The notes under the pieces: generated by a model
What the model saw: the letters and a program-made list of their open reading frames with translations, nothing else
Database searches by the model: none
What the model was told of the DNA's origin: nothing
Part shown: positions 1 to 64,000 of the stretch, piece by piece
How the letters are laid out: the number at the start of each line of letters is the position of its first letter
Numbering within the stretch: the first letter of the stretch is position 1
Source: an uncultured Candidatus Saccharibacteria bacterium
GTDB lineage: Bacteria; Patescibacteriota; Saccharimonadia; Saccharimonadales; CAZDBS01
Assembly: GCA_964635445.1 (NCBI GenBank)
Contig: CAZWNK010000001.1
Coordinates: 3,422-67,421, forward strand
Length of the DNA stretch: 64,000 nucleotides
Direction: 5' to 3'
Made by a program: the position numbers and the translations under genes

Positions 1-268
1 GTAGTTCTTCATCCCCACAAATTGTTGCTATTAGTTCTTCAACTTGATCATTTTTAAACAAGCATCCTGCTCGCTTGAAGTATGCCTTTACATGCTCCCT
101 GTCTCGCGCTTTTGAAGCATCTGATTGAGGCTCACCTCTCTGCTCTGCAAAGTTGTATGCTTGTTGACAAATAATTGCAACCTCGAGCGCTTCGTTGCAT
201 ATGTCTGGATCGCAGGCATCGCATCGTTTACCTCTACCCCACACTTCAGGTATTAATGATACGTTAGC
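1..268 (-). CDS. hypothetical protein, 5' partial in window (N-terminus MANVSLIPEVWGRGKRCDACDPDIC...; runs off window start)
   Basis: Manual minus-strand translation from the ATG at 268-266 shows an open frame to position 1. It begins 8 nt after the rpsG stop, where fusA would normally lie, but the N-terminus is not EF-G-like. Confidence 0.35.
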
Positions 269-275
269 CATATAC

Positions 276-755
276 CTAGAATCTCGCGAAGTGTGCAAAT
301 GCTCGGTTAGCTTCAGCCATGCGATGGGTGTCTTCCTTCTTCTTCACAGCAGAGCCAGTGTTGTTGTATGCATCGACGATCTCTGCAGCGATGCGGTTGG
401 CCATGCTCATACCTTTGCGTGCACGAGTCGCCTCGACGAACCACATCATAGTGAGGTGCATCTGACGCTGACCATGTACTTCAAACGGTACCTGGAAGTT
501 GGCGCCACCAACACGTCGAGAACGAGTCTCGAGATGAGGTTTGACATTGTTGATAGCCTTTTCGAGAACTTCGAGAGGATTATCGGACTTGAGTCTTTCG
601 GCAGCAATATCCATACCACTGTAGACAAGTCGCTCGGCAAGAGTTTTCTTGCCATCCCACATCACACGGTTGATGAGACGCTGAACAAGCTGGCTGTTGT
701 AGCGACGATCAGGCATTACTTCGCGTTGGAGAGATTTGGTAACTTTACGTGGCAT
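276..755 (-). CDS. rpsG: 30S ribosomal protein S7
   Basis: 159 aa with clear S7 similarity across its length, starting [13 protein letters not shown]. Sits in the rpsL-rpsG arrangement. Confidence 0.95.
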
Positions 756-1168
756 TATTTGCTCTCTTTCTTGGCACCATAGCGGCTGCGACGTTGTTTG
801 CGACCGTTGACACCTTGGAGGTCGAGCGTACCACGCACGATGTGATAGCGTACACCGGGGAGATCAGGCACGCGTCCACCACGAACAAGCACAACTGCAT
901 GCTCTTGGAGGTTATGGCCTTCCCCTGGGATATATGCCCAAACTTCATACCCATTCGTCAAACGTACACGAGCTACTTTGCGAAGTGCTGAGTTTGGTTT
1001 CTTTGGAGTTTTGGTCGTAACTTTGATACAGACACCGCGTTTGAATGGTCCTGGCTTCTCGTAGGATTTGACCTTGAGATTGTTGACCACGCGCTGCATA
1101 GCTGGTGACTTCGATTTCTTGGTCACCTTGGAACGAGGCTTGCGTACTAACTGATTGATTGTAGGCAC
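755..1168 (-). CDS. rpsL: 30S ribosomal protein S12
   Basis: 137 aa starting [12 protein letters not shown], with the [18 protein letters not shown] motif typical of S12. Confidence 0.95.
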
Positions 1169-1283
1169 TAGAAAATATTCCTTATCATTAAAGGTGATAG
1201 ATCGCAGGCACGAGCAGCACGTTCGATACCTGCAACCTTCCCCTGTTCACTTCTATTGAAACTCGTGGTAAATCTTACCAGAT

Positions 1284-4200
1284 TTACTCCTCTGAAGCAA
1301 TATCGGCGTCTTCTTCGCTCATCGGTCGGCCAGTTCCGACTGGAATGCGTCGACCGAGGATGACGTTTTCTTTGAGGCCGTAGAGTTCATCAACTTTACC
1401 ACTCGTTGCCGCGTTGATCAGCACACGAGTCGTGTCTTGGAAGCTTGCTGCACTCAAGAATGAGTCAGACCAGGTAGAGACTTTTGCGATGCCGAGCAGG
1501 AGCTGATTGTAGACAGCAGGGTTTTTGCCCTCTGAGACAAGCTTTTGGTTTGCTTCAACAACTGCAGCCTTGCTGACGATGTCGCCGGTGACAAAGAGAC
1601 TGTCGCCTGGCTCCTCAATCTGAACGCGGCTAAACATCTGTCGAACGATGACTTCGATATGCTTGTCAGCGATGTTTTGACCCTGTGCAGCATAGATACG
1701 AAGAACTTCGTTGATGATGTAGCGTTGTGTCGCTTCGATGCCTTTGAGACGCATGAGGTCATGAAGGTTGATCGAACCTGCGGTCAGGCGATCGCCTTGA
1801 CTGACATGATCACCATCTTTGACGACGAGCTGTTTGAATGATGGGATTTCATACCGTACAGAAGCGCCTTCTTTCGGTCGAACCAAGATGTTGGCTTTGG
1901 TCACTTCGACGACACCAGCAACCGGTGCGATCAGTGGCTCTTCGCCTTCGTCTTTGGCAGCAATCACGTCACCAATAGCGACTTCCGTGCCAGATTTGAG
2001 ACTTGCTTTGCGGCCATCAAGCTTCAATTTGATCGGCTCTTGTGTATCGGCAGTGATCTGGACAATATAGCTATTGCCCTCTTCCCAGGCGTGTACGGTA
2101 CCAGCGAGGTCAGCAAGATATGCCTGACCTTTCGGGGTGCGCGCTTCGAACAACTCTTCTACACGAGGGAGACCCTGGGTGATATCGGCTGCAGCCGCGA
2201 GACCTGACTGGTGGAAAGTACGAAGCGTCAACTGCGTACCAGGCTCACCGACTGATTGCGCAGCGATGACGCCGACCGGCTGAAAGGCTTCGATCAGTTT
2301 ACCGGTAGCCATGTCGAGACCGTAGCTCTTGCGGTTGACACCGCGGAGATTACTACTGGTCAGTACGGACATGATCTTCACTTCATTGATATCACTCCCG
2401 TCAATCTTGCTTGCAGCTTCTCGAGTGATGACGCCGCCTTTTTTGACAACTTTCTCATCGCCCACTTTGATGTCTTCAGCTGCATAGCGTCCTGCTATGC
2501 GGTTCGCGAATTTCAGACCGATATCCTCAGACTCGGCACGATATACGACGAAGCCAGGGTCTTCAAACTCACCCTCAACTGTGAAGACGTCTTGTGCGAC
2601 ATCGACCATACGACGAGTCAGGTATCCTGAGTCGGCTGTCTTGAGGGCTGTGTCGATGAGACCTTTACGTGAAGCACGGGTATCTACGAAGTATTCAAGC
2701 GGCGAGAAGCCGACTTTGTAGCTTGATTTGATCGGAAGCTCGATCTCACGACCTGTCGCGTCCACGACCATACCTTTCATACCGCCAGCAAGTTTGATGT
2801 TGCTGATATCGCCACGAGCACCAGAGTCAACCATGATAGACACAGATGTGTCCTGGCCAACAAGCTGACTTCGAAGTAGCTCAAGCACTCGTTCATCGAT
2901 CTCGCGCCAGTTTTTGACAGTCAACTGATATCGCTCTTCTTCGGTGATAAAGCCCTGTTCGTACTGCTCGTTGATAGCAGCAGTCTTCTCGTCACCTTCA
3001 TCGATCAATTTATCGAGACCATTGATATCGACATAATCATCCATGCCCGTCGACAAGCCAGAGCGAGTCGCTGCTTGGAATCCGAGGTCTTTCATATTGT
3101 CAGCGATGGTCGCCATGACATCTTCGCCGTATTTCTCGAAGATTTCAGCGAGTACACCTTTGAGTTTCTTTTTACCAAATACATCGTTTTGGTAAGCGAA
3201 ATCTTCAGGCAAAATCTCATTGAACAATACTCGACCGAGCGTCGTGTCGCGCATCTCGCCTTTGACGGATACCACGATAGGAGACTGTAGTTTGATCTCG
3301 TCTTGGTCGTATGCGAACTCTGCTTCTGATACCGAAGAAAATCGTCGTGGGGTGCCTTGTGCCGATGGCTTGATATAGGTCAAGTAGTAACAACCAAGCA
3401 CGATATCCTGGGTGATAGACAAGACCGGTTCACCATCTGCTGGTTTCAGCAAGTTGCGAGTTGCAGCCATAAGATCACGGGCTTCTTTTTGTGCTTCATC
3501 AGACAATGGCAAGTGCACGGCCATCTGGTCACCATCAAAGTCGGCATTGAAACCTGCGCAGACGAGAGGATGGAGCTGGATAGCTTTACCTTCGATAAGG
3601 CGCGGCTGGAATGCCAAGACGCTAAGGCGGTGAAGTGTTGGAGCGCGGTTGAGAAGTACGTACTTGTCTTTGATGACTTCATCAAGTGCATCCCAGACAG
3701 CAACGTCCCCAGACTCGATCATACGAGTAGCGCTTTTGATGTTGTGAGCCAGATCCTTTGCGATCAAGTTTCCGATGACAAACGGTTTAAACAACTCGAG
3801 TGCCATCATCTTCGGCAAACCACACTCCGTGATACGGAGCTCTGGACCAGATACGATAACCGAACGACCAGAGTAGTCGACACGCTTACCGAGCAGGTTC
3901 TGACGGAAACGGCCTTGCTTACCTTTGAGCATGTCACTGAGCGACTTCAGGCGGCGTCGATTGCCTGTCGCGCTGACTGCACGACCGGTTCGAGCGTTAC
4001 TATTATCGACGAGAGCGTCGACAGCTTCTTGCAGCATGCGCATTTCATTACGACGGATGACCTCAGGTGCGTTGAGTTCGATCAGCTTCTTCAGTCGATT
4101 GTTGCGATTGATCACGCGACGATAGAGATCATTGAGGTCAGATGTTGCAAAACGCCCACCATTGAGCTGAACCATAGGTCGGAGGTCTGGCGGAATGACT

Positions 4201-5114
4201 GGTAAGACGGTGATGCACATGCTCGATGGCTCGATGCCTGCGCGGTGCATGCTTTCCAAAATCTTGAGCCGCTTCATAGCCTTTTTCTTGCGTTGGCCTT
4301 TGGTGTTTTCAACTTCTTCATTGAGCTGTTTGATGAGCTCTGGCAACTCGATCGTATCCAACATAGCTTTGAGTGCGGTACCACCCATGCCTACTTTGAT
4401 GAGGTCTTGGACCTCTTCAGGCAAGTTACGGTACTCAGCTTCGCTGATAAGTCGGAATTGTTCGAGATTTTGGAGTTGTGTCTTGCGCTCATTGTAGCTA
4501 TCCATGACTTCGCCGAGCTCTTTTGTCTGAGCTTCTGCAAGTGCTTTAGGATTCGCGTCCTCTTTTTCAGCTTCAGCTTTGTAGCGAGCTTCGATAGCTT
4601 CTTTGGCGTGTGCACTCTCGGCCTCGATATCTGCAAGCATTTGGTCACGCTTCTCGGTATTCACCGTCATGATGACGTATGATGCAAAGTAAGCAATACG
4701 CTCGAGGTTCTTGACTGTCATGCCAAGTAAAAGGCCGATCGCACTCGGTGTACCACGAAGGAACCAAATATGAGCGACAGGTGCGGCCAAACTAATATGA
4801 CCCATGCGCTCTCGTCGGACGATCGAGCGTGTGACGAGCTCACCGTTTTTGTCGACGGCTGCTTCTCGGCTACGAAGGCCTTTGTATTTGGCATCATGTG
4901 GGTTGATATCTTTTTGTGGTCCAAAGATTTTTTCGCAGAACAAACCATCTCGCTCAGGCTTCTGAGTTCGGTAGTTGATAGTTTCTGGTTTGGTCACTTC
5001 ACCGTACGACCAGTTCAATATATCTGTTGGACTGGCGACTGCGAGGCGTACTGCATCGAAATCAGCGATATTTGTACTGTGCGAAAACTTACGCATTATC
5101 GATGTCCTCCTCAA
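1284..5114 (-). CDS. rpoC: DNA-directed RNA polymerase subunit beta'
   Basis: 1276 aa with the [12 protein letters not shown] catalytic Mg motif. Immediately downstream of rpoB with a 26-nt overlap. Confidence 0.97.
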
Positions 5115-8100
5115 TTTCGTTAGCTATTACGTCATCCGTCACATCATCTGGCAATCCAGAATCACCTGCGTCATCATCGAGTACGAAGTCATCGTTGACG
5201 ATGCCCGCGCTGACACCAACTGCCTGTTGATCATCTGGCATATCGACACCTGCTGGGTGTGTTGCTTCATTGTGGATGTTTTCGGCGAGAAGTTTCTCGG
5301 CGTCTATCGCTGCTTGACCATGCTGGTCAACAAGATCGACTTTGAGGCTGAGGCCTTGAAGTTCCTTCACGAGCACGTTGAACGACTCAGGAACCTGCGG
5401 ACCCTGAATATCAGTGCCTTTGATGATCGACTCATACGCCTTGGAGCGTCCGTATACATCGTCGGACTTGAGTGTCAGCATCTCTTGAAGTGTATATGCA
5501 GCACCGTATGCTTCGAGTGCCCATACCTCCATCTCTCCGAAGCGTTGACCACCGTTTTGCGCCTTACCACCGAGAGGTTGCTGTGTGACCATCGTGTATG
5601 GTCCAGTTGAGCGGGCATGAATCTTGTCTGCAATCATGTGATGCAGTTTGATCATGTACATGTTGCCGACTGTCGTTCGTTCAGCGAACGGTTCACCGGT
5701 ACGGCCGTCATAGAGTTGTGCCTTACCATCGGTATCACGACCTGCTTCTGCGAGCAGCTCTTTGATCTTCTCAGTTGAGACGCCATTAAATGGTTCTGTG
5801 ACAACTTTCATACCAAGAGCACGTGCAGCCATACCCAAGTGGGTTTCAAATAGCTGACCGATATTCATACGAGATGGCACACCAAGCGGGTTCAAAATGA
5901 CATCAACTGGTGTCCCGTCAGCCAAGAATGGCATATCTTCTACTGGTAAAATTCGAGCGACGACACCTTTGTTTCCGTGACGTCCAGCAAGCTTATCGCC
6001 AACTTGGACTTTGCGCATCTGAGCGACAAACACCTGGATCTGCATGATGACACCAGCTTTGAGCTCATGACCATTTTCTCGAGAGAAAATTTTCACGCCC
6101 ACGACCTTGCCATGCTTCCCGTTACTCATACGCTGAGAGGTGTCACGAACATCCTTAGCTTTTTCGCCAAAGATAGCGCGAAGCAGTCGCTCTTCACTTG
6201 AGAGCTCTTGTTCACCTTTTGGCGTGATTTTTCCGACGAGAATATCACCCGGATGCACCTCGGCACCGATGCGAACAATACCGTTCTCATCAAGATGTCG
6301 AAGGCTTTCTTCTGAGACATTTGGGATATCTGCAGTGACGACTTCAGGTCCAAGCTTGGTTTCGCGAACTTCAGTCATATAGTCGACGATGTGGATTGAG
6401 GTAAGCTCATCGTCCTGAACGATTCGTTGCGACAAGATGATGGAGTCTTCGTAGTTGTAACCACCCCATGGCATGAAGGCGACAATAAAGTCTTTGCCAA
6501 GTGCAAGCTCACCATTTTCAATCGACATACCATCGATCAAGACATCGCCTTTTTTGACCTTTTGGCCTGTTTCGACGACAACTTTCTGATTGATACATGA
6601 ACCTTCGTTGCTTCGGATGAAGTGCATCGGCGTGTATTTGACATCGCCATTTTTGGTACGCAGGACTACTTCTCGTCCTTCGGCCTTGACTACCTCACCA
6701 TCTGTTTCGGCATAGACTGCTTGGCCTGAGTTACGCGCAGTGACCTCTTCCATACCAGTACCGACGATTGGTGCTGTAGGACGAAGGAGTGGTACGGCCT
6801 GTTTCTGCATGTTCGAACCGGTCAGAGCACGGTCCACACGGTCCTTCTCGATGTATGGAACAAGCGCAGCAGTTGAGCCCAAAATCTGAAGATTGGAGGC
6901 GTCCATGTGCGTTACTTGGTCCGTATCAACCTGTCCAGGGCGGAGTTTGATACGAGCACTGACACGAGATTCGACAAAAGAGCCGTCATCTTTTAGCTGA
7001 TTACCAGCTCCTGCGATGACAGCATTTTCTTCTGCTGCTGCATCGAGATACTCGATCTCGCCAGTTACTTTGCCTTTGACAACCTTGCGATATGGCGATT
7101 CGACAAATCCATATTCATTGATACGAGCATAACTACCGAGATTGAGCACGAGACCGATGTTTGGTCCTTCTGGTGTTTCTACGGCGCAGATTCGACCATA
7201 GTGTGTGGCGTGAGCGTCACGAACCTCAAATCCGGCTCGTTCTCGTGAGAGACCACCTGGACCAAGTGAGCTAAGACGTCGTTTGTGCGAGAGCTCAGAG
7301 ATTGGGTTGGTCTGCTCCATGAACTGACTCAGCTGCGAGCTAGCAAAAAACTCTCGAACTGCTGCGACAATCGGTCGAGCATTGATGAGCTGGCCTGGTG
7401 TGACAGTTTCGATATCACTCATCGACATGCGATCTTTTGCATTGCGCTCCATGCGGAGGAGTCCGATACGGAATTGTCGCTGTACGAGTTCGCCAACGAG
7501 TTTGACGCGGCGATTAGCGAGACTGTCGATATCATCAGGTTCTTCTTGGGTATTATTCAGTCGGATGATTTCAGCAATGATCGCTTTGAGATCGTCGAGT
7601 CGCATAACTCGATTTTCTGTAGTATTTGGCACATCTAGTGCGAGTCGCTTGTTGATCTTATAACGACCGACTCGAGAGAAGTCGAAACGCTTGAAGTTGA
7701 AGAACATGTTTTCGATAAGGCTACGAGCGTTATCGACAGTTGCGAGATCACCAGGTCGGAGACGACGATAGACTTCGATCAAAGCATCGCTGTTACCTTT
7801 TGATGGATCCTTTTCGATAGTTGCGTTGATGTACGAGACTTCGCCGGTATCAACGTCTTTGAATAGTTCTGTGAGCGCAGTATTTGTGCTAACACCGAGC
7901 GCGCGGAGTAGCGTAGTGACCGGGATTTTGCGTCGTCGGTCGATTTTGACATACATAGCGCCATTGGATGAGGTCTCAAACTCCAACCATGCACCACGGC
8001 CAGGAATTACCTTCGCCCCGTAGAGCAAACGTGAACCGCTCGCCTCAGCAGTGAAAAATACTCCTGGGCTACGGATCAACTGAGACACGACTACACGATC

Positions 8101-8496
8101 AGCACCGTTGATAATGAATGTTCCGCGCTCTGTCATCCATGGATAATCACCGAGGTAGATCTCTTGGTCTTTGACTTCACCAGTGACTTTGTTGGTCAGC
8201 TCGATAGTTGCTTTGAGCGGAGCCTCATAACTGATGTTGTTTTCCCGCGCTTCCATTTCGCTTATTTTGGGGGCGTCGAAATGATATTGCTTAAAACGAA
8301 GCTCTAGTTTGGTACCCGTATAATCCTCGATAGGATTAACCTCAGCAAAAATCTCGCCCAAACCCTCTTCTACGAACCATTTGAAGCTTTGCAGCTGGTG
8401 CGTGATAAGGTTTGGCAACTCGAGACGGTCCTGAGTCTTAGTGAAATATTGGCGGGCTACTTTCTTAGTAGCCTGCCTACTCACAGTCTTGGCCAT
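5089..8496 (-). CDS. rpoB: DNA-directed RNA polymerase subunit beta
   Basis: 1135 aa with conserved RpoB blocks throughout, upstream of rpoC. Confidence 0.97.
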   Translation of the reverse strand: MAKTVSRQATKKVARQYFTKTQDRLELPNLITHQLQSFKWFVEEGLGEIFAEVNPIEDYTGTKLELRFKQYHFDAPKISEMEARENNISYEAPLKATIELTNKVTGEVKDQEIYLGDYPWMTERGTFIINGADRVVVSQLIRSPGVFFTAEASGSRLLYGAKVIPGRGAWLEFETSSNGAMYVKIDRRRKIPVTTLLRALGVSTNTALTELFKDVDTGEVSYINATIEKDPSKGNSDALIEVYRRLRPGDLATVDNARSLIENMFFNFKRFDFSRVGRYKINKRLALDVPNTTENRVMRLDDLKAIIAEIIRLNNTQEEPDDIDSLANRRVKLVGELVQRQFRIGLLRMERNAKDRMSMSDIETVTPGQLINARPIVAAVREFFASSQLSQFMEQTNPISELSHKRRLSSLGPGGLSRERAGFEVRDAHATHYGRICAVETPEGPNIGLVLNLGSYARINEYGFVESPYRKVVKGKVTGEIEYLDAAAEENAVIAGAGNQLKDDGSFVESRVSARIKLRPGQVDTDQVTHMDASNLQILGSTAALVPYIEKDRVDRALTGSNMQKQAVPLLRPTAPIVGTGMEEVTARNSGQAVYAETDGEVVKAEGREVVLRTKNGDVKYTPMHFIRSNEGSCINQKVVVETGQKVKKGDVLIDGMSIENGELALGKDFIVAFMPWGGYNYEDSIILSQRIVQDDELTSIHIVDYMTEVRETKLGPEVVTADIPNVSEESLRHLDENGIVRIGAEVHPGDILVGKITPKGEQELSSEERLLRAIFGEKAKDVRDTSQRMSNGKHGKVVGVKIFSRENGHELKAGVIMQIQVFVAQMRKVQVGDKLAGRHGNKGVVARILPVEDMPFLADGTPVDVILNPLGVPSRMNIGQLFETHLGMAARALGMKVVTEPFNGVSTEKIKELLAEAGRDTDGKAQLYDGRTGEPFAERTTVGNMYMIKLHHMIADKIHARSTGPYTMVTQQPLGGKAQNGGQRFGEMEVWALEAYGAAYTLQEMLTLKSDDVYGRSKAYESIIKGTDIQGPQVPESFNVLVKELQGLSLKVDLVDQHGQAAIDAEKLLAENIHNEATHPAGVDMPDDQQAVGVSAGIVNDDFVLDDDAGDSGLPDDVTDDVIANEIEEDIDNA

Positions 8497-8532
8497 GTAT
8501 TTCCCCTTATTGCCAGAGTGTCACCACCATTA

Positions 8533-8553
8533 GACGCTTCTCGCAGTAGCGTC
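8533..8553 (-). promoter_or_regulatory. Hairpin (GACGCT-N9-AGCGTC) in the 320-nt untranslated leader upstream of rpoB
   Basis: Perfect 6-bp inverted repeat about 40 nt upstream of the rpoB ATG. The 8497-8816 leader is long and has no ORF. Confidence 0.3.
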
Positions 8554-8816
8554 TATGGAGCTCAGATGAACTCTATAGAGACTGATCAGGTCTCTAAATA
8601 TCCAGATGGTGATTCTGGCTGCTTTATATTGTCTTCGGTCGCGCTATCGAAGGCTTCTAAGTCTCTCCCACTCGTTTGCCACCCTGATCTGTTCTGGCGC
8701 ACAGCGAAATGACTTACTCTACTTCTTACGTACAATTTTGACGGAAATGATAATCAATGTCAAGCAATATTACAGGCCTACCACCAATATTTCGTGTTCA
8801 GTATTCGTAAGTATCG

Positions 8817-9464
8817 CTAACGATTTGCGATAACTTTGTCTACGAGACCATATGTCTTCGCTTCATCAGCGTCAAACCATCGGTCACGTTCCATATCGTC
8901 ATGGATTTTACTGACTTTTTGACCGGTATTTTTAGCCATGATCTCTTCCATGCGGCGCTTCAACTTCGTCATTTGCTCGAGCGTAATTTCCATATCCGTG
9001 ATTTGTCCTTGAGTGCCTGCGTGCGGCTGATGAATCATGACCTTGGAGTTGGGCAGTGCAAGTCGCTTACCTTTGGCACCGGAACTAAGTAAAAATGCTG
9101 CAGCACTTGCAGCCATACCGATAGCAACTGTATTCACATCTGATTTGATGTAATTCATGACGTCGTAGATGGCCAAAGAGTCATAGACACTACCACCGGG
9201 ACTATTGATATACATGAAAATATCTTTCTTGGGGTCTTCGTACTCAAGATGCAAGAGTTGGGCTACGATGAGGTTTGCTGTGTGTTCGTTGACTTGATCG
9301 CCGAGGAATATGATTCGCTCTTTGAGCAATCGTGAATAGATATCGTAGGCGCGTTCGACTCGCCCATCTGATTCGATAACTGTTGGCACTAGTATAGAAC
9401 TTTTCGGATCTTTCATATCACTACCATTTGTATTCATGAGATTCCCCTCTAATAATTGCACCAA
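8817..9464 (-). CDS. clpP: ATP-dependent Clp protease proteolytic subunit
   Basis: 215 aa with ClpP family similarity, including the MIHQPHAG and [11 protein letters not shown] regions of the active-site Ser/His environment. Confidence 0.93.
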
Positions 9465-9477
9465 TCACTATATAGAA

Positions 9478-9504
9478 TTAGCACTCTAATGTCTAGAGTG
9501 CTAA
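9478..9504 (-). promoter_or_regulatory. CIRCE operator (HrcA-type), TTAGCACTC-N9-GAGTGCTAA, about 25 nt upstream of the clpP ATG
   Basis: The sequence ttagcactc taatgtcta gagtgctaa matches the CIRCE consensus exactly (9-9-9). Confidence 0.7.
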
Positions 9505-9592
9505 TTCACTCGCGATGCTCGTTCATAGGAAGAGGCGAATCCTCCTCCTATCCCTCAGCTGAAGCTTCGGTGTTCTCCTCCCCACTTGAGAC
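9505..9592 (-). repeat. Conserved structured leader module, copy A (GGGGAGGAGAACACCG box plus 10-bp hairpin at 9526-9550), between terminator and CIRCE
   Basis: Homologous to copies at 29565-29671 and 10081-10140. The hairpin taggaggagg/cctcttccta is read on the minus strand, with a G-U pair. Stem sequences differ between copies with compensatory changes. Confidence 0.5.
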
Positions 9593-9619
9593 AATAACTC
9601 GAAATAAATTCGAGTTATT
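9593..9619 (-). terminator. Rho-independent terminator after ORF116 (AATAACTCGA-ataaa-TCGAGTTATT)
   Basis: Perfect 10-bp stem flanked by A/T runs, 17 nt downstream of the ORF116 stop on the minus strand. Confidence 0.55.
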
Positions 9620-9635
9620 GTAATTTGTTTTAATT

Positions 9636-9986
9636 CTACGCAACTATTGATTCAGTATCACTCTCTTTGGTGTGTATACCGAAGAGTTCAGCTGCTCGTG
9701 CATCAACGATAAGCATGTCTAGCTCGTCGTCGCCTTCTCTATGAACGCAGGTTTGTAGAAGTGCTTTTACGGTTTCCGGTTCTATAACAAGTTGCTCTGT
9801 CTGTGATGGCGTTAGATTTCCGTTTTTATCAACTTTTTTTCTAACAGCTTCGAATACTGCCGATGCGATCGAGGCCTCGTACATTGTAGATCGGAGAGAC
9901 AGGAGTTCAGTGGCGGCACGTATTTGTGATGGGGTTTCAAGAACTCCGCCTTGGATACGGTCATATTGGTCAAATAAAATATTCAT
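9636..9986 (-). CDS. hypothetical protein (116 aa), flanked by inverted copies of the structured module
   Basis: ORF between clpP and tig with no recognisable family. Bracketed by module copies A and C in inverted orientation. Confidence 0.55.
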   Translation of the reverse strand: MNILFDQYDRIQGGVLETPSQIRAATELLSLRSTMYEASIASAVFEAVRKKVDKNGNLTPSQTEQLVIEPETVKALLQTCVHREGDDELDMLIVDARAAELFGIHTKESDTESIVA

Positions 9987-10042
9987 ATCTTGCTTTTAGC
10001 ACAGATTGTAACCAGATGTAAAGCCTCGCAATAAACCGACGA

Positions 10043-10073
10043 CTAAGATATTGGATTCACTCCAATATCTTAG
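10043..10073. repeat. Perfect 13-bp stem hairpin (CTAAGATATTGGA-ttcac-TCCAATATCTTAG)
   Basis: Seen directly in the sequence. Abuts module copy C. Confidence 0.5.
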
Positions 10074-10080
10074 ATTCCTT

Positions 10081-10140
10081 TGGGGAGGAGAACACCGGAG
10101 CGCAGCGAAGGGATAAGAGGAGGATTCACCTCCTCTTATG
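10081..10140 (+). repeat. Conserved structured module, copy C (plus orientation; TGGGGAGGAGAACACCG box plus 11-bp hairpin at 10113-10139), immediately 3' of tig
   Basis: Same module as copies A and B in opposite orientation, with no CIRCE. Hairpin ataagaggagg/cctcctcttat is perfect. Confidence 0.5.
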
Positions 10141-10150
10141 AGTGAGTAGA

Positions 10151-11440
10151 TTATGCTTTTGCATAATCTATGAGACGGGCAAGTGTTTTCTCGCTCATCA
10201 TCTGGCTCATGATATTGCGACGAGCTTCGGATTTGTCGAGTTCGGCTTGCATCGCTGGGTCGGACGCATACTGTCCTTTGAGAAGCTGGATTCGGATTTC
10301 CAGTTCTTCTGGCGTGATCTCGATTTTCTCTTTTTCGGAGATCTCGCTCAGGACGATGCCGGTTTTGACTCGTCGTTCAGCTTCTGGTCGCAGTTCCTTC
10401 TCCTTGAGTTCTTCTTCATCTTTGTATCCAGCTTGGGTTAAGTACTCACTGATTGTCATGCCTCGGTAAACGAGATTCTGCTTGAAATCAACAAGTGCTC
10501 TTTCTAGTTGCTCCCTGACTAGGACTTCTGGAAGTGCGGCTTTACTTTTATCGACAATTTCGCTCAAGAGTTCGTTTTCATAGGTATTCTGAGCTCGCGA
10601 TTGCTTCTCGTGCTCGAGTTGAGTTTTGATATCTTTACGAAGCTCAGCCACAGATTTGAACGGGCCAGACTTGGCGGCAAAGTCGGCGTCCACTTTAGGC
10701 AATACGACTTCTTGGACTTTATTGACTGTGACTGTGAAATCTACCTTGACTCCCGCGAGAGGCTTGTGTCCATAATCTTTCGGAAAGGTGACTTTAAACG
10801 TCTTCACTTCGCCTGCTTTCATACCGACAACATTCTCTTCAAACCCTGGGATAAACGTATTAGATCCAAGTACAAGCGGATATTCTTTGCCACTTGCTCC
10901 CGCAACCGCTTCACCTTTGGCGTCTTTACCATCAAAATCAATCATGACTTGATCGCCATCTTTGGATGCACGGTCGACATCTTTTTTCTCACTCATTCGA
11001 AGTCGGAGATTTTCGATAACGTCATCGACATCTTTGTCATCAACCGGTTCGACTTTAGGTGATTTTTTGATCTTCGTATAGTCTGGCAACGAGACACTAC
11101 CAACCACCTGCACCACAGCCACGAACGAAAGAGTCGTAAATGGCACAAATGCACTCAGTGTGACATCAGGCCGATCGATCGGTTTAAGCTTTTCTTGGAT
11201 CGCCGCATCCATGTAGAGACGGCTGATCGTATCTTCTAAAAATTCTGTTTGCAAGACATTTTGATCGACACTCTTCTCGACCATCGCTATCGGCGCTTTG
11301 CCTTTACGAAACCCGCCAACTTTCAGGTCTTTTGCGAGTCGCTGGAGTGTCTTCTGTTTGAAATGCTCGAGTTCATTGCTATCGGCTGTGATCTCTAGTT
11401 TGATTTCTGTCTCAGATGTATTGGTTCTCTTGATTTGCAT
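10151..11440 (-). CDS. tig: trigger factor
   Basis: 429 aa with trigger-factor N-terminal ribosome-binding region, a PPIase-like middle and C-terminal domain. A hairpin at 10147-10170 overlaps the stop. Confidence 0.9.
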   Translation of the reverse strand: MQIKRTNTSETEIKLEITADSNELEHFKQKTLQRLAKDLKVGGFRKGKAPIAMVEKSVDQNVLQTEFLEDTISRLYMDAAIQEKLKPIDRPDVTLSAFVPFTTLSFVAVVQVVGSVSLPDYTKIKKSPKVEPVDDKDVDDVIENLRLRMSEKKDVDRASKDGDQVMIDFDGKDAKGEAVAGASGKEYPLVLGSNTFIPGFEENVVGMKAGEVKTFKVTFPKDYGHKPLAGVKVDFTVTVNKVQEVVLPKVDADFAAKSGPFKSVAELRKDIKTQLEHEKQSRAQNTYENELLSEIVDKSKAALPEVLVREQLERALVDFKQNLVYRGMTISEYLTQAGYKDEEELKEKELRPEAERRVKTGIVLSEISEKEKIEITPEELEIRIQLLKGQYASDPAMQAELDKSEARRNIMSQMMSEKTLARLIDYAKA

Positions 11441-11465
11441 GGCTTCCCATTATACACATCATCTG

Positions 11466-11654
11466 TTAACGAACAATAATATAAACAGATATAAAGAGGG
11501 CCGCAAAAAAAGCGACAAAACATATCACACTAAGATATGTGCGAAAATTCTGCTCATGCGGCACTGCATAGCCGACACTTCGGCCTATAAATATACCGAC
11601 AAAAACGAGCGGTAGACTCAACACAAGAAGGAAGCTCGCGGCTACCCATTTCAT
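11466..11654 (-). CDS. small hydrophobic protein (62 aa, two predicted TM segments)
   Basis: ORF with strongly hydrophobic composition between hisS and tig. No known family. Confidence 0.3.
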   Translation of the reverse strand: MKWVAASFLLVLSLPLVFVGIFIGRSVGYAVPHEQNFRTYLSVICFVAFFAALFISVYIIVR

Positions 11655-11659
11655 AGGCT

Positions 11660-12952
11660 TTACTCGCTTCTTTCGTCCAATACCGTCTGAACGACTCTTT
11701 CGATACTAAGGCTTTGCTCAGTACCACTTTTTAGTTCTTTGAGCTTATATTGCTGCTCTTGTAACTCTCGGTCGCCTACGAAGAGTACATAGGGCACTCC
11801 TTGTTTCTCGGCAGACTGGATTTGTTTATCGAGTTTGCGCCCCGTGACGTCGACAGCTACTTTGACGCCTTCCTCACGCAGTATGGCAATTGGTTTTTGT
11901 GCCTGTATCAATACATCGCCGATAAGCACAACGTAGACCTGTACTTCACTCACGAGCTCTGGGAGTAGCTGATGACTCTCGAGGAAGTTTTGTAATGGCA
12001 CGTCGCCCATGGCAAACCCGACACTCGAGACGGGCTCCACTCCGAACAATCCAACGAGTCCATCATATCGACCGCCACCAAACATTGAGCGGTTATTCTC
12101 CGGATCCGTATCAAATACTTCGAAGACGATGTCGGTGTAGTAATCAAATCCACGCATCAGCGTCAGATCGATAGGTGTATTTGTGATACCGACTTCTTTG
12201 AGCATGGCCTCGAGCTTCAGAAGATTAGCGAGCGACTCATTGCTTTTGAGCTCGTCGGGCATGTCTTCTAGTGATTTTGCTTTCAAGACATTGATGAGTT
12301 GCGAAGCTTTGTCATCGCCAACGAGCGCTTGGAGCTGAAGCTCAAACTCGGATGTCTCCATCTTCTGCATGCGGTCTGTGAGTCGTATGACAGCTCGTGC
12401 GCGCTCTTGATCGAGTCCAAGATATACTTGCAACAGATAGTCCACAAACTTGCGACTATTCAGCTTGATGTCATACATAGATGACTTCGCGCCATAATTC
12501 TTCAGAATTGCATCAACGATTTGAACCATCTCGAAGTCACCTTCGATTCCTGATACTCCAAATAGATCAACGTTGAGTTGCCAAAATTCACGAAGTCGAC
12601 CACGTTGCGGCCGCTCATAACGCCAGAGATTGGGTATGCTGTACCAACGAGCTGGATATGCCAACTCCTGACGCCGTGCAGCTACCATACGGCTAACTGA
12701 TGGTGTCATCTCGGTGCGGATCGTCACGCTGCGGCCACCACGGTCTTCGAAAGTATAGGTTTGTTCATTGACAATCTCGTCGCTTGTTTTCGAAGCGTAG
12801 ATCTCTGTCGGTTCGAGAATCGGTGCATCATATTCCTGATAGCCAAAAGATTCACACACTTCACGGATTTTGCCGAACATGTATTTTTGGATGCGCTTGT
12901 CTTCTGGATAGAAGTCCCTCGCACCTTTATAGGGTTGTGTAGATAAACTCAT
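11660..12952 (-). CDS. hisS: histidine--tRNA ligase
   Basis: 430 aa with class II aaRS motifs and HisRS-specific blocks; the C-terminal anticodon-binding domain is present. Confidence 0.93.
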   Translation of the reverse strand: MSLSTQPYKGARDFYPEDKRIQKYMFGKIREVCESFGYQEYDAPILEPTEIYASKTSDEIVNEQTYTFEDRGGRSVTIRTEMTPSVSRMVAARRQELAYPARWYSIPNLWRYERPQRGRLREFWQLNVDLFGVSGIEGDFEMVQIVDAILKNYGAKSSMYDIKLNSRKFVDYLLQVYLGLDQERARAVIRLTDRMQKMETSEFELQLQALVGDDKASQLINVLKAKSLEDMPDELKSNESLANLLKLEAMLKEVGITNTPIDLTLMRGFDYYTDIVFEVFDTDPENNRSMFGGGRYDGLVGLFGVEPVSSVGFAMGDVPLQNFLESHQLLPELVSEVQVYVVLIGDVLIQAQKPIAILREEGVKVAVDVTGRKLDKQIQSAEKQGVPYVLFVGDRELQEQQYKLKELKSGTEQSLSIERVVQTVLDERSE

Positions 12953-13003
12953 ACTGTCTCCATCTTATCTTAAAAGTTACAAAAAAGAATATAAAAAGCC
13001 GGC

Positions 13004-13030
13004 GCAGGGCCGGCTTTTCTAGACAATAGA
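13004..13030 (-). terminator. Rho-independent terminator (GCCGGCGCAGGGCCGGC plus T-tract) after the ABC operon
   Basis: GC-rich hairpin flanked by A-run and T-run on both strands, about 110 nt downstream of the ABC ATPase stop. Confidence 0.6.
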
Positions 13031-13138
13031 AAACTTACCTGGCACTGCCCGGCGAGATATGGAGATGATGGATGTTTTGTACTGCGTACATACTGATACT
13101 ATAACACGATGCACATAATATGTCTATCATGCTTACGT

Positions 13139-14104
13139 CTACCCCGTTTTCTTGAATAGGTCGCTGATAATCTCTTCCAATGGAACAGACTGTATAGTGA
13201 TGTCCGCTACTTTGAATGTGGCAAAGATCCTCTGGATCGACTCCAGATAATCTTTCTGTTTGATCTTCAACTGTGCGACAGAATCCTGAAACGAAACCAC
13301 TTTTCCAAACTCTCTCAGTAGCGCAGGATCGATATCGTCTTCGAAAACAACACGCACATACTTGTACCCACCATGATCCTTCGCAAGCCTCCCCATGCTC
13401 CCGTCATAGCCGACACTTCCTTTATTGATCACTATGACCCTCTCGCACACTTCCTCGATATCATCCATGTCATGACTGGTGAGGAGCAAAGTTTTACCTT
13501 GCTCCTTGTGCAGTTGTCTCAAAAAAGCGCGTACTTCGCGTTTCGCATCGATATCCAGACCGATAGTTGGCTCGTCGAGGAAGAGTATTTCTGGATCATG
13601 AAGAATCGAACCGATGAGTTCCATTTTCATCCGTTCCCCTAGACTCAAACGTCGGATCTGCGTATTCATGACATGCTCAACTCGGAGAAGTTTGGTGAGC
13701 CTTTTGACTCGCTCGTCATATTGATCACTTGGTATCTCGTAGATATGCCGTAAGAAGACAAATGACTGCGCAGCTGATAAATCCCAGTTCAATCCTGCTT
13801 TATTACCCATGACTAAGCCTATACGTTTCAAGAACTCGGTTTTCCTATCTTGAGGAGTGAAACCAAGCACTCGTACATCACCCGTCGACGGATAGATGAG
13901 ACCGGTCAACATCTTGATCGTGGTCGTTTTTCCTGCACCGTTCGGTCCTAAGAAAGCGACACTTTCGCCTGCTTTGATAGCAAGATTTACGTCACGTACT
14001 GCATGAACTTCTTTCCAATCAGGTCGCCAGATACCTGTGATTAAATTCTTATTTGTTCTTGCACGAAATGATTTGCCCAACTGGTGTGTATCAATAATAT
14101 TCAT
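13139..14104 (-). CDS. ABC transporter ATP-binding protein
   Basis: Walker A (GPNGAGKTTT), ABC signature (LSLGERMKM) and Walker B (LFLDEPT). 4-nt overlap with the upstream permease. Confidence 0.9.
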   Translation of the reverse strand: MNIIDTHQLGKSFRARTNKNLITGIWRPDWKEVHAVRDVNLAIKAGESVAFLGPNGAGKTTTIKMLTGLIYPSTGDVRVLGFTPQDRKTEFLKRIGLVMGNKAGLNWDLSAAQSFVFLRHIYEIPSDQYDERVKRLTKLLRVEHVMNTQIRRLSLGERMKMELIGSILHDPEILFLDEPTIGLDIDAKREVRAFLRQLHKEQGKTLLLTSHDMDDIEEVCERVIVINKGSVGYDGSMGRLAKDHGGYKYVRVVFEDDIDPALLREFGKVVSFQDSVAQLKIKQKDYLESIQRIFATFKVADITIQSVPLEEIISDLFKKTG

Positions 14105-14898
14105 GATGATGCTGATGTATATCGTTTAAGACTAGCGCGCCATAGTCGTCGTTGCAAGAAATAAGCCAAGCTAAGCGCCATAATAGCCCAGGGCAGAACG
14201 TTCATAATTGATAGTTTGCCTATCATTATGGCAGTACTGACATTGGCAACTAGAAAACCTGGCATAAAGAATATGAGGAACTTTCGAAGCGGCCCTTGGA
14301 TTGCAGATTCCGGATACTCAGTACCACCTCCATTTACGCCCCATATTGCAAGTTTAAGAAAGGGATTGCCGCCACTTTCCTGCCAAAACGCGAGCAAAGC
14401 TGTGGTGAAGAGATACAGTAAATCCAAAACAAAGCCCAATAAGAGAATTATCATTCCTAGGACTACGTTTCGCAAAGTTATATGGAGACTCCCCCAATTG
14501 ATATCCCATATGACGAGCAATATCGCTACCCCGTCCCGTACCATATAAACTGGGCTAAAGCTATTTATCAACAGATATAGCTTCCGTGGCAATGGTTTCA
14601 GCAACACAAGATCCCAACTGCCATCATTAATCATAATCGATAGCGCACCCAGTGAATCGCTAAACGGACCTACAGCATAAAGCGAAAGCTGCAGCAATAA
14701 CATGATGAGTAATATGTCGTTCAAAGTGTATCCAGCTACAGTCCCTATCTCGCGGAATGTGAGATGCAAGACTACGAGATATGAAAGTGTATAGAAAATT
14801 GTCGAAAAAAAGTTTGCCCAATTTTCACCAAAATATGCAAGGTTTTGCTTGGTGTTATACGAAATGATAGCTAGAACTAACTTTAAGTTTTTTCTCAT
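14101..14898 (-). CDS. ABC-2 family transporter permease (about 6 TM)
   Basis: Polytopic hydrophobic 265-aa protein translationally coupled to the ABC ATPase. Confidence 0.7.
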   Translation of the reverse strand: MRKNLKLVLAIISYNTKQNLAYFGENWANFFSTIFYTLSYLVVLHLTFREIGTVAGYTLNDILLIMLLLQLSLYAVGPFSDSLGALSIMINDGSWDLVLLKPLPRKLYLLINSFSPVYMVRDGVAILLVIWDINWGSLHITLRNVVLGMIILLLGFVLDLLYLFTTALLAFWQESGGNPFLKLAIWGVNGGGTEYPESAIQGPLRKFLIFFMPGFLVANVSTAIMIGKLSIMNVLPWAIMALSLAYFLQRRLWRASLKRYTSASS

Positions 14899-14899
14899 G

Positions 14900-15712
14900 T
14901 CAGATACCTACCGCCTCATATGAACGAAGCCCTCTCTTCCAGAAACGGAGACTGAGGTAAAAAATAGGCAGTGCCCATAACGTACCAAGCATCACGAGTC
15001 GTGAAGGTACTTCAACTCCCTGAAGCAATCGCACAGGTAAGTAGTATGTTGAAGCTGATGGCAATACTTCCAAAACCTTAACAACAGGGGCGGAAAGCAA
15101 AAATAATGGCACCCATTCTCCGCGGAAAACGCGGAGTACGTGAAGCAGAACATTTCTAAGTGATTTACCTTCTGTCGTATAGAACGTCAATGTTGAGAAA
15201 AATATGTTAAATGACAGATTGAGAATAAAAGCATTGACGAGCGCCACCCCTATGATCGCAGCTCTTGTAAGCGTCATGTGTGCGAATAACCCCTGGCTCA
15301 TCACGATGCCGATAATCAGCAGAACTACTGACCATATTTGTCCCATGACATACCCTGGCATTGTTTTCGCATACAACTGAACTAATGGACTACCGGGACG
15401 CGACAAAAGATAGTTCAATTGCCCAGTTTTAATATGCTTAGTAGACACAGACGACATCTGAGCATCACACAAGAAAAAGGCATAGAGAAACTCCGCTATG
15501 AAAAAGTAACTGATTATTTCACTAAGGGGTGTGGAGGATAGATTGCTGTGACGTACAACAATCGACCAGAACAGAATTCTAAAACCTAATCCCCAGATAT
15601 AATGTAAAAGCGATCCGAAAAGCGTAAGAGGATAGCGAGTCAAAATTTTGAGCTGATACCACCAAGAGATCCAAACAAGACGGTTAAACCGCCGCACGTC
15701 AGCAAAATACAT
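14900..15712 (-). CDS. ABC-2 family transporter permease (second subunit)
   Basis: 270-aa polytopic membrane protein 1 nt upstream of the first permease. Confidence 0.7.
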   Translation of the reverse strand: MYFADVRRFNRLVWISWWYQLKILTRYPLTLFGSLLHYIWGLGFRILFWSIVVRHSNLSSTPLSEIISYFFIAEFLYAFFLCDAQMSSVSTKHIKTGQLNYLLSRPGSPLVQLYAKTMPGYVMGQIWSVVLLIIGIVMSQGLFAHMTLTRAAIIGVALVNAFILNLSFNIFFSTLTFYTTEGKSLRNVLLHVLRVFRGEWVPLFLLSAPVVKVLEVLPSASTYYLPVRLLQGVEVPSRLVMLGTLWALPIFYLSLRFWKRGLRSYEAVGI

Positions 15713-15736
15713 ACTGCTTATTCTAGCATTGAATAC

Positions 15737-16255
15737 TCATAGCTGGGTGATAAATGTTCGAACAGCTTCCTCTGCTAGTCGTTGACGATTCGAGAAGTTT
15801 TCGTCTGTAATGCCCAACCCAGTATCTGCTTGGTGGTCAGTGAGGAATTTCTGATGATCCTCTGACCAAGATTTTACGTACTCTTCTGGTGGATGGTATT
15901 CTTTCGCATTTTGTAGCTTCGCGATAAATTCATCGCTTAGATCCATCGATATGACGAATACTCTATAGCCCTTTTCTTCGGCCAACTTCTTTATATCATC
16001 CATTCGGCGATCGACACTCGTATCGTAGATAAAACTAGACTTCTTGTCGAAAAGGATGTCAGCTCGTTCATCTCGTAGAGCTTCAAACTTCTCTTGGTTG
16101 AGGTAAGCTTCAAGCGTGTCTTCGTGTACTTCGACACGGATGACATTATTACTAAGTACTGGTAGGTCAAACACGAGCGACAATCGCATGGCGATTGCAC
16201 TTTTACCCGACCCTGGAACTCCTGCAAATGTGACGAGAAATGGTTTACGATTCAT
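15737..16255 (-). CDS. P-loop NTPase / small-molecule kinase-like protein (AAA_33/zeta-toxin-like fold)
   Basis: Walker A GVPGSGKS at residues 11-18 in a 172-aa protein, leading the ABC-2 operon. Confidence 0.55.
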   Translation of the reverse strand: MNRKPFLVTFAGVPGSGKSAIAMRLSLVFDLPVLSNNVIRVEVHEDTLEAYLNQEKFEALRDERADILFDKKSSFIYDTSVDRRMDDIKKLAEEKGYRVFVISMDLSDEFIAKLQNAKEYHPPEEYVKSWSEDHQKFLTDHQADTGLGITDENFSNRQRLAEEAVRTFITQL

Positions 16256-16330
16256 GTATGTGATTATACAACTATTGACAATGGACCATAAACCAAGCTA
16301 AATAGTAAAAATCTAATTTGAAGGTACACC

Positions 16331-16747
16331 ATGAGTCAAGGACAAATAAGCACAAAGGAGATTATCGATACCTCACTCGCACAAGACCTCACGACTCGGG
16401 AAGGATTCAGAACATATCTCAAAAATGGACCCGACAGACCGCAGTCAAACCTGAGACGCATGCATCGCGAAAGAGCTGGTATTATAAGTGGCCGCGCTTC
16501 TCATATCTGGGAAGCGATGGTACGCAGAGCTGAAGAACTGGTCGACACATCTCCAGAAACTAAAGAGCTGGTGCATGACGCATTTCCTAACCTAGGTTCC
16601 TCGGGATATACAATTGGCTTAAAGGTCGCAGACATAGATCTAGACGATGCGGCTGATTACAGAACTTTTTCAAAAGCCGAGATTGAAGACAGATCATCAA
16701 GAACAACTATACCGTGCGATACCTGCCGGCGATTAGAGTTAGAGTAA
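16331..16747 (+). CDS. hypothetical protein (138 aa)
   Basis: Plus-strand ORF divergent from the kinase and ABC operon. Ends 29 nt before tRNA-Leu. No family recognised. Confidence 0.4.
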   Translation: MSQGQISTKEIIDTSLAQDLTTREGFRTYLKNGPDRPQSNLRRMHRERAGIISGRASHIWEAMVRRAEELVDTSPETKELVHDAFPNLGSSGYTIGLKVADIDLDDAADYRTFSKAEIEDRSSRTTIPCDTCRRLELE

Positions 16748-16775
16748 CAAAAAACGCATATACTACTTACTAAAA

Positions 16776-16862
16776 TGGTGCGGATGATAGGACTCGAACC
16801 TACACACCTTGCGGTACTAGCTCCTAAGGCTAGCGTGTCTACCAATTTCACCACATCCGCAC
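16776..16862 (-). tRNA. tRNA-Leu (anticodon TAG), 87 nt, long variable arm, CCA encoded
   Basis: Manual fold of the reverse complement GTGCGGATGTGGTGAAATTGGTAGACACGCTAGCCTTAGGAGCTAG...GGTTCGAGTCCTATCATCCGCACCA. Anticodon loop is CTTAGGA. Confidence 0.85.
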
Positions 16863-16949
16863 ATAGGTACCCCAACAAAGAAGTGCCAGTATTTGCTATC
16901 CAGCGGATCGCCACCCACCGTAATGCAGAACTATTGTAGTCTACCTCTG

Positions 16950-16975
16950 TTAAAATGCAAAATAAAAAGACCGTT
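16950..16975 (-). terminator. Terminator hairpin after rsmD (GACCGTTAACGGTC plus T-tract)
   Basis: Inverted repeat followed by a T-run on the minus strand at the rsmD stop. Confidence 0.45.
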
Positions 16976-17528
16976 AACGGCCTTCTAGTCGGTAGAAGAC
17001 CAGTGCCGCGTCACCATAACTTCGATTGTCCACCACAACAACCCCTTGTATACCCGACACGTGGTCTCTACCTGGTTGGGATAGTACCATAACGCTCGTG
17101 TTTTTCATATGTTTCACGAGCTTTGAAACTGTGGATAACTGCATGTTGTCGTACGGTGGGTCGCACAAAATCAGATCGAACTTTTCATCAGGATGTTGAT
17201 CTGACCACACTCCTGCGCTCATCTGGTGAAATTCAAACTTATCAGCAAGATCTTCGTGGGGTGCACGGAATAATGCTTTGGCTGCCTCTCTGACTGCATG
17301 TGCAGCTTGTTTATCGCGATCAAGCGCGACGACATACTCCGCCCCACGACTCAACGCTTCGAATGCTAGTGCGCCACTTCCACTAAACGCATCCAATACC
17401 CGCAAGCCTTCGATATCGCCAAGGATTCCGAAAAGCCCGCCCATAACTCGCGTACTCATCGGATGAGTTCTATTGCCTTTCGGCGCTTCAAATATTCTTC
17501 CAGATAATTGTCCAGCTATGATCCGCAT
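16974..17528 (-). CDS. rsmD: 16S rRNA (guanine966-N2)-methyltransferase
   Basis: 184 aa with the DAFSGSGALAFEALSRGA SAM-binding motif and DPPY catalytic motif. Confidence 0.85.
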   Translation of the reverse strand: MRIIAGQLSGRIFEAPKGNRTHPMSTRVMGGLFGILGDIEGLRVLDAFSGSGALAFEALSRGAEYVVALDRDKQAAHAVREAAKALFRAPHEDLADKFEFHQMSAGVWSDQHPDEKFDLILCDPPYDNMQLSTVSKLVKHMKNTSVMVLSQPGRDHVSGIQGVVVVDNRSYGDAALVFYRLEGR

Positions 17529-19567
17529 CAGTTTAGATTTGTGACAGCCCTGAGACGCTGCACATGCTCCTTTAATATTGGGAATTGTAGCAAATCTTCC
17601 TGACGATCGATGAATTCTTGAGCAGCCTTTCGAGCTGCGGCAATAAGCTTGGTATCCGTCAACTTGGCAATACGAAGGTCCAATATGCCCGACTGTCGTG
17701 TGCCATAGATAGCGCCAGGCCCCCGTAGCTCGAGATCAAACTCAGCCAGTCGAAATCCATCAGTCGATGATTCCAGAGCTCGCAGACGTTGGCTCGGTTC
17801 TTTGCTGTTGCTCGGTACCAAGAAACAATACGCTTGATGAGAGCTCCTCCCTACTCTGCCACGCAACTGATGAAGCTGCGCCAGGCCAAACCGTTCTGCG
17901 CCCTCTATCAGCATCACCGAGGCATTGGGTATATTTACTCCGACCTCTATGACAGTCGTTGCGATCAAGATATCGAGTTCATGACGAGCGAATGAAGCGA
18001 TGATCTGTTCTTTTTCATCACTTTTCAGCTTTCCATGCAACAATCCTATCCGTCGATGCTTGAAAATGGTTTTCTGGAGTTTCTCGTACTCTTGTTCGAC
18101 ACTTGTCACCCCAAGATTATCGGATTCACTGATCAATGGACACACAACAAATACTTGCCGGCCAGCTTCTATCTGTTCATCGATTTGTTTATAGAGTTGT
18201 GATCGAGAGTTGGGTGAATGTATTTCGGTTTTCACTGGTTTACGTCCTGGCGGTAGCTCGTCGATGACAGATATATCGAGCTCGCCATAAAGAGTCAATG
18301 CCAACGTTCGTGGGATAGGCGTCGCTGTCATACTGAGGACATGCGGCATGTGCCCAGCTTTTGCTTGTAATTTTTTGCGTTGATCCACACCAAATCGATG
18401 TTGCTCGTCGATGATGACCAGCCCTAGTTTGTGCATGTCTACATCTTCTTCAATCAACGCGTGCGTACCCACGACAAGTCGTGTAGCACCAGACTTGACG
18501 GCATCTTTTATCCGAGTTTTGTCTGGAGATTTGATGCCACTCACCAGCAGCTCAGCTTTGAGCGGGAGTGGGTGAAAGTTTTGAAATATAGCATTGAGTG
18601 TTTCTTGATGTTGTCGAGCGAGAATTTCAGTCGGCGCCATGAGCGACACTTGATAGCCTGCAGCGATCGTTTCTATAGCTGCCATAGCAGCCACGATAGT
18701 TTTGCCAGATCCAACATCACCTTCGACAAGGCGATTCATGGGCTGTGTTTTTTCCAAATCTTTGAAAATCTGCCACGCAACCCGCCGTTGTGCATCAGTC
18801 AAAGGAAATGGTAGTGACGATACGAATTCTTTGATCAACGCTTCATCGAAGGGAATAGTCAATGAATGTTCTGTATAGAGTTCGTATTTGTTGAGCAAAC
18901 TTGCGAGCGTGAGATAGAAAACTTCCTCAAAACCTAATCTTGCTCGAGCTCGTGCAAGATCCTCGACGTCCTTGGGAAAATGAACCGCGAACACAGCTTG
19001 CGCTCGAGGCATCAGGCGAAATGTCACCATTAACCAGTCTGGCATACTCTCTGGAAGTGAATCTATCAATGGGGCCAATTCGCGTATAAGTTTGCGAATC
19101 ACATGAGATTTGAGCCCTATCGTCTCTCTATAGACCGGTATGACGCGTGCTGTGTTGGTCGGGAAACTACTCACCAATTCCATCGATGGATTCATCAAGA
19201 CAAATCGTCTGTTTGAAAGCTCAAAATTGCCTGACAGGAAATACTCAGCATCTTTCTTGATGGCCGTGGCTCGATACGGTTGATTGAACCATACGACTCT
19301 GAGAGATCCGGTCTCGTCACTAATGATCGCCTCAGTGATATGTAGACCGCGACGCACATACCTTCCTGCTACTTGCGTGACGCGACCCTGGACAGATACT
19401 TGACCTTGTTTTATCTGACCAATCGGTATGAGCTCAGAGTAGTCTTCGTATTTGCGCGGAAAATTGAGCAGAAGATCCTCAACTGTTTCCAACTTCAGCG
19501 TTTTTAGCTTCTCAGCAACAGCTGGACCTACTCCTTTTACATGTTGCAGCGGAGATCGCAAATCCAT
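17528..19567 (-). CDS. recG: ATP-dependent DNA helicase RecG
   Basis: 679 aa with a wedge domain and SF2 helicase motifs (GDVGSGKT, DEQH, TATPIPRT). Confidence 0.93.
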   Translation of the reverse strand: MDLRSPLQHVKGVGPAVAEKLKTLKLETVEDLLLNFPRKYEDYSELIPIGQIKQGQVSVQGRVTQVAGRYVRRGLHITEAIISDETGSLRVVWFNQPYRATAIKKDAEYFLSGNFELSNRRFVLMNPSMELVSSFPTNTARVIPVYRETIGLKSHVIRKLIRELAPLIDSLPESMPDWLMVTFRLMPRAQAVFAVHFPKDVEDLARARARLGFEEVFYLTLASLLNKYELYTEHSLTIPFDEALIKEFVSSLPFPLTDAQRRVAWQIFKDLEKTQPMNRLVEGDVGSGKTIVAAMAAIETIAAGYQVSLMAPTEILARQHQETLNAIFQNFHPLPLKAELLVSGIKSPDKTRIKDAVKSGATRLVVGTHALIEEDVDMHKLGLVIIDEQHRFGVDQRKKLQAKAGHMPHVLSMTATPIPRTLALTLYGELDISVIDELPPGRKPVKTEIHSPNSRSQLYKQIDEQIEAGRQVFVVCPLISESDNLGVTSVEQEYEKLQKTIFKHRRIGLLHGKLKSDEKEQIIASFARHELDILIATTVIEVGVNIPNASVMLIEGAERFGLAQLHQLRGRVGRSSHQAYCFLVPSNSKEPSQRLRALESSTDGFRLAEFDLELRGPGAIYGTRQSGILDLRIAKLTDTKLIAAARKAAQEFIDRQEDLLQFPILKEHVQRLRAVTNLN

Positions 19568-19582
19568 GTATATATTGTAGTC

Positions 19583-20755
19583 TTATTCGACTGTCACGCG
19601 CACAAAACGTCGTTTACCTACCTGGACGACATCATTGTTCTGGATAGTTATATTCTCTGTCGTGACTGGTTTTTGGTTGAGCTTAACACCACCTTGCTCG
19701 AAAAGTCGGCGTGCCTCAGATTTACTTTCAGCTAGATGCAGTGTCGTAAGTAAATCTGCTACATCCCAGTCCGCTTCAGAAAGTTCAACCTCAGGAATGT
19801 CGGTCGGCATCTCGCCGTCACTAAATTGAGCAAGCCACCCCGCCTGTACTCTGTCAGCAGTTTCAGTATCATGGAGCTCCTGAACGACTTGATGTGCCAT
19901 CAAGAGCTTGATATCTCGCGGGTTAGCTCCTTGTTTGAGTTTCATCTCTTGTTCGGCGACTTGATTTAGAGGCATATCGGTCACATGGGTCAGATAGTCG
20001 ATGATGAGATCGTCTTGGAGCGCCATGAGCTTTCCGAATTTGTCTTCAGGCATATCATCCAACCACACACAGTTCCCGCTGGATTTACTCATTTGCTTCC
20101 CGTCAGTTCCCATGATCATCGGCGTCTCGAGCACCCACTTATCTTTGCCCTTCATCTTCTGCATGAGTTCACGACCTACAAGCATATTGAACTCTTGGTC
20201 AGTACCACCTATTTCCAGATCCACATCCATCACAACAGAATCATAGCCCTGGAGCATAGGGTACATAGTCTCGTGATACCAGACTGTATTGCCATGGTCC
20301 AATCGTCTCGTAAACGAATCCCGTTTGAATAGTTGTATCGCTGATAGGTTTGAAGCAACATTGATGATGTCTGCCAAATTCATCTTTGTTAACCAATCGC
20401 CGTTTTGCTTGATAGTTACCAGACTGAAGTCCACTAAACCCTCAGCTTGTCGCTTCCAGTTTTTGATATTTTCGTCGATCTGATCTTGGGTAATATGCGG
20501 ACGAGCCTCGTCTCTCAGGCTTGGGTCGCCAGCAAGGACTGTTCCTGTTCCGAACAAAAAGATCACTTCATGGCCTGCACGCGCAAAATCCATGAGTTTT
20601 TTCATACCCACAGCATGACCGAGGTGTAGACGAGCGCCAGTCGGATCAAAACCTTGATACAAGCGGATTTTCCGCTGGCTCATAAGTTTTTCAAGACTCG
20701 CTTGATCAGGCAGCACTTTTGCTACACGACGGCTGAAAATATTATCGTTTGTCAT
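19583..20755 (-). CDS. tyrS: tyrosine--tRNA ligase
   Basis: 390 aa with the HLGH-type motif (RLHLGHAVG), KMSKS and a C-terminal S4 domain. Confidence 0.93.
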   Translation of the reverse strand: MTNDNIFSRRVAKVLPDQASLEKLMSQRKIRLYQGFDPTGARLHLGHAVGMKKLMDFARAGHEVIFLFGTGTVLAGDPSLRDEARPHITQDQIDENIKNWKRQAEGLVDFSLVTIKQNGDWLTKMNLADIINVASNLSAIQLFKRDSFTRRLDHGNTVWYHETMYPMLQGYDSVVMDVDLEIGGTDQEFNMLVGRELMQKMKGKDKWVLETPMIMGTDGKQMSKSSGNCVWLDDMPEDKFGKLMALQDDLIIDYLTHVTDMPLNQVAEQEMKLKQGANPRDIKLLMAHQVVQELHDTETADRVQAGWLAQFSDGEMPTDIPEVELSEADWDVADLLTTLHLAESKSEARRLFEQGGVKLNQKPVTTENITIQNNDVVQVGKRRFVRVTVE

Positions 20756-20789
20756 GATTTTCCTCTTTAGTACATAGTATATAGAACCT

Positions 20790-20845
20790 TAGCTACAATC
20801 CAAGCGGAATGGTATACTGAATCCAAGCGAAGGGTATAATGAGGT
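20790..20845 (+). promoter_or_regulatory. Candidate sigma70-type promoter for the PBP gene (TGGTATACT extended -10; TATAAT 12 nt before the ATG)
   Basis: Sequence motifs only; not verified. Confidence 0.25.
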
Positions 20846-20848
20846 GGT

Positions 20849-23848
20849 ATGAAACGAATAAATTTTGACACGTTAAAGGGTAGTTTGAAGCGTACAAAAC
20901 AACGTAAGCCAGTCTCTATCAAGAAAGCGACATCAGTTCCTAAGATGTCGACTCCTGTAAATCAAAAGGCGTTGCTACAACGACGCAAGTCGCGCAAAGA
21001 TGCCAAATTCAAACGAAAGGCTGAGTTTTTAGCAAGCCTGCCTAAATCTCGTGTAAAACGAATCCTCTATCGCCTAGAGCCCAAACGCCTCGCATCATTT
21101 CTTTTCAGTCGTGATGGCGCTATCTTCATGCTCAAAGCAGCAGGTCTGGGTGTCGCAGCAGTTGTCCTACTCACCGTCATCGTCTTCACATATTACAGGC
21201 AGAGTCTACCCTCCGATATCAACGGCGAGCTCGCTAAGGTCAAACAAACGACCAAATTTTACGACCGCACTGGCAAAATCCTCCTCTATGAAGCGTACGG
21301 CGATCAGAATAGAACTGTGGTACCAATCGATCAGATGTCATTCAATATTCAGAAGGCCACGATCGCCCTCGAGGACAAAAACTTTTACAAACACGGTGGA
21401 TTTGATCCCAAAGGCGTACTGAGAGCGTTCATCAACAATATCACTGGTCGTGGCGACCAACAGGGTGGGTCCACATTGACACAACAGTTTGTAAAGAACC
21501 TGCTCTTCACCGATACCAAATATGAGCGTTCATATACACGGAAAATTAAAGAGCTCATATTGTCGATCGAGCTAGAGAGGCAATACAGCAAGGATCAGAT
21601 TTTGGCTTTTTATCTGAATCAGATTCCATATGGTCCCACAGAATACGGCATCGAAGCAGCTTCTAAGAGCTATTTCAATAAAGACGCCAAGGATCTGACT
21701 GTCGATGAAGCCGCTATGCTTGCTTCCATCCCGCAGCAACCACCTGCATTCAACCCCTATCGTGAAGCCAACAAAGACCGTCTACGCACCAAGCAACTCA
21801 GAGTCATCGACCTCATGCAAGAGCAAGGCTATATCAAAAAAGATGAGGCTGACGCCGCTAAGAAAGTTGATACATTTGCCAAGATAGTTCCGCTCGACCA
21901 GAAGAGTCGTTATACCACTGGCAATAAAGTCCCTCACTTCATGGACGAAGTCGAGGATCAACTCGTCGACCAACTCGGTAAAGGTACTGTCTATGAGGGC
22001 GGTCTCAAAGTTATCACGACCGTGGATATGCGCTTGCAAAACATTGCCCTTGATTCCATGAATGCATCTATGCGACTGATCGAAGCGCAAGGCGCAGATG
22101 ACGCCAATATCGTCGCGATCGACAACACGACAGGTCAAGTCCTCGCATATGTCGGAAGTCGTGATTATAACTATCCAGGCTTTGGCAATGTAGATACCTT
22201 GCAATCACTCTTGCAGCCAGGTTCAAGCATCAAGCCGTTCGACTACGCCGAGCTCTTCAAAGACCGTCCTGGACAAGATTACGCACCAGGCACCATCATG
22301 AAAGACGAGCCAATTGATATCAACGGCTATAAACCAGGTAACTCTGATGGTACATACAAAGGCAGCATGACTATCCGGACTGCGCTTGGTCAATCTCGAA
22401 ACACGACAGCTATCAAGGCTGCGTACATCTCCGGCATGGACAACATCATAAATCTTGCTCACGAAATGGGAGACAAAACATTCTGTACACGAGATGAGTG
22501 TGGACTCTCTGCTGCTATCGGTGGCGCCCGAGTTGTCCCCGTAGAACACGCCAACGCGTTCGCCTCACTTGCTCGTGGTGGCGTCTACAAAGATGTCACG
22601 TATGTACTCAAAGTCGAAAACGCCTCAGGCAAAACTATCAAAGAATGGAAAGATGATGGTGGTAAGCCGGTACTCAATGGTGAGGTGGCATATCTTATCT
22701 CCGATATCCTCTCCGATGACAGTGCTCGTGCCGGCTTATTCGGACGCAACTCTATCGGGTTCAATGTCCCAGGCGTCAAAGTTGCCGCCAAGTCAGGTAC
22801 GACAGATGATGGCACGCCTCAATCACGCGCGAAAGACAGTTGGTTGATGGGTTACAGCTCTAAGATCACTGTAGGCACATGGGTAGGCAACCACGACGGC
22901 CGCCCGCTACTCAATGGGTATCACACTGCTGGCGGCACGTTATTTGGCAAGTTCATGGAACGAGCCCACAAAGAAGTCCTAGCTGCTGACGGTACATGGA
23001 AAACGGGCGACTGGCTCGCAAGACCAGCTGGCATCAAGACACTCACTGTAGGTGGCAGAACTGACATCTATCCATCATGGTACTCGGTACCCAAAAACGG
23101 CAAAGACTATACGATGGATAAAGTTTCTAAGAAAAAGGCCACGGACTGTACGCCTGATCTAGCCAAAGAAACCATCACGTCAGTCTTGTACACTGATGCC
23201 GTAACCAAAAAAGACACTGAAGAGTCGCCGGAAGGATACGACATAACAAAGGATGACGACGTGCACCACTGTTCCGATGCGAAACCTTCAGTATCCCTGA
23301 CCTCTGATGATATGGGTGGAGGCGTCTATCGTCTCACCGCGAACTATACTTCGGGAAGCAACGACCTCACGACTGCAGACTTCTATGTCAACGACAGTAA
23401 GGTCTACTCTACCCCTATCAGTGGAAATGGTACGGTGAGTTACGATTACACATCGAGTGGTGGCGGATCGCTCAATTTCAAAGTACAAGTTATAGACAAA
23501 GTATTCTACGACGCAACCGACACGGCATCAGGCCTGTCGGCAGGATCACTAAGCCCGTCCGCGTCGAAAAGCGGCAACACAATAACGGTCGATTACAACT
23601 CAGTCAGTTCTGCCCATAGCTATCGAGTAACCTTCTCTAATACATCCAACGGCGGGAGTTATTCACCCGTCGACGCCGACGGCACAAGCCCCTATGTCGT
23701 CAACGCCAACACCGTAAAAGCAGCACCATCACTTCTCTGCGGCGCATCATGTTCAGTCAATGTGTCGGTGACAGCGTATTCCGGCAACAACGGCAATGGA
23801 TCATCCATCACTTCCTCGCCAGCAAGCGGCTCACCGATAAGTCTCTAG
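20849..23848 (+). CDS. bifunctional penicillin-binding protein 1A (GT51 transglycosylase plus transpeptidase) with a roughly 250-aa S/T/G/N/Y-rich C-terminal extension
   Basis: N-terminal TM segment, GT51 motifs (EDKNFYKHGG, GGSTLTQQ) and transpeptidase SxxK (SSIKPF) and KSGT motifs. The C-terminal tail is low complexity. Confidence 0.9.
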   Translation: MKRINFDTLKGSLKRTKQRKPVSIKKATSVPKMSTPVNQKALLQRRKSRKDAKFKRKAEFLASLPKSRVKRILYRLEPKRLASFLFSRDGAIFMLKAAGLGVAAVVLLTVIVFTYYRQSLPSDINGELAKVKQTTKFYDRTGKILLYEAYGDQNRTVVPIDQMSFNIQKATIALEDKNFYKHGGFDPKGVLRAFINNITGRGDQQGGSTLTQQFVKNLLFTDTKYERSYTRKIKELILSIELERQYSKDQILAFYLNQIPYGPTEYGIEAASKSYFNKDAKDLTVDEAAMLASIPQQPPAFNPYREANKDRLRTKQLRVIDLMQEQGYIKKDEADAAKKVDTFAKIVPLDQKSRYTTGNKVPHFMDEVEDQLVDQLGKGTVYEGGLKVITTVDMRLQNIALDSMNASMRLIEAQGADDANIVAIDNTTGQVLAYVGSRDYNYPGFGNVDTLQSLLQPGSSIKPFDYAELFKDRPGQDYAPGTIMKDEPIDINGYKPGNSDGTYKGSMTIRTALGQSRNTTAIKAAYISGMDNIINLAHEMGDKTFCTRDECGLSAAIGGARVVPVEHANAFASLARGGVYKDVTYVLKVENASGKTIKEWKDDGGKPVLNGEVAYLISDILSDDSARAGLFGRNSIGFNVPGVKVAAKSGTTDDGTPQSRAKDSWLMGYSSKITVGTWVGNHDGRPLLNGYHTAGGTLFGKFMERAHKEVLAADGTWKTGDWLARPAGIKTLTVGGRTDIYPSWYSVPKNGKDYTMDKVSKKKATDCTPDLAKETITSVLYTDAVTKKDTEESPEGYDITKDDDVHHCSDAKPSVSLTSDDMGGGVYRLTANYTSGSNDLTTADFYVNDSKVYSTPISGNGTVSYDYTSSGGGSLNFKVQVIDKVFYDATDTASGLSAGSLSPSASKSGNTITVDYNSVSSAHSYRVTFSNTSNGGSYSPVDADGTSPYVVNANTVKAAPSLLCGASCSVNVSVTAYSGNNGNGSSITSSPASGSPISL

Positions 23849-23865
23849 CGTAATCACAAAAAACT

Positions 23866-24621
23866 TTAGACGCTTGCTTTGGTCTTCTGCGAGAGATGTT
23901 TCTTTGATTGGATTGTACGGGGCTTCATCTCATGCACTGGATGTGCGAATAGCATCTTGCCTGCCACGGTTTGGAAGGTTCGATCAATCTCTATATCAAT
24001 AGACCTGCCAATGGCATGAAAAGCTCGATCGACAACCACCATCGTGCCGTCTTCTAGATATCCGACACCTTGATCACGCCCTTCTCCGCGTTGGATAATT
24101 TTCACTTCGCGCCTCTCGCCCGGGAGTACGACTGGTCGCATGCTTTGCGCCAGTTCATTGACGTTGAGTACAGTGACGCCCGCTATGGCCGCTACCTTCC
24201 CGAGATTGAAGTCTGTCGTATACAGCTGAGCGTTTAGTTTCTTGGCAAGCGCTACCAACTTATCATCCACTTCTTGTATATGCGTGAAATCACTCCCATC
24301 GACGATGACATCGCATTGATTGGAGTCTTGAAGCTCTCTCACGATCTCCAAACCAAATCGAGCACGTTCGCGCTTATGACTGTCGCCGCCATCTGCTAGT
24401 CCTTGCAGCTCACGTATGACAAAACTAGGGATCACTAACTGCTCTGGCATAAATCCATTTCGCACGAGTTCGACGATCCGTCCATCGATGAGCGCACACG
24501 TATCAACTACAACGATGCGGTGTTTGGATGATTTTTTTGGTTGCTGCGGTTTTGCCCCAAAAACCTTGGCGCCGATAATAACGGTGACCCCAAGTGTTAT
24601 GTATTGGATGGCTTCATTCAT
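23866..24621 (-). CDS. PIN/TRAM domain protein, YacL-like
   Basis: 251 aa with an N-terminal TM segment, a PIN domain (VVVDTCALIDGRI...) and a C-terminal TRAM domain. Directly downstream of radA, as in Bacillus radA-(disA)-yacL. Confidence 0.8.
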   Translation of the reverse strand: MNEAIQYITLGVTVIIGAKVFGAKPQQPKKSSKHRIVVVDTCALIDGRIVELVRNGFMPEQLVIPSFVIRELQGLADGGDSHKRERARFGLEIVRELQDSNQCDVIVDGSDFTHIQEVDDKLVALAKKLNAQLYTTDFNLGKVAAIAGVTVLNVNELAQSMRPVVLPGERREVKIIQRGEGRDQGVGYLEDGTMVVVDRAFHAIGRSIDIEIDRTFQTVAGKMLFAHPVHEMKPRTIQSKKHLSQKTKASV

Positions 24622-24634
24622 ATTTATGTATTCC

Positions 24635-25975
24635 TTAATCTTTTTCTAGAAATGTATTGAGTGCTTCTCGTACTGACGATACTGATGTCAGGAATGCACT
24701 TTTTTTGCTACTTTTGGGCCCAAGAGCACCATCAAAACCGAGTTTCTTAGCTTCATCGATTCTTCGCTCAATCATTGGGACATGACGCACCTCGCCACTC
24801 AGACCCACTTCGCCGAAGACGACAACATTTTTCTTGAGCATCATGCCCTTGGCAGCCGAAGCGATCGCCATACAAACTGCGAGATCGGCTGCTGGCTCGG
24901 TTATTCGTATACCACCCACTATATTGACATAGACATCCATCTCACTCAAGTTGAGCTTCGTACGACGCGTGAGCATCGCTATCAGCAATGTTACGCGATT
25001 GAGGTCAATTCCTGATGCCGCTCTCTTGGGATAGCCAAACGATGTTGGCGAGACCAGTGCCTGCACCTCCACGAGAATTGGTCGCGTACCTTCCATAGTC
25101 GCCATGACGATAGAGCCGTCGCTCATTTGCCGTTCTGCCAACAAAGCCGCTGAAGGATTGGACACAGGCATCATACCCTTCTCGGTCATTTCGAAGATAC
25201 CAGCTTCATTGGTCGAGCCGAAGCGGTTTTTGATAGCTCGAAGCAGCTTAAACCCACCATATCTATCCCCCTCTAGATTCAAAACAACATCCACGAGATG
25301 CTCCAGAACCTTCGGCCCGGCTATGGCGCCTTCTTTTGTCACATGCCCAACTAGTATAAGTGCCGTCTTGCTATTTTTGGCGGCGAGTGTGAGCAACTGC
25401 GTGCTATTTGTTATCTGACTGACAGAGCCTGCTGCAGAGGATATAGCGCCGATAGTTATTGTCTGGATCGAATCAACGATGACGAGGTCATAGGTGGCCT
25501 CTGCGATTGTCGCAGCTATATCATCTGCACTGTTTGAGGTTACAAGTGACAACTTAGCTGCATTCGTGCCCAATCTGTTACTGCGTAGTTTGACTTGAGC
25601 GATCGACTCTTCACCACTCACATAGAGTACGTCGTGATGTTCGCCGATAGCTGCCGCAACCTGTAAAAGAATCGTCGATTTCCCAATACCAGGTTGCCCT
25701 GCTATGAGATTGACGCTTGCTTTGACGAATCCGCCCCCCAGTACTTGATCAATTTCTGGTATGTTTGTCGGCAATCTTCCTGCATCTTCCGTCGTATCAA
25801 CATCTTTGATATGTGCTGCCTTCAGACCTCTGCCGGAGCTCGTCAGTGCGCTTGCAACATCGAGCTGTTCGCTTATTGTATTCCACTCACCACAACTCGA
25901 GCATTTCCCTGCCCAACGTGTATAGACCGCACCACAATTCGCACACACATACTGAATACTTGCTTTTTTCGCCAT
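24635..25975 (-). CDS. radA: DNA repair protein RadA/Sms
   Basis: N-terminal C4 zinc finger (CANCGAVYTRWAGKCSSCGEW), Walker A GQPGIGKST, KNRFG motif and a Lon-like C-terminal domain. Confidence 0.93.
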   Translation of the reverse strand: MAKKASIQYVCANCGAVYTRWAGKCSSCGEWNTISEQLDVASALTSSGRGLKAAHIKDVDTTEDAGRLPTNIPEIDQVLGGGFVKASVNLIAGQPGIGKSTILLQVAAAIGEHHDVLYVSGEESIAQVKLRSNRLGTNAAKLSLVTSNSADDIAATIAEATYDLVIVDSIQTITIGAISSAAGSVSQITNSTQLLTLAAKNSKTALILVGHVTKEGAIAGPKVLEHLVDVVLNLEGDRYGGFKLLRAIKNRFGSTNEAGIFEMTEKGMMPVSNPSAALLAERQMSDGSIVMATMEGTRPILVEVQALVSPTSFGYPKRAASGIDLNRVTLLIAMLTRRTKLNLSEMDVYVNIVGGIRITEPAADLAVCMAIASAAKGMMLKKNVVVFGEVGLSGEVRHVPMIERRIDEAKKLGFDGALGPKSSKKSAFLTSVSSVREALNTFLEKD

Positions 25976-25999
25976 TAATTTATTCTAGCATTAGTAAGA

Positions 26000-26971
26000 T
26001 TATTTTGATTCGAGAGGTTGATATTTGCTGTCGATCGTCTGAGTCAATTCTTTTTGGGTGACCACGATTGCATTGCGCTCTTTGACGATTGCATTGTATT
26101 GATTGATAAGTGAGTTGAGCGTATTTACGCCTGCGTTGAAAGCTCTCACTTTACTATTGAACAACGGTACTTGCGTATTGTACTGTGCATACCTCTTTTG
26201 GTTGAGATTATCGTCCATCGATGCTCGCATAGTATTGAGTGAGGCACGTTGCTGTTCAAGTGATGTTTGTTGTAAATCGATCTGAGCTTTGAGACTCTCG
26301 ATTTGCGTGTCATACAAAGCAACTTTCTTTTGTAAGTCAGTAAACACCGACTCATACTGATCACTCAGTCGAACGACCAGACTTCGATCAGTAAAATACT
26401 TCTTGTAGTGAGCTTCCAGATCAGGTCCGATATTCTTGACTTCTGTTCCCAATATCGAATGAAGTTCATTCGGAACGGACGAGGGGTCATCTTTCTGATA
26501 CGTTGCAACAAGACTTTTGAGATGATCATCCGTAGACGCGGCATACGCTGCCATGACGAGCGTATCTATTCGATCACGCTCGCGTTTGGACATGCGCGCA
26601 TACACAGCATGCAGGGTCTCGTGCGCTATGGTTACTTCTTCTACACCACTTAAACGTGGGTCATCAACCTTCAGTATATATACTCGGCTACCCGTATAGC
26701 ACCCGAGCACAATAGTCTTTTCTTCGACAGGGCAATCGTTGTTGAAGCTCGATTTTTCGTCTATTTGCGGCTTGCTAGCGAAAAGGATTCGTTGACTAGA
26801 GGAGGATAGACCAGCACGACTCACAAGCCCTGCGACAGCACTGGACGGCTGGTAGTTCCGTGTGACTATCCAGTCATGGACCGCATAGCGATTGGTGATC
26901 ACGACAAAGCCTATGGCTATAATTGCCACGGACAATACACCCGACACAACCCGCTTTGTCACACGACTCAT
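26000..26971 (-). CDS. membrane-anchored hypothetical protein with an HExxH motif (IAHETLHAVY) and a C-terminal coiled coil
   Basis: 323 aa with a single N-terminal TM segment, an HETLH putative zinc-binding motif and a Q/L-rich heptad region. Inserted between clpC and radA. Confidence 0.5.
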   Translation of the reverse strand: MSRVTKRVVSGVLSVAIIAIGFVVITNRYAVHDWIVTRNYQPSSAVAGLVSRAGLSSSSQRILFASKPQIDEKSSFNNDCPVEEKTIVLGCYTGSRVYILKVDDPRLSGVEEVTIAHETLHAVYARMSKRERDRIDTLVMAAYAASTDDHLKSLVATYQKDDPSSVPNELHSILGTEVKNIGPDLEAHYKKYFTDRSLVVRLSDQYESVFTDLQKKVALYDTQIESLKAQIDLQQTSLEQQRASLNTMRASMDDNLNQKRYAQYNTQVPLFNSKVRAFNAGVNTLNSLINQYNAIVKERNAIVVTQKELTQTIDSKYQPLESK

Positions 26972-26998
26972 TACCTACTGAGTATACACTGCTTATGA

Positions 26999-29491
26999 CT
27001 ATTCACTGACGAGTTTGAACGAGAGTTTGTCACTCTTAGCATCGACGGCGATTGTATCGCCTTTTTTATAGGTTCCTGACAATAGGCCATCAGCGATTTC
27101 GTCTTCGAGTTTGTCTTGTATGATACGGCGCAGTGGTCGGACGCCATTCTGCGCGTCGTACCCATGATCAATCAGATAGCGCTTGACGCTTGGTGTGACA
27201 TGGAGTGCCAGACCTGTCTTGCGTAAACGGTCACTAAGTTCTTTGAGCTGAAGCTCGAGAATACTTTCGGCATTTTTCTTAGTCAATGCGCGGAAAACGA
27301 TGATTTTGTCAATACGGTTTATGAGCTCTGGGCGCATCAACTTCTTCACCTCATCCATTACCTTGTCGGTATTCGTGTTGTGCATGGATTCAAGATCTTT
27401 GGCATCATCTTTGGTTGTCGCACTGAAGCCGAGCGTGGCTTCTTTCTGAAGTTTCTGTGCTCCGATGTTGCTAGTCATGATGATGACTGTATTCGTGAAA
27501 TCAACACGACGGCCTTTAGCATCTGTGAGGTATCCGTCTTCAAGCATCTGCAGAAGGATGTTGAATACTTCAGGATGAGCTTTTTCGATTTCATCGAAAA
27601 GTACAAGCGAATACGGTTGTCGTCTGACTTTTTCTGTCAACTGACCTGCATCTTCATAGCCGACATAGCCAGCTGGAGCCCCAACAAGACGCGACACAGT
27701 GTGGCGCTCACCAAACTCACTCATATCAATTTTGACAAGAGATTTCTCACTACCAAAATATTCACGAGCCAGGACTCGTGCCAGCTCTGTTTTACCGACA
27801 CCAGTAGGTCCGAGAAATATAAACGAACCAATCGGACGACGCGCATCACTGATACCTGAACGGTTTCGACGAATCGCACGCGCCACGGCCGCGACAGCTT
27901 CATCCTGACCCATGACATGTGCTCCTAAAAGTTTTTCGAGTCCCAATAGAGCCTTGGCTTCTGTCTTCACAACTTTCGACACCGGCACGCCAGTCATCGT
28001 AGCGACAACATGCGCAATGTCATCACTCGTCAAAGCAAGGTCAGTCGTCTCACTTTCCGATGTTTTCAGTGCTTCGAGTTGCTTATTGATCTGACTCATG
28101 CGAGTTTTGTATTTCGCAGCCTTTTCGTAGTCCTCGGCATCAACAGCTTCTTCCATGCGAGCCGTGACACTTCGGAGTTCCTTTTGAAGTTTGCGTTGTT
28201 CGGGTTTTACTTTATGGCGCTCAATCCGTACATGAGATGCCGCCTCATCGATCAGGTCGATGGCTTTATCAGGCATGTAACGGTCATTGACATACCGTTT
28301 TGCCATCAATACAGCATCTTCGATGACTTCATCCGAGATCTTCACACCGTGATGCGACTCATATTGCTTCTTAAGCCCTTTGAGAATGGCAATTGTCTCC
28401 TGAACAGTAGTCTCAGGGACGACAACGGGCTGAAAACGACGTTCCAGGGCGACATCTTTCTCTACATATTTGCGATACTCGTCCATAGTGGTCGCCCCGA
28501 TGACGCGCATCTTGCCACGAGCCAGCGCAGGTTTGAGTATGTTGCCAGCATCGATAGAACCTTCGGCCGCTCCAGCACCCACGATTAAGTGTAGCTCGTC
28601 GATAAACACGATGATATTGGGGTCGCTGACGATTTCATCCATGACTTTTTTGAGACGTTCTTCAAATTCGCCACGATATTTCGTACCCGCCACCATGCCA
28701 GCAAGATCCAACATCACGACGCGTTTCTCCAATAACACATCAGGCACATCCTCTTGAACAATACGTTGCGCGAGTCCCTCGACGATGGCTGTTTTACCGA
28801 CCCCAGGTTCACCGATGAGCACTGGATTGTTTTTTGTACGTCGACCTAGAATTGTCACCATTCGTTTGATCTGAGGTTCACGACCGACAACAGGATCGAG
28901 TTCACCCATGCGAGCTTTTTCAGTCAGGTCAGTGCCAAAATAGTCGAGTGCACTACCACGCTTCTTGCCTTTGCGCTTTGTACGAGTCGAACTTTCATCA
29001 TCATCTTGTTGTCGATTGAGATACTGCTCCAATTCATTCATGATGGAGTCCACATTGACATTCATCTCGTATAGCAACTGAGTGCCTCGCGCGTTTTTCT
29101 GGCTGAGTAGCCCGTAGAGGATGTGCTCGGTACCGCAATAATCTTGACTGTATTCTTGAGCGATATCCCAACTCATTTTAAGTGTCAGTTTGGCTGTCTC
29201 GCTCAACCCTTTACTGCCGAGATTGATGACCAGTGTCTTTGGCGTCATATTTAGTGCCATCCGCGCACGATCAATAGAAACACCGTTCGTTTGCAATATC
29301 TTCGATCCGATTGAGCCATCTTGAGCCAAGACACCGAGTAAAAGGTGCTCCGTCCCGATGTATGCGGAACCGAAGCTCCGCGCTATGGCGTCAGCATGCT
29401 GCAAACTCGCCCGAGCATTATCGGTAAGGTGTCGTATAAAATCTGCAAATTCTTGATAGTCTTCTGGCATAAAATCCCACTTTCTACCCAT
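26999..29491 (-). CDS. clpC: ATP-dependent Clp protease ATP-binding subunit ClpC (class III two-AAA+ unfoldase)
   Basis: Clp_N repeats and two AAA+ modules (GEPGVGKT; GPTGVGKT) with a sensor and C-terminal D2-small domain. True start may be the second Met (MPEDYQEF). Confidence 0.9.
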
Positions 29492-29537
29492 CCAAGTTAG
29501 CGGTTTTATTTCCTGGGATACACCTATGATACTAAAA

Positions 29538-29564
29538 CTAGCACTCTCAATGCAAGAGTGCTAA
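29538..29564 (-). promoter_or_regulatory. CIRCE-like operator (CTAGCACTC-N9-GAGTGCTAA) upstream of clpC
   Basis: 17 of 18 consensus positions match, with exact N9 spacing, about 50-70 nt upstream of the clpC start. Confidence 0.65.
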
Positions 29565-29671
29565 ACGCTATGCTGACGCTGGCTTATGAGAAGAGGTGAT
29601 TCCTCTTCTCATCCCTCTCCGCTTCCACTTACAGCTGCAGCGGATTCGGTGCTCTTCTCCCCAAATGAGAC
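29565..29671 (-). repeat. Conserved structured leader module, copy B (GGGGAGAAGAGCACCG box plus perfect 10-bp hairpin at 29587-29611)
   Basis: Same order as copy A: terminator, module, CIRCE, clp gene. Stem tgagaagagg/cctcttctca has two compensatory pair changes relative to copy A. Confidence 0.5.
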
Positions 29672-29699
29672 AAAAAGACCGGAATAAATCCGGCTTTTT
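29672..29699 (-). terminator. Rho-independent terminator after nusA (AAAAAGCCGGA-tttat-TCCGGCTTTTT)
   Basis: Perfect stem with a T-tract, 24 nt downstream of the nusA stop. Confidence 0.6.
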
Positions 29700-29723
29700 G
29701 TAAGTTTAACTAGCCACGAGCCG

Positions 29724-30914
29724 TTATTCGCTCTTCTCGGAAGTCTCTTCTCCATGTTCATCGATAGCACTGAGGAGGGAGCTTTCGAGCTCGTCTTTGC
29801 GCTTCAGCTTCTGCACGACTTGCTTCTCCTTGACCTCAACCTCACCACCTTCTTCGGTTACAGGTGTGCCGTCACGGACAGCAGCAATATCAAGCTCATA
29901 GCCAGTCAGCTTGCTAGCAAGACGAACGTTTTGACCACCTTTACCGATAGCTATCGAAAGCTGGTCTTCGGGAACACGAACGATCGCGTGTTTTTTGGCT
30001 TCATCGATTTCGACCACAGCAACTTGTGTTGGTGAGAGTGCATTACGGATAAAGCTTTGAGCATCTTCATCAAAAACGATGATGTCGATCTTTTCTTGAT
30101 CACCAATCTCGCCCATGACTGCCTGAACACGGGTACCGTGTCCACCGACGAATGTGCCAACCGGGTCTACGCCTTGTACTTTGCTAGCAACTGCTAACTT
30201 CGTTCGTACTCCGGCCTCACGAGCAATCGCTCGGATTTCTACGGCGCCGCTTTCCATCTCAGGAACTTCTTGACGGAACAGGTATTCGATAAATTCAGTG
30301 TTGGCGCGCGAAACGATCAACTGTGGACCACGAGGCCCTCTTTCAACATCCTTGAGAAATACTTTGACACGAGCTCCAATACTCATTCGTTCACCAGGAA
30401 TCTGTTCGCTCATTGGCATGATAGCTTGCGCTTTGCCCAGGTCTAGTCGTACCAAACGTCCCTCTACCCGTGATACGGTCGCGTTGATGACTGTGCCGAT
30501 CTTATCTTCATACTCATTCATAACGATCTCTCGCTCTGCTTCTCGGAGTCGTTGCAGTATAACTTGCTTAGCGGTTTGTGCTGCTACGCGACCAAATGTC
30601 TTTGGTTTGTCCTTGATCTCGACAACGTCTTCCAATTTGGCGTCTTTATTGATCTTTTTGGCATCCTCAAGTGTAATCTGCGTGAAATCATCTTCGACAT
30701 TCTCGACAACGACTTTGCTGATAAATACTTCTACATCACCCGTGTTTACGTTTATTTGAGCGCGAACTTCTTGCTCGCGATCACCGAAATCTTTGCGATA
30801 CGCAGCAGCGAGTGCTTGTTCGAGCACTTCCTGAACGGTATCTTCTGGTAAGTTTTTTTCCTCAGCAATTTGTCGCACAGCGAGTGCGAGAGCTTTGGCG
30901 TCTATTTCATTCAT
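29724..30914 (-). CDS. nusA: transcription termination/antitermination protein NusA
   Basis: 396 aa with NusA N-terminal, S1 and two KH domains, ending in an acidic C-terminal tail. Confidence 0.93.
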   Translation of the reverse strand: MNEIDAKALALAVRQIAEEKNLPEDTVQEVLEQALAAAYRKDFGDREQEVRAQINVNTGDVEVFISKVVVENVEDDFTQITLEDAKKINKDAKLEDVVEIKDKPKTFGRVAAQTAKQVILQRLREAEREIVMNEYEDKIGTVINATVSRVEGRLVRLDLGKAQAIMPMSEQIPGERMSIGARVKVFLKDVERGPRGPQLIVSRANTEFIEYLFRQEVPEMESGAVEIRAIAREAGVRTKLAVASKVQGVDPVGTFVGGHGTRVQAVMGEIGDQEKIDIIVFDEDAQSFIRNALSPTQVAVVEIDEAKKHAIVRVPEDQLSIAIGKGGQNVRLASKLTGYELDIAAVRDGTPVTEEGGEVEVKEKQVVQKLKRKDELESSLLSAIDEHGEETSEKSE

Positions 30915-30935
30915 ATTTTCCTCTATTTCTTATTA

Positions 30936-30960
30936 AAAAATCCGACCTGCTGGCCGGATA
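30936..30960 (-). promoter_or_regulatory. Hairpin plus T-tract about 20 nt upstream of the nusA start (candidate leader attenuator)
   Basis: The minus strand reads ATCCGGCCAGCAGGTCGGAT followed by TTTTTT. No minus-strand gene ends immediately upstream. Confidence 0.3.
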
Positions 30961-30989
30961 CTTCTGAAGATAAATATAGCAAAAACACT

Positions 30990-31029
30990 CAAAACTGTCA
31001 ACTGCGCGCAAGCCTGATACAATGTTCCC
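30990..31029 (+). promoter_or_regulatory. Candidate promoter for ORF144 (TGTCAA-16-TGATACAAT, extended -10) giving a leaderless or near-leaderless mRNA
   Basis: Sequence motif only; not verified. Confidence 0.3.
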
Positions 31030-31464
31030 ATGAAATCAGTCCACCCATTCGTAGCTACCTCATATGGCGTTGATCTCATCGAGTCAACTGATTATATAGA
31101 GTGTCAGTGTACTATCGAGGGCAACAAGATGAAGCCAAGTCATCGGATCACACTGCACGTTGCAGGACTCAAGACACTCGACGCATCTCTCGAACGAATT
31201 ACCAAAGGTAAGCGTGAACATATACCGATCTCGCGCATCAACCATCACCGTTCATTCGGTGAAATTAGACTTCACACCGATATCATGCTCTATCCTGGAC
31301 ACTACGTACTACACGTTACAACTCGATCACCCAGAAACGAGCAAACAATCCTTGCCATCAAAAATGCGGAACAGGAATTCACTAAGTCAGCAGCGTCGGC
31401 ACTACCCTATGTCTATGTAGAGAATGACACTAGGGTTTCGATCAATAAAAAATCTGCTTCTTGA
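31030..31464 (+). CDS. hypothetical protein (144 aa)
   Basis: ORF with no recognised family. Its 3' end overlaps the convergent FemX-like gene by 23 nt. Confidence 0.4.
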   Translation: MKSVHPFVATSYGVDLIESTDYIECQCTIEGNKMKPSHRITLHVAGLKTLDASLERITKGKREHIPISRINHHRSFGEIRLHTDIMLYPGHYVLHVTTRSPRNEQTILAIKNAEQEFTKSAASALPYVYVENDTRVSINKKSAS

Positions 31465-32524
31465 TGCGGTGCGAGTAACGCATCGCTACCTTCTCGCCCA
31501 TTCGCTGCCAACTCTTAGCTTTGGCAGGTTTGAGTAATTGATCAATGCTAGGCATATATGCAGTGACGGTATCATGAAAACTCAACTTAAACCGTGTGAT
31601 TCCCGTAAGTGGATGTGATGTATCGTCTATAGCTGATAGCGGCGCTGCACCATGGAGGTCAATTATGGACGCGCCCTTTGACCTCAAAAACTTCATAGCT
31701 TCATAGAGGAGAAGAGAAGGTGCACCGATATCCGTTTTCTCACGTGTTAGTCCGGCATCTTTGTAGGTCGCCATACGTCCGGACCACATGAAAAAACCAC
31801 CCGCAATGATACGGCCTTCGAATCGTGCAAAGAAAAACTGGCCGTTGCCGTTGTAACAATATGCTTCCCAGAAATCTTTAAAATACTCGTATGCTCGTAG
31901 GTAGTACCCTGTTCGAGCCGACGTTTCCTGCATAAGAGCGTACATAGCTTGCATCACTTTTTCTGAAGCTTCTGGTCTCTCAATAGTCACACCCTTTCGC
32001 ATCCCGAGGCGTACGCTATAGCGCGTTTTGGATGCAAATGAATCCAATAACTTTTCGTCATCCATAGATATATCCACGAGGACAGTTGATAGGTTTGTCT
32101 GGATAGTCTTAGATGCCGACGACACGCCTAGCTTTGCAATATCGATGTGCTGCTCGACGACCATCGGTTCATTGCGTCGACGCGTTGCGATGATAATCCG
32201 TGGCTCCATACGCACGAGAAATACATTGTCGAGAAGCTGAGCCCTCTGGTTCGCCTTTAGTACATTTTTAAGTTGTGCGAGCGTACGCACTCCTGGACCG
32301 TTCGGCGCATACCAAAGCTCACCTAAGCCACGAAGACGCTTTGTGAGATAGAGTACAGCTAACATGGACTCTGATTCATATATAACGTAGCGGGGTGTCC
32401 ACCCGTGTTTGCTCTTGGCTTCTCCAAAAGCTTTGCACTGCAATGGTGTACCGCCATTAGGGTTTGAGGCGATCAATGTGTCCCACACTTCGATCTCATG
32501 CTCGGTTGCTTCCCGAGCGTTCAT
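31442..32524 (-). CDS. FemX/FemAB-family peptidoglycan aminoacyltransferase (paralog 2)
   Basis: 360 aa with the FemAB pattern (W..P.G..Q...FGE.K...GW.P; YAPNGP; DLHG) and the same architecture as the adjacent paralog. Confidence 0.7.
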   Translation of the reverse strand: MNAREATEHEIEVWDTLIASNPNGGTPLQCKAFGEAKSKHGWTPRYVIYESESMLAVLYLTKRLRGLGELWYAPNGPGVRTLAQLKNVLKANQRAQLLDNVFLVRMEPRIIIATRRRNEPMVVEQHIDIAKLGVSSASKTIQTNLSTVLVDISMDDEKLLDSFASKTRYSVRLGMRKGVTIERPEASEKVMQAMYALMQETSARTGYYLRAYEYFKDFWEAYCYNGNGQFFFARFEGRIIAGGFFMWSGRMATYKDAGLTREKTDIGAPSLLLYEAMKFLRSKGASIIDLHGAAPLSAIDDTSHPLTGITRFKLSFHDTVTAYMPSIDQLLKPAKAKSWQRMGEKVAMRYSHRIKKQIFY

Positions 32525-33513
32525 GTTCGCTTACCTCGACGTACACGCCGCATCACACGTTTGGCGATCGGCAATCCTCGTTCCCATGCTTGATAGAGCG
32601 CAAGTCGGATCGGATAGTCGTACGGACCAATCAACGTAGTCGGTTCTTCGACAAACCCGCTCTTGAACTGGTCTATGCCTTCATTCAGACGACCGTTGAG
32701 ATCATAGGTCGTAACGCCTGCTGTCTTCATCCGCTTCATTACTTCCCATTTCAGCGTATAGTTAGCTTTCAGATCACTGCCTTCATCCGACATTCCCCCA
32801 TATAGCTCAAACGCGATAGCGTCTGTTGCCACCAGCCACAAAAACGACAAGAGCCTGCCGTCTTTTTTGGCAACGTAGATGTGATTGTTTTCTCCCAAAG
32901 TCTGACAAAGACGGTGATAGTACTGTGCTTCATGCAGCGCGAAATCTGCACGTTTTGCAGTTTCTCTGTATAACTCCATGATGTCATCGAGATGAAGATT
33001 GCTTGTATCTCGGACCACCTCGATACCTTCACGTTCGCTTTTACGGATATACTGACGCGTCTTCGAACGCATACCATTCAATATATCCTCGTCACTTTGC
33101 CTGAGATCTATCATCAATGTACTATCGAGCAAGATACGATTCTGGGAACGTCGCCATCCTTTTGGCAGCTTCCCGATTGTCCAGTTGGGTTCAATTTTAA
33201 CAGAGATAGCGCTATGCTCTCTGGCATAATCTGTGATCGCTGCAAGTAAAAACTTAAGTTCATCACTGCCAGGTTTCGCGACCGGACCGCGAGGTATATA
33301 CATGAAAACACGTGGTACTTTCGGAATTTGACGAATAAGCATTTGTGCAGCCGCAATTATGCGGTCGTCGTCGGTAACCGCCAGACGCACTGGCTGCCAT
33401 CCATTGAGCTCTTTGAGTTCCCCCCAGCCCCATAGCTGCAACGGATGTCCGTATGGGCTGTGCGAAACAAAGTCGTCCCATACATTTCTATCTTCGACTA
33501 TCTGTAATTGCAT
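32521..33513 (-). CDS. FemX/FemAB-family peptidoglycan aminoacyltransferase (paralog 1)
   Basis: 330 aa with the SPYGHPLQLWGWGELK, YIPRGPV, NYTLKWE and YDLNG blocks typical of aminoacyl-tRNA-dependent lipid II branch transferases. 4-nt overlap with paralog 2. Confidence 0.75.
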   Translation of the reverse strand: MQLQIVEDRNVWDDFVSHSPYGHPLQLWGWGELKELNGWQPVRLAVTDDDRIIAAAQMLIRQIPKVPRVFMYIPRGPVAKPGSDELKFLLAAITDYAREHSAISVKIEPNWTIGKLPKGWRRSQNRILLDSTLMIDLRQSDEDILNGMRSKTRQYIRKSEREGIEVVRDTSNLHLDDIMELYRETAKRADFALHEAQYYHRLCQTLGENNHIYVAKKDGRLLSFLWLVATDAIAFELYGGMSDEGSDLKANYTLKWEVMKRMKTAGVTTYDLNGRLNEGIDQFKSGFVEEPTTLIGPYDYPIRLALYQAWERGLPIAKRVMRRVRRGKRT

Positions 33514-33517
33514 GGTT

Positions 33518-33865
33518 TCATTCTAGCACTTGCTCTATAAACTCTATAGCTCCTGAGCCGCCATCTACTGAAGCGGCACTTAGGACGTATTCACCTTGCC
33601 AACTATGAAGATGCACCCACATATCGGCTGCAAAACGCATTTGACGAAGCTTTGATCGCGTCACATAGTCAAATCCCTCACCTTGTTGGCCTGATCGACG
33701 AAACTTGACCTCGACAAAATGCATGAGTTTACCTTTCTCAGCTACAATATCCACCTCACACCACTTCGTTTTCCAGTTACGATCAACGATTTTGAATTTG
33801 TGAGCTTGAAGATAGTTAGCAACCGCATCTTCTGCTCGTTTTCCAGTCTCAGTTGACATAACCAC
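33518..33865 (-). CDS. YraN-family (UPF0102) endonuclease
   Basis: 115 aa with the GE.D.VA....L.FVEVK.R core. Conserved rnhB-yraN adjacency. Confidence 0.8.
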   Translation of the reverse strand: MVMSTETGKRAEDAVANYLQAHKFKIVDRNWKTKWCEVDIVAEKGKLMHFVEVKFRRSGQQGEGFDYVTRSKLRQMRFAADMWVHLHSWQGEYVLSAASVDGGSGAIEFIEQVLE

Positions 33866-34409
33866 CGACTACTGCGACCGGCTTATAGCTCATCCGATGT
33901 AGACTGCTCGCTCCGAACAACTTCAACATTTCTTGATGGAGTTTTGTACCGTACCCAACGTGTTTATCAAATTGATAATGTGGCATGAGATGATGAATGT
34001 GACGCATGTAGCGGTCCCGCGCTTCTTTGGCCACAATCGAAGCGGCTGAAATCTCCGGGATAAGCTGATCGCCTTTGACGATAGTTTGTACATCTGGAAG
34101 TTCAGATAGGTAGTTGATATTACCATCGATGATAATCGGCGATGTCAAAGAGACCGCCAGTACCGCCTGCATCATAGCGCTCTTCACGGCTTTGGTTAAG
34201 CCGTAGGTATCAATATATTGTGGGCTCACCCAGCCAATACCAACATGAGCAGAGGCTCGAATTTGCAAATCAAGTATGTGCCGTTGTTTGGCCGATAACA
34301 TTTTTGAATCTCGAAGTCCTTTGATAGGCATAGTCAGTCTGACGGCAGCAGCGACTAACGGACCTGCCCAACACCCTCTACCTACTTCATCGACACCGAT
34401 GATATCCAT
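33849..34409 (-). CDS. rnhB: ribonuclease HII
   Basis: N-terminal GVDEVGRGCWAGPLV active-site motif. Confidence 0.9.
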   Translation of the reverse strand: MDIIGVDEVGRGCWAGPLVAAAVRLTMPIKGLRDSKMLSAKQRHILDLQIRASAHVGIGWVSPQYIDTYGLTKAVKSAMMQAVLAVSLTSPIIIDGNINYLSELPDVQTIVKGDQLIPEISAASIVAKEARDRYMRHIHHLMPHYQFDKHVGYGTKLHQEMLKLFGASSLHRMSYKPVAVVGGYVN

Positions 34410-34562
34410 GACATCATTATAGACGTCAGGCTTCGGTTTTCAGAATCCAGAATATCTGCTCTTCCTAGACTGAGTGTCTTGCCTGCCCATTGACAATGAG
34501 ATGATAAAGACCGAGCTATTAACCCCAATGGTCCCGCCTGTCTGGCCAACAGGACGGACAGG

Positions 34563-34594
34563 TTTTCGCACTTTTGACAGCAAAAGTGCGAATG
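34563..34594. repeat. Palindromic hairpin GGTTTT-CGCACTTTTG-acag-CAAAAGTGCG-AAT, 3' of rplS (family copy 1)
   Basis: Perfect 10-bp stem. A second copy at 48691-48726 has a covarying stem. A further hairpin (CCAGCTTTAGCTGG) follows. Confidence 0.5.
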
Positions 34595-34617
34595 TGGTCC
34601 AGCTTTAGCTGGAAAAA

Positions 34618-35118
34618 CTATTCTTTGACTTCAGCTTCTACTTTTTCAGCTTTGACGTCTGCAGCTTCGTCTTTTTCTTCAGGTACGTAGTTCTCAGCAG
34701 CTTCAGCTTTCATTTCTTCGAGCTCAGCTTCTGCTTCTTTGTCTTTGACGGCATTGACTGCTTCTTTGTCAAAATCAACACCCGTAAGTCGAGTTGATTT
34801 ACCACTTCGCTCGCGCATATAGGTCAGGTATTTGCGGCGAACTTTACTTCGCTTGGTGACTTCTATCTTGAGTACGAGTGGAGAATGCAAAAGATAGGTT
34901 TTCTCGACACCAACACCGCTTGCAACGCGTCGAACTGTAATGCTGCTTGTCAGAGAGCCTTTGCGAGTGGTACGAATGACTAAACCTTCGAAAATCTGAA
35001 TACGCTCTTTGTTGCCTTCTTTGATTTTCTGGTGCACACGAACAGTATCGCCAGACTGCACATCAACGACAGCTGACTTCTTGTACTTATTTTCGATAGC
35101 TTGGATTAGATTGCTCAT
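34618..35118 (-). CDS. rplS: 50S ribosomal protein L19 with a roughly 50-aa acidic E/K/A-rich C-terminal extension
   Basis: L19 core in residues 1-115, followed by ...KEAEAELEEMKAEAAENYVPEEKDEAADVKAEKVEAEVKE. Confidence 0.92.
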   Translation of the reverse strand: MSNLIQAIENKYKKSAVVDVQSGDTVRVHQKIKEGNKERIQIFEGLVIRTTRKGSLTSSITVRRVASGVGVEKTYLLHSPLVLKIEVTKRSKVRRKYLTYMRERSGKSTRLTGVDFDKEAVNAVKDKEAEAELEEMKAEAAENYVPEEKDEAADVKAEKVEAEVKE

Positions 35119-35156
35119 AATTAGACTCCCGATACTCTACTACAAACAGATCAGAT

Positions 35157-35708
35157 TTGCAATATCTTGGTAGAATATTAGCCATGCGCCACGATACAGT
35201 CACCGAACCACTGAAAGAAATCATCGACTCGATACGTTCTGATCTCGTTCGAATTGCTTTAGATGTGGCTACTCAGAAAGTCCCTACCAAGAAAAACAGT
35301 GAAGTTCTCTACAAAGCGACTCCTCAAGACGGTTTTGATTGCTCAGGGTTTGTCACGTGGTCACTTCAGCAAGCGTTTCGCGCTCATCATATGGCATTTG
35401 ATCCTGACGAGTTCGCGCATACCAATGACTTTGCTGACAAATTTGGCGTCTTGGTGCAGTGGGAAGCTAGAAAACCAGGAGACATTATACTTTTTTCGTA
35501 CAATGGCTACCGTCCCTCACATGTCGGTATCATCGTTAGTCCTACTGAATATGTCCATGCCTCGCCCTCAAAACATGAGATAGTTATCAAAAGTCCATAC
35601 AAGCAAGCAACGATCGTACCGAAGGCCGGGTACGAGCAGATATACTTTCGCAACCCTATAGCGATCAAACGTCTTGGCATCAAAGTCAACGACTGGATGT
35701 TGGTCTAG
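35157..35708 (+). CDS. NlpC/P60 (C40) family peptidase
   Basis: Catalytic Cys in DCSGFV and His in SHVGII. No obvious signal peptide. Confidence 0.78.
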   Translation: MQYLGRILAMRHDTVTEPLKEIIDSIRSDLVRIALDVATQKVPTKKNSEVLYKATPQDGFDCSGFVTWSLQQAFRAHHMAFDPDEFAHTNDFADKFGVLVQWEARKPGDIILFSYNGYRPSHVGIIVSPTEYVHASPSKHEIVIKSPYKQATIVPKAGYEQIYFRNPIAIKRLGIKVNDWMLV

Positions 35709-37375
35709 CCGACAACTCTATAGACTTCCGAGAGTGAGGTTTCACCTCTGATAGCTTTGAGTATTCCGTCTTGTAGCATCGTCTTCATGCCATCGCGGAT
35801 TGCAGCTGCCTCAAAATCTTGCGCTGTGACTTCTCTCGCTGGCTTTTTGAAAAGTTCGAGAATAGTCGGCTTCATGAGAAATTGTTCGCGAAGTGCTATC
35901 TGACCAGTGTATCCAAAGGGATTCTCGGCAGAACTTCCGGGATTGTACAGTTTGAGACCATCAAGTGAAGGTCGCTCCATGCCCTCTGGTAGCGTATCGA
36001 CAACTTCTCTGACTTTCGCAAGCGTATGCTCGTCAGGATCGTATGCAACTTTGGTCGAATCATCCAGTCGACGTACCAGTCGTTGCGCCATGACCAGGCG
36101 TATCGCAGATCCAAACAGTGGGTTTTCTCCAATAACATCCATGAGCCTTGTCAAAGCTGCCGCTGCCGATCCAGCATGAAACGTACTGAGGACGAGATGT
36201 CCGGTCAAGGAAGCTTGTAGGGCCGTCTTAGCGGTATCCATATCTCGTATCTCGCCAACCATGATAATGTCTGGATCGAGACGCAACACCGCCCGCAAAC
36301 GATCAGCAAAATTCAACTCCTGTGCACTTTTGGAATTGATCGAGATCTGCGTTAAGCCTTCAAATTGATATTCCACCGGATCTTCCAAGGTGATGATCTT
36401 TCGCTCTGCATTGTTGAGCGTGTTCAGCATCGAATACAACGTCGTCGTCTTGCCCGAACCCGTCGGTCCAACGATCAGCACGAGACCGCTCGGTTTACTG
36501 ATGATGTCATCGACAATCGCCCGCTCATCTGGACTAAGTCCCAAACGATCAAAGTTATACATCGATTGGTCCATATGGAATAGCCGCATCACAACATCCA
36601 TACCGTGGATAGTGGGTATTGTTTCGAGACGCATATTGATCTGCACTGTGGAGCCGTCGGCCATAGTCACGTCTTGTGATATATGGCCTTGCTGTGCTTC
36701 AGGTGCGCTTGTTGAGACATTACCTGCAATAGCTATAGACGACTGTAGCGTGCGGTATTTTTCATGACTCAGTCGAGCGATAGGATGAAGTACGCCGTCT
36801 ATTCGAAAGCGGATACCGACATCTGCTTTGGCATTTTCGATATGGATGTCGGATGCATTGAGCCTATGGGCTTGTTTTACGAGATACGCCAATATATCAT
36901 CCGCCCTAACTTCAGACAGTGTCTTGGAAACCTCTTGAACTAAAGTGTCCTGGCCAGCATTTGATAAAGCAATGTCTTGATATACGACCTGTTTGGGAGG
37001 GTCATATAGCTTCATAAACTCCCTGAACCCTGTCTCAGATATCATAACGAACGTCACTCGCTCGTCAGTGAACCGTTGCTGTAGTCTGTCAAACGTATGC
37101 TGAGGCGTCGTGATAGTAACGGCAAACAGACCAAAACCTTTTCCAAAATCCAGTGGAAATGTTTTGAGCTCATACATGTCATGTATAGGAAGAACATCTT
37201 TGAACAGTTTTCTGTCTTGGAGTTCTGATGTATTTAGGTAATTCAAACCGAGCATGCGAGCATGCTCGGCAGTGATTTGCTCTTCTTTGACTCGAGCTGG
37301 ATCCATATAGATACCATTGTACCAAACGTGAGCATGTTGCACTGTTCTTTCCTGTATTATGATCGATATGTCCAC
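35705..37375 (-). CDS. pilB: type IV pilus assembly ATPase PilB / GspE family
   Basis: 556 aa with Walker A GPTGSGKTTT, Asp box, His box and a GSPII N-domain. The start may be an internal Met, since the current start overlaps the divergent SpoU gene by 17 nt. Confidence 0.88.
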   Translation of the reverse strand: MDISIIIQERTVQHAHVWYNGIYMDPARVKEEQITAEHARMLGLNYLNTSELQDRKLFKDVLPIHDMYELKTFPLDFGKGFGLFAVTITTPQHTFDRLQQRFTDERVTFVMISETGFREFMKLYDPPKQVVYQDIALSNAGQDTLVQEVSKTLSEVRADDILAYLVKQAHRLNASDIHIENAKADVGIRFRIDGVLHPIARLSHEKYRTLQSSIAIAGNVSTSAPEAQQGHISQDVTMADGSTVQINMRLETIPTIHGMDVVMRLFHMDQSMYNFDRLGLSPDERAIVDDIISKPSGLVLIVGPTGSGKTTTLYSMLNTLNNAERKIITLEDPVEYQFEGLTQISINSKSAQELNFADRLRAVLRLDPDIIMVGEIRDMDTAKTALQASLTGHLVLSTFHAGSAAAALTRLMDVIGENPLFGSAIRLVMAQRLVRRLDDSTKVAYDPDEHTLAKVREVVDTLPEGMERPSLDGLKLYNPGSSAENPFGYTGQIALREQFLMKPTILELFKKPAREVTAQDFEAAAIRDGMKTMLQDGILKAIRGETSLSEVYRVVG

Positions 37376-37880
37376 ACTTTCTCTGATCGTTCATAATGTC
37401 CGTAGCGCCCACAATGTTGGCTCGATACTCCGTACGGCCGATGGTCTTGGTATAGACCACGTATACCTGACTGGATATTCCCCCTATCCCTATACTGATA
37501 CTGATGACCGCCTTCCCCATGAGGCACGAAAAGTACATGCCGCGATTCACAAATCCGCACTTGGAGCCGAGCAGACTACCAGTTGGTCGCACGACAAAGA
37601 AATAGAAGGATTGATACAACACCTTAAATCACTTGGTACGACGATCGTCACTATCGAGCAGACACCTGAGAGTATCGAGCTACAGGATTTCCTCGCCACA
37701 TATCGACCACACAATACCGTCCTCATCGTCGGCAACGAAGTGACCGGTATAGACGACACCATTGTGAAGATGGCCGATATGAGCGTCGAGATCAAGATGT
37801 ATGGTCGCAAAGAGTCTTTCAATGTTGCCATCGCAGCAGCACTCGCGCTGTATCAGTTCAAACAAAAACTACTGTCGTAA
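37359..37880 (+). CDS. SpoU/TrmH-family RNA 2'-O-methyltransferase
   Basis: 173 aa with SPOUT motifs (HNVGSILRTADGLG; IVGNEVTGI; AAALALY). Confidence 0.8.
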   Translation: MIDMSTLSLIVHNVRSAHNVGSILRTADGLGIDHVYLTGYSPYPYTDTDDRLPHEARKVHAAIHKSALGAEQTTSWSHDKEIEGLIQHLKSLGTTIVTIEQTPESIELQDFLATYRPHNTVLIVGNEVTGIDDTIVKMADMSVEIKMYGRKESFNVAIAAALALYQFKQKLLS

Positions 37881-38008
37881 GACTTACATTACAATTCGCT
37901 GAAATTGCATTGCAATACATATGCTCGTTAGGCTACAGTGTGTTTGTATATATAAGTTTGCAGTTTGCGAGTGGGCGTCTGCAGCGCTACTAACTATGGA
38001 GGGATCCC

Positions 38009-38695
38009 ATGCGCACATTCTCGCAAAATATAACTAAACTTGGCCTCGGCTTGTTTGCCGTCTCGGCTGTCGTCTTCGCTGGCGTTCACACTACGTCTGC
38101 AGCAAGTGGTGGTCCGTCAGTACCCGCTACCCCGACAGCACCTGTGGCGCCATCAGCGTCATCTAATCAGTCCACAACTCAAGCACAGTACAACTTTGTC
38201 GCCGCGGATGGCGATTCCTTGACACTGTTAGCTCGCAGAGCTGTTGATCAGTACGCCAAAGAGCAAAAACTCACCCTTTCACCCGCAGCACGAGTCTATG
38301 CCGAGACTAATATCGTTCAGGAATTTGGAAGCCGTTTTCTCAATCTCGGGGAAAATGTAAGCATTCCACGTTCACTTGTCGAAAAATACGTCAAATCTAG
38401 TCAGTCACTCACAGCAGACGATTCAGCAGCTTGGAACGTATACGCTGTGACAGTAGACTTCCCATCAAGTCTCGCAACGCCAGCTCCAACTCCCGTAACA
38501 CCAAACCAGCAGACCAATCAACCCGCACAACCACAAAGCAATGACCAGAACAAAGATGACCAGTCAAACAATAGTGATAAGAAATCATCTACGCCATGGT
38601 ACTGGTGGCCTATCGGTATCGCGACTCTTGCAGGTCTGTACTACATCCTCGGCGGCAAGCCATCCAAGGACGAAACCAGCACAACCAAGAAGTAA
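38009..38695 (+). CDS. secreted/surface protein: signal peptide, LysM-like segment (GDSLTLLARR), P/T/Q-rich linker, C-terminal TM anchor
   Basis: N-terminal hydrophobic signal peptide ending ...TTSAAS. C-terminal WYWWPIGIATLAGLYYILGG. Confidence 0.5.
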   Translation: MRTFSQNITKLGLGLFAVSAVVFAGVHTTSAASGGPSVPATPTAPVAPSASSNQSTTQAQYNFVAADGDSLTLLARRAVDQYAKEQKLTLSPAARVYAETNIVQEFGSRFLNLGENVSIPRSLVEKYVKSSQSLTADDSAAWNVYAVTVDFPSSLATPAPTPVTPNQQTNQPAQPQSNDQNKDDQSNNSDKKSSTPWYWWPIGIATLAGLYYILGGKPSKDETSTTKK

Positions 38696-38748
38696 TACCG
38701 ATCAAAACTTGAGTAGGTATACCGTAAGCGGTATAATCCGATCAAACG

Positions 38749-39789
38749 ATGCGTTATTTGAAACAAAAAAATCCTTATAAACATCAATCCCGAACTGCCA
38801 TGGTTCCTCGGAGCTATGCGAGACCCTCCGTAACACACATGCCGCTCAAGGTCGGATCGTTTATGCTGTTGTCGTTTGCCATCGGTCTCAATATCTTTGG
38901 CATCCAACACAAACAGGCCTCAGGCGTACTCGCCTATGCTACCAACACCACCGTAGACGGCCTTCTGACAGCAACCAATGCCGAACGAACAAGTCGTGGC
39001 CTACCAGCTCTAAAACTCAACAGTAAACTCGCAGCGTCATCGCAAGCAAAGTCAGACGATATGGTTGCGACGAACTACTGGGCTCACAACCGTCCAGACG
39101 GCACGACGCCGTGGGTATTTTTCGCAAATGCCGGTTACCAAGGTCTCAAAGAAGGTGAAAACTTAGCCTACGGCCAGCTTACCTCCCAACAAGCGGTCAA
39201 CGAGTGGATGGCTAGCCCAACCCACCGAGATAATATTCTGGACAGTTCGTATTGCGAGGTCGGCTTCGGAATATCCAAGAGTGCAGACTTTGTTGGCTCT
39301 GGTCCTGAGACGATAGTCGCAGCGCATTACGGAGAACCAGCGACGGGCTGCACTACAACGACTGTCACAACACCCAAAACTACCACCACGACAAAAGCTA
39401 CAACGACGCCAAAGGCGACAGCAAGCACACCGACGACCACACCCGCGACTACCGAAACGCCCACACCTGCCCCAGCGCCTGTCGTACAAGTCAAAGTTAC
39501 ACAGACTCCCTACACCAATCAGTCACCAAATGTTGAACCCAAAGAAACTCGCCTCACGCGCGTGCAAATGTTTACGCATGGTAAAGCACCATGGGCAACC
39601 TACGCACTGAGCGTCATCCTATTTGCATCTATCACCATATACGTCATCAAGCATGCCATAGGGATCAAGAAAACGGTCATGAAAGGCGAGAAATGGGTCC
39701 TGCATCATCCGGCACTTGATATGACTATCCTGGCTGTCATCGCACTTAGTTTCTACCTCACCCGCTATATCGGCGGTGTAATCAAGTAG
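38749..39789 (+). CDS. CAP/SCP (PR-1-like, YkwD-type) domain protein with a Thr-rich linker and two C-terminal TM segments
   Basis: CAP motifs (NAERTSRGL; YWAHNRPDG; GENLAY; HRDNIL) with a TTTVTTPKTTTTTKATTTPK linker. Confidence 0.7.
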   Translation: MRYLKQKNPYKHQSRTAMVPRSYARPSVTHMPLKVGSFMLLSFAIGLNIFGIQHKQASGVLAYATNTTVDGLLTATNAERTSRGLPALKLNSKLAASSQAKSDDMVATNYWAHNRPDGTTPWVFFANAGYQGLKEGENLAYGQLTSQQAVNEWMASPTHRDNILDSSYCEVGFGISKSADFVGSGPETIVAAHYGEPATGCTTTTVTTPKTTTTTKATTTPKATASTPTTTPATTETPTPAPAPVVQVKVTQTPYTNQSPNVEPKETRLTRVQMFTHGKAPWATYALSVILFASITIYVIKHAIGIKKTVMKGEKWVLHHPALDMTILAVIALSFYLTRYIGGVIK

Positions 39790-39792
39790 AGT

Positions 39793-42700
39793 TTATCTCA
39801 GTACAACCGAGCTCTCTCCGAGCAAACCAGTCAAGTTCCCGAGCAACTCTTGATGTGGATCGATGCGAAACGGCAAACGTATGGCTGTTTTCTGCTCGCC
39901 TTCGCCCAAAACAAGAACCACTGAGCGCTCACCCGGCGCAGTATTGAGTTGCTGTTTGAGTTGGAGGAGTGTGTCAGCGTTTTTGGGATCCTTGATCTGA
40001 AGATACAGGATTTGCTCGAGTGTTGGTGGTGACTGAGACGAGGTAGATACCTCGGAAGACGTAACAATTTTCTTCTTACGAAACTTCGGTGGTTCTTTTT
40101 CTATGCCTGTACTGTGATAATCCTGTATTGATTCCGGCGTAATCTCGCGCAGTTCATCCGCCAGAATTTTGATTTCAGACGTGAGGTTGCCTTCTCGATC
40201 TTTCGCATTGATCTTACCTCGAGCTATGACGACATTGTCGATGACGAGTAGCGACTCATGCTCTTCGAATACGCTCGGAAATACGATCAACTCGACATCA
40301 CCACTTTGGTCCTCAAGTTTTACAAACGCCATCTTGGCATTGTTTTTGGTCACAATCTGACGAACAGCAGAAATAATACCGCCAATTTGCACCGTCTTGC
40401 CATCCATATCCTGCGTCAATTTCTTAGTTGCTACTGCATTTTCTTTGAGATAGGTATCAAACATCTTAAGGGGGTGATTCGACAGATAGAGACCGAGGAG
40501 TTCCCGCTCCCATTGAAGCTGCTCTCGTTCTGTAGGAGGATTTGGAGCAGACTCGAAACTGATAGCTCCGATATACTCATCCGAGTTCATGAGACCGCCG
40601 AATAGATCCGATTGCCCTTCGGCGGCTTCTTTGTGCAGGCGTGCGCCAAATGCCAAAATTGCATCGAGGTTGTGCAACAAATCGCCGCGACTCGCAAAAC
40701 GATCGTACGCACCAGCACGGATCAAGCTTTCCCAGACCTTACGATTAACGGATTTGGTACTGACTCGTTTGACGAAGTCCTCGAGTGACGCAAACTTCCC
40801 GTTTTCATTCCGGATACGGACAATCTCGTCTACTGCTGCCTCACCAACATTTTTGACCGCTGCCATACCGAACCGTACTTTATCCGTCATAGGATCACCG
40901 CCTGGCACGACAGCAAACTCGGCAAATGATTCATTGACGTCTGGCGGTAGGACTTCGATGCCCATATGCTGACATTCAGAGATCTCAATCGCCAGTCGAT
41001 CAGTATCATCCATGTCACTGGTCATCAGTGCAGCCATGAATGCACTCGGATAATGCGCTTTAAGATAGGCTGTTTGATACGATATCAATCCATAACACGC
41101 TGAGTGAGACTTATTGAAACAATAGTCAGCAAATCCAAGCAAGTCCTTCCAAAACTTTTCGATTAATGCCTTATCTACTCCGTTGGCGACAGCACCATCG
41201 ATGAATTTAACCTTCATTTTTTCCATCACATCGATCTTCTTTTTGCCGATAGCTTTGCGGAGTGTGTCAGCTTCGCCACCAGTGAAACCGCAGACATCAC
41301 GTGAGATCTGCATCACCTGCTCCTGGTACACCAGCACTCCAAACGTATTGCCGAGCGCTGCTTCCATGAGAGGATGCGCATAGCTGACTGGTTCCAGGCC
41401 GTTTTTGCGCTTGATATAGCTATCAGTCAGTCCGGCAGACAAGGGTCCAGGACGATAGAGCGCACCCATGGCTACGACATCATCAAACACGGTTGGCTTC
41501 AACTCACGCAGATACCGTTTCATGCCCGATGACTCAAACTGAAACACGCCAGTCGTATCGCCGCGAGCCAGCAAATCAAATGTTTTTTGATCATCGAGAG
41601 GGATTGTAGAGATGTCAATATCGTTGTCGTAGACCCTCTTGATGATACGGAGTGCGTTTTTGATAATTGTGAGGTTGGAGAGACCGAGGAAATCCATCTT
41701 CAACAGTCCCAGCTCTTCGATTGGACCCATAGGGTATTGTGTAGCGATCACACCCTTTTGCGCCAATTCCAACGGTACAAATTTGACGATGTCATCGGGC
41801 GCAATCACAACACCAGCAGCATGAACGCCATGACTGCGAATCGTCCCCTCGACACGAACAGCGAGATCCATGACGCGTTTGGCAGTCGGGTTAGTGTCAT
41901 ACTCATGCTTGAGTTCCGGCGTCTCATTGATCGATTTTTTGAGCGGAATGTGGCGACCTTGCGCTGGCGGGGGCACGAGCTTAGCAAGTCGGTCGGCATC
42001 TGCATACGGCACTTGCAATACTCTGGAAACGTCACGAATAGCGTTTCTACCCATCATCTTGCCGAATGTCACGATATTAGCCACTCGTTCTTTGCCGTAT
42101 TTCTGAACGCAATACTGTATAACTTCGTCACGCCTCGAATCTTGAATGTCAACGTCCACATCAGGCATCGAGATACGATCAGGATTTAAGAAACGTTCGA
42201 ACAGGAGGTCGTATTTGAGCGGATCAAGCTCAGTGATTTTGAGACTATACGCGATGATCGAACCGGCTGCGGATCCTCGACCTGGGCCGAAGATGATGCC
42301 GTTGCCTTTGCCCCAATTGATAAAATCCCAGATGATTAAGAAGTACCCGTTGAAGCCCATCTGATCGATGACGCCCAGCTCATACACTGCACGTTGCAGC
42401 ACGGGTTCAGGGATAGTTTTTTTGGCATCATCTATTGATAAGTTTTTCGACTCCGTTTCACTCACTTCGCCGTAGCGCCAGGCCAGACCTTGATACACGA
42501 GCTGATCGAGGAATGATTTCTCATCCATGCCGGCGGGGACTGGAAATTTCGGGATAAGTATCCGTCCCAACTCAAACTCGACATTGCATCGATCGGCAAT
42601 TTCTTTGGTGTTGCTAATGTAGTCGGGATGTTCCGCTCCCCATCGACCGATCAGTTCAAGAGGCTCAGTGACATGCAGATGAAAATCTTTGAGACTCATC

Positions 42701-43455
42701 CGATCTTCATCTGCCAAGAACGCCCCGGTTTGCACACACAGCAAGATTTCGTGCGCTTCTTGGTCAGATTCGTGAAGATAGTGTGCATCACACGTGACGA
42801 CACATTTGATATCGAGCTCCTCGGCTATCTTCATGAGTTTGCGATTTACCTCGACTTGCTGATCCCATTTCAATGGCGCATCTGGGTGGCCATGATCTTG
42901 CAGCTCGATATAGTACCTATCGCCAAATACTGATTTGTACCATGCAGCGACCTGTTTGGCCTGCTCATCTTGGTTGGTGCTCAGCAAATCACCCAGTTCA
43001 CCTCCCATACAAGCTGAGAGACAGATCAGCCCTTCGTTGTATTGCTCGAGTAGCTCATGGTCTACACGGGGTTTGTAATAATACCCATCGAGGTTGGCGA
43101 TGGTGCTAAGTCGCATAAGATTCTCATATCCTTTGTTGTTCATCGACAAGAGGATGAGATGGTAGCGTCCTTTGTCCTTTACTGGATCCTTGTCTGTATG
43201 TTTACGGGAGGCGACATACGTCTCCATGCCGATGATAGGCTTGATATCTCGGGCTTTGGCTTCTTTGTAGAACTCAATAGCTCCGGACAACGTACCATGG
43301 TCCGTCATCGCTATTGCTTCCATGCCGAGTTCTTTGACAGTATCCAGCATCTCTGGAACCTTTTGCAGACCATCAAGCAGACTATACTGCGTATGGTTAT
43401 GCAGATGTACAAAATCTGACGGCTTGAGAGTAGTAGACGAATGTTGCTTCGACAC
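39793..43455 (-). CDS. dnaE: DNA polymerase III subunit alpha
   Basis: 1220 aa with a PHP domain (FVHLHNHTQYSLLDG), polymerase core and OB fold. Confidence 0.95.
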   Translation of the reverse strand: MSKQHSSTTLKPSDFVHLHNHTQYSLLDGLQKVPEMLDTVKELGMEAIAMTDHGTLSGAIEFYKEAKARDIKPIIGMETYVASRKHTDKDPVKDKGRYHLILLSMNNKGYENLMRLSTIANLDGYYYKPRVDHELLEQYNEGLICLSACMGGELGDLLSTNQDEQAKQVAAWYKSVFGDRYYIELQDHGHPDAPLKWDQQVEVNRKLMKIAEELDIKCVVTCDAHYLHESDQEAHEILLCVQTGAFLADEDRMSLKDFHLHVTEPLELIGRWGAEHPDYISNTKEIADRCNVEFELGRILIPKFPVPAGMDEKSFLDQLVYQGLAWRYGEVSETESKNLSIDDAKKTIPEPVLQRAVYELGVIDQMGFNGYFLIIWDFINWGKGNGIIFGPGRGSAAGSIIAYSLKITELDPLKYDLLFERFLNPDRISMPDVDVDIQDSRRDEVIQYCVQKYGKERVANIVTFGKMMGRNAIRDVSRVLQVPYADADRLAKLVPPPAQGRHIPLKKSINETPELKHEYDTNPTAKRVMDLAVRVEGTIRSHGVHAAGVVIAPDDIVKFVPLELAQKGVIATQYPMGPIEELGLLKMDFLGLSNLTIIKNALRIIKRVYDNDIDISTIPLDDQKTFDLLARGDTTGVFQFESSGMKRYLRELKPTVFDDVVAMGALYRPGPLSAGLTDSYIKRKNGLEPVSYAHPLMEAALGNTFGVLVYQEQVMQISRDVCGFTGGEADTLRKAIGKKKIDVMEKMKVKFIDGAVANGVDKALIEKFWKDLLGFADYCFNKSHSACYGLISYQTAYLKAHYPSAFMAALMTSDMDDTDRLAIEISECQHMGIEVLPPDVNESFAEFAVVPGGDPMTDKVRFGMAAVKNVGEAAVDEIVRIRNENGKFASLEDFVKRVSTKSVNRKVWESLIRAGAYDRFASRGDLLHNLDAILAFGARLHKEAAEGQSDLFGGLMNSDEYIGAISFESAPNPPTEREQLQWERELLGLYLSNHPLKMFDTYLKENAVATKKLTQDMDGKTVQIGGIISAVRQIVTKNNAKMAFVKLEDQSGDVELIVFPSVFEEHESLLVIDNVVIARGKINAKDREGNLTSEIKILADELREITPESIQDYHSTGIEKEPPKFRKKKIVTSSEVSTSSQSPPTLEQILYLQIKDPKNADTLLQLKQQLNTAPGERSVVLVLGEGEQKTAIRLPFRIDPHQELLGNLTGLLGESSVVLR

Positions 43456-43521
43456 GAAGAAATCACCCTCCAGTGATAGTCATATTATATGCTACCGGGC
43501 AGTTGCTTGTCAGTGTTGAAT

Positions 43522-43770
43522 TTACTTATGAAGGGAGTTCTGAACGGTATCGACGATGTGGCCGATGAGTGGCAACGAATGGAAACGAGACAGCACCCAC
43601 ACCAGAATTGTGATGCCCACCGTTCCGCCTATTGCTGCCCCAAAACCTGAAACTGCACCTTTGATGAAAGATGGCACGTAGCTTTTGCGTCGTTTAAAAT
43701 CTCCCGACTCATAGAGATTGACAAGTTGTTTGCCTAGCTCTTCATAATTGGGTTGTGTTTTGTCAGTCAC
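43522..43770 (-). CDS. small membrane protein (82 aa)
   Basis: C-terminal TM segment. Coupled to the ytxG/ytxH-like pair downstream. Confidence 0.4.
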   Translation of the reverse strand: MTDKTQPNYEELGKQLVNLYESGDFKRRKSYVPSFIKGAVSGFGAAIGGTVGITILVWVLSRFHSLPLIGHIVDTVQNSLHK

Positions 43771-43772
43771 TA

Positions 43773-44198
43773 CTATTTCTCGTCTTTTTTGGGCGGATTC
43801 AATAGTTTCTGCATCTTGTCACGTAGTTCTTCAGCCTCTTTGATAGCCTTTTGCACCTCGCTATCATCAGCATCGCCATCGTGCAGGCCGCTGAGGGTCT
43901 CTCGTACGCGCGCCATGACTGTTTCTGCTTTGCCCACGAGTTCTGCTAGCTCTTTACTAGCTTTGCCTGTGGTTTGCGCTGCAAGCTTCTTGAAATCTAC
44001 TGATTTGTCCTGCAGTTCTTTGAGTAGTACTTTGAGTCTCTTTTCGGCCTCTACGCGCGCTTTGGCTACACCTTCTTTGATATCTTCACGGGTTTCTTTG
44101 CCACTTTTTGGTGCCGTCAATAGGCCAGTTACTAACCCTGCGATCGCACCAATGATCGCACCGATTGCAAATTTCTTGCCAGTATTTTCTTTGGCCAT
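43773..44198 (-). CDS. YtxH-like family protein
   Basis: N-terminal GxxxG TM segment ending LLTAPKSGKETREDIKE (YtxH signature), then a coiled coil. Confidence 0.7.
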   Translation of the reverse strand: MAKENTGKKFAIGAIIGAIAGLVTGLLTAPKSGKETREDIKEGVAKARVEAEKRLKVLLKELQDKSVDFKKLAAQTTGKASKELAELVGKAETVMARVRETLSGLHDGDADDSEVQKAIKEAEELRDKMQKLLNPPKKDEK

Positions 44199-44483
44199 CT
44201 ACTCCTCCTTGTCGGATTTTTTAGACTTATGTTTTCTATTGAGGCTCACTGTTTCGACAATATTGGCGACGACTTTGGTGATAGCCATTGGCGCGGCTGT
44301 TTTTTTCAAAAACTGGCCGACCGCTTCGACATTATCGAGCACTCCCTCGGCACGGGCGATAAGTTTTCGTACTTCAGAAAGGATTTTGACAATTATGACT
44401 CCTGCTATGACAGCTATGAGCAATGCGATAGCAAGAACGACTGATAACACGATGACGAGTATATGATATGCATCCATGTGCAT
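44199..44483 (-). CDS. DUF948/YtxG-like membrane protein
   Basis: 94 aa with an N-terminal TM segment and helical tail. The ytxG-ytxH gene pair is conserved in Firmicutes. Confidence 0.5.
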   Translation of the reverse strand: MHMDAYHILVIVLSVVLAIALLIAVIAGVIIVKILSEVRKLIARAEGVLDNVEAVGQFLKKTAAPMAITKVVANIVETVSLNRKHKSKKSDKEE

Positions 44484-44493
44484 CAGTATAGCA

Positions 44494-45933
44494 CTACTCA
44501 GGCTGAGAGAGTTGCTGCTTTATGATCTCTTGGACGGCGCCTGGATTGGCTTTGCCTTGACTGGCTTTCATGACTTGTCCGACGAGAAATCCGATCGCTT
44601 TCATCTCGCCATTTCGTACATCTTGCGCCGCCTTTTCATTTGTCTTGAGAACGTTCGCGACAATCGCTTCGAGCTCAGATGTATCAGAAACCTGTAGGAG
44701 ATTTTTGGCATCAGCTACTGCCTCAGGATCGCCACCATGTTCGACAATTTCCAATAATACTTCCTTGGCTGCTGATGAGCTGAGTGTATTCGTGCCCACC
44801 ATGCCCGAAAGTTTGATGAGCGAATCAGCGTCCAAATTCAGAGCATCTTCAGTCCACTCCCCTTTGCTAAGTTTTTCTTGAACAGGCCCGATGAGCCAAT
44901 TGGCAATTCGTTTGGCATCTTCTGGCGTATCGAGACAGGACATAACGACATGTACAAACAAAGGTTGCATGAGAAGCGTGCCAATTTGCATTGAGCTCAG
45001 TCCTAGTGCACTCAACTTTTCGGTAATTTCATCAGGCATCATCGGCATCGATGTGCGAATAGTGTTTACAAAATCTTCCGTAAGCTCGAGCGGCGGGATA
45101 TCAGGCTCAGGGAAATATCGATAGTCATGCGCATCTTCTTTGCTTCGCTGACTAAACGTTTTTTGCTTGGAATCATCCCAGCCCCGAGTCTCCTGAACTA
45201 TCGTCTCGCCTGCTTCGAGCGCTTCACATTGCCGTTTGATTTCATACTCGACCGTTTTTTCAACTGCTCGAAATGAGTTGAGATTCTTTGTCTCAGTCCT
45301 CGTGCCAAGCTTACTCGGATCCTTTGAAACAGAGACGTTGACGTCAAAGCGCATGTTGCCGTAGTAGAGATTGCAATCACTAACATCGGCATAGCGCATC
45401 AGCATATAAAGTTTCTCGGCATACGCCTTGGCTTCGGCAGGAGTATGCATGTCGGGTTTACTGACAATTTCCATCAGTGGCGTTCCAGCACGATTGAGAT
45501 CCACGAGACTATAGTCCTGACCCTCGGGGTGCGTGGATTTGCCAGCATCCTCTTCGAGGTGAGCTCGTTCGACGCCAATATCTTTGGTCTCGCCATCGGG
45601 TAGAGTAATCGTGACGTGGCCTTGCAGAACGATCGGTTCATCGTACTGAGTGATCTGGTAACCTTTCGGCAAGTCAGGATAGAAATAATGTTTACGATCA
45701 AACTTGTTTTTGAGACCAATCTCTGCCTGAAGCGCGATACCTGCTCGCACCGCCAACTCGACAGCTTTTTCATTGAGAACTGGCAACACTCCTGGCAAAC
45801 CGAGGTCGATAGCGGAGATCTTGGTATTGGGTTCTGCATCACGAGCATCATTGTCGACTGCTGAAAACAATTTGCTCTTTGTTTTCAGCTGCACGTGCGT
45901 CTCGATACCGATGGTAGCGACGTAGCCGTCCAT
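44494..45933 (-). CDS. gatB: aspartyl/glutamyl-tRNA amidotransferase subunit B
   Basis: 479 aa with GatB conserved blocks (ATIGIETHVQL...; GLPGVLPVLN). Confidence 0.93.
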   Translation of the reverse strand: MDGYVATIGIETHVQLKTKSKLFSAVDNDARDAEPNTKISAIDLGLPGVLPVLNEKAVELAVRAGIALQAEIGLKNKFDRKHYFYPDLPKGYQITQYDEPIVLQGHVTITLPDGETKDIGVERAHLEEDAGKSTHPEGQDYSLVDLNRAGTPLMEIVSKPDMHTPAEAKAYAEKLYMLMRYADVSDCNLYYGNMRFDVNVSVSKDPSKLGTRTETKNLNSFRAVEKTVEYEIKRQCEALEAGETIVQETRGWDDSKQKTFSQRSKEDAHDYRYFPEPDIPPLELTEDFVNTIRTSMPMMPDEITEKLSALGLSSMQIGTLLMQPLFVHVVMSCLDTPEDAKRIANWLIGPVQEKLSKGEWTEDALNLDADSLIKLSGMVGTNTLSSSAAKEVLLEIVEHGGDPEAVADAKNLLQVSDTSELEAIVANVLKTNEKAAQDVRNGEMKAIGFLVGQVMKASQGKANPGAVQEIIKQQLSQPE

Positions 45934-46344
45934 CTAGAGAGCTCCCAGATCCTTTAAAGCCTGACGAAAACTTACGAGCGCGCTATGTATGTGCTGTTTC
46001 TTGGGAGCAAAATCAGTCTCATGGACGATCTTGTTCCGAAGTTTATGAGCCATCCAGACACTATCGGCTTTTTTAAAGCTCTTCTGCGCAGACACCATGC
46101 GTTCACCCATAGTACCGCCCTTAAAGTGCAACTGTTTGAGCGCCTCATCAAGCAGCTTATCGGCTTCGATGACAGCCAGCTTCATGCCTTCATTGGAGCT
46201 GAGCAGATTTTGAAGATCATTCCAACGACGGACAAAGTACTCGCGTTTCAGACCTGATGTCTTGCGCTTTACGACTGCCATAGCACCAAACAATATGACA
46301 GCGAAAACTATTACCAATCCTACCAACACTACATTATTCATCAT
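45934..46344 (-). CDS. membrane-anchored hypothetical protein inserted between gatA and gatB (start set at MMNNVV)
   Basis: The ORF starts 5 nt after the gatA stop and ends 1 nt before the gatB start. N-terminal TM segment. The longer 147-aa version overlaps gatA. Confidence 0.5.
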   Translation of the reverse strand: MMNNVVLVGLVIVFAVILFGAMAVVKRKTSGLKREYFVRRWNDLQNLLSSNEGMKLAVIEADKLLDEALKQLHFKGGTMGERMVSAQKSFKKADSVWMAHKLRNKIVHETDFAPKKQHIHSALVSFRQALKDLGAL

Positions 46345-47767
46345 GTTTCCTTTGTATCGACTCGTATGACTTTGCAACTGACAATAGTAATTTGTCTTTA
46401 CGTTGCGGCGCCATTAATTGTACACCTACCGGTAGTCCATTTGCCGTAGGTCCTGGCACCGAGATGGCCGGCACACCAGTCATGTTTGCAGCAACCGTCA
46501 TGATATCAGTCAGATACATTTTCAACGGGTCTTCGGCATTCTCACCAATTTTGAAAGCGGTTTCTGGGGCCACCGGTCCGATAAGGATATCGAATTGCTC
46601 GAATGCTTTATCAAACTCTTGAATGAGTTTTGTTCGTACTTCCTGGGCCTTTTTATAGTAGGCATCGTAGTAACCGCTGCTAAGCACATACGTACCGATC
46701 ATGATTCGGCGCTTTGCTTCAGCGCCAAACCCCACTGAACGACTCATCTCATACGCTTCTTCAAGTGTTGCGGCATCGGGATGGCTGTAGCCAAATCGTT
46801 GGCCATCATAACGACTCAAGTTCGAGCTAACTTCAGCAGGACAGATAACATAATAGACCGCGAGTGCGAGCGCGAGCGTTGGTATACTAACTTCTTGTAC
46901 CTGTGCTCCAGCTGCCCTAAGTTGATCTGTTGCTTTTAGTATCGAATCTTTAACTCCTGGATCTATCCCTTCGGCAAGGTACTCTTTCACGACGCCTATT
47001 CGGACTTTTGATAGATCGGCTTCATCCCCGATGTAAGATATTGCGTCGCGCTCAATCGTCGTCGAATCATGCTCATCCTTTCCAGACATCACATCAAGGA
47101 CAAGTGCAACGTCCTCAACAGTCCTGGCAAGTGGCCCTATGACATCAGTCGAGCTCGCCATGGCAATGACGCCAAAGCGCGAGACCAAACCATAGGTAGG
47201 TTTATACCCCACAGCCCCTGTGAAACTTGCTGGCAGCCGAATCGAACCACCAGTATCCGTACCTAGCGCAAACGGAGCCATATCCAACATCACAGCTGCC
47301 GCTGAACCGCCAGACGACCCTCCCGGGACTCGAGTAGGATCAGTAGGATGTTTCGTAGTCATCACGTCACTATTTTCTGTGCTTGAGCCATGTGCGAATG
47401 CATCCAAATTTGCTTTCGCAACACATATCGCTCCCTCTGCCTCCAATTTCTCTATAGCAGTTGACTGATACGGCGCTACGAAACCTTTGAGTATGTTACT
47501 TGCCGCGGTCGTCTCGCCACCGAAAACCAAGAAGTTGTCTTTAGCAATGAAAGGAACTCCTGCCAAGCGACCAACAGTCTCGCCCTTCCCGACTCTCTCA
47601 TCGATTTCTGCAGCTCGTTTTCGAGCATTGTCAGCGAGTGTCGAGATAATTGCATTGTATTCTGACTTTGCTTCTATTGTTTTCAGTGACTGCTCGACGA
47701 GGTCAGCAGCCTTTCGTTCACCACTCTGAACCTTCGTCGCAATATCAGCAATAGGATCCCAGCTCAT
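46334..47767 (-). CDS. gatA: glutamyl-tRNA(Gln) amidotransferase subunit A
   Basis: Amidase signature region (GGSSGGSAAAV) and a Ser-cisSer-Lys triad context. Confidence 0.93.
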   Translation of the reverse strand: MSWDPIADIATKVQSGERKAADLVEQSLKTIEAKSEYNAIISTLADNARKRAAEIDERVGKGETVGRLAGVPFIAKDNFLVFGGETTAASNILKGFVAPYQSTAIEKLEAEGAICVAKANLDAFAHGSSTENSDVMTTKHPTDPTRVPGGSSGGSAAAVMLDMAPFALGTDTGGSIRLPASFTGAVGYKPTYGLVSRFGVIAMASSTDVIGPLARTVEDVALVLDVMSGKDEHDSTTIERDAISYIGDEADLSKVRIGVVKEYLAEGIDPGVKDSILKATDQLRAAGAQVQEVSIPTLALALAVYYVICPAEVSSNLSRYDGQRFGYSHPDAATLEEAYEMSRSVGFGAEAKRRIMIGTYVLSSGYYDAYYKKAQEVRTKLIQEFDKAFEQFDILIGPVAPETAFKIGENAEDPLKMYLTDIMTVAANMTGVPAISVPGPTANGLPVGVQLMAPQRKDKLLLSVAKSYESIQRKHDE

Positions 47768-48057
47768 CCGAGTACTCGCTTCACTTTGATGTAGTTGCCT
47801 TCCCGATTAGGTACATTTTTCAGCAAGTCTTCAGTCGTCGTACCGTAATCTTTGATCTCATCAGGTCTCATGACATTCTTCAGTCCTGTGACTTGCGTCG
47901 TTGGTTCCAGCCCAGCCACATCGACGTTCTGAAGCTGCTCGACATAGCCGAGAACCGCTGAGATTTCATTACTGAATTTCTCAACCTCATCGTCCGTGAG
48001 TTTCAAGCGAGCTAATTTAGCCAATTTCAAGATGTCTTCTCGAGAAAGTTTTGTCAT
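47764..48057 (-). CDS. gatC: glutamyl-tRNA(Gln) amidotransferase subunit C
   Basis: 97 aa GatC-like, with a 4-nt overlap with gatA. Confidence 0.88.
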   Translation of the reverse strand: MTKLSREDILKLAKLARLKLTDDEVEKFSNEISAVLGYVEQLQNVDVAGLEPTTQVTGLKNVMRPDEIKDYGTTTEDLLKNVPNREGNYIKVKRVLG

Positions 48058-48129
48058 ATATTAGATCCTAGTATAGCAGATTTTGGAAGCCGTAACAGAT
48101 ATCAGAACAACTTTGCTATCATTGAGTAT

Positions 48130-48528
48130 ATGCAAAGCAAGTATCCCAATGGCTTCTATAGAGTATCGATTAAAGCACTAATAAGAGATGGTAAAGGAAG
48201 GGTGCTTGTCGTCAAAGAAGATGATAAATGCTGGGATCTTCCGGGCGGAGGGTTGGATCATGGAGAAAATATCCAAGATTCATTAAAACGTGAACTATTT
48301 GAAGAGATAGGGCATAATGAGTCGTTTGAATCTCACTTCGTTGGTATAGAGTCAATGTTTCTACCAGAAAAAGAGGCTTGGTTACTATGGATTGTTTACG
48401 AAGTTACTATTCGTGACTTTGTCCCTAAGGTAGGTAGTCACACAAAAGAAGTCGTGTTCAAAAACCCGAAAGATTTTGAAAACAGTCAGCATCAATTCGA
48501 AAAACTCATCCACAGCCTTTGCGGCTAG
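48130..48528 (+). CDS. NUDIX hydrolase
   Basis: Nudix box GGGLDHGENIQDSLKRELFEEIG. Confidence 0.8.
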   Translation: MQSKYPNGFYRVSIKALIRDGKGRVLVVKEDDKCWDLPGGGLDHGENIQDSLKRELFEEIGHNESFESHFVGIESMFLPEKEAWLLWIVYEVTIRDFVPKVGSHTKEVVFKNPKDFENSQHQFEKLIHSLCG

Positions 48529-48690
48529 TTGTCTTTTGTGGGGTCTGGGGTCTTGGACCGAACCTGAGGAGATGTTGTTGAAAAGAGGCGTATGTCTGGT
48601 CGGTACTCGACCCTGAAGGAATGAATGGGTCTTACCGACTAGCCTGTTTTCAACCAACAGAACCATCAAGCGAGGTACACGAACCCCAGT

Positions 48691-48726
48691 GGTTTTGCAC
48701 ACTTTTGACAGCAAAAGTGTGAATAG
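48691..48726. repeat. Palindromic hairpin GGTTTT-GCACACTTTTG-acag-CAAAAGTGTG-AAT, 3' of uvrB/NUDIX (family copy 2)
   Basis: Homologous to 34563-34594 with a compensatory G-C to A-T change in the stem. Followed by a second hairpin (GTCCGGGCGATACCGGAC). Confidence 0.5.
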
Positions 48727-48752
48727 AGTTTGTCCGGGCGATACCGGACTAA

Positions 48753-50714
48753 TTACATTTTTGCTTTTATCTCAGCGATTGAGTCTCTGAGTTCGGCGGC
48801 TTTTTCAAATTGTAAGTTAGCGGCTGCAAATTCCATCTGGGTCGTCAGGTCCTTGATAAGATGCTTGTACTCGTCTTTGGGAATCTTGCGAAGATCGATG
48901 GTTGGTTTTACTTCCTCTTTGACTGCTCGCGGAATACCGTCGCCGATTGTTTTACTAACACTACGGGGCGTGATGCCATGCTCTTTGTTGTAGGATTCCT
49001 GGATAGCGCGACGGCGGTTGGTCTCATCGATCGTGCGTTGCATCGAACCGGTGATCGAATCAGCGTACATGATGACGCGGCCTTCTTCATGACGAGCAGC
49101 CCGTCCGACAGTCTGGATCAGCGCTTGCTCACTACGCAAGAAACCCTCTTTGTCGGCATCGAGGATCGCGACAAGTGATACCTCTGGCAGATCAAGTCCT
49201 TCGCGCAGGAGGTTGATACCGATCAAGACATCATAGATGCCAAGACGCAGATCTCTCAGGATATCAGTTCGCTCCAACGTATCGACATCGGAGTGCAGGT
49301 ACTGGACTTTGATATTGAGTTCCTGCAAGTACTCGGTCAGGTCCTCGCTCATTCGCTTGGTCAATGTCGTCACGAGAACGCGCTGGCCTTTATCGATAGT
49401 TGCTCGTATTTCTGCGATCAGATCGTCGACCTGTCCTTCGACCGGCCTGACTTCAATTGGCGGATCGAGCAATCCTGTCGGACGGATGACTTGCTGCACA
49501 GGCTCAGGGCTTCGATCCAGTTCGTACTGTGCTGGGGTTGCTGAGACATACACGACTTGGTTGACGTGACGCTCAAACTCTAGGAACGTCAGTGGACGGT
49601 TGTCGAGCGCACTTGGCAAACGAAAACCATGCTCGACGAGCACTTCTTTGCGCGCACGATCGCCATTGTACATACCACGTACTTGCGGGACTGTCATATG
49701 CGATTCGTCGATGAGCAGCAGATAATCGTCGGGATAATAATCAAGTAGGGTCGCTGGCTGTTCACCTGGTTCTCGATCTGTAAGATAGCGTGAGTAGTTC
49801 TCGATTCCTTTGACAAATCCAGTCTCCTCTAGCATCTCGAGATCAAAACGAGTTCGCTGCTTCAGTCGTTGCGCCTCTACTAGTTTTCCTTCACGCTCAA
49901 ACTGCGATACGCGCTGCTCCAGCTCATGCTCGATCTTGCCTAATGCGACTTTTAATTTGTCATACGGCGTGACATAGTGACTGCCCGGGAAGACTTTGAA
50001 TCGATCGACGTTGGCTACTATCTCTCCTGTCAACGGATCGACGCGCGTGATGCGCTCGACGGTATCACCAAAAAACTCGACTCGATACGCCACTTCTTCG
50101 CTTGCTGGAAAGACATCGACAACATCACCGCGAACACGAAACGTCCCCCGGTGAAAATCGATGTCATTTCGTTGGTATTGGATGTCGGTCAGGTGTCGTA
50201 TAAATTTGTCTTGCTTTCGTTGCTCGCCTTTCACGACTTCGATCGACATGCCGCCATAGTCATCCACCGAACCGATACCATAGATACAACTTACACTCGC
50301 TACGATGATAACATCACGCCTGGTCAGCAGCGCGTCAGTCGCTGCATGGCGGAGTCGATCGATCTCCTCGTTTATCTGTGAATCTTTCTCGATATACGTA
50401 TCGCTCCGAGGGATATAGGCTTCTGGCTGATAGTAATCAAAATAACTGACAAAATAGTGCACTGGATTATCAGGGAAAAACGCCTTGAACTCGCTATAGA
50501 GCTGTGCGGCAAGCGTCTTGTTGTGACTTAGGACCAGCGTCGGCTTCTGGGTATTTTGGATGAGATTGGCCATCGTAAACGTCTTGCCCGATCCGGTGAC
50601 ACCCAGCAAGACCTGCTCTTTCGTCCCCTTCTGCAGGCCTTCAGTTAGTTTTCGGATCGCCTCTGGCTGATCACCAGTCGGCTGATACTCACTGTTTAGT
50701 CTGAACTGTTCCAC
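48753..50714 (-). CDS. uvrB: excinuclease ABC subunit B
   Basis: 653 aa with SF2 helicase motifs (GVTGSGKT; DESH) and a C-terminal UVR domain. Confidence 0.95.
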
Positions 50715-50735
50715 AGATGATATTGTAACAGGACA

Positions 50736-51341
50736 TCACCCACGACGATTGGTAACTTTTTTTGTGGTTTTGCGTCCAGAGTCTTTGTGCTCGATATCAC
50801 TAAACTCTTCATCGAGCAAATCTACAATTCTTTTGACTAATCTTTCTGGATTATCATCATAGATAACTAGTCTTTTATGTGGCGGCTCTAGAATCGACAT
50901 AAGATCAGGAATTAAGTCAGCTGTTCCACCGCTACCTATTAAGACCCCGCACGGCTTACCGGCTTCGAGGGTGGTTGTAAATTCCTGTAATGTACCGACA
51001 CGTCCACCCACAAAGACCACGGCATCGCTCGAATGAATCATATGCAGATCGCGTCCGGCATAAGCCATACCGGTGAAGTTGATAAAATCAAACCCCTCAA
51101 GCGGCAAACGATATTTATAAACATGTTCTCTGGTAGAAGCAGCAGGGGAAAAGCCGACAGACATACCTTTGGCTTTTTTTGCAGCCTTGGCAGCATAGAA
51201 AGGCAATCCGATAGTCGCGCCAGTCAGAAGGATCTGTCCTTCTTTTGCAACTGCCGCACCGAGACGTGCAGCCAACTCATGACTTGCTTCAACTGTGCGA
51301 CCGGAAGCAGCACCAGACACGCAGATTTGATATTTACTCAT
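50736..51341 (-). CDS. LOG-family / TIGR00725-type Rossmann-fold nucleotide-binding protein
   Basis: Contains VVFVGGRVGTLQEF, a PGGxGTxxE-like LOG motif. 201 aa. Confidence 0.7.
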   Translation of the reverse strand: MSKYQICVSGAASGRTVEASHELAARLGAAVAKEGQILLTGATIGLPFYAAKAAKKAKGMSVGFSPAASTREHVYKYRLPLEGFDFINFTGMAYAGRDLHMIHSSDAVVFVGGRVGTLQEFTTTLEAGKPCGVLIGSGGTADLIPDLMSILEPPHKRLVIYDDNPERLVKRIVDLLDEEFSDIEHKDSGRKTTKKVTNRRG

Positions 51342-51345
51342 AGAT

Positions 51346-52593
51346 TTATCCTACCACCCTGGCTAATTTTTCTGGTGCGATCAGGTCGTTGTCAAGCTGT
51401 TGGAGTACTTGTTGTTCTAGGGTCTTCATACTCATGTAGCGTGCAAAGATCTCATTCCACAGGCTTTCTCGGAAATGGTAAATGACTCGATCATGATACG
51501 GTGTCTTGGTAGAGTTAGAAATCGACACGTCCATCATATTGAATGCGACCGGGCGTTTCTCATACATCGCACCGACATAGTCGAGATCTTTCCAGAAAGC
51601 TAGTTCAGGATCGATTTCATACAGTACGTCCTCAGCTTTTCGCCAGTGCAGGTCTTCGGGTTGGACATGAGGTTCAAATATCTCTGGATGTCGCTCTTTT
51701 TCGAGCTTGCCAAAATAGCGCTGAATAACTCGCCAATGGATGTGCTGTCCAGCCATGACGGCAGCCGAAGCTGGATCAGCGATAAGGGTATCGACAAATA
51801 TTTGACCGAAATGAGAGGACGTACTTTTGAGTTTGAAAAAAGAGCTATAGAGTCGGATCTCGTTCATGTAATGAAACAGGAGCGATAGCGCGGTCATAGT
51901 GATCCCCGGGATTGTATCGACGGTGACTGGTAACATCAGAATCACGCCCAATTCTTTCAAGTGCGTAATGTTATGGCGCTTTTTATGCACGAATGCGTCA
52001 GCGATATCACCCCAGCGATCTTTCGGCATGATGACAATTTCTATTTTTCGTTTCTCGAAATCACTCGGCTTGAGCTTCTTGTAGTGCTCATCAAACTCAT
52101 TAAGCCACTCAGGTCCTTCGGCAAAACGCAGCGCGCCATAGATCTCGTACAAGCTTTCGTTTTTGATCATCGACTCGACCGACTGATATCCAAGTCGTTG
52201 CATGATCTGTGGCGGTGGCGTTGCGCGGAGCATGTCTCGAGCGACAGATTTCTTCAGCACCCAACAATCCTTGGGAATATCGACTCTATCTGCCGCTTTT
52301 TTGATCAACGGTATCAACTCTGCAACAGTGCTTTTGGATGAGCCTCCGATTTCTTTAGTGAGGTGCAGATCGTGCTTTCCTACCAAATGTCGCAATGCAT
52401 GATAGAGCTCCGTGCCAGTTGTATCTTTTGGATCGAGCCCCAACTCACGGGTCTTCATGTGAACTTTGCCGATGATTTCAGCAGTCAGACGCACATCGAC
52501 CGAAGTATTGCCCGACGCTTGCTCAAGTTGCTTCAAAGCCATAGAAAATAGTGGTTCTTTTGCTCCAAGCAAATCAGATAGAATTCGCGACAT
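51346..52593 (-). CDS. hypothetical protein (415 aa), no recognisable family
   Basis: Long ORF translationally coupled to the LOG-family gene (4-nt gap). Confidence 0.55.
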   Translation of the reverse strand: MSRILSDLLGAKEPLFSMALKQLEQASGNTSVDVRLTAEIIGKVHMKTRELGLDPKDTTGTELYHALRHLVGKHDLHLTKEIGGSSKSTVAELIPLIKKAADRVDIPKDCWVLKKSVARDMLRATPPPQIMQRLGYQSVESMIKNESLYEIYGALRFAEGPEWLNEFDEHYKKLKPSDFEKRKIEIVIMPKDRWGDIADAFVHKKRHNITHLKELGVILMLPVTVDTIPGITMTALSLLFHYMNEIRLYSSFFKLKSTSSHFGQIFVDTLIADPASAAVMAGQHIHWRVIQRYFGKLEKERHPEIFEPHVQPEDLHWRKAEDVLYEIDPELAFWKDLDYVGAMYEKRPVAFNMMDVSISNSTKTPYHDRVIYHFRESLWNEIFARYMSMKTLEQQVLQQLDNDLIAPEKLARVVG

Positions 52594-52969
52594 TACGTGT
52601 AGCCACCCTCGTTTTGGTTATGCTTATCTCTAGTATAACAAAGTGATGGAAGATAGAAACGATATATTGACGAAAATGACGAAAGGTACTATCATTTTGC
52701 TCAATTTCTGACGTTTTTCGTCGGGAGTACATTGACAATAGACGGACATGTAGACATGTGCTTTCTGGAGCGAAAGATTTGGCTTCAACAAGCGCATGTG
52801 TACATGCAAACAATCGGGATTGTGTAGCTAGACTCGAGCGGTCGAGAAGCTAAAATCAAGCGGACTGTCAATCCAAGTCTTGGGTTTGATCTGCTAAGGT
52901 AAGTCACGGTTCAGAAATAACCCTGACGATTTCCTGGGATCCACAATCCATCATCGTAGGTGAAGCATC

Positions 52970-53042
52970 GGCCCTGTACCTCAGTCGGCAGAGGACCTGT
53001 CTAAAAAACAGGAAGTCGGTGGATCAATACCACCCAGGGTCA
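52970..53042 (+). tRNA. tRNA-like sequence, Phe-type body with anticodon AAA and non-canonical T-loop (ATCAATA), no CCA; possible degenerate or pseudo tRNA
   Basis: Manual cloverleaf: GGCCCTG TA CCTC-AGTCGGCA-GAGG A CCTGT-CTAAAAA-ACAGG AAGTC GGTGG-ATCAATA-CCACC CAGGGTC A. Acceptor stem is 7 bp with one G-U pair. Confidence 0.4.
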
Positions 53043-53079
53043 CTGGATCTTCGGATCCTTGACGTAAACGCTTCACCTA

Positions 53080-53154
53080 GCGCGCTTGGCTCAGTGGCAG
53101 AGCATCACCTTGCCAAGGTGAGGGTCACGGGTTCGATTCCCGTAGTGCGCTCCA
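53080..53154 (+). tRNA. tRNA-Gly (anticodon GCC), 75 nt, CCA encoded
   Basis: Manual fold: GCGCGCT TG GCTC-AGTGGCA-GAGC A TCACC-TTGCCAA-GGTGA GGGTC ACGGG-TTCGATT-CCCGT AGTGCGC T CCA. Confidence 0.9.
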
Positions 53155-53173
53155 AGCAGCATCCGTGCTGCCC

Positions 53174-53259
53174 GGACTTGTAGCTCTTCGCTGTACAGCG
53201 AAGGAATAGAGCGTCGCCAACGAAGGCGAAGGTCGTAGGTTCGAATCCTACCAAGTCAG
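53174..53259 (+). pseudogene. degenerate tRNA-like sequence (Thr-like T-arm) with an 18-nt hairpin insertion in the D-loop, a 6-nt anticodon loop, a G1-A72 mismatch and CTA in place of CCA
   Basis: AAGGTCGTAGGTTCGAATCCTAC matches the tRNA-Thr T-arm. D-arm is GCTC[ttcgctgtacagcgaagg]AATAGAGC. Anticodon stem is TCGCC/GGCGA with loop AACGAA. Confidence 0.35.
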
Positions 53260-53261
53260 CT

Positions 53262-53836
53262 AGCTCGACCATCTCACTGGTTCCTGGCTCTCCCCCAGAG
53301 AGATGGTCGAGCACCCTCGTCCAGGTCGTCTTCATCGACCTCCCGATCGTCGCTCAGGCGACCTGGACACCCCGTTCCTCTCGTGGGATCACGTGAATCC
53401 GTCGTCACGCGTCATCTCACGAGAGGGACCAAGTGTAGTACCGGTGCTGCAGCTAGAGTGTTTGCTATCACTCGAAAGGCATTGTGCTCCATAGAGTCGC
53501 AACTATGTTGAGCTGGCTTGCTGCAGCACCATGCTTCACCCCGGGAGTGCCTGTGGGCATCGTACACGAGTGAATTCCTCCTCGTAAGGTGAATGAAGTC
53601 AATGTCACCTCGGTGCCCCAGGCACTCCCAAAGCAACGTACCGCGAGTACGGTTGACCACCTTGGTCCCTTCGCGCTACATTGCTTCACACGTATCCATA
53701 AGTGCATACCTTATGCTGATGAGCTGAAAACAGCGAAATACGAGTTAACAGAATCTAGAAGTCGGAATACAGAATCCAGAAATTGACTTGTAATAAATAA
53801 ACTTCTGGATTCCGAGATCCGGCTTCCGGCTTCTCA
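53262..53836. other. 575-bp ORF-free, highly structured non-coding region: candidate large structured ncRNA (strand undetermined)
   Basis: Five perfect long inverted repeats in series: 53266-53275/53298-53309; 53321-53328/53359-53366; 53377-53385/53418-53426; 53443-53453/53520-53530; 53544-53553/53619-53628. Only short overlapping ORFs with no coding signal. Confidence 0.35.
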
Positions 53837-54862
53837 TTAGAGCGCTATGCGCTCTATAGGCATATCGTGTAACTGTGTATCAAGTCTGATAATCCCTGGT
53901 TTCGCACCGACAACACCAACAACTGATGTTGAGTTGGCGCTTGCATAGGTGAGTGCCTTTTCGGTCGACTCGCCGCGAGCGATCATCGCCACAAACCCGG
54001 AACTAAACGCATCACCTGCTCCAAGTCGATCGACAACGGGGACGTCTTCATAGATCCCGGCCTTATACAGCGCTTCATGGTCTCGTGCGACGACCCCGTT
54101 CGGCCCATCAGTGATGACGACATACGGGATTTCGTGTGCTGCACGTGCCAGATCCTCCATGGATTCACCCTGGTACAGTTTTTGCATTTCTTCTTTGTTC
54201 AGCGACAGAACATCGATTTTGGGTAGAAGCATTTTCATTCTATCTGCTTGTTCCAGTTCATCATTGCCAGGATTCATCGCTATTTTCATACCCAATTTGT
54301 GAGCGGTGTTGACGAGATACTCCAGTACCTCCATATTCCCCGCCAAACTCGTAACGTACAGCCATTGCGCATGCAGGTGAGCTTCGGGATAGTCCGAGAT
54401 CTCGTGTGTATGCGCAGCTCCTCGGTAAATGAGGATCGTCCGTTCACCATCACCGTTGAGTAATATGGTCGAGTATTGCGTGCCAAGTGACTGATGATAG
54501 ACCACCCGTGAAGTATCAACATTATCTTCAGCAAGCGCATGGATGATATTTGTCGCCGCACTATCATGACCGAGCTTACCAGCGAAAGCAGCGTGGAGAC
54601 CAGCTCTCGCGAATGTCACTGCAGCGTTACTCGCACCCCCGCCAGTCCCAAATGTGATGCGATCGACTTCCAGTTTGGCACCGAGTGGAAACTGCTCGGC
54701 ACATTCTTTGGTCTCAGGATTACACACCGCAGAAATTGTCTCGCCCTGCAGATACACGTCCTGGGAAGCTGCTCCGATAGCGATGATAGACATGTCGGGA
54801 TGGTCCATAATGTTCAAGTTAAGCATAACAAATTTGCTACAATTATGAGTAATGTCATTCAC
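53837..54862 (-). CDS. PfkB/ribokinase-family carbohydrate kinase
   Basis: C-terminal GAGDAFSSGFV anion-hole/catalytic motif and an N-terminal GG motif. The start may be an internal Met. Confidence 0.8.
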   Translation of the reverse strand: MNDITHNCSKFVMLNLNIMDHPDMSIIAIGAASQDVYLQGETISAVCNPETKECAEQFPLGAKLEVDRITFGTGGGASNAAVTFARAGLHAAFAGKLGHDSAATNIIHALAEDNVDTSRVVYHQSLGTQYSTILLNGDGERTILIYRGAAHTHEISDYPEAHLHAQWLYVTSLAGNMEVLEYLVNTAHKLGMKIAMNPGNDELEQADRMKMLLPKIDVLSLNKEEMQKLYQGESMEDLARAAHEIPYVVITDGPNGVVARDHEALYKAGIYEDVPVVDRLGAGDAFSSGFVAMIARGESTEKALTYASANSTSVVGVVGAKPGIIRLDTQLHDMPIERIAL

Positions 54863-55946
54863 GCAACTCCAGACCCTCTACTATTCGTTTGGCCAAAGTC
54901 CCTGGCTCGATGCTCTCAGTCGAGACATGATCGAGTCGGGTGAATTGAAGCGCTACATCGATAGTGGCATACGCGGCGTGACGTCTAATCCCAGCATCTT
55001 TGAAAAAGCTATACTTGGTAGCGATAGTTACGATTCTACGTATCAGTACTTACGCCGTGAAGGTCACGATGTCGAGGCAGCGTTCGTACGTTTAGCACGT
55101 CAGGATATCCAGACGACCGCAGATATGTTGCTACCTCTGTACAAACGAACAGTTGGTCGTGACGGGTATGTCTCTATGGAAGTCTCGCCCCGCTTTGCGC
55201 ATGATACTGAGAAAACAGTCGAGCAAGCTCGCTGGCTTTGGGACACAATCGAACGACCCAATCTCATGATCAAAGTACCGGCAACTCGCGCAGGTTTACC
55301 GGCTATCGAACAACTGACTCGTGAAGGCATCAATGTCAACGTCACACTTGTCTTCGGACTACATCGCTATCTCGAAGTGATGCACGCCTATCTCAAAGGG
55401 CTCGAAACCCGTGACGGTAAACTCGATCACATTCATAGTGTTGCGTCATTTTTCGTGAGTCGTGTCGATACTCTGATCGACGAGAAGCTGAAAGAGTTAC
55501 ACAAGCCCACTGCTTCACGACTCCGAGGTCACATAGCCAATGCTCAAGCCTACGTCGCATATGAGATGTTCCTAGAGACTTTCTGTGAATCTAAGCGCTG
55601 GAACGAACTAAAAATGCGCGGAGCCAATATCCAGCGCCCGCTCTGGGCATCCACTTCAACCAAAAATCCTTCTTATCCAGACCTACTATACATTTCCAAC
55701 CTAGTCGTCGAGAACACTATCAATACCATGACGCCCGAGTCTATCGGCGCACTTGAAGACCATGGCAATCTCTTACAAGTCGCAGTCACGCCAGAACGCA
55801 TCAAGCATGCGCACGCCGTGCTCAATCACATCAAAGATTTAGGAATCGATATGACGGACGTTAGTCATCAACTTGAAAAAGAAGGCGTCGAGAAGTTTGA
55901 AAAAGCGTATGATGCCATACTTGCAGCTTTGGCTGCAAAAGACTAA
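54852..55946 (+). CDS. tal: transaldolase
   Basis: GVTSNPSIF motif with the TIM-barrel transaldolase family pattern. 364 aa. Confidence 0.9.
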   Translation: MSFTQLQTLYYSFGQSPWLDALSRDMIESGELKRYIDSGIRGVTSNPSIFEKAILGSDSYDSTYQYLRREGHDVEAAFVRLARQDIQTTADMLLPLYKRTVGRDGYVSMEVSPRFAHDTEKTVEQARWLWDTIERPNLMIKVPATRAGLPAIEQLTREGINVNVTLVFGLHRYLEVMHAYLKGLETRDGKLDHIHSVASFFVSRVDTLIDEKLKELHKPTASRLRGHIANAQAYVAYEMFLETFCESKRWNELKMRGANIQRPLWASTSTKNPSYPDLLYISNLVVENTINTMTPESIGALEDHGNLLQVAVTPERIKHAHAVLNHIKDLGIDMTDVSHQLEKEGVEKFEKAYDAILAALAAKD

Positions 55947-56854
55947 GGCCGAGCCTTTCCGGCGGAATTGTAAAAGGTTATTTTACTTTCGACGACGGAT
56001 TGTACTGCATCGTACACCGCTTGATTGATTTTGATAATGGCGAATTCATCCTTGTTTTCAGCCAGAACTTTTTCAAGTGTCGTACGGTAGGCATATCGCA
56101 TGTCTGAGTTTACGTTGATTTTGCTGACACCGATCTGGACCGCTCCTTCAAAATAGTGACCTTCAGTATCGCTGCCACCATGCAAGCTCAAATTACAATC
56201 CACAGCATCGCGTATCTTTTGCAACAACTCAAGATCGAGGACTTTCGGGACAGGATATTTCCCGTGCAGATTCCCGATCGCGACGGCATATGTATCGACA
56301 CCAGTTTCCTCAACAAATGCTCTGACATCAGCAGGCTTGGAGAATGTCTTCTTCACCTCATCATAATCAATTGTTTCATTATGCACATTTGATGAGCCCA
56401 TGAAATAATGTGCCTCGCTCTCGACACATGCACCAGTGAGTTTGGCATATTGGACTACTTCTTTCGTCGCCTCGATGATCTCTCGGTCAGTCGCATCGTG
56501 ATTGGATTGACTAACGTCAATATGGATAAACTCATACCCTGCATCAATACCTGCCTTGGCGTCTTCAACTGAAGGCGAGTGATCGAGATTGATGTACATT
56601 TCGACACCATACTCCCGCTTGTAGTTGTCGACCATATCACGAATGTTATAGAGACCCAGAGCCTTGACCTCGCCATCACTAACTTCCACCATGACAGGCG
56701 CATTCATCTTCTTGGCAGCGCGCGCAACTGCGACAAGTGTTTCTTGATTGTCGACGTTGAATGCCCCGACAGCAAAATGTTCGCTTCGAGAACGTTTCAT
56801 CAGTTCTCGCGCTTTGGCACAGTTTTCTCGTATCTCAGGCAATGTCAGTGGCAT
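55943..56854 (-). CDS. fba: class II fructose-/ketose-bisphosphate aldolase
   Basis: GAFNV, NLDHS and LHGGS metal-binding motifs. Confidence 0.88.
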   Translation of the reverse strand: MPLTLPEIRENCAKARELMKRSRSEHFAVGAFNVDNQETLVAVARAAKKMNAPVMVEVSDGEVKALGLYNIRDMVDNYKREYGVEMYINLDHSPSVEDAKAGIDAGYEFIHIDVSQSNHDATDREIIEATKEVVQYAKLTGACVESEAHYFMGSSNVHNETIDYDEVKKTFSKPADVRAFVEETGVDTYAVAIGNLHGKYPVPKVLDLELLQKIRDAVDCNLSLHGGSDTEGHYFEGAVQIGVSKINVNSDMRYAYRTTLEKVLAENKDEFAIIKINQAVYDAVQSVVESKITFYNSAGKARP

Positions 56855-56856
56855 AA

Positions 56857-57858
56857 TTATTTCCCTTTCATACTTACAACATCATGTGCACTCATAACAA
56901 TATGGCGATCGCTCAAACCAAAATGCTCCATGAGCTCTTCCGGCTTGCCGGATTCACCAAATCTATCTCGCATACCGATACGACGCATCGGTGTGGGCAA
57001 ATTCTCTGAGAGCACTTCAGCTACTGCACCTGCAAGCCCCCCGGCTATCTGCCCCTCTTCACAGACGACAACGGCACGTGTTTTATCTACGCTATGAAGT
57101 ATCGTATTTTCGTCCAACGGCTTGATCGTTGGGACGTGGAGCACTTCAGCATCAATACCATCATGATGCAACTTCTGGGCTGCAACCATAGCATGGTATG
57201 TCATGAGTCCCGTCGCGATGATCGTGACATCACTCCCAGGACGATATATATAGGCTTGCCCGATCTCAAATGGCGTCTCTGGCATCGTCATGATGGGCGA
57301 AGCCTCACGGGCGACCCGTAAATATGCAGGATTTTTGGTGTCTTTGGCCAGTGCGAGCGTAGCTTTTTCGGCTTCTACTGCATCGCCAGGCACGATGACC
57401 GTCATGTGCGGCAACACACGCATGAGTGCAATATCTTCGAGCATCTGATGTGTTGCACCGTCCGGACCGACAGAAATACCAGCGTGCGAACCAACAATTT
57501 TCACTGGACGTTCATTGAGGCATATTGTCGTTCGGATTTGCTCCCAATTGCGACCAGGACTAAATGCTGCATACGATGACACGAAGGGGATCTTGCCCAT
57601 TGCTGCAAGCCCTGAACCGACGGTTACGAGGTTCTGCTCGGCGACGCCTACTTCAAAGAAGCGATCAGGAAAAGCCTCCGCAAACATATTCATCTGCGTC
57701 GAGCCTGTGAGATCAGCACACAGTGCCACGATGCGATCATCAGTTTCGCCCGCAGCCTTCAGGCCACGCCCAAATCCTTTTCTCGTTGGTTCAGACTGGA
57801 GGTCACTATGTATCTGGTGAAGGTGAAGGCTACTCATGTTCACTCCTGATCTTGCCAC
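56857..57858 (-). CDS. transketolase, C-terminal (pyrimidine-binding) subunit
   Basis: Transketolase Pyr and C-terminal domains. Immediately downstream of the N-terminal subunit gene, i.e. a split tkt. Confidence 0.9.
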   Translation of the reverse strand: MARSGVNMSSLHLHQIHSDLQSEPTRKGFGRGLKAAGETDDRIVALCADLTGSTQMNMFAEAFPDRFFEVGVAEQNLVTVGSGLAAMGKIPFVSSYAAFSPGRNWEQIRTTICLNERPVKIVGSHAGISVGPDGATHQMLEDIALMRVLPHMTVIVPGDAVEAEKATLALAKDTKNPAYLRVAREASPIMTMPETPFEIGQAYIYRPGSDVTIIATGLMTYHAMVAAQKLHHDGIDAEVLHVPTIKPLDENTILHSVDKTRAVVVCEEGQIAGGLAGAVAEVLSENLPTPMRRIGMRDRFGESGKPEELMEHFGLSDRHIVMSAHDVVSMKGK

Positions 57859-58717
57859 GAAGCGTTCTTAACTCATGGAGAGCTATTTTCGCCTGTTCAG
57901 CACGTGGTGGCGCACCCGCCACATCTTCGATACCGACCGGTATACCATGCCAATGATAGTCGTACTCCATAAAATCCACTCCTTTACCCGGGATAGTATG
58001 AGCCAGTATGACTGAGGGACGTTCGACAACTGCACGCGCCTGAGAACATGAATCGATGATCTCTTGGATATTATGGCCATCGATATCTTGGACGTGCCAG
58101 CCAAAGCCCTCCCATTTGGCGCGTAAATTCTCAAGCGGCATGACCTTTTCTGTCATCCCATCGATCTGAATGTTGTTGCGGTCGACGATGGCGATGACAT
58201 TATGTAGCTTGTACTTGCTGATAAACATCGCCGCTTCCCAGACGTTACCCTCGTCTAGTTCCCCGTCGCCGGTCACCACATATACCCATCGATGACTTTG
58301 GTTGTTCAGCTGCATACCCAATGCCATACCAGCCGCCTGACTTAAGCCCGAACCCAATGGCCCGCTTGTCGTTTCTAGCCCTGGCAGTCGCAATCGCTCG
58401 GGATGCCCTTGTAAACGTGAACCAAATTTGCGAAGCGTTTGTAACTCTTCGCGATCAAAATACCCAGCGTTTGCAAGTGTGGCGTACAGACCCGGCGCGC
58501 AATGACCATTGCTTAGCACAAAGACATCACGATCCTCCCAGCTTGGATTCTTCGGATTGTGGCGAAGTATATCAAAATACATAGCAGTGAATACGTCGGC
58601 GAGATCCAATGGACCCGCGGAATGTCCACTGCCAGCTTCTTCCAGCATCTTGATGATATCTTGCCGGATAGTATTGGCGATGAGTTCGAGTTCTTTGACT
58701 GTACGTGTTTGTGGCAT
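57830..58717 (-). CDS. transketolase, N-terminal (TPP-binding) subunit
   Basis: GHCAPGLYA and GDGELDEGNVWEA TPP-binding motifs. Confidence 0.9.
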   Translation of the reverse strand: MPQTRTVKELELIANTIRQDIIKMLEEAGSGHSAGPLDLADVFTAMYFDILRHNPKNPSWEDRDVFVLSNGHCAPGLYATLANAGYFDREELQTLRKFGSRLQGHPERLRLPGLETTSGPLGSGLSQAAGMALGMQLNNQSHRWVYVVTGDGELDEGNVWEAAMFISKYKLHNVIAIVDRNNIQIDGMTEKVMPLENLRAKWEGFGWHVQDIDGHNIQEIIDSCSQARAVVERPSVILAHTIPGKGVDFMEYDYHWHGIPVGIEDVAGAPPRAEQAKIALHELRTLRGKIRSEHE

Positions 58718-58760
58718 AGAAAAACTGCGATCCTCTTTCTCTAAAACTATACCATAACCT

Positions 58761-59405
58761 TTATGAGACGAGACTTACCAATCGACTATATACGTCCTGA
58801 GGTTTGTCTGCGTGCTGAATAGCACCCCCCACGTTCAATACGTCCACGCCACCGTCAACAAGTTTTTTGGCATTATCTTGATTTACGCCACCGTCCCAAC
58901 CCAGCTCAAGAGAGGAGAGATCAGAGGCCAGAGACCGGAGGTCGGAGACTTTGGAAAGCAAGTCCAGGTTTGCTGTACCACCATAATGCCCAAGGTTTCC
59001 AGAAAAAATTAGAACGTGATCAAATTCAGCAACAACCGACTCGATGTTCGATGCGGGTGTGTCAGCCAAAAGCGCAACTCCTCGTTTGATACCGAGCTTC
59101 CCGAACTCTGAACTCCGATCTCTGAACTCTCTAAATCCCTCCGCCTCTGCGTGTACGATGACGAGATGAGGCTTTAGAGAGATCAACGTCTCTATATGTC
59201 TTTCCGGATGTTGATACATGAGATGTATGTCAGCAATGATCTCCTCGGGCCACCAATAGTTGATAAGCTCAGGACTTCTTGTCTCTACGAATTCACCGTC
59301 CATAAGATCCAGGTGTATTCGTTCACTGAAGCTAGCAATCTTCTCGAGCTGCTCTTTATACTCTTTGACAGAATACGGTGTCACCGAGGGACATATACAT
59401 GCCAT
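58761..59405 (-). CDS. rpe: ribulose-phosphate 3-epimerase
   Basis: RPE-family TIM barrel with HLDLMDG and the metal-binding His/Asp pattern. Confidence 0.88.
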   Translation of the reverse strand: MACICPSVTPYSVKEYKEQLEKIASFSERIHLDLMDGEFVETRSPELINYWWPEEIIADIHLMYQHPERHIETLISLKPHLVIVHAEAEGFREFRDRSSEFGKLGIKRGVALLADTPASNIESVVAEFDHVLIFSGNLGHYGGTANLDLLSKVSDLRSLASDLSSLELGWDGGVNQDNAKKLVDGGVDVLNVGGAIQHADKPQDVYSRLVSLVS

Positions 59406-59848
59406 CAGATATCGTCCATTTGTCTATTACGTCGGATGTACCGTGTCGCTCCCGCAAACGGTGTCTCGAGCCACGCCTTGACTATCGCGTTCGTTTCATC
59501 TTCTTTCAAAATCCGAGAAGGCAAGCACAAGACATTGCTATCGTTATCATTACGCGTGATCTTTGCTTCCTCAACATCCCAGACGACAGACGCCCTGATG
59601 CCTTTGAAACGATTCGCAGCCATAGCCATGCCCTGCCCGCTGCCGCATATCAAAATTGCTCGAGGGTCCTGATCAGTACTACCGAGTATTTTTGTTGCTG
59701 CTATTGCAGCAAATTGAGGAAAATCATCCTCAGGGTCCAATTGCTTGTCGCCAACATCTTCGACATCGTAGTTATTGCGGGAAAGGTAGGCAAACAACTC
59801 TTGCTTCAGTTCAAACCCATTATGATCAGAGCCTACGTATATTTTCAT
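59405..59848 (-). CDS. rpiB: ribose-5-phosphate isomerase B
   Basis: RpiB/LacAB family (ILICGSGQGMAMAANR). Confidence 0.9.
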   Translation of the reverse strand: MKIYVGSDHNGFELKQELFAYLSRNNYDVEDVGDKQLDPEDDFPQFAAIAATKILGSTDQDPRAILICGSGQGMAMAANRFKGIRASVVWDVEEAKITRNDNDSNVLCLPSRILKEDETNAIVKAWLETPFAGATRYIRRNRQMDDI

Positions 59849-60864
59849 GCCTGCTGCAATGCTTTACCGACGTCTGCCGTCATCTCAACGAGCCTGTTGC
59901 TATAACCCCACTCATTGTCATACCAAGCGACAACTTTGACCATGTTGCCACCTATGACAGCAGTGAGCGGCAGATCGACAGTGGCTGAGTGGCTGTCACC
60001 TTTGAAATCCGAAGACACGAGTTCCTCTTCAGTAACTGCAAGTATGCCTTGGTAATACGGTTCCTTTGCGGCCTTTTTGAAAACTTCTTTGACTTCATCG
60101 ACAGTAACATCTCGTTTGGTGATCACCACAAAATCAGACAACGACACGACAGGGGTCGGAACACGAATCGATAATCCACCGAAGACGCCTTTGAGTGACG
60201 GCATGGCTTGTGCAGCGGCTATCGAAGCCCCGGTCGTTGTCGGCACGATATTCTCAGCAGCAGCCCGAGCTTCGCGTAGATCTTTGGCTGGAGCGTCCTG
60301 CAAGCGCTGGCTGGCCGTATAGCTATGGATGGTCGTCATCATCGCCTTCTCTATACCAAATGCCTGTTCCAACACCGCCATGACTGGTGTGATGCAGTTC
60401 GTCGTACATGATGCGTTGGATATGACTGCTCCGGCATGGTCGAGTTCATCTTCGTTGACGCCAAGGACTATTGTATTGGCACCTTCGCCTTTAGCGGGAG
60501 CCGAGATGATAACTTTTTTGGCTCCAGCTTGCTCAACATGCGCTTTTGCTTTGGCGGGATCTACAAACAGACCCGTTGATTCTATGACGACGTCTACGGC
60601 CAAGTCTTTCCATGGCAACTCTGCAGGATCAGTCTTGGCAAATACCTGTATTGGCGTGCCATTCACGATGATATGCTGGTCATCAAATGTTACTTGGTTT
60701 TGGTAAGTTCCATAACTTGAGTCGTACTTCAAAAGGTGTGCCAATGTCTTCGTGTCGGTCAGATCGTTGATCGCGACGATCTCAAGATCATCACGCTCAA
60801 AGGCAATTTTGAACGCATTGCGACCGATTCGCCCAAAACCATTGATAGCGATTTTTGCTTTCAT
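59845..60864 (-). CDS. gap: glyceraldehyde-3-phosphate dehydrogenase
   Basis: NGFGRIGR NAD-binding motif and ASCTTNC active site. Confidence 0.95.
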   Translation of the reverse strand: MKAKIAINGFGRIGRNAFKIAFERDDLEIVAINDLTDTKTLAHLLKYDSSYGTYQNQVTFDDQHIIVNGTPIQVFAKTDPAELPWKDLAVDVVIESTGLFVDPAKAKAHVEQAGAKKVIISAPAKGEGANTIVLGVNEDELDHAGAVISNASCTTNCITPVMAVLEQAFGIEKAMMTTIHSYTASQRLQDAPAKDLREARAAAENIVPTTTGASIAAAQAMPSLKGVFGGLSIRVPTPVVSLSDFVVITKRDVTVDEVKEVFKKAAKEPYYQGILAVTEEELVSSDFKGDSHSATVDLPLTAVIGGNMVKVVAWYDNEWGYSNRLVEMTADVGKALQQA

Positions 60865-60900
60865 TCGTCCTCAATTCGCTTATGCTTGTATACTTAGATA

Positions 60901-61881
60901 CTACTGATTGGCGAACGTTTTCGCAACCATATCATTCCTAGGCGTAAGTATTAGTCGAAGTGATGTAAGTATTCGCTCATAGCGCTCGACTTCACGTCGA
61001 ACTCTTTCATAGGGTGTCAAATTCGCGTTCAAGGTCATACCTAAAGCTGCAGAAATCCCGAGTAACGAGGCGTCGTACTCACCACCTTCTGCTCGAAGCA
61101 GCAATTCCACAACAGTTGGCTCCGGCCCCATTTTTGCAAATAATTGCTCCGCTCTCAGACTCTCATCTCCTTGAGCGCGACACCATACTTTATCAACTAC
61201 GATCTCCGGGATTTGATCTGTAGAGGCAAGCGCAGTGCGACCTACAACCAATTCAGATTTGCTCTTAACTCGACTAACTATAAGACCGTCGATGTGACGC
61301 CAATACAAGTTTGCCTGAAACAGCGTTCTCGGCGTGAAACTGCCTTGGGGCACATAACTTCCGCCCCCTTCCGCATAAAGATGGAGTTTTAGAAGAAGTT
61401 GTACTTCATCCATATACGGAACACGCGATATGTCATCGAGTACCTCTGCTTCTATCTCACCCAGTTGACTAACAACCCCATATCGATCTAAAAAGATGAG
61501 TTCGGATACTGCGGCAGGAGACTTGATCTGGGGAAGCTGGCCTGGCTTTTGAACCCTCCCACTATGAACTGATGGGCGTGTAACGACTTGGGGAAGAGAG
61601 AAAAACCTGCCGACCGAGTTTTTGTCAGGATTGTGCGGATATAGATAGATATGCGCCATTGATCCCGTAAATCGCGTACCACTCTCTTCTGTCCCATCGA
61701 ATAAAGCTCCCTCTCCTGGGACACTGATCACATACAGCTCAAGTTGTGGATTGGTTTTCGGCTCTGACTGCATCACATACCGCAAAGCAACAACCTCACT
61801 GCCTCGCTGACGCTCCATGAGTTCTCGCCAGGCAGCTATTTCCCCCTCTTGTGTCGGTTCTCCCTCGTTGTATGTGGTCAT
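60901..61881 (-). CDS. hypothetical protein (about 326 aa from an internal Met; the full ORF to 61926 would leave only 20 bp before the divergent rel gene)
   Basis: Long ORF with no recognised family, 36 bp upstream of gap. Confidence 0.45.
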   Translation of the reverse strand: MTTYNEGEPTQEGEIAAWRELMERQRGSEVVALRYVMQSEPKTNPQLELYVISVPGEGALFDGTEESGTRFTGSMAHIYLYPHNPDKNSVGRFFSLPQVVTRPSVHSGRVQKPGQLPQIKSPAAVSELIFLDRYGVVSQLGEIEAEVLDDISRVPYMDEVQLLLKLHLYAEGGGSYVPQGSFTPRTLFQANLYWRHIDGLIVSRVKSKSELVVGRTALASTDQIPEIVVDKVWCRAQGDESLRAEQLFAKMGPEPTVVELLLRAEGGEYDASLLGISAALGMTLNANLTPYERVRREVERYERILTSLRLILTPRNDMVAKTFANQ

Positions 61882-61946
61882 ATCTGTTCGATTCCTGGGT
61901 ATTCTATACCTATATTCATGAAGCATCTACGTGATATACACATCAT

Positions 61947-63467
61947 TTGCTCTACGCTTTCTACCTCAAGAGAGCTATACTTTTATCCACAATGTACGCT
62001 GATGATCTATGCAAACTAGCACGTGACCACTATAGCCCTGAAGACTACGGACGAATTCAGAGGGCCATTGCAGTCGCCACAGAAGCTCACGATGGACAAA
62101 TGCGCGCTTCTGGTGAGCCGTACATCACACATCCTCTGAGTGTCGCTGCGATACTCATCGGCTGGCGAATGGATATCGACAGCGTGCTTGCCGGTATATT
62201 GCACGATACTGTCGAGGACACTGACCTCACGCTCGAACAAATCCAAATGTCGTTTGGCGAGGATGTGGCGCATCTAGTCGATAGCGTCACGAAAGTCAGC
62301 CAAGCACGCAGTGGGATGCGCGAGCTAGATTCGTACCTCCCGCGCACCAAAGACAACCTCAGTAAACTTCTGATCGCAACTAGTAAGGACCTCCGTGCGC
62401 TTATCGTCAAACTTGCCGATAGGCTACACAATCTTCGAACACTTGAACACCTGACGCCCAAACAACAGAAAAAAATCGCCAAAGAATCGCTCGAAGTTTT
62501 TGCGCCGTTGGCCGACCGACTTGGTATGGGTATCCTCCGTACCCAGATAGAGGAACTGTCATTTTTCTACCTACACCCCGAACAGTCTCAAAAACTACAT
62601 CGCGAACTCAAAGCTCGTCTTCGCAAAGCACAACGCCAATTCGAGACAATCCGACAAGAAGTCACGAAAACACTTAACGAGCAAGGCATCGTATTTGAAA
62701 TCGATGGCCGAGTCAAAAGCATCTACAGTCTCTACAAAAAGCTCAAAAAAGCCGGATCAATCGAAAATGTATATGATTTACTCGCGCAACGCATCATCGT
62801 CGATACTCCAGCGCAGTGCTATCAAGTGCTCGGGATTTTGCACAACCTCTTTCGGCCTATGCCAACACGCATCAAAGATTACATAGCCTCACCCAAACCT
62901 AACGGCTATCAGAGCCTACACACAACCGTCATTACACCGCATGGTGGCATCGTAGAATTTCAAATTAGAACCAAAGATATGCACGAATTCGCAGAGAGAG
63001 GACTCGCGGCTAGCTTCTATTACAACGAACAGAAGCTCGGCGAGGATTATGTAAACCGAAATATCCAGATGTTGCCACGTCAACTCAAGTGGGTTGCTGA
63101 GCTCCAAGAGGCAACCAAAGATCTCAAAAAAGGCGGCGACTTCAACCCCGAAGACCTGAAAGTTGATCTATTCAGTGATCGCATATTCGTCTATTCCCCA
63201 CGTGGAGATATTTTTGACCTGCCAGTAGGTTCGTTTCCGCTTGATTATGCATTCTCAGTGCATGGTGATCTTGCGCAGCGTGCAGCCGGCTTCAAGATCA
63301 ATGGACTTATCGCGCCTTTTGATCGGCGTCTGAATAATGGCGACGTCGTCGAAGTTATAACGCGAAACAACGTCAAGCCCCACGCCGATTGGCTACAGTA
63401 CGTTCTGTCGCCTCGCGCCAAACAAAAACTCCGCCACTACTTACGTGTGACGGAGCAAGTGTTATAG
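61947..63467 (+). CDS. rel: bifunctional (p)ppGpp synthetase/hydrolase, RelA/SpoT family (short form, no ACT domain)
   Basis: HD domain (HDTVEDT), RelA/SpoT synthetase domain and TGS domain (GDVVEVIT). Confidence 0.9.
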   Translation: MLYAFYLKRAILLSTMYADDLCKLARDHYSPEDYGRIQRAIAVATEAHDGQMRASGEPYITHPLSVAAILIGWRMDIDSVLAGILHDTVEDTDLTLEQIQMSFGEDVAHLVDSVTKVSQARSGMRELDSYLPRTKDNLSKLLIATSKDLRALIVKLADRLHNLRTLEHLTPKQQKKIAKESLEVFAPLADRLGMGILRTQIEELSFFYLHPEQSQKLHRELKARLRKAQRQFETIRQEVTKTLNEQGIVFEIDGRVKSIYSLYKKLKKAGSIENVYDLLAQRIIVDTPAQCYQVLGILHNLFRPMPTRIKDYIASPKPNGYQSLHTTVITPHGGIVEFQIRTKDMHEFAERGLAASFYYNEQKLGEDYVNRNIQMLPRQLKWVAELQEATKDLKKGGDFNPEDLKVDLFSDRIFVYSPRGDIFDLPVGSFPLDYAFSVHGDLAQRAAGFKINGLIAPFDRRLNNGDVVEVITRNNVKPHADWLQYVLSPRAKQKLRHYLRVTEQVL

Positions 63468-63474
63468 AGATGCC

Positions 63475-63999
63475 CTATTTGCGAGATTCTTGATATCGCT
63501 GTATGCACTCCTCGAGAACCTTGGCGGCTGCTTGCTGGTCTCCCCAGCCAGTGATCTCTACTTTGTCACCTTTGAGGTCTTTGTAGTGTTCAAAATAGTG
63601 CTGAGTAGACTTTTTGAACTGCTCACCAAGATCATCAACCGTTTTGATATGATCTTTGCTTTTGTCACTCTTGATCACACCGATGAGTTTATTGTCTACC
63701 TCGCCTGAGTCATTCATGTACATGACACCCAAGACGCGCATCTCGGCCACCATCCCCGTAGGGAGAGCGTCGTCTGTGACAAGTAGAATATCGAGCGCAT
63801 CATTGTCCTCATCAAGCGTACTCGGGATAAATCCATAGTCTGTCGGTGATCCCAAATGCGTCTGATGGATACGATCGATGAAAAAGTACCCGTATTCTGC
63901 ATTGTATTCTACCTTGAGGCGTGAACCTTTTGGATTTTCAATCACGACATTGACAACAGCAGGAGCATCATCTCCCACTGGCAATTGCGTTAAGTTCAT
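63475..63999 (-). CDS. ppa: inorganic pyrophosphatase (family I)
   Basis: Family I PPase motifs (DGDALDILL-type; YG(F/Y)IP). Confidence 0.9.
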   Translation of the reverse strand: MNLTQLPVGDDAPAVVNVVIENPKGSRLKVEYNAEYGYFFIDRIHQTHLGSPTDYGFIPSTLDEDNDALDILLVTDDALPTGMVAEMRVLGVMYMNDSGEVDNKLIGVIKSDKSKDHIKTVDDLGEQFKKSTQHYFEHYKDLKGDKVEITGWGDQQAAAKVLEECIQRYQESRK

Positions 64000-64000
64000 A

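Follow-up and report, generated by a model that had tools for sequence, protein, structure and literature searches.

Putative HrcA operators (CIRCE) within the predicted core promoters of clpP and clpC in a Saccharimonadales genome

We analyzed a 64-kb stretch of DNA (the window) that encodes the ClpP protease and the ClpC AAA+ protein. Both are minus-strand genes, and each has a CIRCE-type inverted repeat, the operator recognized by the HrcA repressor, upstream of its coding sequence. The genes and the two sites are as follows.

8817 to 9437, minus strand: clpP, 206 aa from an ATG at 9437, with GAGGGG before the ATG; Pfam family PF00574.
9478 to 9504, minus strand: clpP CIRCE, an exact 9-9-9 arrangement with its left arm at 9496-9504, spacer at 9487-9495, and right arm at 9478-9486.
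26000 to 26971, minus strand: 323-aa open reading frame (ORF) between clpC and radA.
26999 to 29470, minus strand: clpC, 823 aa from an ATG at 29470; an in-frame ATG at 29491 adds 7 aa.
29538 to 29564, minus strand: clpC CIRCE with one mismatch; its coding strand reads TTAGCACTC TTGCATTGA GAGTGCTAG.

The exact ClpP protein was called on 9 metagenome contigs, using the ATG at 9437. ClpC has the Pfam domains Clp_N, two AAA modules, UVR, and ClpB_D2-small. Among its homologues, one was identical (P0001, 823 aa, 100% identity to the window ClpC), one was 92% identical, and the next step down was at approximately 70%. The names given to homologues of ClpC, ClpP, and HrcA put the window in Candidatus Saccharimonadales (Saccharibacteria/TM7, Patescibacteria), and the exact proteins turned up on short metagenome contigs only. 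An earlier reading of this DNA, made from the sequence only, had described a Firmicute-like clpC-radA-yacL synteny. We confirmed the order as clpC, the 323-aa ORF, radA, and a PIN/TRAM gene that is yacL-like. The 323-aa ORF resembles a membrane anchor plus a coiled coil, and it is kept between clpC and radA in every relative whose downstream sequence extends far enough (L013, L016, L017, L020, L021, and L157). Its matches in Pfam and NCBIfam were all below threshold.

The upstream neighbor of clpC is nusA in the window and in L013, L017, and L021. It is an 84-aa or 106-aa ORF in L016 and L157, and in L020 it is a divergent 194-aa ORF with nusA beyond it. The ctsR-mcsA-mcsB genes were not found upstream of clpC in the window or in the loci of its relatives. 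The sequence-only reading had reported them missing and had also seen no CtsR-type heptad repeats, and both observations were borne out: nusA stands upstream of the window clpC, and a search of the window for the tandem heptad (A/G)GTCAAA-N4-(A/G)GTCAAA gave 8 weak matches versus 6.4 expected, with none near clpP or clpC. The L016 locus, from the 92% relative, has three 84-aa genes without a Pfam match within 10 kb (6717-6971, 14698-14952, and 15773-16027). One of them takes the place of nusA upstream of clpC and of the hairpin-rich module described below. There is also a 1.5-kb gap without called genes at 5205-6717 in this locus.

A pattern search of the 64-kb window found an exact match to TTAGCACTC-N9-GAGTGCTAA at 9478-9504, with 18/18 arm positions matching, and a second site with one mismatch at 29538-29564. 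Therefore, both sites are as the sequence-only reading had described them. They were the only sites in the window when up to 3 mismatches were allowed. The chance expectation was approximately 0.05 sites, and 0 of 100 dinucleotide-preserving shuffles gave two. The clpP CIRCE was identical across 8 independent metagenome contigs and the clpC CIRCE across 3. The distance to clpP had been given as 25 nt, and this needed correction. We measured 40 nt to the clpP ATG (9437), or 13 nt to a TTG at 9464 if the longest ORF is used. For clpC, the distance is 67 nt with the start at 29470 and 46 nt with the start at 29491.

Both sites coincide with predicted promoter elements, which are listed here.

9490 to 9495, minus strand: predicted clpP -35-like element, TAGACA, the first 6 nt of the CIRCE spacer; it is in the same place in relatives.
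9467 to 9472, minus strand: predicted clpP -10-like element, TATAGT, 5 nt beyond the CIRCE right arm.
29550 to 29555, minus strand: predicted clpC -35-like element, TTGCAT, at the start of the CIRCE spacer, by reading of the sequence.
29526 to 29531, minus strand: predicted clpC -10-like element, TATCAT, 18 nt after the -35 and 6 nt beyond the CIRCE.

The coding-strand sequence of the clpP leader is TTAGCACTC TAGACATTA GAGTGCTAA ttcta TATAGT, followed by 29 nt that include GAGGGG and then by the ATG. A promoter scan called TAGACA-17-TATAGT across the clpP CIRCE, with 10/12 matches. The clpC leader reads TTAGCACTC TTGCATTGA GAGTGCTAG ttttag TATCAT, and its TTGCAT is weak (4/6 matches) and was not called by the consensus promoter scan. 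Counterparts of this hexamer (TTGACC, TTGACT, or TTGATA) are at the same position in L016, L017, L020, L021, and L157, and the TATCAT is also found in L016, L017, and L157. When 12 leaders were compared, a -35-like hexamer was at offset 0 of the CIRCE spacer in 10 of them, and the -10 matched 5/6 positions in 10 of them as well. The gap between the two elements was 16 to 18 nt. The predicted -10 lies 4 to 6 nt past the CIRCE right arm, which is itself inside the promoter spacer. With a -35 in the CIRCE spacer and a -10 just past the right arm, the operator is predicted to overlap the core promoter. Transcription would then start downstream of the CIRCE, so the CIRCE would act as DNA only and not in the mRNA.

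In several relatives, the predicted -10 ends only 6 to 7 nt before the ATG of clpP or hrcA (L025 9956-10003, L026 9957-10003, L028 9952-10003, and L151 9955-10003). This short distance implies leaderless clpP and hrcA mRNAs in those relatives. The window clpP, by contrast, has a leader of approximately 23 nt with GAGGGG.

For the comparison of orthologous clp leaders, loci were fetched by protein identity and not by motif. A CIRCE with at most 2 mismatches was present in every one, in 5/5 clpP lineages and 6/6 clpC lineages, down to approximately 70% protein identity. The clpP lineages were the window, L024 (94%), L025 (76%), L026/27 (74%), and L028-30 (73%), and the clpC lineages were the window, L016 (92%), L017 (70%), L020 (70%), L021 (71%), and L157. 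Outside the operator and the -10, leader sequence was not conserved among these relatives.

We also scanned metagenomes for AGCACTCTTGACNNNNGAGTGC, which gave at least 120 loci (L031-L150). This sample was selected by the motif, so the counts of downstream genes are not frequencies. The first downstream gene encoded HrcA at at least 35 loci, DnaK at at least 23, ClpC or ClpB at at least 13, ClpP at at least 12, a zinc-ribbon protein at at least 5, Hsp20 at at least 4, GroES at at least 3, and GroEL and DnaJ at at least 1 each. The HrcA, DnaK, Hsp20, GroES, and zinc-ribbon names were confirmed by Pfam on representatives. Of the DnaKs encoded behind a CIRCE, one matches a Candidatus Saccharibacteria protein exactly and another groups with DnaKs of Saccharimonadales. 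One such Hsp20 clusters with a Saccharibacteria protein. One such GroES is from a Patescibacteria metagenome-assembled genome (MAG; a phylum-level record). A second GroES comes from Anaerolineae, which shows that other lineages have the design as well.

The arrangement at the chaperone genes can be seen in a Saccharimonadales MAG with an 810-kb contig (L151). Its gene order is lepA ... hrcA-grpE-dnaK-x-dnaJ, with one CIRCE before hrcA (CTAGCACTC TTGACTGAT GAGTGCTAG) and one before dnaK (CTGGCACTC TTGACTCAT GAGTGCCAA). L103 has the same hrcA/dnaK arrangement with operators. The sequence-only reading had placed CIRCE at the clp genes instead of at chaperone genes. That part has to be given up, because in the Saccharimonadales MAG the operator also precedes hrcA-grpE and dnaK. 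Therefore, clpP and clpC extend the chaperone regulon without displacing its usual members.

Some leaders in this collection have further CIRCE-like sequences. Many dnaK leaders (such as L031, L054, L057, and L147) and some hrcA leaders (L067 and L076) have a second CIRCE-like half-site directly after the -10 (TTGGCACTC, TTGGCAATC, or TTAGCACTC), suggesting tandem operators. In L077 and L108, a second CIRCE-like palindrome with a longer, self-palindromic spacer lies approximately 190 nt upstream of the clpC CIRCE (for example, TGGCACTC TTGACGGCGAGTCAA AGTGCTAG). Five loci (L035, L038, L051, L078, and L113) have a CIRCE with TTGAC in its spacer before a Zn_ribbon_8 (FmdB-like) gene. These are on GC-rich contigs, probably from other phyla, and no -10 follows the site.

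An HrcA profile had no match among the six-frame ORFs of the 64-kb window, which agrees with the statement in the sequence-only reading that it contains no hrcA gene. Therefore, the presence of the repressor rests on relatives, and we looked for it at the level of the order Saccharimonadales. The lineage has a short HrcA of approximately 235 aa, found in records named Saccharimonadales, Saccharibacteria, and Patescibacteria (L103 2380-3081, L151 10001-10705, and at least 35 loci among L031-L150). An HrcA profile search returned close relatives that are 79 to 86% identical to the L103 HrcA and are named Candidatus Saccharimonadales, Candidatus Saccharibacteria, or Patescibacteria. Two representatives of the short HrcA passed the Pfam cutoffs for PF03444 (winged helix) and PF01628 (C-terminal). 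Against the NCBIfam equivalog TIGR00331, they scored 183.6 and 192.1 bits, just under the cutoff of 197.2, which explains their generic NCBI names, mostly "transcriptional regulator."

The short-HrcA profile aligned to Thermotoga maritima HrcA (1STZ, 338 aa) at residues 14-137 and 233-328. Compared with 1STZ, the short HrcA is without approximately 95 internal residues and does not have the full three-part architecture. The skipped segment is presumably more or less the inserted dimerizing domain. The winged-helix domain is kept (E = 4e-33 to 1STZ residues 14-137). An AF2 model of the short HrcA had a mean pLDDT of 50 and was confident only at residues 1-75, the winged helix, where pLDDT was approximately 64 to 91. 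The CIRCE that precedes hrcA in at least 35 loci is a signature of putative autoregulation.

These features of HrcA bear on whether the sites are still in use. The palindromes could be relics, or they could be bound by some other factor, if hrcA has been lost here or if the short HrcA no longer recognizes CIRCE. The lack of an hrcA match in the window fits this idea, as do the internal truncation of the lineage HrcA and its score below the equivalog cutoff. However, the exact 18/18 match and the conservation over approximately 30% protein divergence argue for ongoing selection. Also, the short HrcA retains the winged-helix domain, and CIRCE is found before hrcA itself at those 35 or more loci. 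We consider it improbable that the sites are relics or belong to another factor. The reading that we favor is that the two CIRCEs are functional HrcA operators in core promoters, repressing clpP and clpC, and we think this likely. The sequence-only reading had suggested that Clp proteolysis is wired into the HrcA regulon. At the level of the order Saccharimonadales, this is supported by the CIRCEs in clp leaders, the short HrcA, and the CIRCEs at hrcA-grpE and dnaK, and so is a predicted HrcA/CIRCE regulon that includes clpP and clpC and is without the CtsR system.

From established knowledge of HrcA and CIRCE, an HrcA dimer on the operator would cover the -35 and the spacer and so exclude RNA polymerase. 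When unfolded proteins build up, HrcA activity would be lost and clpP and clpC would be derepressed. They would be derepressed together with hrcA-grpE, dnaK-dnaJ, hsp20, and probably groES, a set of targets that is pooled over several genomes. In this genome-reduced lineage, a single repressor appears to cover what is divided between HrcA and CtsR in Firmicutes. In Bacillus subtilis, HrcA is inactivated by titration of the GroE chaperonin that keeps it active (Mogk 1997, as cited in PMC7737663).

The two clp leaders have more in common than the operator. They share approximately 115 to 140 nt beyond the CIRCE, with 74% identity across the aligned leaders. This module has the order H1 (a terminator-like hairpin), TTGTCTCA, TGGGGAG(G/A)AGA(A/G)CACCGAA, a variable H2, GAGGGAT, H3 (a 10- to 11-bp hairpin with compensatory changes), a linker, and the CIRCE. 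The window has three copies of it.

9505 to 9625, minus strand: module copy 1, with H1, TTGTCTCA, TGGGGAGGAGAACACCGAA, a small hairpin, GAGGGAT, H3, and the linker; it abuts the clpP CIRCE.
29565 to 29705, minus strand: module copy 2; it abuts the clpC CIRCE.
10040 to 10152, plus strand: module copy 3, in the opposite orientation to copy 1, with the tig stop (10151) and the ORF116 start (9986) on either side; it has an unrelated hairpin instead of a CIRCE.
9636 to 9986, minus strand: ORF116, 116 aa, bracketed by the inverted module copies 1 and 3.

Two further copies were found in relatives. The module is at the L016 clpC (6990-7104) despite the different upstream gene, and a diverged form is in L017 (9791-9916). 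It is absent from L157, in which ClpC is 89% identical to that of L017, and from all other relatives examined. An nhmmer search of the window and the collected loci found no copies beyond these five. A scan of genome contigs for the module pattern gave 4 chance matches, in GC-rich coding DNA of unrelated phyla, and scans of viral sequences for the module and ORF116 gave chance coding matches or nothing. Rfam in gathering mode found only tRNAs in the window, and in permissive mode all matches stayed below threshold.

H1 and H3, with their compensatory changes, hold on both strands, with the clp strand slightly favored (-29.7 versus -27.2 kcal/mol and approximately 7 versus 1 G-U cells). Because the clp promoter is predicted to be inside the CIRCE, the module would be upstream of the transcription start site. 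Only transcription that reads through H1, or that comes from the opposite strand, would include it, and for copies 1 and 2 a reading of the sequence shows no acceptable -35 on that opposite strand. We also considered a small peptide encoded after H3, but rejected it because only 3/5 copies have an ATG and the short ORFs lack conservation. In most relatives, the clp genes have a CIRCE but no module, and CIRCE is therefore independent of it. We regard the module as an apparently lineage-restricted structured repeat that is not needed for the interpretation of CIRCE. A bolder view is that it is an undescribed functional element of this Saccharimonadales genus, either a structured noncoding RNA or a small mobile repeat. 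It would consist of H1, TGGGGAGGAGAACACCG, H2, GAGGGAT, and H3, the two arms of which look like a Shine-Dalgarno sequence and its anti-Shine-Dalgarno partner. It would be physically coupled to HrcA promoters and would copy itself to new intergenic sites with or without the CIRCE-promoter cassette. We put this forward tentatively, as something that is possible and on balance unlikely.

Another reading is that CIRCE at the two clp sites mainly controls a divergent transcript, a small C/U-rich anti-Shine-Dalgarno RNA from the opposite strand that would read ...CCUCCUCC...AUCCCUC...CUCCUCCCC... and end in H1 plus a T-run. On that strand, all three copies give weak full-length matches to the ar14 family of Rfam (the "cuckoo" anti-Shine-Dalgarno small RNAs, RF02344), there are terminator-like hairpins with T-runs, and copy 3 is the 3' untranslated region of tig. 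However, the Rfam matches scored 19.7, 17.9, and 11.8 bits, far under the gathering score of 58.8. Copies 1 and 2 have no -35 on that strand, though promoters in this lineage are near consensus, and the G-U pairs favor the other strand. The retention of clp CIRCEs in most relatives, which have no module, also argues against it. We find a divergent small RNA as the main target quite doubtful.

ORF116 had no family match in Pfam or NCBIfam. It is absent from the tig-clpP interval of relatives, in which tig and clpP are either adjacent or split by an unrelated ORF on the opposite strand. The H1 ends of module copies 1 and 3 face ORF116 (region 9505-10152). Together with its flanking modules, ORF116 looks like an insertion or an inverted duplication. 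One might go further and take the CIRCE copies as nonfunctional passengers of a repeated or mobile module. The 64 kb contain three copies of it, not all in one orientation, copies 1 and 3 flank ORF116 as inverted repeats, and the linker by the L016 clpC CIRCE is closer to the window clpP copy than to the window clpC copy. This reading is very hard to credit when copy 3 is without a CIRCE, relatives without the module keep CIRCE at both genes, and each operator forms one unit with the -35 and -10 in its gene's own predicted promoter.

With the two CIRCEs taken as likely HrcA operators, the Saccharibacteria system can be compared with known ones. It is like the classical class I HrcA/CIRCE regulon in having the same 9-9-9 operator consensus, an HrcA-family winged-helix repressor, and, in the lineage, an hrcA-grpE-dnaK-dnaJ operon behind its own operator. 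It is unlike the classical regulon in that its putative targets include clpP and clpC, its operator overlaps the predicted -35 and promoter spacer, and its repressor is approximately 100 aa shorter. In 1994, Zuber and Schumann reportedly placed the B. subtilis CIRCE in the leader, past the transcription start and before the start codon.

In Firmicutes, clpP, clpC, and clpE are class III targets controlled by CtsR, and there is a ctsR-mcsA-mcsB-clpC operon. The CtsR regulon shares with the system described here the same target genes, the logic of a repressor relieved by stress, and a clpC-radA-yacL-like order. However, the clp genes of the window are without the heptad repeats, ctsR-mcsA-mcsB are missing upstream of clpC, and the operator is CIRCE. 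Chastanet and Msadek are said to have described, in 2003, dual control of clpP by CtsR and HrcA in Streptococcus salivarius. This is a precedent for clpP under HrcA control, but there CIRCE is beside a CtsR box, whereas here it is the sole recognizable operator.

Other bacteria differ in where CIRCE is found. In delta-proteobacteria, groESL is the only constant CIRCE member and clp genes are under sigma-32 (PMC545781). The nearest analogue is in Mollicutes, which are genome reduced and have HrcA as their one conserved stress regulator, with CIRCE before lon, clpB, pepA, and pip in addition to dnaK and groESL (PMC5138195 and PMC7737663). The likeness to the mollicutes Mycoplasma pneumoniae, Mycoplasma gallisepticum, and Spiroplasma melliferum is that genome reduction goes with proteases or AAA+ proteins under HrcA. 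The differences are that these belong to another phylum, that their protease targets are lon and clpB and not clpP or clpC, and that the embedded -35 geometry is not reported in the accessible parts of those two papers. A preprint on the TM7x transcriptome has changes in clpB and clpP without evidence of co-regulation with chaperones.

A literature search found nothing linking Saccharibacteria, or other Patescibacteria/CPR, to HrcA. These bacteria have tiny genomes and few recognizable regulators. Our result extends a well-known system that has a precedent in Mollicutes, and it is not a new mechanism. What it offers is a concrete and testable regulon for the order, a short HrcA with one operator-promoter design before hrcA-grpE, dnaK, hsp20, clpP, and clpC. 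In cultivable TM7 strains, these near-consensus promoters, each with its operator built in, could also be used as a cassette for heat-inducible expression. The lineage seems to have brought chaperones and proteases under a single circuit, a development parallel to that in Mollicutes, and regulatory consolidation would then have accompanied genome reduction independently for a second time.

Follow-up and report, generated by a model that had tools for sequence, protein, structure and literature searches.

The closest described systems to the element reported here are the PIT/BoxC/TMECO repeats of E. coli and other bacteria (Hoyne et al. 2000; Holder et al. 2015, PMC4666352). These repeats are intergenic and often arranged as inverted pairs, and an oligonucleotide of this kind forms a stable triplex in vitro (PMC4666352). 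For TMECO, in vivo footprinting gave no sign of the triplex, and the element showed neither promoter nor terminator activity. TMECO copies are near-identical, have no association with particular genes and mark unstable loci; the copies of BoxC/PIT/TMECO are too alike for any covariation to be visible. To our knowledge, neither a function nor selection on the triplex has been found in the 25 years since these repeats became known.

The cassette that we have analyzed lies in a 64,000-nt stretch of DNA from a Saccharibacterium (the window), while the hosts of PIT/TMECO are proteobacteria or cyanobacteria. It is related to BoxC/PIT/TMECO, sharing with them three one-strand blocks, G*G-C and A*A-T triads, 9-nt stems, a strictly intergenic position, the possibility of closely spaced inverted pairs, a complementary strand that belongs to the matching pyrimidine-motif class, and the lack of coding capacity and of an associated transposase. 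It is also distinct from them. The block order is that of class I (third strand, purine, pyrimidine) instead of the class II order of TMECO, the first loop is self-folding and 22–41 nt long compared with 3–6 nt, and there are 3 copies in 64 kb, compared with tens to hundreds. Moreover, unlike PIT/TMECO, the cassette is joined to a terminator hairpin and tied to two specific promoters, and, unlike TMECO, it keeps an orthologous site across saturated divergence and shows three-way covariation.

Four other systems bear some likeness to the cassette. REP/BIME and MITE-type elements are also short structured repeats located past gene 3' ends in either orientation, sometimes as inverted pairs, with hairpins that are kept by compensatory change and can serve as terminators or mRNA stabilisers. 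The cassette differs from them in its very low copy number, in its conserved orthologous placement at a clp promoter, and in lacking terminal inverted repeats within the unit, a target duplication and any visible RAYT or transposase. RNA thermometers (ROSE, fourU) share an SD-like AGGAGG paired with CCUCCU and the adjacency of heat-shock genes; the cassette, in contrast, is placed upstream of the promoter, does not include the clp Shine-Dalgarno or start codon, has no Rfam match, and carries a stem of 11 perfect or near-perfect base pairs that is far too stable for a thermometer. It looks more like a triple-helix-prone DNA element than like an RNA thermometer. As with the CtsR boxes and sigma-B promoters of Bacillus and the ClgR operators of Actinobacteria, clpP and clpC share an upstream block beside the main stress operator, but the block has neither a CtsR heptad repeat nor a ClgR-type motif, and protein operators need neither the hairpin covariation nor the mirror symmetry that we describe below. 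Finally, the alphaproteobacterial ar14 ('cuckoo'-type) sRNAs (RF02344) resemble the opposite strand of the cassette in their C/U-rich CCUCCUCCCC-like stretches, hairpins, terminator and several paralogous copies, although the cassette's 18–20 bits compare with a gathering score of 58.8, the phyla are unrelated and no promoter could be detected.

An initial annotation of the window had described three copies of a structured module of about 85 nt, with a conserved box and a covarying hairpin, in clpP and clpC leaders. We recovered all three copies (Table 1): copy A upstream of clpP, copy B upstream of clpC and copy C near tig. The box motif GGGGAGRAGARCACCG occurs only at the three boxes listed, and a full degenerate pattern (box, N8-38, GGGAT, R9, N5, Y9, AT) matches the same three sites, with no match in dinucleotide shuffles. 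The unit is larger than annotated, with 97 nt in copies A and C and 116 nt in copy B, since an extra 5' hairpin belongs to it. The order of its parts is a 13–14-bp terminator-type hairpin (T0), 7–8 nt, a 16-nt purine box, a variable linker, GGG and the hairpin P2. T0 is an A-tract/T-tract hairpin of the bidirectional-terminator type, and P2 has the annotated stem sequences, with 11 bp and a 5-nt loop, its 5' arm being entirely purine and its 3' arm entirely pyrimidine.

Table 1. Positions of the cassette parts and neighbouring features in the window.
Feature	Position	Strand	Sequence or description
Copy A, T0	9591..9621	-	13-bp perfect stem, 5-nt loop; A-rich before, T-rich after
Copy A, purine box	9568..9583	-	GGGGAGGAGAACACCG; core GGAGGAGAA, putative third strand (stem A)
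Copy A, linker and conserved GGG	9552..9567	-	linker AAGCTTCAGCTGA
Copy A, P2	9525..9551	-	ATAGGAGGAGG / ATTCG / CCTCTTCCTAT; 11 bp, one G.T
clpP CIRCE operator	9478..9504	.	-35 TAGACA (9490-9495) in spacer; -10 TATAGT (9467-9472)
ORF116	9636..9986	-	small near-orphan gene between inverted copies A and C
Copy C, 5' hairpin H	10043..10073	+	13-bp perfect stem, loop TTCAC
Copy C, purine box	10082..10097	+	GGGGAGGAGAACACCG
Copy C, P2	10113..10139	+	ATAAGAGGAGG / ATTCA / CCTCCTCTTAT; 11 bp perfect
Copy B, T0	29670..29701	-	bidirectional intrinsic terminator past nusA; GCCGG stem, T-run
Copy B, purine box	29647..29662	-	GGGGAGAAGAGCACCG
Copy B, linker and GGG	29613..29646	-	own hairpin (CCGCT...AGCGG)
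Copy B, P2	29586..29612	-	ATGAGAAGAGG / AATCA / CCTCTTCTCAT; 11 bp perfect
clpC CIRCE operator	29538..29564	.	-35 TTGCAT (29550-29555) in spacer; -10 TATCAT (29526-29531)

The order annotated for copies A and B on the coding strand (terminator of the upstream gene, module, CIRCE, clp gene) was verified, with T0 of copy A placed 14 nt past the ORF116 stop. Copy C, in contrast, is oriented the other way round and borders on the stop codon of tig, 11 nt from the end of its P2, and hence lies in no leader at all. Its hairpin H occupies the position of T0, 8 nt ahead of the box. Copies A and C form an inverted pair, the longest inverted repeat in the window, that flanks a 116-codon ORF (ORF116). 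The linker of copy B exceeds those of the other copies by 18 nt. When we scanned the window for purine/pyrimidine hairpins, this type appeared only at the three copies, the two further matches being unrelated, terminator-like hairpins. The cassette is not coding, given that the reading frame shifts between copies A and C, whose linkers differ by 1 nt, and that start codons are not conserved.

We found a fourth, orthologous copy upstream of clpP in GCA_964503775.1 (locus L225, 4919-5023, 108.7 bits), where it is the sole copy in 15 kb. ClpP and Tig of the two genomes are 93% and 79% identical, respectively, and their four-fold degenerate sites are 27–35% identical, that is, saturated. Even so, the cassette is identical in 80 of 97 positions (about 82%), including 16/16 in the box, 25/27 in P2 and 5/5 in GGGAT, with a near-invariant loop (ATTCR). 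As box and P2 are kept while four-fold sites are saturated, the cassette is a real element, subject to purifying selection and linked to clp. The association with clp genes is therefore genuine, with a cassette at both CIRCE sites of the window and one upstream of clpP in the relative, and the abundant, randomly placed REP-type repeat that the initial annotation had considered as a refutation is not what we see at 3 copies in 64 kb and 1 in 15 kb. The GCA_964503775.1 locus has no copy C, and tig abuts the ORF there. ORF116 adjoins the cassette in both genomes and is syntenic in GCA_964503775.1; it has a coding-like composition with low GC3 and is 34–36% identical to its homologue, while the box is invariant. 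ORF116 gave no Pfam, PHROGs or PADLOC match, neither it nor its homologue matched a DNA-binding family, and its single-sequence structure prediction (pLDDT 46) was too poor for a fold search.

The compensatory changes that had been annotated in the stem were confirmed, as P2 is 100% paired on the three-copy alignment with 3 of its 11 pairs changed on both sides, and they still hold with the orthologous copy added, the basis being four copies and three events. T0 of copy A is homologous to those of copy B and L225, with 5 or more compensated pairs in the stem. The compensated pairs in both hairpins, together with the orthologous copy, support selection on the structure. When folded as ssDNA, the three copies share a common architecture with z-scores of -6.0 to -6.5. 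Whole segments of 76–95 nt fold at -24.6 to -33.1 kcal/mol (ViennaRNA, which counts Watson-Crick and wobble pairs only). The consensus fold reaches -53.3 kcal/mol on the clp-sense strand and -45.4 kcal/mol on the opposite one. Copy A is indeed better paired on the clp-sense strand, through one G.T pair, as had been noted, but the preference for that strand drawn from it is weak, because the same pair is G-C in the orthologous copy of the related genome and tells little about which strand is relevant.

The core of the box is the mirror image of the purine arm of P2, and box, purine arm and pyrimidine arm co-vary. Box and purine arm match in 26 of 27 cells in mirror orientation, compared with 20/27 for the best direct match (column-permutation test, p about 4.5e-4, for a relation that we noticed post hoc). 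Given this mirror core, the three blocks obey the G*G-C/A*A-T rule of the class I (purine-motif) intrastrand triplex. Perfect triads are 9/9 in copies B and C, 8/9 in L225 and 7/9 in copy A. Under the ITxF definition of class I (PMC4666352), which takes third-strand, purine and pyrimidine blocks of 6–15 nt with at most one mismatch and allows A*A-T, G*G-C or T*A-T triads, copies B, C and L225 qualify and copy A exceeds the mismatch limit; an ITxF-like scan gave B and C as perfect 9-triad motifs, with an expectation of 0.01 per shuffled window. Such definitions allow loops of 1–6 nt (Holder) or 0–10 nt (Hoyne). Loop 2, with 5 nt, is within these limits, but loop 1, which folds on itself, exceeds them, having 41 nt in B and 22–23 nt in A, C and L225. 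The blocks match the class I intrastrand triplex rule, in a PIT/BoxC-like manner, and from these rules we infer that the cassette could form a triplex.

Sequence changes among the copies follow this rule. Both box substitutions of copy B are mirrored in the purine arm and compensated in the 3' arm, and in copy C the one compensated pair change turns the single imperfect triad of the A type into a perfect one. This imperfect triad is shared by both A-type copies across two species, so a perfect triplex would not be strictly required. The 18-nt insertion of copy B is a self-contained hairpin in the connecting loop, as expected for a folded structure rather than for elements held at a fixed -35/-10 spacing. 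As for other readings of the box, we set aside box and GGGAT as the -35 and -10 of an alternative sigma factor (35 nt apart in B, against 16–17 nt in A, C and L225), and found no sigma factor among the window ORFs scanned against Pfam. A sigma-32-like reading of the opposite-strand CCCCA was discarded as its -35 is not conserved, and HAIR, CtsR and ClgR motifs were not present. A switch with Watson-Crick pairing of box and 3' arm would need a direct repeat, for which there is no consistent register, and it would be beaten energetically by P2 in every case.

The window has only two CIRCE sites, both perfect (TTAGCACTC-N9-GAGTGCTAA), upstream of clpP and clpC, and each has a cassette 20–21 nt upstream in the same orientation; it is this neighbouring operator that marks the HrcA/CIRCE regulon, the cassette itself not being a CIRCE. 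A -35 hexamer (TTGACN, TAGACA or TTGCAT) falls within the CIRCE spacer at eight loci from seven genomes (the window and six relatives), with a TAnnnT -10 located 16–18 nt downstream of it. The clpP-type layout is also found in L128, L129, L136-138 and L225, and the clpC-type upstream of clpC in L216 and L217. With these elements, assigned as sigma-70 promoters by conserved consensus matches, the clp transcript would start downstream of CIRCE, leaving the cassette, at about -65 to -165, outside the clp mRNA leader. This speaks against the annotated reading of the module as a 5'-UTR element such as a heat-shock leader or thermosensor. P2 is more than 85 nt from the clpP ATG and more than 110 nt from the clpC ATG, and the cassette does not reach the clp Shine-Dalgarno or start codon. 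The centre of P2 is about 45–47 bp upstream of that of the -35, in A and B alike. These comparisons also show that clpP and clpC of Saccharibacteria are HrcA/CIRCE genes whose promoter, by its consensus, is integrated into the operator; one clade has added a second, unexplained layer upstream.

Regarding its distribution, the cassette has so far been seen in the window genome and one relative. A covariance model run with filters off found only the three copies in the 64-kb window and no copy in a set of 88 loci, made up of about 85 clpP/clpC loci of related as well as other bacteria and three other pieces of the source strain. Exact matches to ClpP, NusA, S7 and a 341-aa protein are short same-strain contigs with identical cassettes and nothing beyond the window, and the window ClpC and NusA are each alone in their 90% cluster. 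The cassette was missing from relatives with 57–84% ClpP identity: metagenome loci around ClpP relatives with 57–71% identity had it in no case, and CIRCE in three only, and L224 (84%) had no hairpin within 35 nt of CIRCE. The sequence of L128 (94%) ends 70 nt upstream of clpP. The full degenerate pattern had no match in the JGI metagenome collection, nor did the pattern lacking loop and 3' arm in a viral collection. For the 16-mer box, at least 120 stretches were listed from a genome collection, all unrelated and mostly high-GC, with GGGAT and a hairpin downstream in none of those listed. Some of the listed stretches are alphaproteobacterial BoxC-like hairpins. In Rfam 15, only three tRNAs of the window reached the gathering threshold and the cassette gave no match, its best sub-threshold similarities being to miRNA and ar14 models (E 0.09–0.6).

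At both clpP and clpC, this conserved, lineage-restricted, cis-acting non-coding cassette occupies the whole interval from the upstream gene's stop codon to the HrcA/CIRCE core promoter. Our best guess, held tentatively and with somewhat less than even confidence, is that it would act as structure-forming DNA, an insulator or modulator of the HrcA-controlled clp promoters. Most likely it would work at the DNA level, via the purine-rich sense strand, whenever the duplex there is opened by transcription reading through, by replication or by the negative supercoiling that trails an RNA polymerase leaving the clp promoter. T0 would terminate the upstream gene and the hairpin-plus-triplex would be a second barrier or a supercoil-absorbing structure, both together insulating or tuning the promoter, and the cassette would be excluded from the clp mRNA made at CIRCE. 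Against this reading, copy C has the full structure and no adjacent promoter. Nor is insulation a general need, as CIRCE immediately follows the upstream ORF in relatives that do not have the cassette. Besides, the conservation of the box (16/16), GGGAT and ATTCR goes beyond what a DNA structure requires and points to recognition by a protein or RNA. That the triplex itself is functional and kept by selection, as a switch responsive to supercoiling, transcription or temperature at a fixed distance upstream of the clpP/clpC promoters, in which the purine box would fold back onto P2 on the sense DNA strand of a candidate-phyla-radiation bacterium, we consider unlikely. If true, the three-way covariation would be the first comparative-genomic evidence of purifying selection on triplex-forming potential in bacteria. 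Three-way covariation, an orthologous site conserved across saturated divergence and the placement at two defined stress promoters make a role of non-B DNA in bacteria testable on a small, well-defined element.

Conservation beyond structural need is also what an operator would show. The box and the 27-bp palindrome P2 might be protein sites, at about -80 to -125, for a second clp regulator, an activator or repressor alongside HrcA, and clp genes are commonly under dedicated regulators, e.g. CtsR or ClgR. The constant distance from P2 to the -35 fits this reading, which we regard as unlikely, as does a direct repeat, AACGAGTG-CC-AACGAGTG, between P2 and CIRCE in L225. The product of ORF116 could be the regulator, its gene being beside the cassette in both genomes and copy C upstream of it; however, it diverges far more than the box and matches no DNA-binding family. 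A dimer on a palindrome does not need paired half-site changes, yet all three P2 changes are compensated. The linker between the sites ranges from 12 to 31 nt, and a mirror repeat is no repeat for a DNA-binding protein, so the covariation of box and arm would be left unexplained. The same features are arranged, on the opposite strand, as in a classical sRNA gene, with P2, a C/U-rich anti-Shine-Dalgarno-like seed (CGGUGUUCUCCUCCCC) and T0 as terminator; A and B would be divergent from the CIRCE region and C, which on that strand begins 11 nt past the tig stop, would be cut from the tig 3' UTR. The T-tails of T0 on that strand are good in A (AATTTGTTTT) and B (CTTTTTGT), the A-tract ahead of T0 is conserved despite co-directional flanking genes, the box is conserved in a seed-like manner and differs between paralogous copies as in sibling sRNAs, and the only Rfam similarities, weak ones to ar14 (E 0.25 and 0.62), fall on exactly that strand. 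But these scores are far under the gathering score, and no sigma-70-like promoter or conserved spacer TAnnnT was found upstream of P2 on that strand in A, B and L225, in genomes whose promoters otherwise look canonical. In addition, P2 of copy A has an A-C mismatch there, the consensus fold is the weaker of the two and the hairpin after copy C has a poor U-tail. We rate the sRNA as rather unlikely. Should either the sRNA or the operator be right instead, the element would be a new regulator linked to heat shock, in a group of bacteria about whose regulation very little is known.

One could also argue that the cassette is a structured RNA in a long clp leader, a thermosensor or attenuator, transcribed from an unrecognised upstream promoter or by read-through of T0 from ORF116 or nusA. 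The clp genes of B. subtilis have a second upstream promoter, the orientation of the cassette to clpP/clpC is constant in A, B and L225, the lone wobble is a G.U on the clp-sense strand, which also gives the better consensus fold, and CIRCE with the T-run that follows could end or pause the transcript. We nevertheless give this reading a low probability. The conserved promoter is downstream, within CIRCE, and the terminator-type hairpin at the 5' end of the cassette would make read-through RNA a minority; the one site ahead of T0 that resembles a promoter is no better than chance and unconserved in B or L225. Masking of the clp Shine-Dalgarno is impossible, since it is more than 60 nt away from the cassette and separated from it by CIRCE and the promoter, and copy C points into the end of tig. 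As purine-motif triple helices are not formed in RNA (PMC4666352), a leader RNA would also leave the three-way covariation unexplained. Very improbable, in our opinion, is a selfish or neutral REP/MITE-like intergenic repeat without function for the cell, spread by a transposase or by CIRCE-seeded ectopic recombination, with A and C as terminal inverted repeats of an insertion carrying ORF116. Its narrow lineage, with no matches in metagenomes or viral contigs, the inverted pair bracketing a near-orphan gene, the lack of copy C in the relative and the hairpin compensation known from REP-type elements would all fit. However, ORF116 is syntenic in the relative and hence not a fresh passenger, no target-site duplication is visible flanking 9518-10146, and no transposase or integrase was found among about 40 window ORFs scanned against Pfam. 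The copies are few instead of many and dispersed, the clpP copy is orthologous and still about 82% identical where neutral sites are saturated, and the CIRCE promoters of the window, which are only two, account for two of the three copies.

The purine box GGGGAGRAGARCACCG was found exactly three times in the window, as the initial annotation had claimed, and a degenerate pattern of the whole module matched three sites, compared with none in 100 shuffles. The hairpin stems read exactly as described there, and a scan for perfect purine/pyrimidine hairpins returned the three cassette hairpins together with two unrelated terminator-like ones. Regarding the compensatory changes, the 11-bp hairpin P2 stays fully paired throughout the three-copy alignment, with three pairs changed on both sides, while slid-partner controls gave only 46-59% pairing. 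Since the box, pattern, stem and pairing checks all hold, the observation is correct and not due to chance. The proposed module size of about 85 nt, however, was too small: copies A (upstream of clpP) and C (beside tig) span 97 nt each and copy B (upstream of clpC) 116 nt. Each copy opens with a long perfect hairpin (T0 in A and B, H in C) located 7-8 nt ahead of the box, and the extra 18 nt of copy B fold into a separate hairpin within the linker between box and P2. The T0 hairpins of A and B are homologous, with common flanks ACAA...TTGTCTCA, a similar loop and compensated stem changes. The flanks TTGTCTCA, CACCG and GGGAT and the loop ATTCR are conserved. Folded as single-stranded DNA, all three units show the same two-hairpin architecture (z-scores -6.0 to -6.5), and five of the eight window hairpins with a perfect stem of at least 10 bp fall in 9475-10170. 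Rfam holds no family for the cassette, in agreement with the earlier statement that it resembles no named motif; the best sub-threshold matches include ar14, on the opposite strand (E 0.25-0.6).

The source is a Candidatus Saccharimonadales from a thinly sampled lineage. The relatives found for its ClpP are all Saccharibacteria-named, the nearest being 94%, 84% and then at most 77% identical. The minus strand holds every gene around the cassettes, and no transposase, integrase or sigma factor was detected among about 40 window ORFs scanned against Pfam. On the coding strand, A and B do share one order: upstream stop codon, T0, box, linker, P2, 20-21 nt, CIRCE (the HrcA operator) and the clp gene. 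This P2-to-CIRCE distance applies to all three promoter-linked copies, namely A, B and the one in the relative GCA_964503775.1 (L225). The link to clp genes is also borne out, with only two CIRCE sites in the window and a cassette at both. Copy C, which has no gene to lead, does not fit a place in clp leaders. It is on the other strand, with its P2 end 11 nt from the tig stop codon, and forms with A the longest inverted repeat in the window; the two bracket the 116-codon gene ORF116, box ends pointing inward.

Positions of the features in the window and in the compared loci
Feature	Sequence	Positions	Strand
First locus, order hisS, 62-codon ORF, tig, ORF116, clpP, rpoB	window		minus
clpP	window	8817-9437	minus
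CIRCE-promoter segment, clpP	window	9467-9504	
P2-CIRCE spacer repeat	window	9505-9524	
P2-CIRCE spacer repeat	L225	5024-5044	
P2-CIRCE spacer repeat	L222	3451-3471	
T0 of copy A	window	9591-9621	
ORF116 (upstream-slot ORF)	window	9636-9986	minus
Upstream-slot ORF	L225	4574-4909	
Upstream-slot ORF	L216	2563-2910	
Upstream-slot ORF	L217	2478-2846	
Upstream-slot ORF	L129	9375-9851	
Hairpin H of copy C	window	10043-10073	
tig-stop palindrome	window	10147-10170	
tig	window	10151-11440	minus
62-codon ORF	window	11466-11654	
62-codon ORF counterpart	L225	3063-3278	
Second locus, clpC (then 323-aa unknown protein, radA)	window	26999-29470	minus
CIRCE-promoter segment, clpC	window	29526-29564	
T0 of copy B	window	29670-29701	
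Second locus, nusA	window	29724-30914	minus
Palindrome pair past rplS and uvrB	window	34565-34592; 48698-48721	
N run	L222	3527-3625	
16-mer box	L063	300-315; 2534-2549; 6376-6391	

A promoter scan of the clpP strand gave TAGACA-17-TATAGT, with the -35 in the 9-nt CIRCE spacer and the -10 just past the downstream arm, and the clpC counterpart, as read from the sequence, is TTGCAT-18-TATCAT. Related loci (clpP in five related genomes, L128, L129, L136, L137 and L138, and clpC in two more, L216 and L217) carry TTGAC(C/G/T) in the CIRCE spacer and, after 16-18 nt, TATAGT, TATACT, TACTAT, TATAAT or TATTAT. The design is also present in L225, overall in eight loci from seven genomes. In these eight loci it holds that clpP and clpC are CIRCE (HrcA) genes in Saccharimonadales, with the sigma-70 -35 built into the operator spacer. 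Because the promoter is conserved in CIRCE, transcription would start downstream of it; P2 would then lie about 65-90 nt, and the box about 105-145 nt, upstream of this predicted start. The clpP leaders are very short in the Saccharimonadales loci examined. In L222, the assembly of the relative has about 100 N with the same CIRCE-promoter segment (TAGCACTCTTGCATTGAGAGTGCTAGTTTTATATAGTAAGGAATGTAATTATTTG) on both flanks, likely a scaffolding artefact at the palindrome.

An exhaustive HMMER search of 1.8 billion representatives with ORF116 returned a single homologue, P0242 (34-36% identity), in GCA_964503775.1 and in the same synteny (hisS, tig, ORF111, clpP, rpoB). Between both genomes ClpP is 93% and Tig 79% identical, and identity at four-fold degenerate sites is 27-35%, that is, saturation. 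The ORF-clpP spacer is 80% identical and in the relative contains a full cassette (108.7 bits, the sole copy in 15 kb), which matches copy A at 16/16 box positions, 5/5 positions of GGGAT and 25/27 of P2. Its P2 is a perfect 11-bp stem, with G-C where copy A has G.T, and its T0 a perfect 14-bp stem with compensated changes relative to the window T0. Retention of spacer and cassette at an orthologous site while four-fold sites are saturated indicates that the cassette is under strong purifying selection; it also backs the clp association and speaks against a neutral or selfish repeat. The relative has no counterpart of copy C: its tig ends 3 nt ahead of the ORF. Either the window lineage acquired C, therefore, or the other lineage lost it. 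The relative's clpP CIRCE and T0 are closer to the clpC than to the clpP versions of the window, which could reflect gene conversion between the two loci. Same-strain contigs from several samples carry identical cassette copies. A covariance model found no cassette in about 85 clpP/clpC loci of related and other bacteria, the pattern had no match in JGI metagenomes or viral contigs, and the cassette was not found in the 35 nt available from the 84% ClpP relative.

Read backwards, without complementing, the P2 purine arm gives the 9-nt core of the box. A, C and L225 have GGAGGAGAA as core and B has GGAGAAGAG; the arm reads AAGAGGAGG in C and GAGAAGAGG in B, and A and L225 share AGGAGGAGG. The mirror match extends to 26 of 27 cells in one fixed register, against 20 in the best direct-repeat register; a match of 26 is reached in about 0.045% of arm-column permutations, either orientation. 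The 3' arm pairs with the purine arm by Watson-Crick rules, so box, purine arm and pyrimidine arm would make up G*G-C and A*A-T triads in which box and purine arm run antiparallel. This arrangement is how a class I purine-motif intrastrand triplex is defined. In a scan that followed the ITxF rules as published but tolerated a long first loop, B and C came out as perfect 9-triad motifs, with 0.01 per shuffled window; triads number 9/9 in B and C, 8/9 in L225 and 7/9 in A. Three evolutionary events obey the mirror rule. B is set apart by two box substitutions, both of them mirrored in its own purine arm and compensated in the pyrimidine arm, and in C, compared with the ancestral A type, the single compensated pair change (G-C to A-T) repairs the only imperfect triad. 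Spotted after inspection and in four copies, the mirror relation is suggestive, not proven. A riboswitch-like competing Watson-Crick helix would need a direct repeat, and no consistent register was found for one.

Intrastrand triplex motifs are found in bacteria, notably BoxC/PIT/TMECO (Holder et al., PMC4666352), which is always intergenic, without strand bias, and forms close inverted pairs at five E. coli K-12 loci. A BoxC/PIT/TMECO oligonucleotide gives a stable triplex in vitro, while in vivo footprinting shows none; the element has no promoter or terminator activity and is linked to locally unstable regions (PMC4666352). Among intrastrand triplex motifs, class I or II on one strand entails class III or IV on the other (PMC4666352). 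Like BoxC/PIT/TMECO, the cassette follows a three-block logic, lies between genes and occurs in an inverted pair. However, the cassette is class I and BoxC/PIT/TMECO class II, and the cassette's connecting loop of 22-41 nt, which folds on itself, is longer than the formal definition of triplex motifs allows. Unlike BoxC/PIT/TMECO, it has a very low copy number, is joined to a terminator hairpin, is associated with two specific promoters, and is conserved and co-varying instead of repeated in near-identical form. Hence, we set it beside BoxC/PIT/TMECO as a variant and not a member. Intergenic hairpins of the BoxC/PIT-like CCCCTCC...GGGGAGG type in Alphaproteobacteria contain the 16-mer box too, namely in Devosia (L075), Microvirga (L113), an alphaproteobacterial MAG (L011) and Asticcacaulis (L089, continuing ...GCGCA...GGGAT); these are probably convergent low-complexity matches and not homologues. 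In L063 (Thermoanaerobaculia MAG OZ220482.1), the 16-mer lies in three near-identical segments of at least about 145 nt, within 8 kb and on both strands, apparently coding and unrelated to the cassette.

The anatomy, the selection, the placement upstream of the conserved promoter, the association with both CIRCE promoters and the three-way relation of the sequences are shown by these results. We infer that the relevant form of the cassette is DNA, since the purine motif is a DNA structure (RNA does not form purine-motif triplexes; PMC4666352), A, B and L225 have their purine blocks on the sense (non-template) strand, and the one wobble is tolerated on that strand. In the most likely of the readings, though a tentative one, the cassette could be a structure-forming insulator or modulator of the clp promoters. 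T0 would end transcription of the upstream gene, and the hairpin and third-strand fold would form on unwinding by read-through transcription, replication or negative supercoils, the latter arising behind polymerase leaving an induced clp promoter. The fold would then act as an extra barrier or supercoil sink, insulating or tuning the HrcA-controlled promoter. One could argue against it from the long connecting loop, the imperfect triad persisting in the A type and copy C having no nearby promoter; conservation of box, GGGAT and loop suggests, moreover, that the sequence is read by something. If the cassette were instead the operator of a second regulatory protein for clp, possibly ORF116, this conservation and the fixed distance would be explained, but not the compensated palindrome or the mirror rule; we consider this somewhat unlikely.

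An sRNA on the opposite strand would have a fitting architecture: a 5' hairpin is followed by a C/U-rich seed and by T0, whose T-tails are good, and the A-tract is conserved. Yet it lacks any conserved promoter and would carry an A-C mismatch in copy A; we consider it unlikely. The leader RNA or thermosensor put forward for clpP and clpC by the initial annotation is contradicted by the conserved consensus promoter downstream of the cassette. Such a leader would call for a hidden promoter further upstream or for transcripts that run through T0; besides, the cassette leaves the clp ribosome-binding site untouched, and a thermometer could hardly have so stable a stem, 11 bp and perfect. We find this reading quite improbable. 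A selfish repeat, contradicted by the orthologous conservation, is highly improbable.

Around the cassettes, the P2-CIRCE spacer contains a direct repeat one helical turn apart, AACGAGCA-TC-GCGAGTGA in the window and AACGAGTG-CC-AACGAGTG in the relative, which could be a candidate site for a response-regulator-type activator. Directly upstream of the clpP/clpC CIRCE promoters, every genome examined has a small protein with no known domain (100-158 aa). Those compared or searched in databases are mutually unrelated, except ORF116 and its one homologue; this slot may be either a hot spot for gene birth and turnover or the place of a fast-evolving clp partner. The 62-codon ORF is hydrophobic and kept in the relative (65% nucleotide identity), and the hisS-tig interval is a small membrane peptide gene, not an intergenic region. 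Across the last tig codons and the stop lies a perfect 10-bp palindrome, TAGATTATGC-TTTT-GCATAATCTA, with 7 nt between it and copy C's outer end, the same place as CIRCE beside A and B. Finally, two copies of a perfect 10-12 bp palindrome, TTCGCACTTTTG-ACAG-CAAAAGTGCGAA, 90% identical over 31 nt, lie just past the stop codons of rplS and uvrB, one at each; they look like members of a second hairpin family shared within this genome, of terminator- or operator-like type.

Follow-up and report, generated by a model that had tools for sequence, protein, structure and literature searches.

The tig-clpP interval of a Saccharibacteria genome: an apparent inverted-repeat cassette that is probably three adjacent elements of different age

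In the stretch of DNA analysed here (64 kb, hereafter the window), a small orphan gene, ORF116, lies between tig and clpP and is enclosed by two inverted copies of a short repeat. The comparisons described below indicate that this apparent cassette is probably made up of three adjacent things of different age. ORF116 would be a fast-evolving, genus-restricted orphan, placed in a gap that holds differing, unrelated small ORFs or none. The repeat next to clpP (copy A) would form the core of an upstream block that is under selection, specific to the genus and common to clpP and clpC in two species. The inverted repeat next to tig (copy C) would be a later, partial (62-nt) duplicate of that core, carried inside an insertion of ~153 nt at the former junction of the tig stop and the ORF116 start; through this insertion tig may have acquired a new stop codon and a hairpin, and ORF116 may have been parted from it. 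Regarded as a mobile cassette, the locus is mostly ordinary, being a lineage-specific orphan in a variable gap together with a local duplication of a repeat. The notable residue is the clpP/clpC block of ~165-190 nt, which keeps 83-88% identity across saturated neutral divergence and matches no known RNA family or operator.

Gene order and the sister species

On the minus strand, the order of genes in the window is hisS, a membrane-like ORF of 62 aa, tig, ORF116, clpP and rpoB. The genes needed for the argument are the following:

5089-8496, minus strand: rpoB
8817-9437, minus strand: clpP, with its ATG at 9437 and AGAGGGG ahead of it; Pfam CLP_protease (PF00574), E 2.5e-80
9636-9986, minus strand: ORF116, an orphan of 116 aa with an ATG start
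10151-11440, minus strand: tig (trigger factor); Pfam Trigger_N, FKBP_C and Trigger_C
26999-29470, minus strand: clpC (gene of a ClpC-type ATPase), with copy B of the repeat upstream and nusA before copy B

The sister species is represented by the MAG GCA_964503775.1, in which the tig-clpP stretch (L008) and an orthologous block on the clpC side (L143) were compared with the window. Tig is 79% identical to its counterpart in L008, the best trigger-factor match in the reference genomes being a Candidatus Saccharibacteria MAG, and amino-acid identity between the two species reaches 95% for ClpP and 92% for ClpC. In L008, tig is followed after a gap of 2 nt by an ORF of 111 aa (ORF111), a bidirectional terminator, the core of the repeat, a CIRCE operator and clpP; copy C is missing. 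On the clpC side of the sister species, the order is an unrelated ORF84, a terminator, the core, CIRCE and clpC.

The repeated core and its copies

The 62-nt core occurs exactly three times in the 64 kb:

9522-9584, minus strand: core A, with hairpin 2 (9525-9551; 11-bp stem, 5-nt loop), a variable middle and the 16-mer GGGGAGGAGAACACCG (9568-9583)
10081-10142, plus strand (inverted relative to A): core C, with the 16-mer at 10082-10097 and hairpin 2 at 10113-10139
29586-29662, minus strand: core B, which carries an 18-nt hairpin insert

Two pairs of arms between A and C were returned by the repeat search, namely 9518-9561/10103-10146 (44 nt with 82% complementarity; no inverted pair in the window is longer) and 9564-9584/10081-10101 (21 nt, 95%). 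Local alignment merges both pairs into a single 62-nt homology (~9522-9584 vs 10081-10142), over which A and C are ~85% identical, with ~17 nt as the longest perfect run between the arms. The inverted repeats that an initial annotation had described around ORF116 are thus real and lie where it had placed them, and the third copy of the module that it implied was found on the minus strand at 29586-29662.

A degenerate pattern of 23 nt, covering the hairpin half of the core, had 3 matches in the window where 0.00 were expected. When every known copy was used to build a covariance model, A scored 107 bits, C 86 and B 86. The next best match in the 64 kb reached 11 bits, excluding the reverse-strand matches on the same three copies, whose palindromic hairpins score 12.6-17.4 bits. 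The three copies are not a product of chance. In the sister genome, the same model found two copies in the 34 kb searched, at clpP and clpC only, and no further copy was detected in the 64 kb and 34 kb of the two genomes or in relatives from outside the genus.

Wider searches were also made. Scanning of metagenomes with the 16-mer GGGGAGRAGARCACCG returned at least 120 stretches; none among the matches listed had the hairpin half or CIRCE, and these matches were dismissed as chance. No core copy was present in the 5 viral contigs with matches to short DNA patterns; the only viral match to the model (22.9 bits) lies inside a phage coding gene, lacks the hairpin and was likewise set aside. In Rfam searches, only three tRNAs passed the gathering thresholds in the whole window, and at E up to 10 the interval 9300-10300 gave only chance hairpin matches of at most 23 bits.

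The blocks upstream of clpP and clpC

Copies A and B each lie within a block of ~165-190 nt, consisting of a terminator hairpin, the core and a CIRCE that overlaps the promoter, ahead of clpP and clpC, respectively. The parts surrounding core A, and the paralogous block, are as follows:

9467-9495, minus strand: predicted clpP promoter TAGACA-17-TATAGT (promoter scan, 10/12 matches)
9478-9504, unstranded: CIRCE operator TTAGCACTC-N9-GAGTGCTAA (exact match to the consensus)
9505-9524, minus strand: 20-nt linker GAACGAGCATCGCGAGTGAA, the spacer between core and CIRCE, near-identical at clpC of the sister species (alignments)
9587-9621, unstranded: TTGTCTCA box and hairpin 1 (9591-9621), downstream of ORF116 (terminator scan)
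29524-29706, minus strand: paralogous block B ahead of clpC, with the predicted nusA terminator hairpin (29678-29694), core B, CIRCE (29538-29564) and a predicted promoter

Read in the clp sense, a Clp copy begins with the terminator hairpin of the upstream gene and continues with TTGTCTCA, the 16-mer GGGGAGGAGAACACCG, a variable middle of 11-29 nt, the 11-bp perfect hairpin of the core (ATAGGAGGAGG, a 5-nt loop and CCTCCTCCTAT), the linker and CIRCE. Alignment showed that the homology between A and B extends over ~190 nt, from promoter through terminator, and that between A and C is confined to the 62-nt core. The core is located between a predicted terminator, which precedes it, and the predicted promoter of clpP or clpC, which follows it, all of these being consensus predictions only, and the distance between the centres of hairpin and CIRCE is 46-48 bp in all four Clp copies.

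In other bacteria, CIRCE is bound by the repressor HrcA. The two sites of the window (9478-9504 and 29538-29564) are exact or have 1 mismatch, and overlap the predicted -35 and spacer; the -35 hexamer of the predicted clpP promoter lies inside the CIRCE spacer. The CIRCE pattern had four matches in the window (two sites, with both strands counted), compared with 0.02 expected. Equivalent promoters were read from the sequence in L008 (TTGCAT-17-TATAGT) and in copy B (TTGCAT-18-TATCAT). No hrcA gene was identified within the 64-kb window, and among the top 10 matches of a full-text search of the literature on these subjects there was no paper on Saccharibacteria.

Hairpin 1 has homologues in the bidirectional terminators of copy B, L008 and L143, and alignment showed that its loop, ATTTATT (ATTCATT in L008 and L143), is alike on stems of differing sequence. 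ORF116 had been credited with its own terminator; the hairpin at 9591-9621 is indeed present, but in the scan it is terminator-like on the plus strand only, with no T-run in the direction of ORF116.

Selection and folding of the block

The fourfold-degenerate sites of tig, clpP, hisS and clpC are only 29-35% identical between the two species, i.e. saturated, whereas the orthologous blocks are 88% identical at clpP and 83% at clpC (compared with L143). Paralogous blocks are 80-87% identical, block B and block A sharing 80%. Neutral DNA is excluded by this comparison, and hence the block is functional, or homogenised and selected. The Clp-promoter block is under purifying selection.

In the 11-bp hairpin, 55 of 55 cells of the alignment are paired and both partners have changed in three pairs; its score was reached in 6 of 500 shuffles, these comparative statistics being drawn from five sequences of two species. 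The helix has therefore been kept through compensatory changes, and the hairpin of core C also differs from that of A by one change that hits both sides of a pair. One G-T pair occurs in the core A copy and one in a mini-hairpin of L143, and both are tolerated on the clp-sense strand only. The variable middle folds into stems of its own in copy B and L143. In copy B, the 16-mer and the purine arm change together; the signs of co-evolution between the 16-mer and the 3' arm are ambiguous, being strand-dependent and drawn from one divergent copy. The possibility of a micro-ORF or small protein across the core was also considered, as a frame is open, and was rejected: conservation at third codon positions equals that at the other two, in spite of the saturation of fourfold sites between the species, and start and frame are not conserved in L008 and copy B. 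The core is not protein-coding.

Distribution among relatives

The arrangement hisS-tig-clpP-rpoB is kept in three relatives (L139, L141 and L142), whose Tig proteins are 58-60% identical to that of the window. CIRCE is found at clpP in L139 and L141, with a degenerate CIRCE-like site in L142, and at clpC in L144 (ClpC 71% identical). The core is absent from all of these. Since CIRCE occurs in relatives that lack the core, CIRCE control of the Clp genes appears to be ancestral, the core appears to be specific to the genus, with two species carrying it, and copy C to be specific to the species of the window.

The gap between tig and clpP is variable. It holds no ORF in L139, where the genes are 90 nt apart, an unrelated ORF of 79 aa in L141, and ORFs of 88 and 177 aa in L142, and in the more distant L009 and L010 tig overlaps clpP. 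No homology was found among gap ORFs of different lineages. The suggestion that tig and clpP were ancestrally close and that the segment was added between them in one lineage agrees well with the overlap in L009 and L010 and the short spacing in L139.

ORF116

The codon-usage score of ORF116 in frame is 0.19 bits per codon, a value typical of real genes that no off-frame window attains, and its GC3 is 0.345 compared with 0.489 for the genes of the window. An exhaustive HMMER search of 1.84 billion representatives gave a family of two members, ORF116 itself and ORF111 of L008. The two are 34% identical, whereas their neighbours are 79-95% identical. Pfam, NCBIfam, PHROGs and PADLOC contained no matching family. 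The AlphaFold2 model has a pLDDT of 61.5 and, in a Foldseek comparison with the PDB, no neighbour below E 0.7; a sequence profile search of the PDB returned only a designed protein (E 0.006). The earlier statement that no family can be assigned to ORF116 is borne out by these searches, with the one relative from HMMER added. Taken together, codon usage and distribution point to ORF116 as a real but young, fast-evolving, genus-restricted gene.

It was also considered whether ORF116 could encode a protein that binds the core. This was judged unlikely, as ORF116 is 34% identical between the species compared with ~90% for the core; a further point is that the unrelated ORF84 lies ahead of the clpC block of the sister species.

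Copy C and the insertion at the end of tig

The junction of tig and ORF116 differs between the two species by the following segment:

10001-10153, minus strand: ~153 nt missing from the sister species (junction alignment with L008)
10043-10073, unstranded: hairpin C, a perfect palindrome of 13 bp that lies between ORF116 and core C

This segment contains the new TAA stop codon of tig, core C, whose end is 8 nt from that stop codon, hairpin C, and a -10-like hexamer TACAAT (10005-10010) ahead of ORF116. No 12-mer of hairpin C recurs elsewhere in the window, and the hairpin has no exact match in the viral contigs. The insert is bordered by GCAAAAGCA (10154-10162) and GCTAAAAGCA (9991-10000), and in the sister species both have their counterpart in the one 3' end of tig. 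This has the look of a duplicated target and suggests that ORF116 already adjoined tig when copy C arrived. Taken alone, the direct repeat at the borders is not significant, since a 60x60 shuffle test gave one as good in 17% of the shuffles, and this order of events is hence regarded as likely but unproven. The ORF was thus likely present before copy C, though the polarity of the change (a gain in the species of the window or a loss in the sister one) is not firm.

These data bear directly on the reading offered in the initial annotation, according to which A and C are the terminal inverted repeats (~60 bp) of a MITE-like or composite element that brought ORF116 into the tig-clpP interval. The inversion of A and C, their identity of ~85% over 62 nt, the single orphan ORF between them and the behaviour of the tig-clpP gap as an insertion hot spot in the clade would all suit such an element. 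However, in the sister species the ORF and copy A occur without C. Copy A is not a terminus; it is the middle of a longer conserved block of ~165-190 nt which is also found at the promoter region of clpC and is kept in the sister species. No direct repeat is shared by the sequences just outside the repeats (actcgcgatg, 9508-9517, and tagattatgc, 10147-10156), so that the target-site duplication is absent. Dispersed copies are also absent (three in 64 kb and two in 34 kb, of which only copy C lies away from a Clp promoter), there is no transposase nearby, and the ~153-nt insert with copy C has no terminal inverted repeats, its best end-to-end inverted alignment scoring 5.5, below the shuffle mean of 6.1. 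A mobile cassette is accordingly considered highly improbable. The alternative given in the same annotation, a leader element duplicated in both orientations, comes closest to the evidence as far as the duplication is concerned; the word leader probably does not apply, since the predicted clpP and clpC promoters are downstream of the element.

Two other recombination-based readings were weighed. If the 62-nt repeats allowed the ~500-bp segment between them to flip, the promoter or terminator facing clpP and ORF116 would be changed, and a promoter-like site and hairpins do lie within the bracketed segment. Against such an invertible switch, which is the least probable of the readings considered, no recombinase gene adjoins the segment, the longest perfect identity between the arms is ~17 nt, and seven independent metagenome contigs, 100% identical to the window over 9380-10260 (9380-10189 in the shortest), have one orientation only, a weak test of orientation since these are assemblies and not reads. 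An integron cassette with attC sites was rejected, the copies being inverted rather than direct and no integrase being present between rpoB and hisS.

As a separate observation, the seven contigs, being identical to the window, carry no information on selection or inversion.

Possible modes of action of the core

Within the explanation of three adjacent elements, the core may be a second, DNA-level control site on the Clp promoters, set at a constant ~47 bp on the upstream side of CIRCE; copy C would then place ORF116 under the same influence. This is the leading guess, given slightly less than an even chance. No convincing promoter that would transcribe the core was found on either strand, by scan or by inspection of the four aligned blocks. 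The lack of a usable promoter, together with the flanking terminator and promoter and the fixed distance of 46-48 bp to CIRCE, favours a DNA-level site over the RNA readings, though not by a wide margin. On the other side, a palindrome with compensatory changes is what one would more often expect of an RNA, or of single-stranded DNA, that folds, and less of an operator for a protein. The tolerance of G-T pairs on the clp-sense strand only hints at an RNA read that way. The distance between 16-mer and hairpin differs by 18 nt in copy B, which a single rigid complex of DNA and protein would not easily accommodate.

The core might instead be transcribed in the clp sense, by read-through from tig-ORF116 or from nusA, and work as an RNA-level cis element, a reading that is considered rather unlikely. 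It might then be an untranslated Shine-Dalgarno-like stabiliser, a processing site or a switch between alternative pairings. In the species of the window, C and A could form a duplex of ~60 bp in the tig-ORF116-clpP transcript, to be cut by a double-strand-specific RNase that would free the ORF116 mRNA. Such a role is consistent with the three covarying pairs of the hairpin, with its sole non-Watson-Crick pair being G-U on the clp-sense strand, with the stems formed by the variable-length middle in copy B and L143, and with the covariation of 16-mer and purine arm in copy B. The overlap of tig and clpP in distant relatives points to co-transcription as the ancestral state. Folded as one RNA, 9470-10170 is predicted to form the C:A duplex around ORF116 (minimum free energy -271.5 kcal/mol, z = -14.5). 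However, the core lies between a terminator hairpin and a predicted promoter, and therefore little RNA is expected across it, and the duplex requires read-through of two hairpins. As copy C is missing from the sister species, the C:A duplex cannot be a conserved function. Moreover, cognate partners show no clear gain in energy on the clp-sense strand (-12.4 vs -12.0 kcal/mol).

A small RNA from the opposite strand appears very unlikely. It would be C/U-rich (CCUCCUCC, UCUCCUCCCC), end at the bidirectional terminator hairpin and pair with the Shine-Dalgarno sequences of its targets, and copy C would represent a form of it that arises from the tig 3' UTR. A hairpin does occur within 7-11 nt after every copy, in most cases with a T-run, and the changes in the 16-mer of copy B restore pairing with its own arm on this strand only (-5.5 to -12.5 kcal/mol). 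This reading is opposed by the lack of a usable promoter, the TG-extended -10-like hexamers (TAATTC, TAAATC, TAAGTC and TAAACG) being without the essential final T, by the conversion of the G-T pairs into A-C mismatches on this strand, and by the lack of an Rfam match.

A bolder proposal, improbable though a little less so than the small RNA, is that 16-mer, purine arm and pyrimidine arm make up a nucleic-acid switch of a new kind, reserved for the Clp protease genes and serving as a second input independent of HrcA. In the species of the window, copy C would also pair with A in read-through RNA, and ORF116 would be excised or silenced. In copy B all three parts have changed, as could be expected if they form alternative pairs or a triple helix of the purine-motif type.

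Comparison with known systems

ORF116 and ORF111 follow the ordinary pattern of orphan genes in syntenic gaps: they have no homologues beyond one genus, evolve fast and have a low GC3, and the gap is occupied by unrelated ORFs in other lineages. The core resembles MITEs and REP/BIME repeats in being short, hairpin-forming, non-coding and intergenic, often adjoining terminators, and copy C is like them in lying inside an insertion bordered by a direct repeat of ~10 nt. It differs from them in its small number of copies (three in 64 kb and two in 34 kb), always at Clp promoters with the exception of C, in the lack of terminal inverted repeats on the insert and of a target duplication at A-C, and in the selection on its orthologous copies.

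STAB-SD elements are stabilisers of mRNA, known from the leader of Bacillus cryIIIA. Like these, the core has a strong Shine-Dalgarno-like sequence (GGGGAGGAG, GGAGGAGG) upstream of a gene, with no start codon after it. In contrast to STAB-SD, this sequence is located upstream of the predicted promoter, so that it may be outside the mRNA.

Saccharibacteria are episymbiotic bacteria with tiny genomes and few known regulators. If the block is a true second control input for Clp, it would be among the few regulatory elements described for this group, with a known range of two species.

Another likeness is to heat-shock promoters with two operators. In Staphylococcus and Streptococcus, a CtsR box is combined with CIRCE. 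Promoters that combine HspR-HAIR with HrcA-CIRCE are described for Helicobacter and Campylobacter (e.g. PMC7464140). The Clp blocks share with such promoters a promoter-proximal CIRCE over the core promoter with a palindrome upstream of it, and an arrangement that is common to several stress-protein genes, including Clp. No match to the CtsR heptad repeat or the HAIR consensus was found at up to 3 mismatches in 9466-9628 or 29524-29706, and the absence of these operators places the Clp blocks outside the CtsR and HspR systems. They also differ from the two-operator promoters in the nature of the upstream element, a 27-bp purine/pyrimidine palindrome with a G-rich 16-mer, in which covariation suggests that folding matters.

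Small open reading frames in conserved gene neighbourhoods

In the Saccharibacteria, the hisS-tig-clpP-rpoB and nusA-clpC backbones contain gaps that are filled by mutually unrelated small orphan ORFs, which differ among lineages:
L141 (out-genus relative) 5308-5547, small orphan ORF
L142 (out-genus relative) 5338-6130, small orphan ORF region
L008 (sister species) 5924-6628, small orphan ORF region
L143 (sister species) 2543-2797, small orphan ORF

When the gap ORFs were compared all-against-all by BLASTP, the sole homology was that of ORF116, from the tig-clpP gap of the window, with its sister-species counterpart ORF111, and none was found among the others. A 62-aa hydrophobic ORF between hisS and tig is conserved in both species of the genus (window 11466-11654; L008 3065-3253); in relatives its place is taken by different ORFs, 150 and 210 aa long.

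Repeats and hairpins

Hairpin 2 of the 62-nt core repeat has a loop and pyrimidine arm (GGATTCACCTCCTCC) at these positions in the three copies:
9536-9551, copy A
10124-10139, copy C
29586-29602, copy B

This segment is complementary to the Shine-Dalgarno-like GGAGGAGG and is similar to the 3' end of 16S rRNA (GGATCACCTCCTT), the window itself being without a 16S gene. In copy B, GAGAAGAG occurs both in the G-rich 16-mer (GGGGAGAAGAGC, 29647-29662) and in the purine arm (ATGAGAAGAGG) of hairpin 2 (29586-29612), and GGAGGAG is found in the remaining copies; the three-way co-variation is based on one divergent copy.

Elsewhere in the window, a palindromic 31-nt hairpin, TTTTCGCACTTTTGACAGCAAAAGTGCGAAT, is found at two loci (34563-34593 and 48694-48724; 90% identical), each directly downstream of a minus-strand gene, and is probably a terminator common to both. 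At 53750-53834, ~600 nt downstream of a tRNA gene pair (52970-53151), two 40-nt arms separated by only 5 nt form an inverted repeat; their complementarity is 73%.

CIRCE operators at the Clp promoters

CIRCE, the operator of the HrcA repressor in other bacteria, was found at the following positions:
Window 9478-9504, perfect operator, clpP promoter
Window 29538-29564, perfect operator, clpC promoter
L139 5312-5338, perfect operator, clpP promoter, out-genus
L141 5570-5596, perfect operator, clpP promoter, out-genus
L144 about 2906-2932, perfect operator, clpC promoter, out-genus

In the sister-species assembly, an N run bordered by duplicated sequence adjoins clpP (L008 5098-5197), and another contig, L151, carries exact 55-nt duplicates 155 nt apart (6342-6551 and 13695-13904). 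Both look like scaffolding artefacts, and one such apparent artefact has duplicated the clpP CIRCE/promoter segment in L008.

The predicted -35 hexamer of clpP and of clpC falls within the CIRCE spacer, an arrangement shared by the out-genus Saccharibacteria. Since perfect operators lie on both Clp promoters and CIRCE recurs outside the genus, the presumed HrcA regulon of the clade would take in Clp protease genes, beyond chaperone genes alone.

What the first reader, a model, noticed from the sequence alone, without database searches (positions are those of the whole stretch)
52970..53259. tRNA-Gly flanked by two non-canonical tRNA-like sequences (Phe-like with anticodon AAA; Thr-like with D-loop hairpin insertion)
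52970-53042 folds as a clean cloverleaf with a tRNA-Phe-like D-arm and anticodon loop CTAAAAA, giving anticodon AAA (A34 is essentially unused outside tRNA-Arg-ACG). It also has an odd T-loop (ATCAATA) and no CCA. 53174-53259 has a Thr-like T-arm and acceptor but carries an 18-nt perfect hairpin inside the D-loop, a 6-nt anticodon loop, a 1-72 mismatch and CTA instead of CCA. A tRNA gene is a classical integration target, so these could be decayed tRNA duplicates from integration or excision events. They could also be unusual but functional tRNAs or tRNA-like regulatory decoys.
Basis: seen in the sequence. Interest (0 to 1): 0.55.

Follow-up and report, generated by a model that had tools for sequence, protein, structure and literature searches.

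The report
Remodelled tRNA-shaped genes in a Saccharibacteria operon
A normal glycine tRNA gene in a Saccharibacteria (TM7) genome sits between a well-folded phenylalanine-type tRNA with the rare anticodon AAA and a tRNA-shaped RNA that cannot read codons, and similar non-decoding tRNA look-alikes turn up in the tRNA operons of other Saccharibacteria, so they look like maintained RNAs and not integration scars.

Summary
On the + strand lie tL1 (52970-53042, Rfam tRNA 60.5 bits, anticodon AAA), a canonical tRNA-Gly(GCC) (53080-53154) and tL3 (53174-53259, 35.7 bits). tL3 has a palindromic hairpin in its D-loop, a 6-nt anticodon loop, a G1/A72 mismatch and a CUA tail. The sequence is identical in three independent assemblies.

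The interpretation needs revising.
- The host is a Candidatus Saccharibacteria chromosome.
- tL1's "odd" T-loop (A54/A60) is the normal tRNA-Phe T-loop in Actinomycetota and Saccharibacteria. tL1 is a Phe-scaffold tRNA with G34->A and a flipped 10-25 pair.
- tL3 is closest to Arg(ACG)/Asn scaffolds, not Thr.
- No repeats, integrase or similarity to tRNA-Gly support an integration origin.

Five other Saccharibacteria carry comparable tRNA operons. There, perfect cloverleaves have 6-nt or tetraloop "anticodon" arms or D-loop hairpin inserts, and they keep their stems through compensatory changes. The spacers are hairpin-rich, like the 570 nt after tL3 (z = -11).

My best reading is a co-transcribed operon in which tL3, and perhaps tL1, are kept for their tRNA shape as processing handles and not for decoding. 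Recent pseudogenes, or a working tRNA-Phe(AAA/IAA), are not excluded. I could not check whether this genome also has a tRNA-Phe(GAA).

The parts
52829..52856 (+). Promoter-like site (TAGACT-16-TAAAAT) about 115 nt upstream of tL1. A second site lies at 52667-52695.
   Evidence: Consensus scan only. Not evidence of function.
52957..52966 (+). 5' arm of a 10-bp perfect inverted repeat that brackets tL1 (TAGGTGAAGC).
   Evidence: I15. It forms in the MFE fold of the 52860-53320 precursor. On its own it is near chance frequency for a 1.6-kb region.
52970..53042 (+). tL1: a Phe-scaffold tRNA with anticodon AAA, a C10-G25 pair, T-loop AUCAAUA, A73 and no encoded CCA.
53045..53058 (+). Spacer hairpin GGAUC-UUCG-GAUCC (UNCG tetraloop).
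53070..53079 (+). 3' arm of the bracket repeat (GCTTCACCTA). It abuts the first base of tRNA-Gly.
53080..53154 (+). Canonical tRNA-Gly(GCC) with U73 and encoded CCA.
   Evidence: It matches annotated tRNA-Gly genes in phages and plasmids.
53156..53171 (+). Spacer hairpin GCAGCA-UCCG-UGCUGC (UNCG tetraloop).
53174..53259 (+). tL3: a non-decoding tRNA-shaped RNA on an Arg(ACG)/Asn-type scaffold. The D-loop palindrome is at 53187-53202 and G18-G19 are kept. The anticodon loop is 6 nt (AACGAA, 53219-53224). G1 and A72 are mismatched, and G73 is followed by CUA.
53263..53834 (+). A run of six or seven long, unique hairpins and Y-shaped modules with no ORF support. The last, AT-rich hairpin (53750-53834) is probably a terminator shared with the convergent pfkB gene.
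   Evidence: MFE z = -11.1 on the + strand and -11.6 on the - strand. Six of the 17 long inverted repeats of the whole 64-kb window lie here. No Rfam hit over 52600-53700. No similarity in phages or plasmids.

Best explanation
The 1.24-kb gap between the 415-aa gene and pfkB holds a Saccharibacteria-type tRNA operon that is probably transcribed as one precursor: tL1, then tRNA-Gly(GCC), then tL3, then a hairpin-rich tail.

- Only tRNA-Gly is an ordinary decoder.
- tL3 is a tRNA-derived RNA on an Arg(ACG)/Asn-type scaffold. It has lost decoding ability: the anticodon loop is 6 nt with no U33, and a hairpin sits in the D-loop. It still keeps every feature of the tRNA 'top half' and elbow, namely the acceptor stem, T-arm, D-stem and G18-G19.
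- tL1 is a copy of the lineage's tRNA-Phe with G34->A and a flipped 10-25 pair. It is structurally perfect, and it is either a weak auxiliary decoder or on the same path away from decoding.

Proposed mechanism (inferred, not shown): the cloverleaves are kept because RNase P, RNase Z and the 3'-end enzymes recognise tRNA shape. They would act as processing handles that cut the precursor, releasing tRNA-Gly and the structured spacer and tail RNAs. Under that role selection acts on the helices and the elbow but not on the anticodon loop.

Shown: the elements, their intact stems, their identity across three assemblies, their scaffold affinities, and the recurrence of anticodon-less cloverleaves and structured spacers in other Saccharibacteria operons.
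Inferred: co-transcription, processing, and lack of decoding by tL1.
For: 1. Host and setting. Homologues of the flanking 415-aa protein are named Candidatus Saccharibacteria.

2. tL1 is a Phe scaffold.
- 29 of its 40 nearest tRNAs among 575 distinct tRNAs are tRNA-Phe, and the closest is the Saccharibacteria tRNA-Phe(GAA) of L128. blastn identity to L128 is 77%.
- Its A54/A60 T-loop is the family norm.

3. Same kind of operon elsewhere.
- L254 has Phe(GAA) followed by Gly(GCC).
- L128 has Phe(GAA) followed 4 nt later by a cloverleaf with a 6-nt loop, G73 and a CUA tail, like tL3.
- L255 has a cloverleaf with an insert of about 36 nt in its 44-nt D-loop and a C(UUCG)G tetraloop in place of the anticodon loop.
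- L256 has a long arm capped by UCCG.
- RNAfold alone folds each of these as a cloverleaf.

4. Structure is maintained.
- All elements keep 20-21 of 21 stem pairs.
- The positional orthologues L128-b and L251-b differ by compensatory pairs: U1-A72 against C1-G72, U6-A67 against C6-G67, A50-U64 against G50-C64, and G29-C41 against A29-U41. Their loops differ (6 nt GGACGC against CGGUUAG).

5. Enrichment. ARAGORN reports non-7-nt anticodon loops for 3 distinct genes in the few Saccharibacteria loci, against 2 among 974 tRNAs from the actinobacterial and viral loci. tL3 and L255-a are extra cases that ARAGORN misses.

6. Structured spacers are shared. The window tail has z = -11, and other operons give z = -5.0, -4.2 and -6.4. 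UNCG hairpins sit in both window spacers.

7. 3' ends. The two canonical tRNAs of the window (Gly and Leu-UAG) encode CCA, and tL1 and tL3 do not.

8. Codon use. Both Phe codons are common (UUU 340, UUC 280). UUC needs G34 or I34, which argues that a GAA gene exists elsewhere.
Against: - There are no expression or end-mapping data, so co-transcription and processing are untested.
- The nearest relatives (about 70% protein identity) have no tRNAs at this site. No close relative was available, so conservation of tL1 and tL3 themselves could not be measured. The comparison operons are at a different locus in distant Saccharibacteria, and apart from the tRNA parts they share no alignable sequence with the window.
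- tL3 carries several changes that would fit a recent pseudogene: the insert, the 1-nt-short loop, the 1-72 mismatch, and CUA one transition away from CCA.
- In the MFE fold of tL3 the palindrome extends into the D-stem and competes with it.
- tL1 has a fully canonical 7-nt loop with U33 and A37. A G34A tRNA-Phe is expressed, matured and active in E. coli (bioRxiv 10.64898/2026.05.15.725136), so it may simply be a working tRNA.
- The bracket stem around tL1 is a 10-bp repeat of a size expected about once by chance in this region.
Confidence: 0.42

Rival explanations
1. Recent pseudogenes. tL1 and tL3 are redundant tRNA gene copies that have just begun to decay (G34A; loop deletion, hairpin insertion, CCA->CUA) and have no function of their own.
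For: - tL3 has four separate departures from a working tRNA.
- Neither element encodes CCA, while the canonical tRNAs here do.
- The cluster is absent from the syntenic site in relatives at about 70% identity, so it may be evolutionarily young.
- tL1 differs from all 116 genuine Phe genes of the scan at position 10.
Against: - 41 of 42 stem pairs in tL1 and tL3 are intact. Relative to Saccharibacteria Phe genes, the changes at tL1's pairs 10-25, 3-70, 4-69 and 5-68 are double, compensatory flips.
- The insert is a perfect palindrome placed so that G18-G19 survive.
- Analogous anticodon-less cloverleaves persist with compensatory changes across species whose CysRS is only about 71-76% identical.
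Confidence: 0.25
2. tL1 is a working tRNA-Phe. It either reads UUU as an unmodified A34 tRNA alongside a GAA gene elsewhere, or it is deaminated to I34 and reads UUU and UUC. It could even be the only tRNA-Phe of the genome.
For: - Perfect cloverleaf, 7-nt loop with U33, A35, A36, A37 and A73, and the lineage-typical T-loop.
- It sits at the head of the operon, where relatives have Phe(GAA), and is followed by Gly(GCC) as in L254.
- The sequence is stable across three assemblies.
- In E. coli a chromosomal pheV G34A tRNA is matured, apparently A-to-I edited, and rescues loss of pheV. Phe-AAA genes exist in a small number of genomes in GtRNAdb.
Against: - G34 and G10 are PheRS recognition nucleotides in E. 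coli (my own knowledge, not tested here), and both are changed.
- G10 is present in all 116 genuine Phe genes of the scan.
- No CCA is encoded, although the canonical tRNAs here encode it.
- I34 would also read UUA, which is a Leu codon used 120 times in the window's ORFs.
- Over-expressed Phe-AAA was deleterious in E. coli.
Confidence: 0.3
3. Integration or excision scars. A mobile element used tRNA-Gly as its attachment site and left partial tRNA duplicates on both sides.
For: tRNA genes are classical attachment sites, and the intergenic region is expanded compared with L001, where the two flanking genes are 38 bp apart.
Against: - tL1 and tL3 are complete cloverleaves of other isotypes, not 3' fragments of tRNA-Gly.
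- The similarity between Gly and tL3 is limited to the generic T-arm at 77%.
- There are no flanking direct repeats and no integrase or other mobile-element genes nearby.
- The region has no match in phages or plasmids apart from tRNA-Gly itself and generic tRNA-Asn/Arg matches to tL3.
Confidence: 0.03
4. Trans-acting tRNA mimics. The anticodon-less cloverleaves act away from the ribosome. They could be dedicated aminoacyl carriers for cell-wall or lipid aminoacylation, or decoys for tRNA-targeting nucleases or modification enzymes.
For: - Several comparison elements carry G3.U70, the AlaRS determinant, with non-Ala or absent anticodons (L128-b, L251-b, L255-a).
- tL3 keeps A20, C35 and G36, which are ArgRS determinants (my own knowledge).
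- The elbow and acceptor arm are conserved throughout.
Against: - tL3 itself has A3-U70 and a mismatched 1-72 pair.
- No Fem/MprF-type or Ro-type gene is adjacent.
- This is purely inferential.
Confidence: 0.1

Closest known systems
Bacterial elongator tRNA-Phe(GAA), Actinomycetota/Saccharibacteria type
   Same: tL1 shares the 73-nt architecture, the D-loop AGUYGGCA, A35, A36, A37, A38, a 5-nt variable loop, the T-loop A54-U55-C56-R57-A58-Y59-A60, and A73.
   Different: tL1 has A34 in place of G34, C10-G25 in place of G10-Y25, A26, and a different but fully paired acceptor stem.
Rare bacterial tRNA genes with A-starting anticodons (Phe-tRNA-AAA in GtRNAdb; engineered pheV G34A in E. coli; bioRxiv 10.64898/2026.05.15.725136)
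   Same: The anticodon is the same, one mutation away from the native GAA gene, on a native Phe scaffold.
   Different: tL1 is found in a candidate phyla radiation (CPR) bacterium, carries an extra change at the conserved position 10, and lies in an operon with non-decoding cloverleaves. Its modification and activity are unknown.
tRNA-like non-coding RNAs processed by tRNA enzymes (mascRNA from MALAT1; plant mitochondrial t-elements; bacterial YrlA Y-RNA-like RNAs, Rfam RF02553; the tRNA-like domain of tmRNA)
   Same: The acceptor arm, T-arm and elbow are kept while the anticodon arm is shortened, capped or replaced, so the RNA is recognised by shape and not by codon reading.
   Different: tL3 and its analogues have free tRNA-type ends inside ordinary tRNA operons. 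No Ro-protein gene is nearby, and the only YrlA model match, in L128, was far below its threshold (21 bits against 69). No processing data exist.
tRNA pseudogenes
   Same: Loss of a 7-nt anticodon loop, an insertion, and an altered 3' tail.
   Different: The stems are almost perfectly preserved, and comparable elements persist across deep species divergence with compensatory changes.
Intervening sequences (hairpin expansions) in rRNA genes, which are frequent in CPR bacteria and elsewhere are removed by RNase III
   Same: A self-complementary hairpin is inserted into a loop of a structured RNA without disturbing the neighbouring helices (tL3 D-loop, L255-a D-loop).
   Different: The host RNA is a tRNA-shaped molecule and the insert is only 16-36 nt. 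Excision is not known. The link is an inference from my own knowledge.

Membership tests
tRNA (Rfam RF00005) | Covariance-model score at or above the gathering score of 29 bits | tested here: met
   tL1 scores 60.5 bits, Gly 68.2 bits and tL3 35.7 bits.
tRNA (decoding-competent) | 7-nt anticodon loop with U33 and a purine at position 37 | tested here: not met
   tL3 has a 6-nt loop, AACGAA, without U33. tL1 does meet this feature with CUAAAAA.
tRNA (decoding-competent) | Mature 3' CCA end and aminoacylation | not testable with these tools
   CCA is not encoded in tL1 (A73-CUG) or tL3 (G73-CUA). It is encoded in the window's Gly and Leu tRNAs. Post-transcriptional addition is unknown.
tRNA-Phe | Scaffold similarity to genuine tRNA-Phe genes of the lineage, including the T-loop | tested here: met
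   29 of the top 40 neighbours are Phe. The A54/A60 T-loop is shared with more than 110 Phe(GAA) genes.
tRNA-Phe | Anticodon GAA (G34 is a PheRS identity element) and G10 | tested here: not met
   tL1 has A34 and C10. All 116 genuine Phe genes in the scan have G34 and G10.
   The top 40 neighbours are Asn 17, Arg 11, Asp 6, with no Thr. The listed phage matches are annotated tRNA-Asn or tRNA-Arg.
Integration-site (att) tRNA duplications | A near-identical copy of the 3' part of the target tRNA, flanking direct repeats, and an integrase or mobile element nearby | tested here: not met
YrlA / bacterial Y RNA | A model match at threshold and an adjacent Ro60 (rsr) gene | tested here: not met
   No YrlA match in the window region at E up to 10. 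The neighbours are housekeeping genes.
Archaeal-type tRNA intron (bulge-helix-bulge) | A 4-bp helix flanked by two 3-nt bulges at the insert boundaries | tested here: not met
   The tL3 insert is a perfect palindrome with no bulges. This was judged by inspection only.
Saccharibacteria operon cloverleaves without a reading loop (a provisional class defined here) | An intact acceptor stem, D-stem and T-arm with G18-G19, a non-7-nt or capped anticodon arm and/or a D-loop hairpin, located in a tRNA operon with structured spacers | tested here: met
   tL3 meets all of these. The comparison members are L128-b, L128-c, L255-a and L256-a.

The most novel reading that the evidence does not exclude
Saccharibacteria maintain a class of anticodon-less, tRNA-shaped RNAs that have a function of their own beyond punctuating a precursor. 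tL3 would be one member, and L128-b, L128-c, L255-a and L256-a would be others. Possible roles are dedicated aminoacyl carriers (several carry the AlaRS mark G3.U70) or decoys for tRNA-targeting enzymes. In the same vein, tL1 could be an I34 tRNA-Phe that serves as the organism's main or only Phe decoder.
Probability: 0.18. Interest if true: 0.75.

Novelty: new variant of a known kind. Interest (0 to 1): 0.5.

Why it matters
Saccharibacteria and other candidate phyla radiation (CPR) bacteria have tiny genomes, so RNA genes that no longer decode yet keep a perfect tRNA shape are unlikely to be kept by accident.

- If they are processing handles, they show a tRNA-punctuation logic in a bacterial phylum, like the one in mitochondria and around MALAT1. 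They would also point to unknown structured RNAs in the spacers.
- If they are charged or bound by proteins, they would be a new class of bacterial tRNA mimic.
- For annotation, the result has two practical uses. An A54/A60 T-loop is normal for tRNA-Phe in several phyla. Standard tRNA finders both over-call and miss these elements: ARAGORN calls Phe-AAA and '???', and it misses tL3 and L255-a.
- A naturally occurring tRNA-Phe(AAA) on a native scaffold is also a useful test case for the question of why A34 tRNAs are so rare.

Tried and rejected
1. Synteny through the flanking 415-aa protein. Relatives at about 70% identity (L001-L005) have no tRNA and no similar sequence at the site. The only closer contigs are the same species.

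2. Genome-collection scan with a Phe-like pattern that left position 34 free. It did explain the T-loop and gave L128.

3. Metagenome scan with the Saccharibacteria-type Phe T-arm. It gave only two contigs (L249, L250) from an AT-rich, unrelated organism.

4. Viral scans. There was no AAA/A54 tRNA, and a looser pattern gave only chance hits. The tL3 acceptor pattern turned out to be the ordinary tRNA-Asn signature (U1-A72, G73) and saturated the scan.

5. CysRS-anchored look-ups at 59-62% identity (L252, L253) had no tRNA operon next to cysS.

6. The ARAGORN 'tRNA-Phe(aaa)' at 1161-1243 is a false positive. It has no Rfam support and no cloverleaf.

7. The idea that the D-loop palindrome is a repeated mobile element was rejected, because there is a single copy in the window.

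8. I looked for homology between the window's hairpin tail and the spacers of the other operons and found none outside the tRNAs. I aligned a conserved Y-shaped spacer module from four operons but did not build a model from it, because four sequences from distant species seemed too few.

9. Literature searches for tRNA-like RNAs in Saccharibacteria or Patescibacteria returned nothing.

10. I could not determine whether this genome has a tRNA-Phe(GAA), tRNA-Arg(ACG), tRNA-Asn(GUU) or TadA, because only 64 kb of it is available.
Full report
**What is there.** The + strand of the 1.24-kb gap between a 415-aa ORF (51346-52593, -) and pfkB (53837-54862, -) carries three tRNA-shaped genes.
- tL1 (52970-53042) is called tRNA-Phe(aaa) by ARAGORN and scores 60.5 bits with the Rfam tRNA model.
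- tRNA-Gly(GCC) (53080-53154) scores 68.2 bits.
- tL3 (53174-53259) is missed by ARAGORN and by Rfam's default filters, but scores 35.7 bits (gathering score 29, E = 1.4e-5) in the sensitive scan.

RNAfold alone gives the cloverleaf for tL1 (z = -3.1). For tL3 it gives the acceptor, anticodon and T arms, but the palindrome extends into the D-stem and displaces it (z = -3.5).

- For tL1: the loop CUAAAAA, the T-loop AUCAAUA and no CCA.
- For tL3: a perfect 16-nt palindrome (18 nt with the flanking C and G) in a 22-nt D-loop, a 6-nt loop AACGAA, a G1/A72 mismatch and G73-CUA.

Two other assemblies of the same species are identical across the cluster. The only two differences in 1.6 kb lie upstream, at 52571 and 52626. 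These are therefore real genomic features.

**Host and setting.** Homologues of the 415-aa protein are named Candidatus Saccharibacteria or Saccharimonadales. The neighbours are housekeeping genes: gatCAB, uvrB, a LOG-like gene, pfkB, transaldolase and aldolase. Relatives at about 70% protein identity keep pfkB next to the 415-aa gene but have no tRNA and no similar DNA there. The cluster is therefore not syntenic with its nearest available relatives.

**tL1 is a lineage-typical tRNA-Phe scaffold with A34.**
Of the matches, 116 are genuine tRNA-Phe(GAA) genes, from Acidimicrobiia, Cellulomonas, Bifidobacteriaceae, Actinomycetaceae and Omnitrophota, plus one Candidatus Saccharibacteria genome, L128.
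- The "odd" T-loop with A54 and A60 is therefore the normal tRNA-Phe T-loop in these phyla. It is also present in the Saccharibacteria Phe genes of L251 and L254.
- What is unique to tL1 is A34, a flipped C10-G25 pair (all 116 scan genes have G10), and A26.
- Its acceptor stem differs from the Saccharibacteria Phe genes by double, pair-preserving changes. All 21 stem pairs are intact.

**Can AAA decode?**
- Both Phe codons are heavily used in the window's ORFs (UUU 340, UUC 280). UUC needs G34 or I34.
- A recent preprint reports that tRNAs with A-starting anticodons are very rare. Phe-AAA is nevertheless among the few found in two-fold codon boxes in GtRNAdb. An E. coli chromosomal pheV G34A tRNA is matured, apparently A-to-I edited, and complements loss of pheV, whereas over-expression is harmful.
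- tL1 could therefore work as a tRNA.
- Against that, it has lost G34 and G10, which are PheRS recognition nucleotides in E. coli (my own knowledge). It also lacks the encoded CCA that both canonical tRNAs of this window have (Gly and Leu-UAG).
- I could not see the rest of the genome, so whether a GAA gene exists is open.

**tL3 is not Thr-like.**
- With the insert removed, its nearest scaffolds are tRNA-Arg(ACG) (57 of 70 identical to a phage gene) and tRNA-Asn. The Arg gene shares GGAAU(U)UA-GAGC-G-UC and has the loop CUACGAA, against AACGAA in tL3.
- The listed matches in annotated phage records are tRNA-Asn or tRNA-Arg.
- The A72-G73 ending with a UGUAGCUC 5' part is the ordinary tRNA-Asn signature.
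- A 6-nt loop without U33 cannot decode normally.

**The same style of element recurs in other Saccharibacteria.** In L128, tRNA-Phe(GAA) is followed after 4 nt by a perfect cloverleaf, L128-b. It has U1-A72, G73, a CUA tail like tL3, G3.U70, and an anticodon arm of 6 bp capped by GACG. After that comes a tRNA-Asp scaffold, L128-c, with a 6-nt loop.

I used the CysRS gene next to that operon to fetch relatives and found the same locus, a DEAD-box helicase gene, then the operon, then a convergent cysS, with varied content:
- L254 has Phe(GAA) followed by Gly(GCC), the same order as in the window.
- L251 has Phe(GAA) followed by a cloverleaf with loop CGGUUAG, which has G33 and no G18-G19.
- L255 starts with a cloverleaf whose 44-nt D-loop carries a hairpin insert of about 36 nt upstream of G18-G19, as in tL3. 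Its anticodon loop is replaced by a C(UUCG)G tetraloop.
- L256 starts with a cloverleaf whose anticodon arm is a long helix capped by UCCG.

RNAfold alone recovers each cloverleaf, and each keeps 20-21 of 21 stem pairs.

L128-b and L251-b occupy the same position in genomes whose CysRS is 71% identical. They differ by compensatory pairs in the acceptor, anticodon and T stems, while their loops differ in length and sequence. That pattern indicates selection on shape and not on the anticodon.

ARAGORN flags non-7-nt loops in 3 distinct genes from these few loci, against 2 among 974 tRNAs from the actinobacterial and viral loci.

**Structured spacers.**
- The 570 nt after tL3 (53263-53834) is a chain of long, unique hairpins and Y-shaped modules. 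The MFE z-score is -11 on either strand.
- Six of the 17 long inverted repeats of the whole 64-kb window lie in this stretch.
- There was no Rfam match over 52600-53700 and no match in phages or plasmids.
- Spacers of the other operons are structured as well (z = -5.0, -4.2, -6.4). They contain conserved modules.
- In the window, both short spacers hold UNCG-capped hairpins. A 10-bp perfect repeat brackets tL1 and ends exactly at the first base of tRNA-Gly. A 10-bp repeat is close to chance expectation in this region.

**Interpretation.** The integration-scar idea fails. tL1 and tL3 are complete cloverleaves of other isotypes and not fragments of tRNA-Gly, and there are no repeats or mobile genes.

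The best-supported reading is a Saccharibacteria-type tRNA operon in which tRNA-Gly is the ordinary decoder and tL3 is a maintained, non-decoding, tRNA-shaped RNA. tL1 is a structurally perfect Phe paralogue that has left, or is leaving, normal decoding.

The most economical mechanism is that these cloverleaves serve as RNase P and RNase Z handles that cut the precursor and free the neighbouring RNAs. This is inferred from what is conserved (acceptor stem, T-arm, D-stem, G18-G19) and what is free to vary (the anticodon arm and D-loop inserts). It is also inferred from known precedents such as mascRNA and mitochondrial punctuation.

I put this at about 0.4. Recent pseudogenes (0.25), a working tRNA-Phe(AAA/IAA) (0.3, not exclusive of the reading for tL3) and trans-acting mimics (0.1) remain open.

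**Limits.**
- There are no expression data.
- No close relative carries the cluster.
- The comparison operons are distant and at another locus.
- I found no paper on such elements in this phylum in the searched library. That is weak evidence of novelty.

Noticed in passing
window 53263-53834: A 570-nt non-coding stretch made of six or seven long, unique hairpins and Y-shaped modules (MFE z = -11 on both strands). It holds six of the 17 long inverted repeats of the whole window and has no Rfam, phage or plasmid match. It could be one or several unknown structured RNAs matured from the tRNA precursor.
   Followed up: partly
L128:2073-2175(-), and the equivalent stretches in L254 and L251 (region positions about 290-395): A conserved element of about 93-110 nt lies between the Phe (or 'b') gene and the next tRNA (GUAUCAGAGAGAUAGCUC...CUCUCUCGCC). 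It folds as a degenerate cloverleaf with a 6-bp acceptor stem, a D-arm without GG, a long anticodon arm, and a 4-bp T-arm with an 11-nt loop.
   Followed up: partly
L128, L254, L251 and L255 operon spacers (alignment A2): A conserved Y-shaped module (a closing stem with two hairpins...GGAUCCAAUAUCC...CUCGGAAUCGAAACCGAG...), often preceded by CUCCACCAUCGC. The closing stem varies in sequence between species but is still predicted to pair. Function unknown.
   Followed up: partly
L128:1672-1767(-), L254:4457-4554(-), L251:6469-6572(-), L255:4461-4547(-), L256:4454-4538(-): The long-variable-arm (type II, Ser/Leu-like) tRNA that ends each operon carries a different anticodon-loop triplet in each species: CAGCUAA (GCU, with A33), CUCUUAA (CUU), UUGAAAA (GAA) and CAGUCAA (GUC, with A33). 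SerRS and LeuRS do not read the anticodon, so these could be remoulded or mis-incorporating tRNAs, or again non-decoders.
   Followed up: partly
L128:1999-2073(-): L128-c is 68 of 72 identical to actinobacterial tRNA-Asp(GUC), but its loop reads UUGACAC where the canonical loop is CUGUCAA. UUGACA is the reverse complement of UGUCAA, which suggests a small hairpin-loop inversion. The near-identity to actinobacterial tRNA-Asp, and the shared Phe T-loop, might reflect exchange with actinobacterial hosts or shared ancestry.
   Followed up: no
L010-L128 (genome scan) and L249: An A54...A60 T-loop (GGAUCGAYACC) is the standard tRNA-Phe T-loop in many Actinomycetota (Acidimicrobiia, Cellulomonas, Bifidobacteriaceae, Actinomycetaceae), in Omnitrophota and in an AT-rich organism (L249). 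It resembles the A54/A60 feature of eukaryotic initiator tRNA.
   Followed up: partly
window 1161-1243: ARAGORN reports a second 'tRNA-Phe(aaa)' here. It has no Rfam support, no acceptor stem and no cloverleaf on folding, so it is a false positive.
   Followed up: yes
L170:16-100 (IMG/VR contig 3300044608_001275): A tRNA-Asn-like gene (U1-A72, G73, CUA tail) with a 14-16-nt hairpin (CCCGAG-GACG-CUUGGG) inserted just 5' of GUUAA in the anticodon loop. It carries the same GACG-capped hairpin as the anticodon arm of L128-b.
   Followed up: no
L129-L244 (many contigs of IMG/VR sample 3300045988): Large phage contigs carry a tRNA-Arg(ACG) built on a tRNA-Asn-like scaffold (UGACAUG...CAUGUCA-G73, loop CUACGGA).
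   Followed up: no
L249:386-617: An SRP RNA (Rfam 47.9 bits) sits directly between tRNA-Val and tRNA-Arg with essentially no spacer. This is an example of a non-coding RNA whose ends would be made by tRNA-processing enzymes. The contig also has tRNA-Thr(AGU) and a tmRNA.
   Followed up: no
L254:5076-5150(-) and L251:7088-7161(-): Even the 'canonical' Saccharibacteria tRNA-Phe(GAA) genes are slightly odd. L254 has an extra C bulged in the acceptor stem. L251 has the loop GUGAAGA (G32, G37) with a C31/A39 mismatch.
   Followed up: no
window 51346-52593 (-): A 415-aa protein with no Pfam domain is conserved at 66-72% identity in more than 3,000 Saccharibacteria-type sequences. It usually sits between pfkB and a LOG-like (SLOG cluster 4) gene. 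Function unknown.
   Followed up: no
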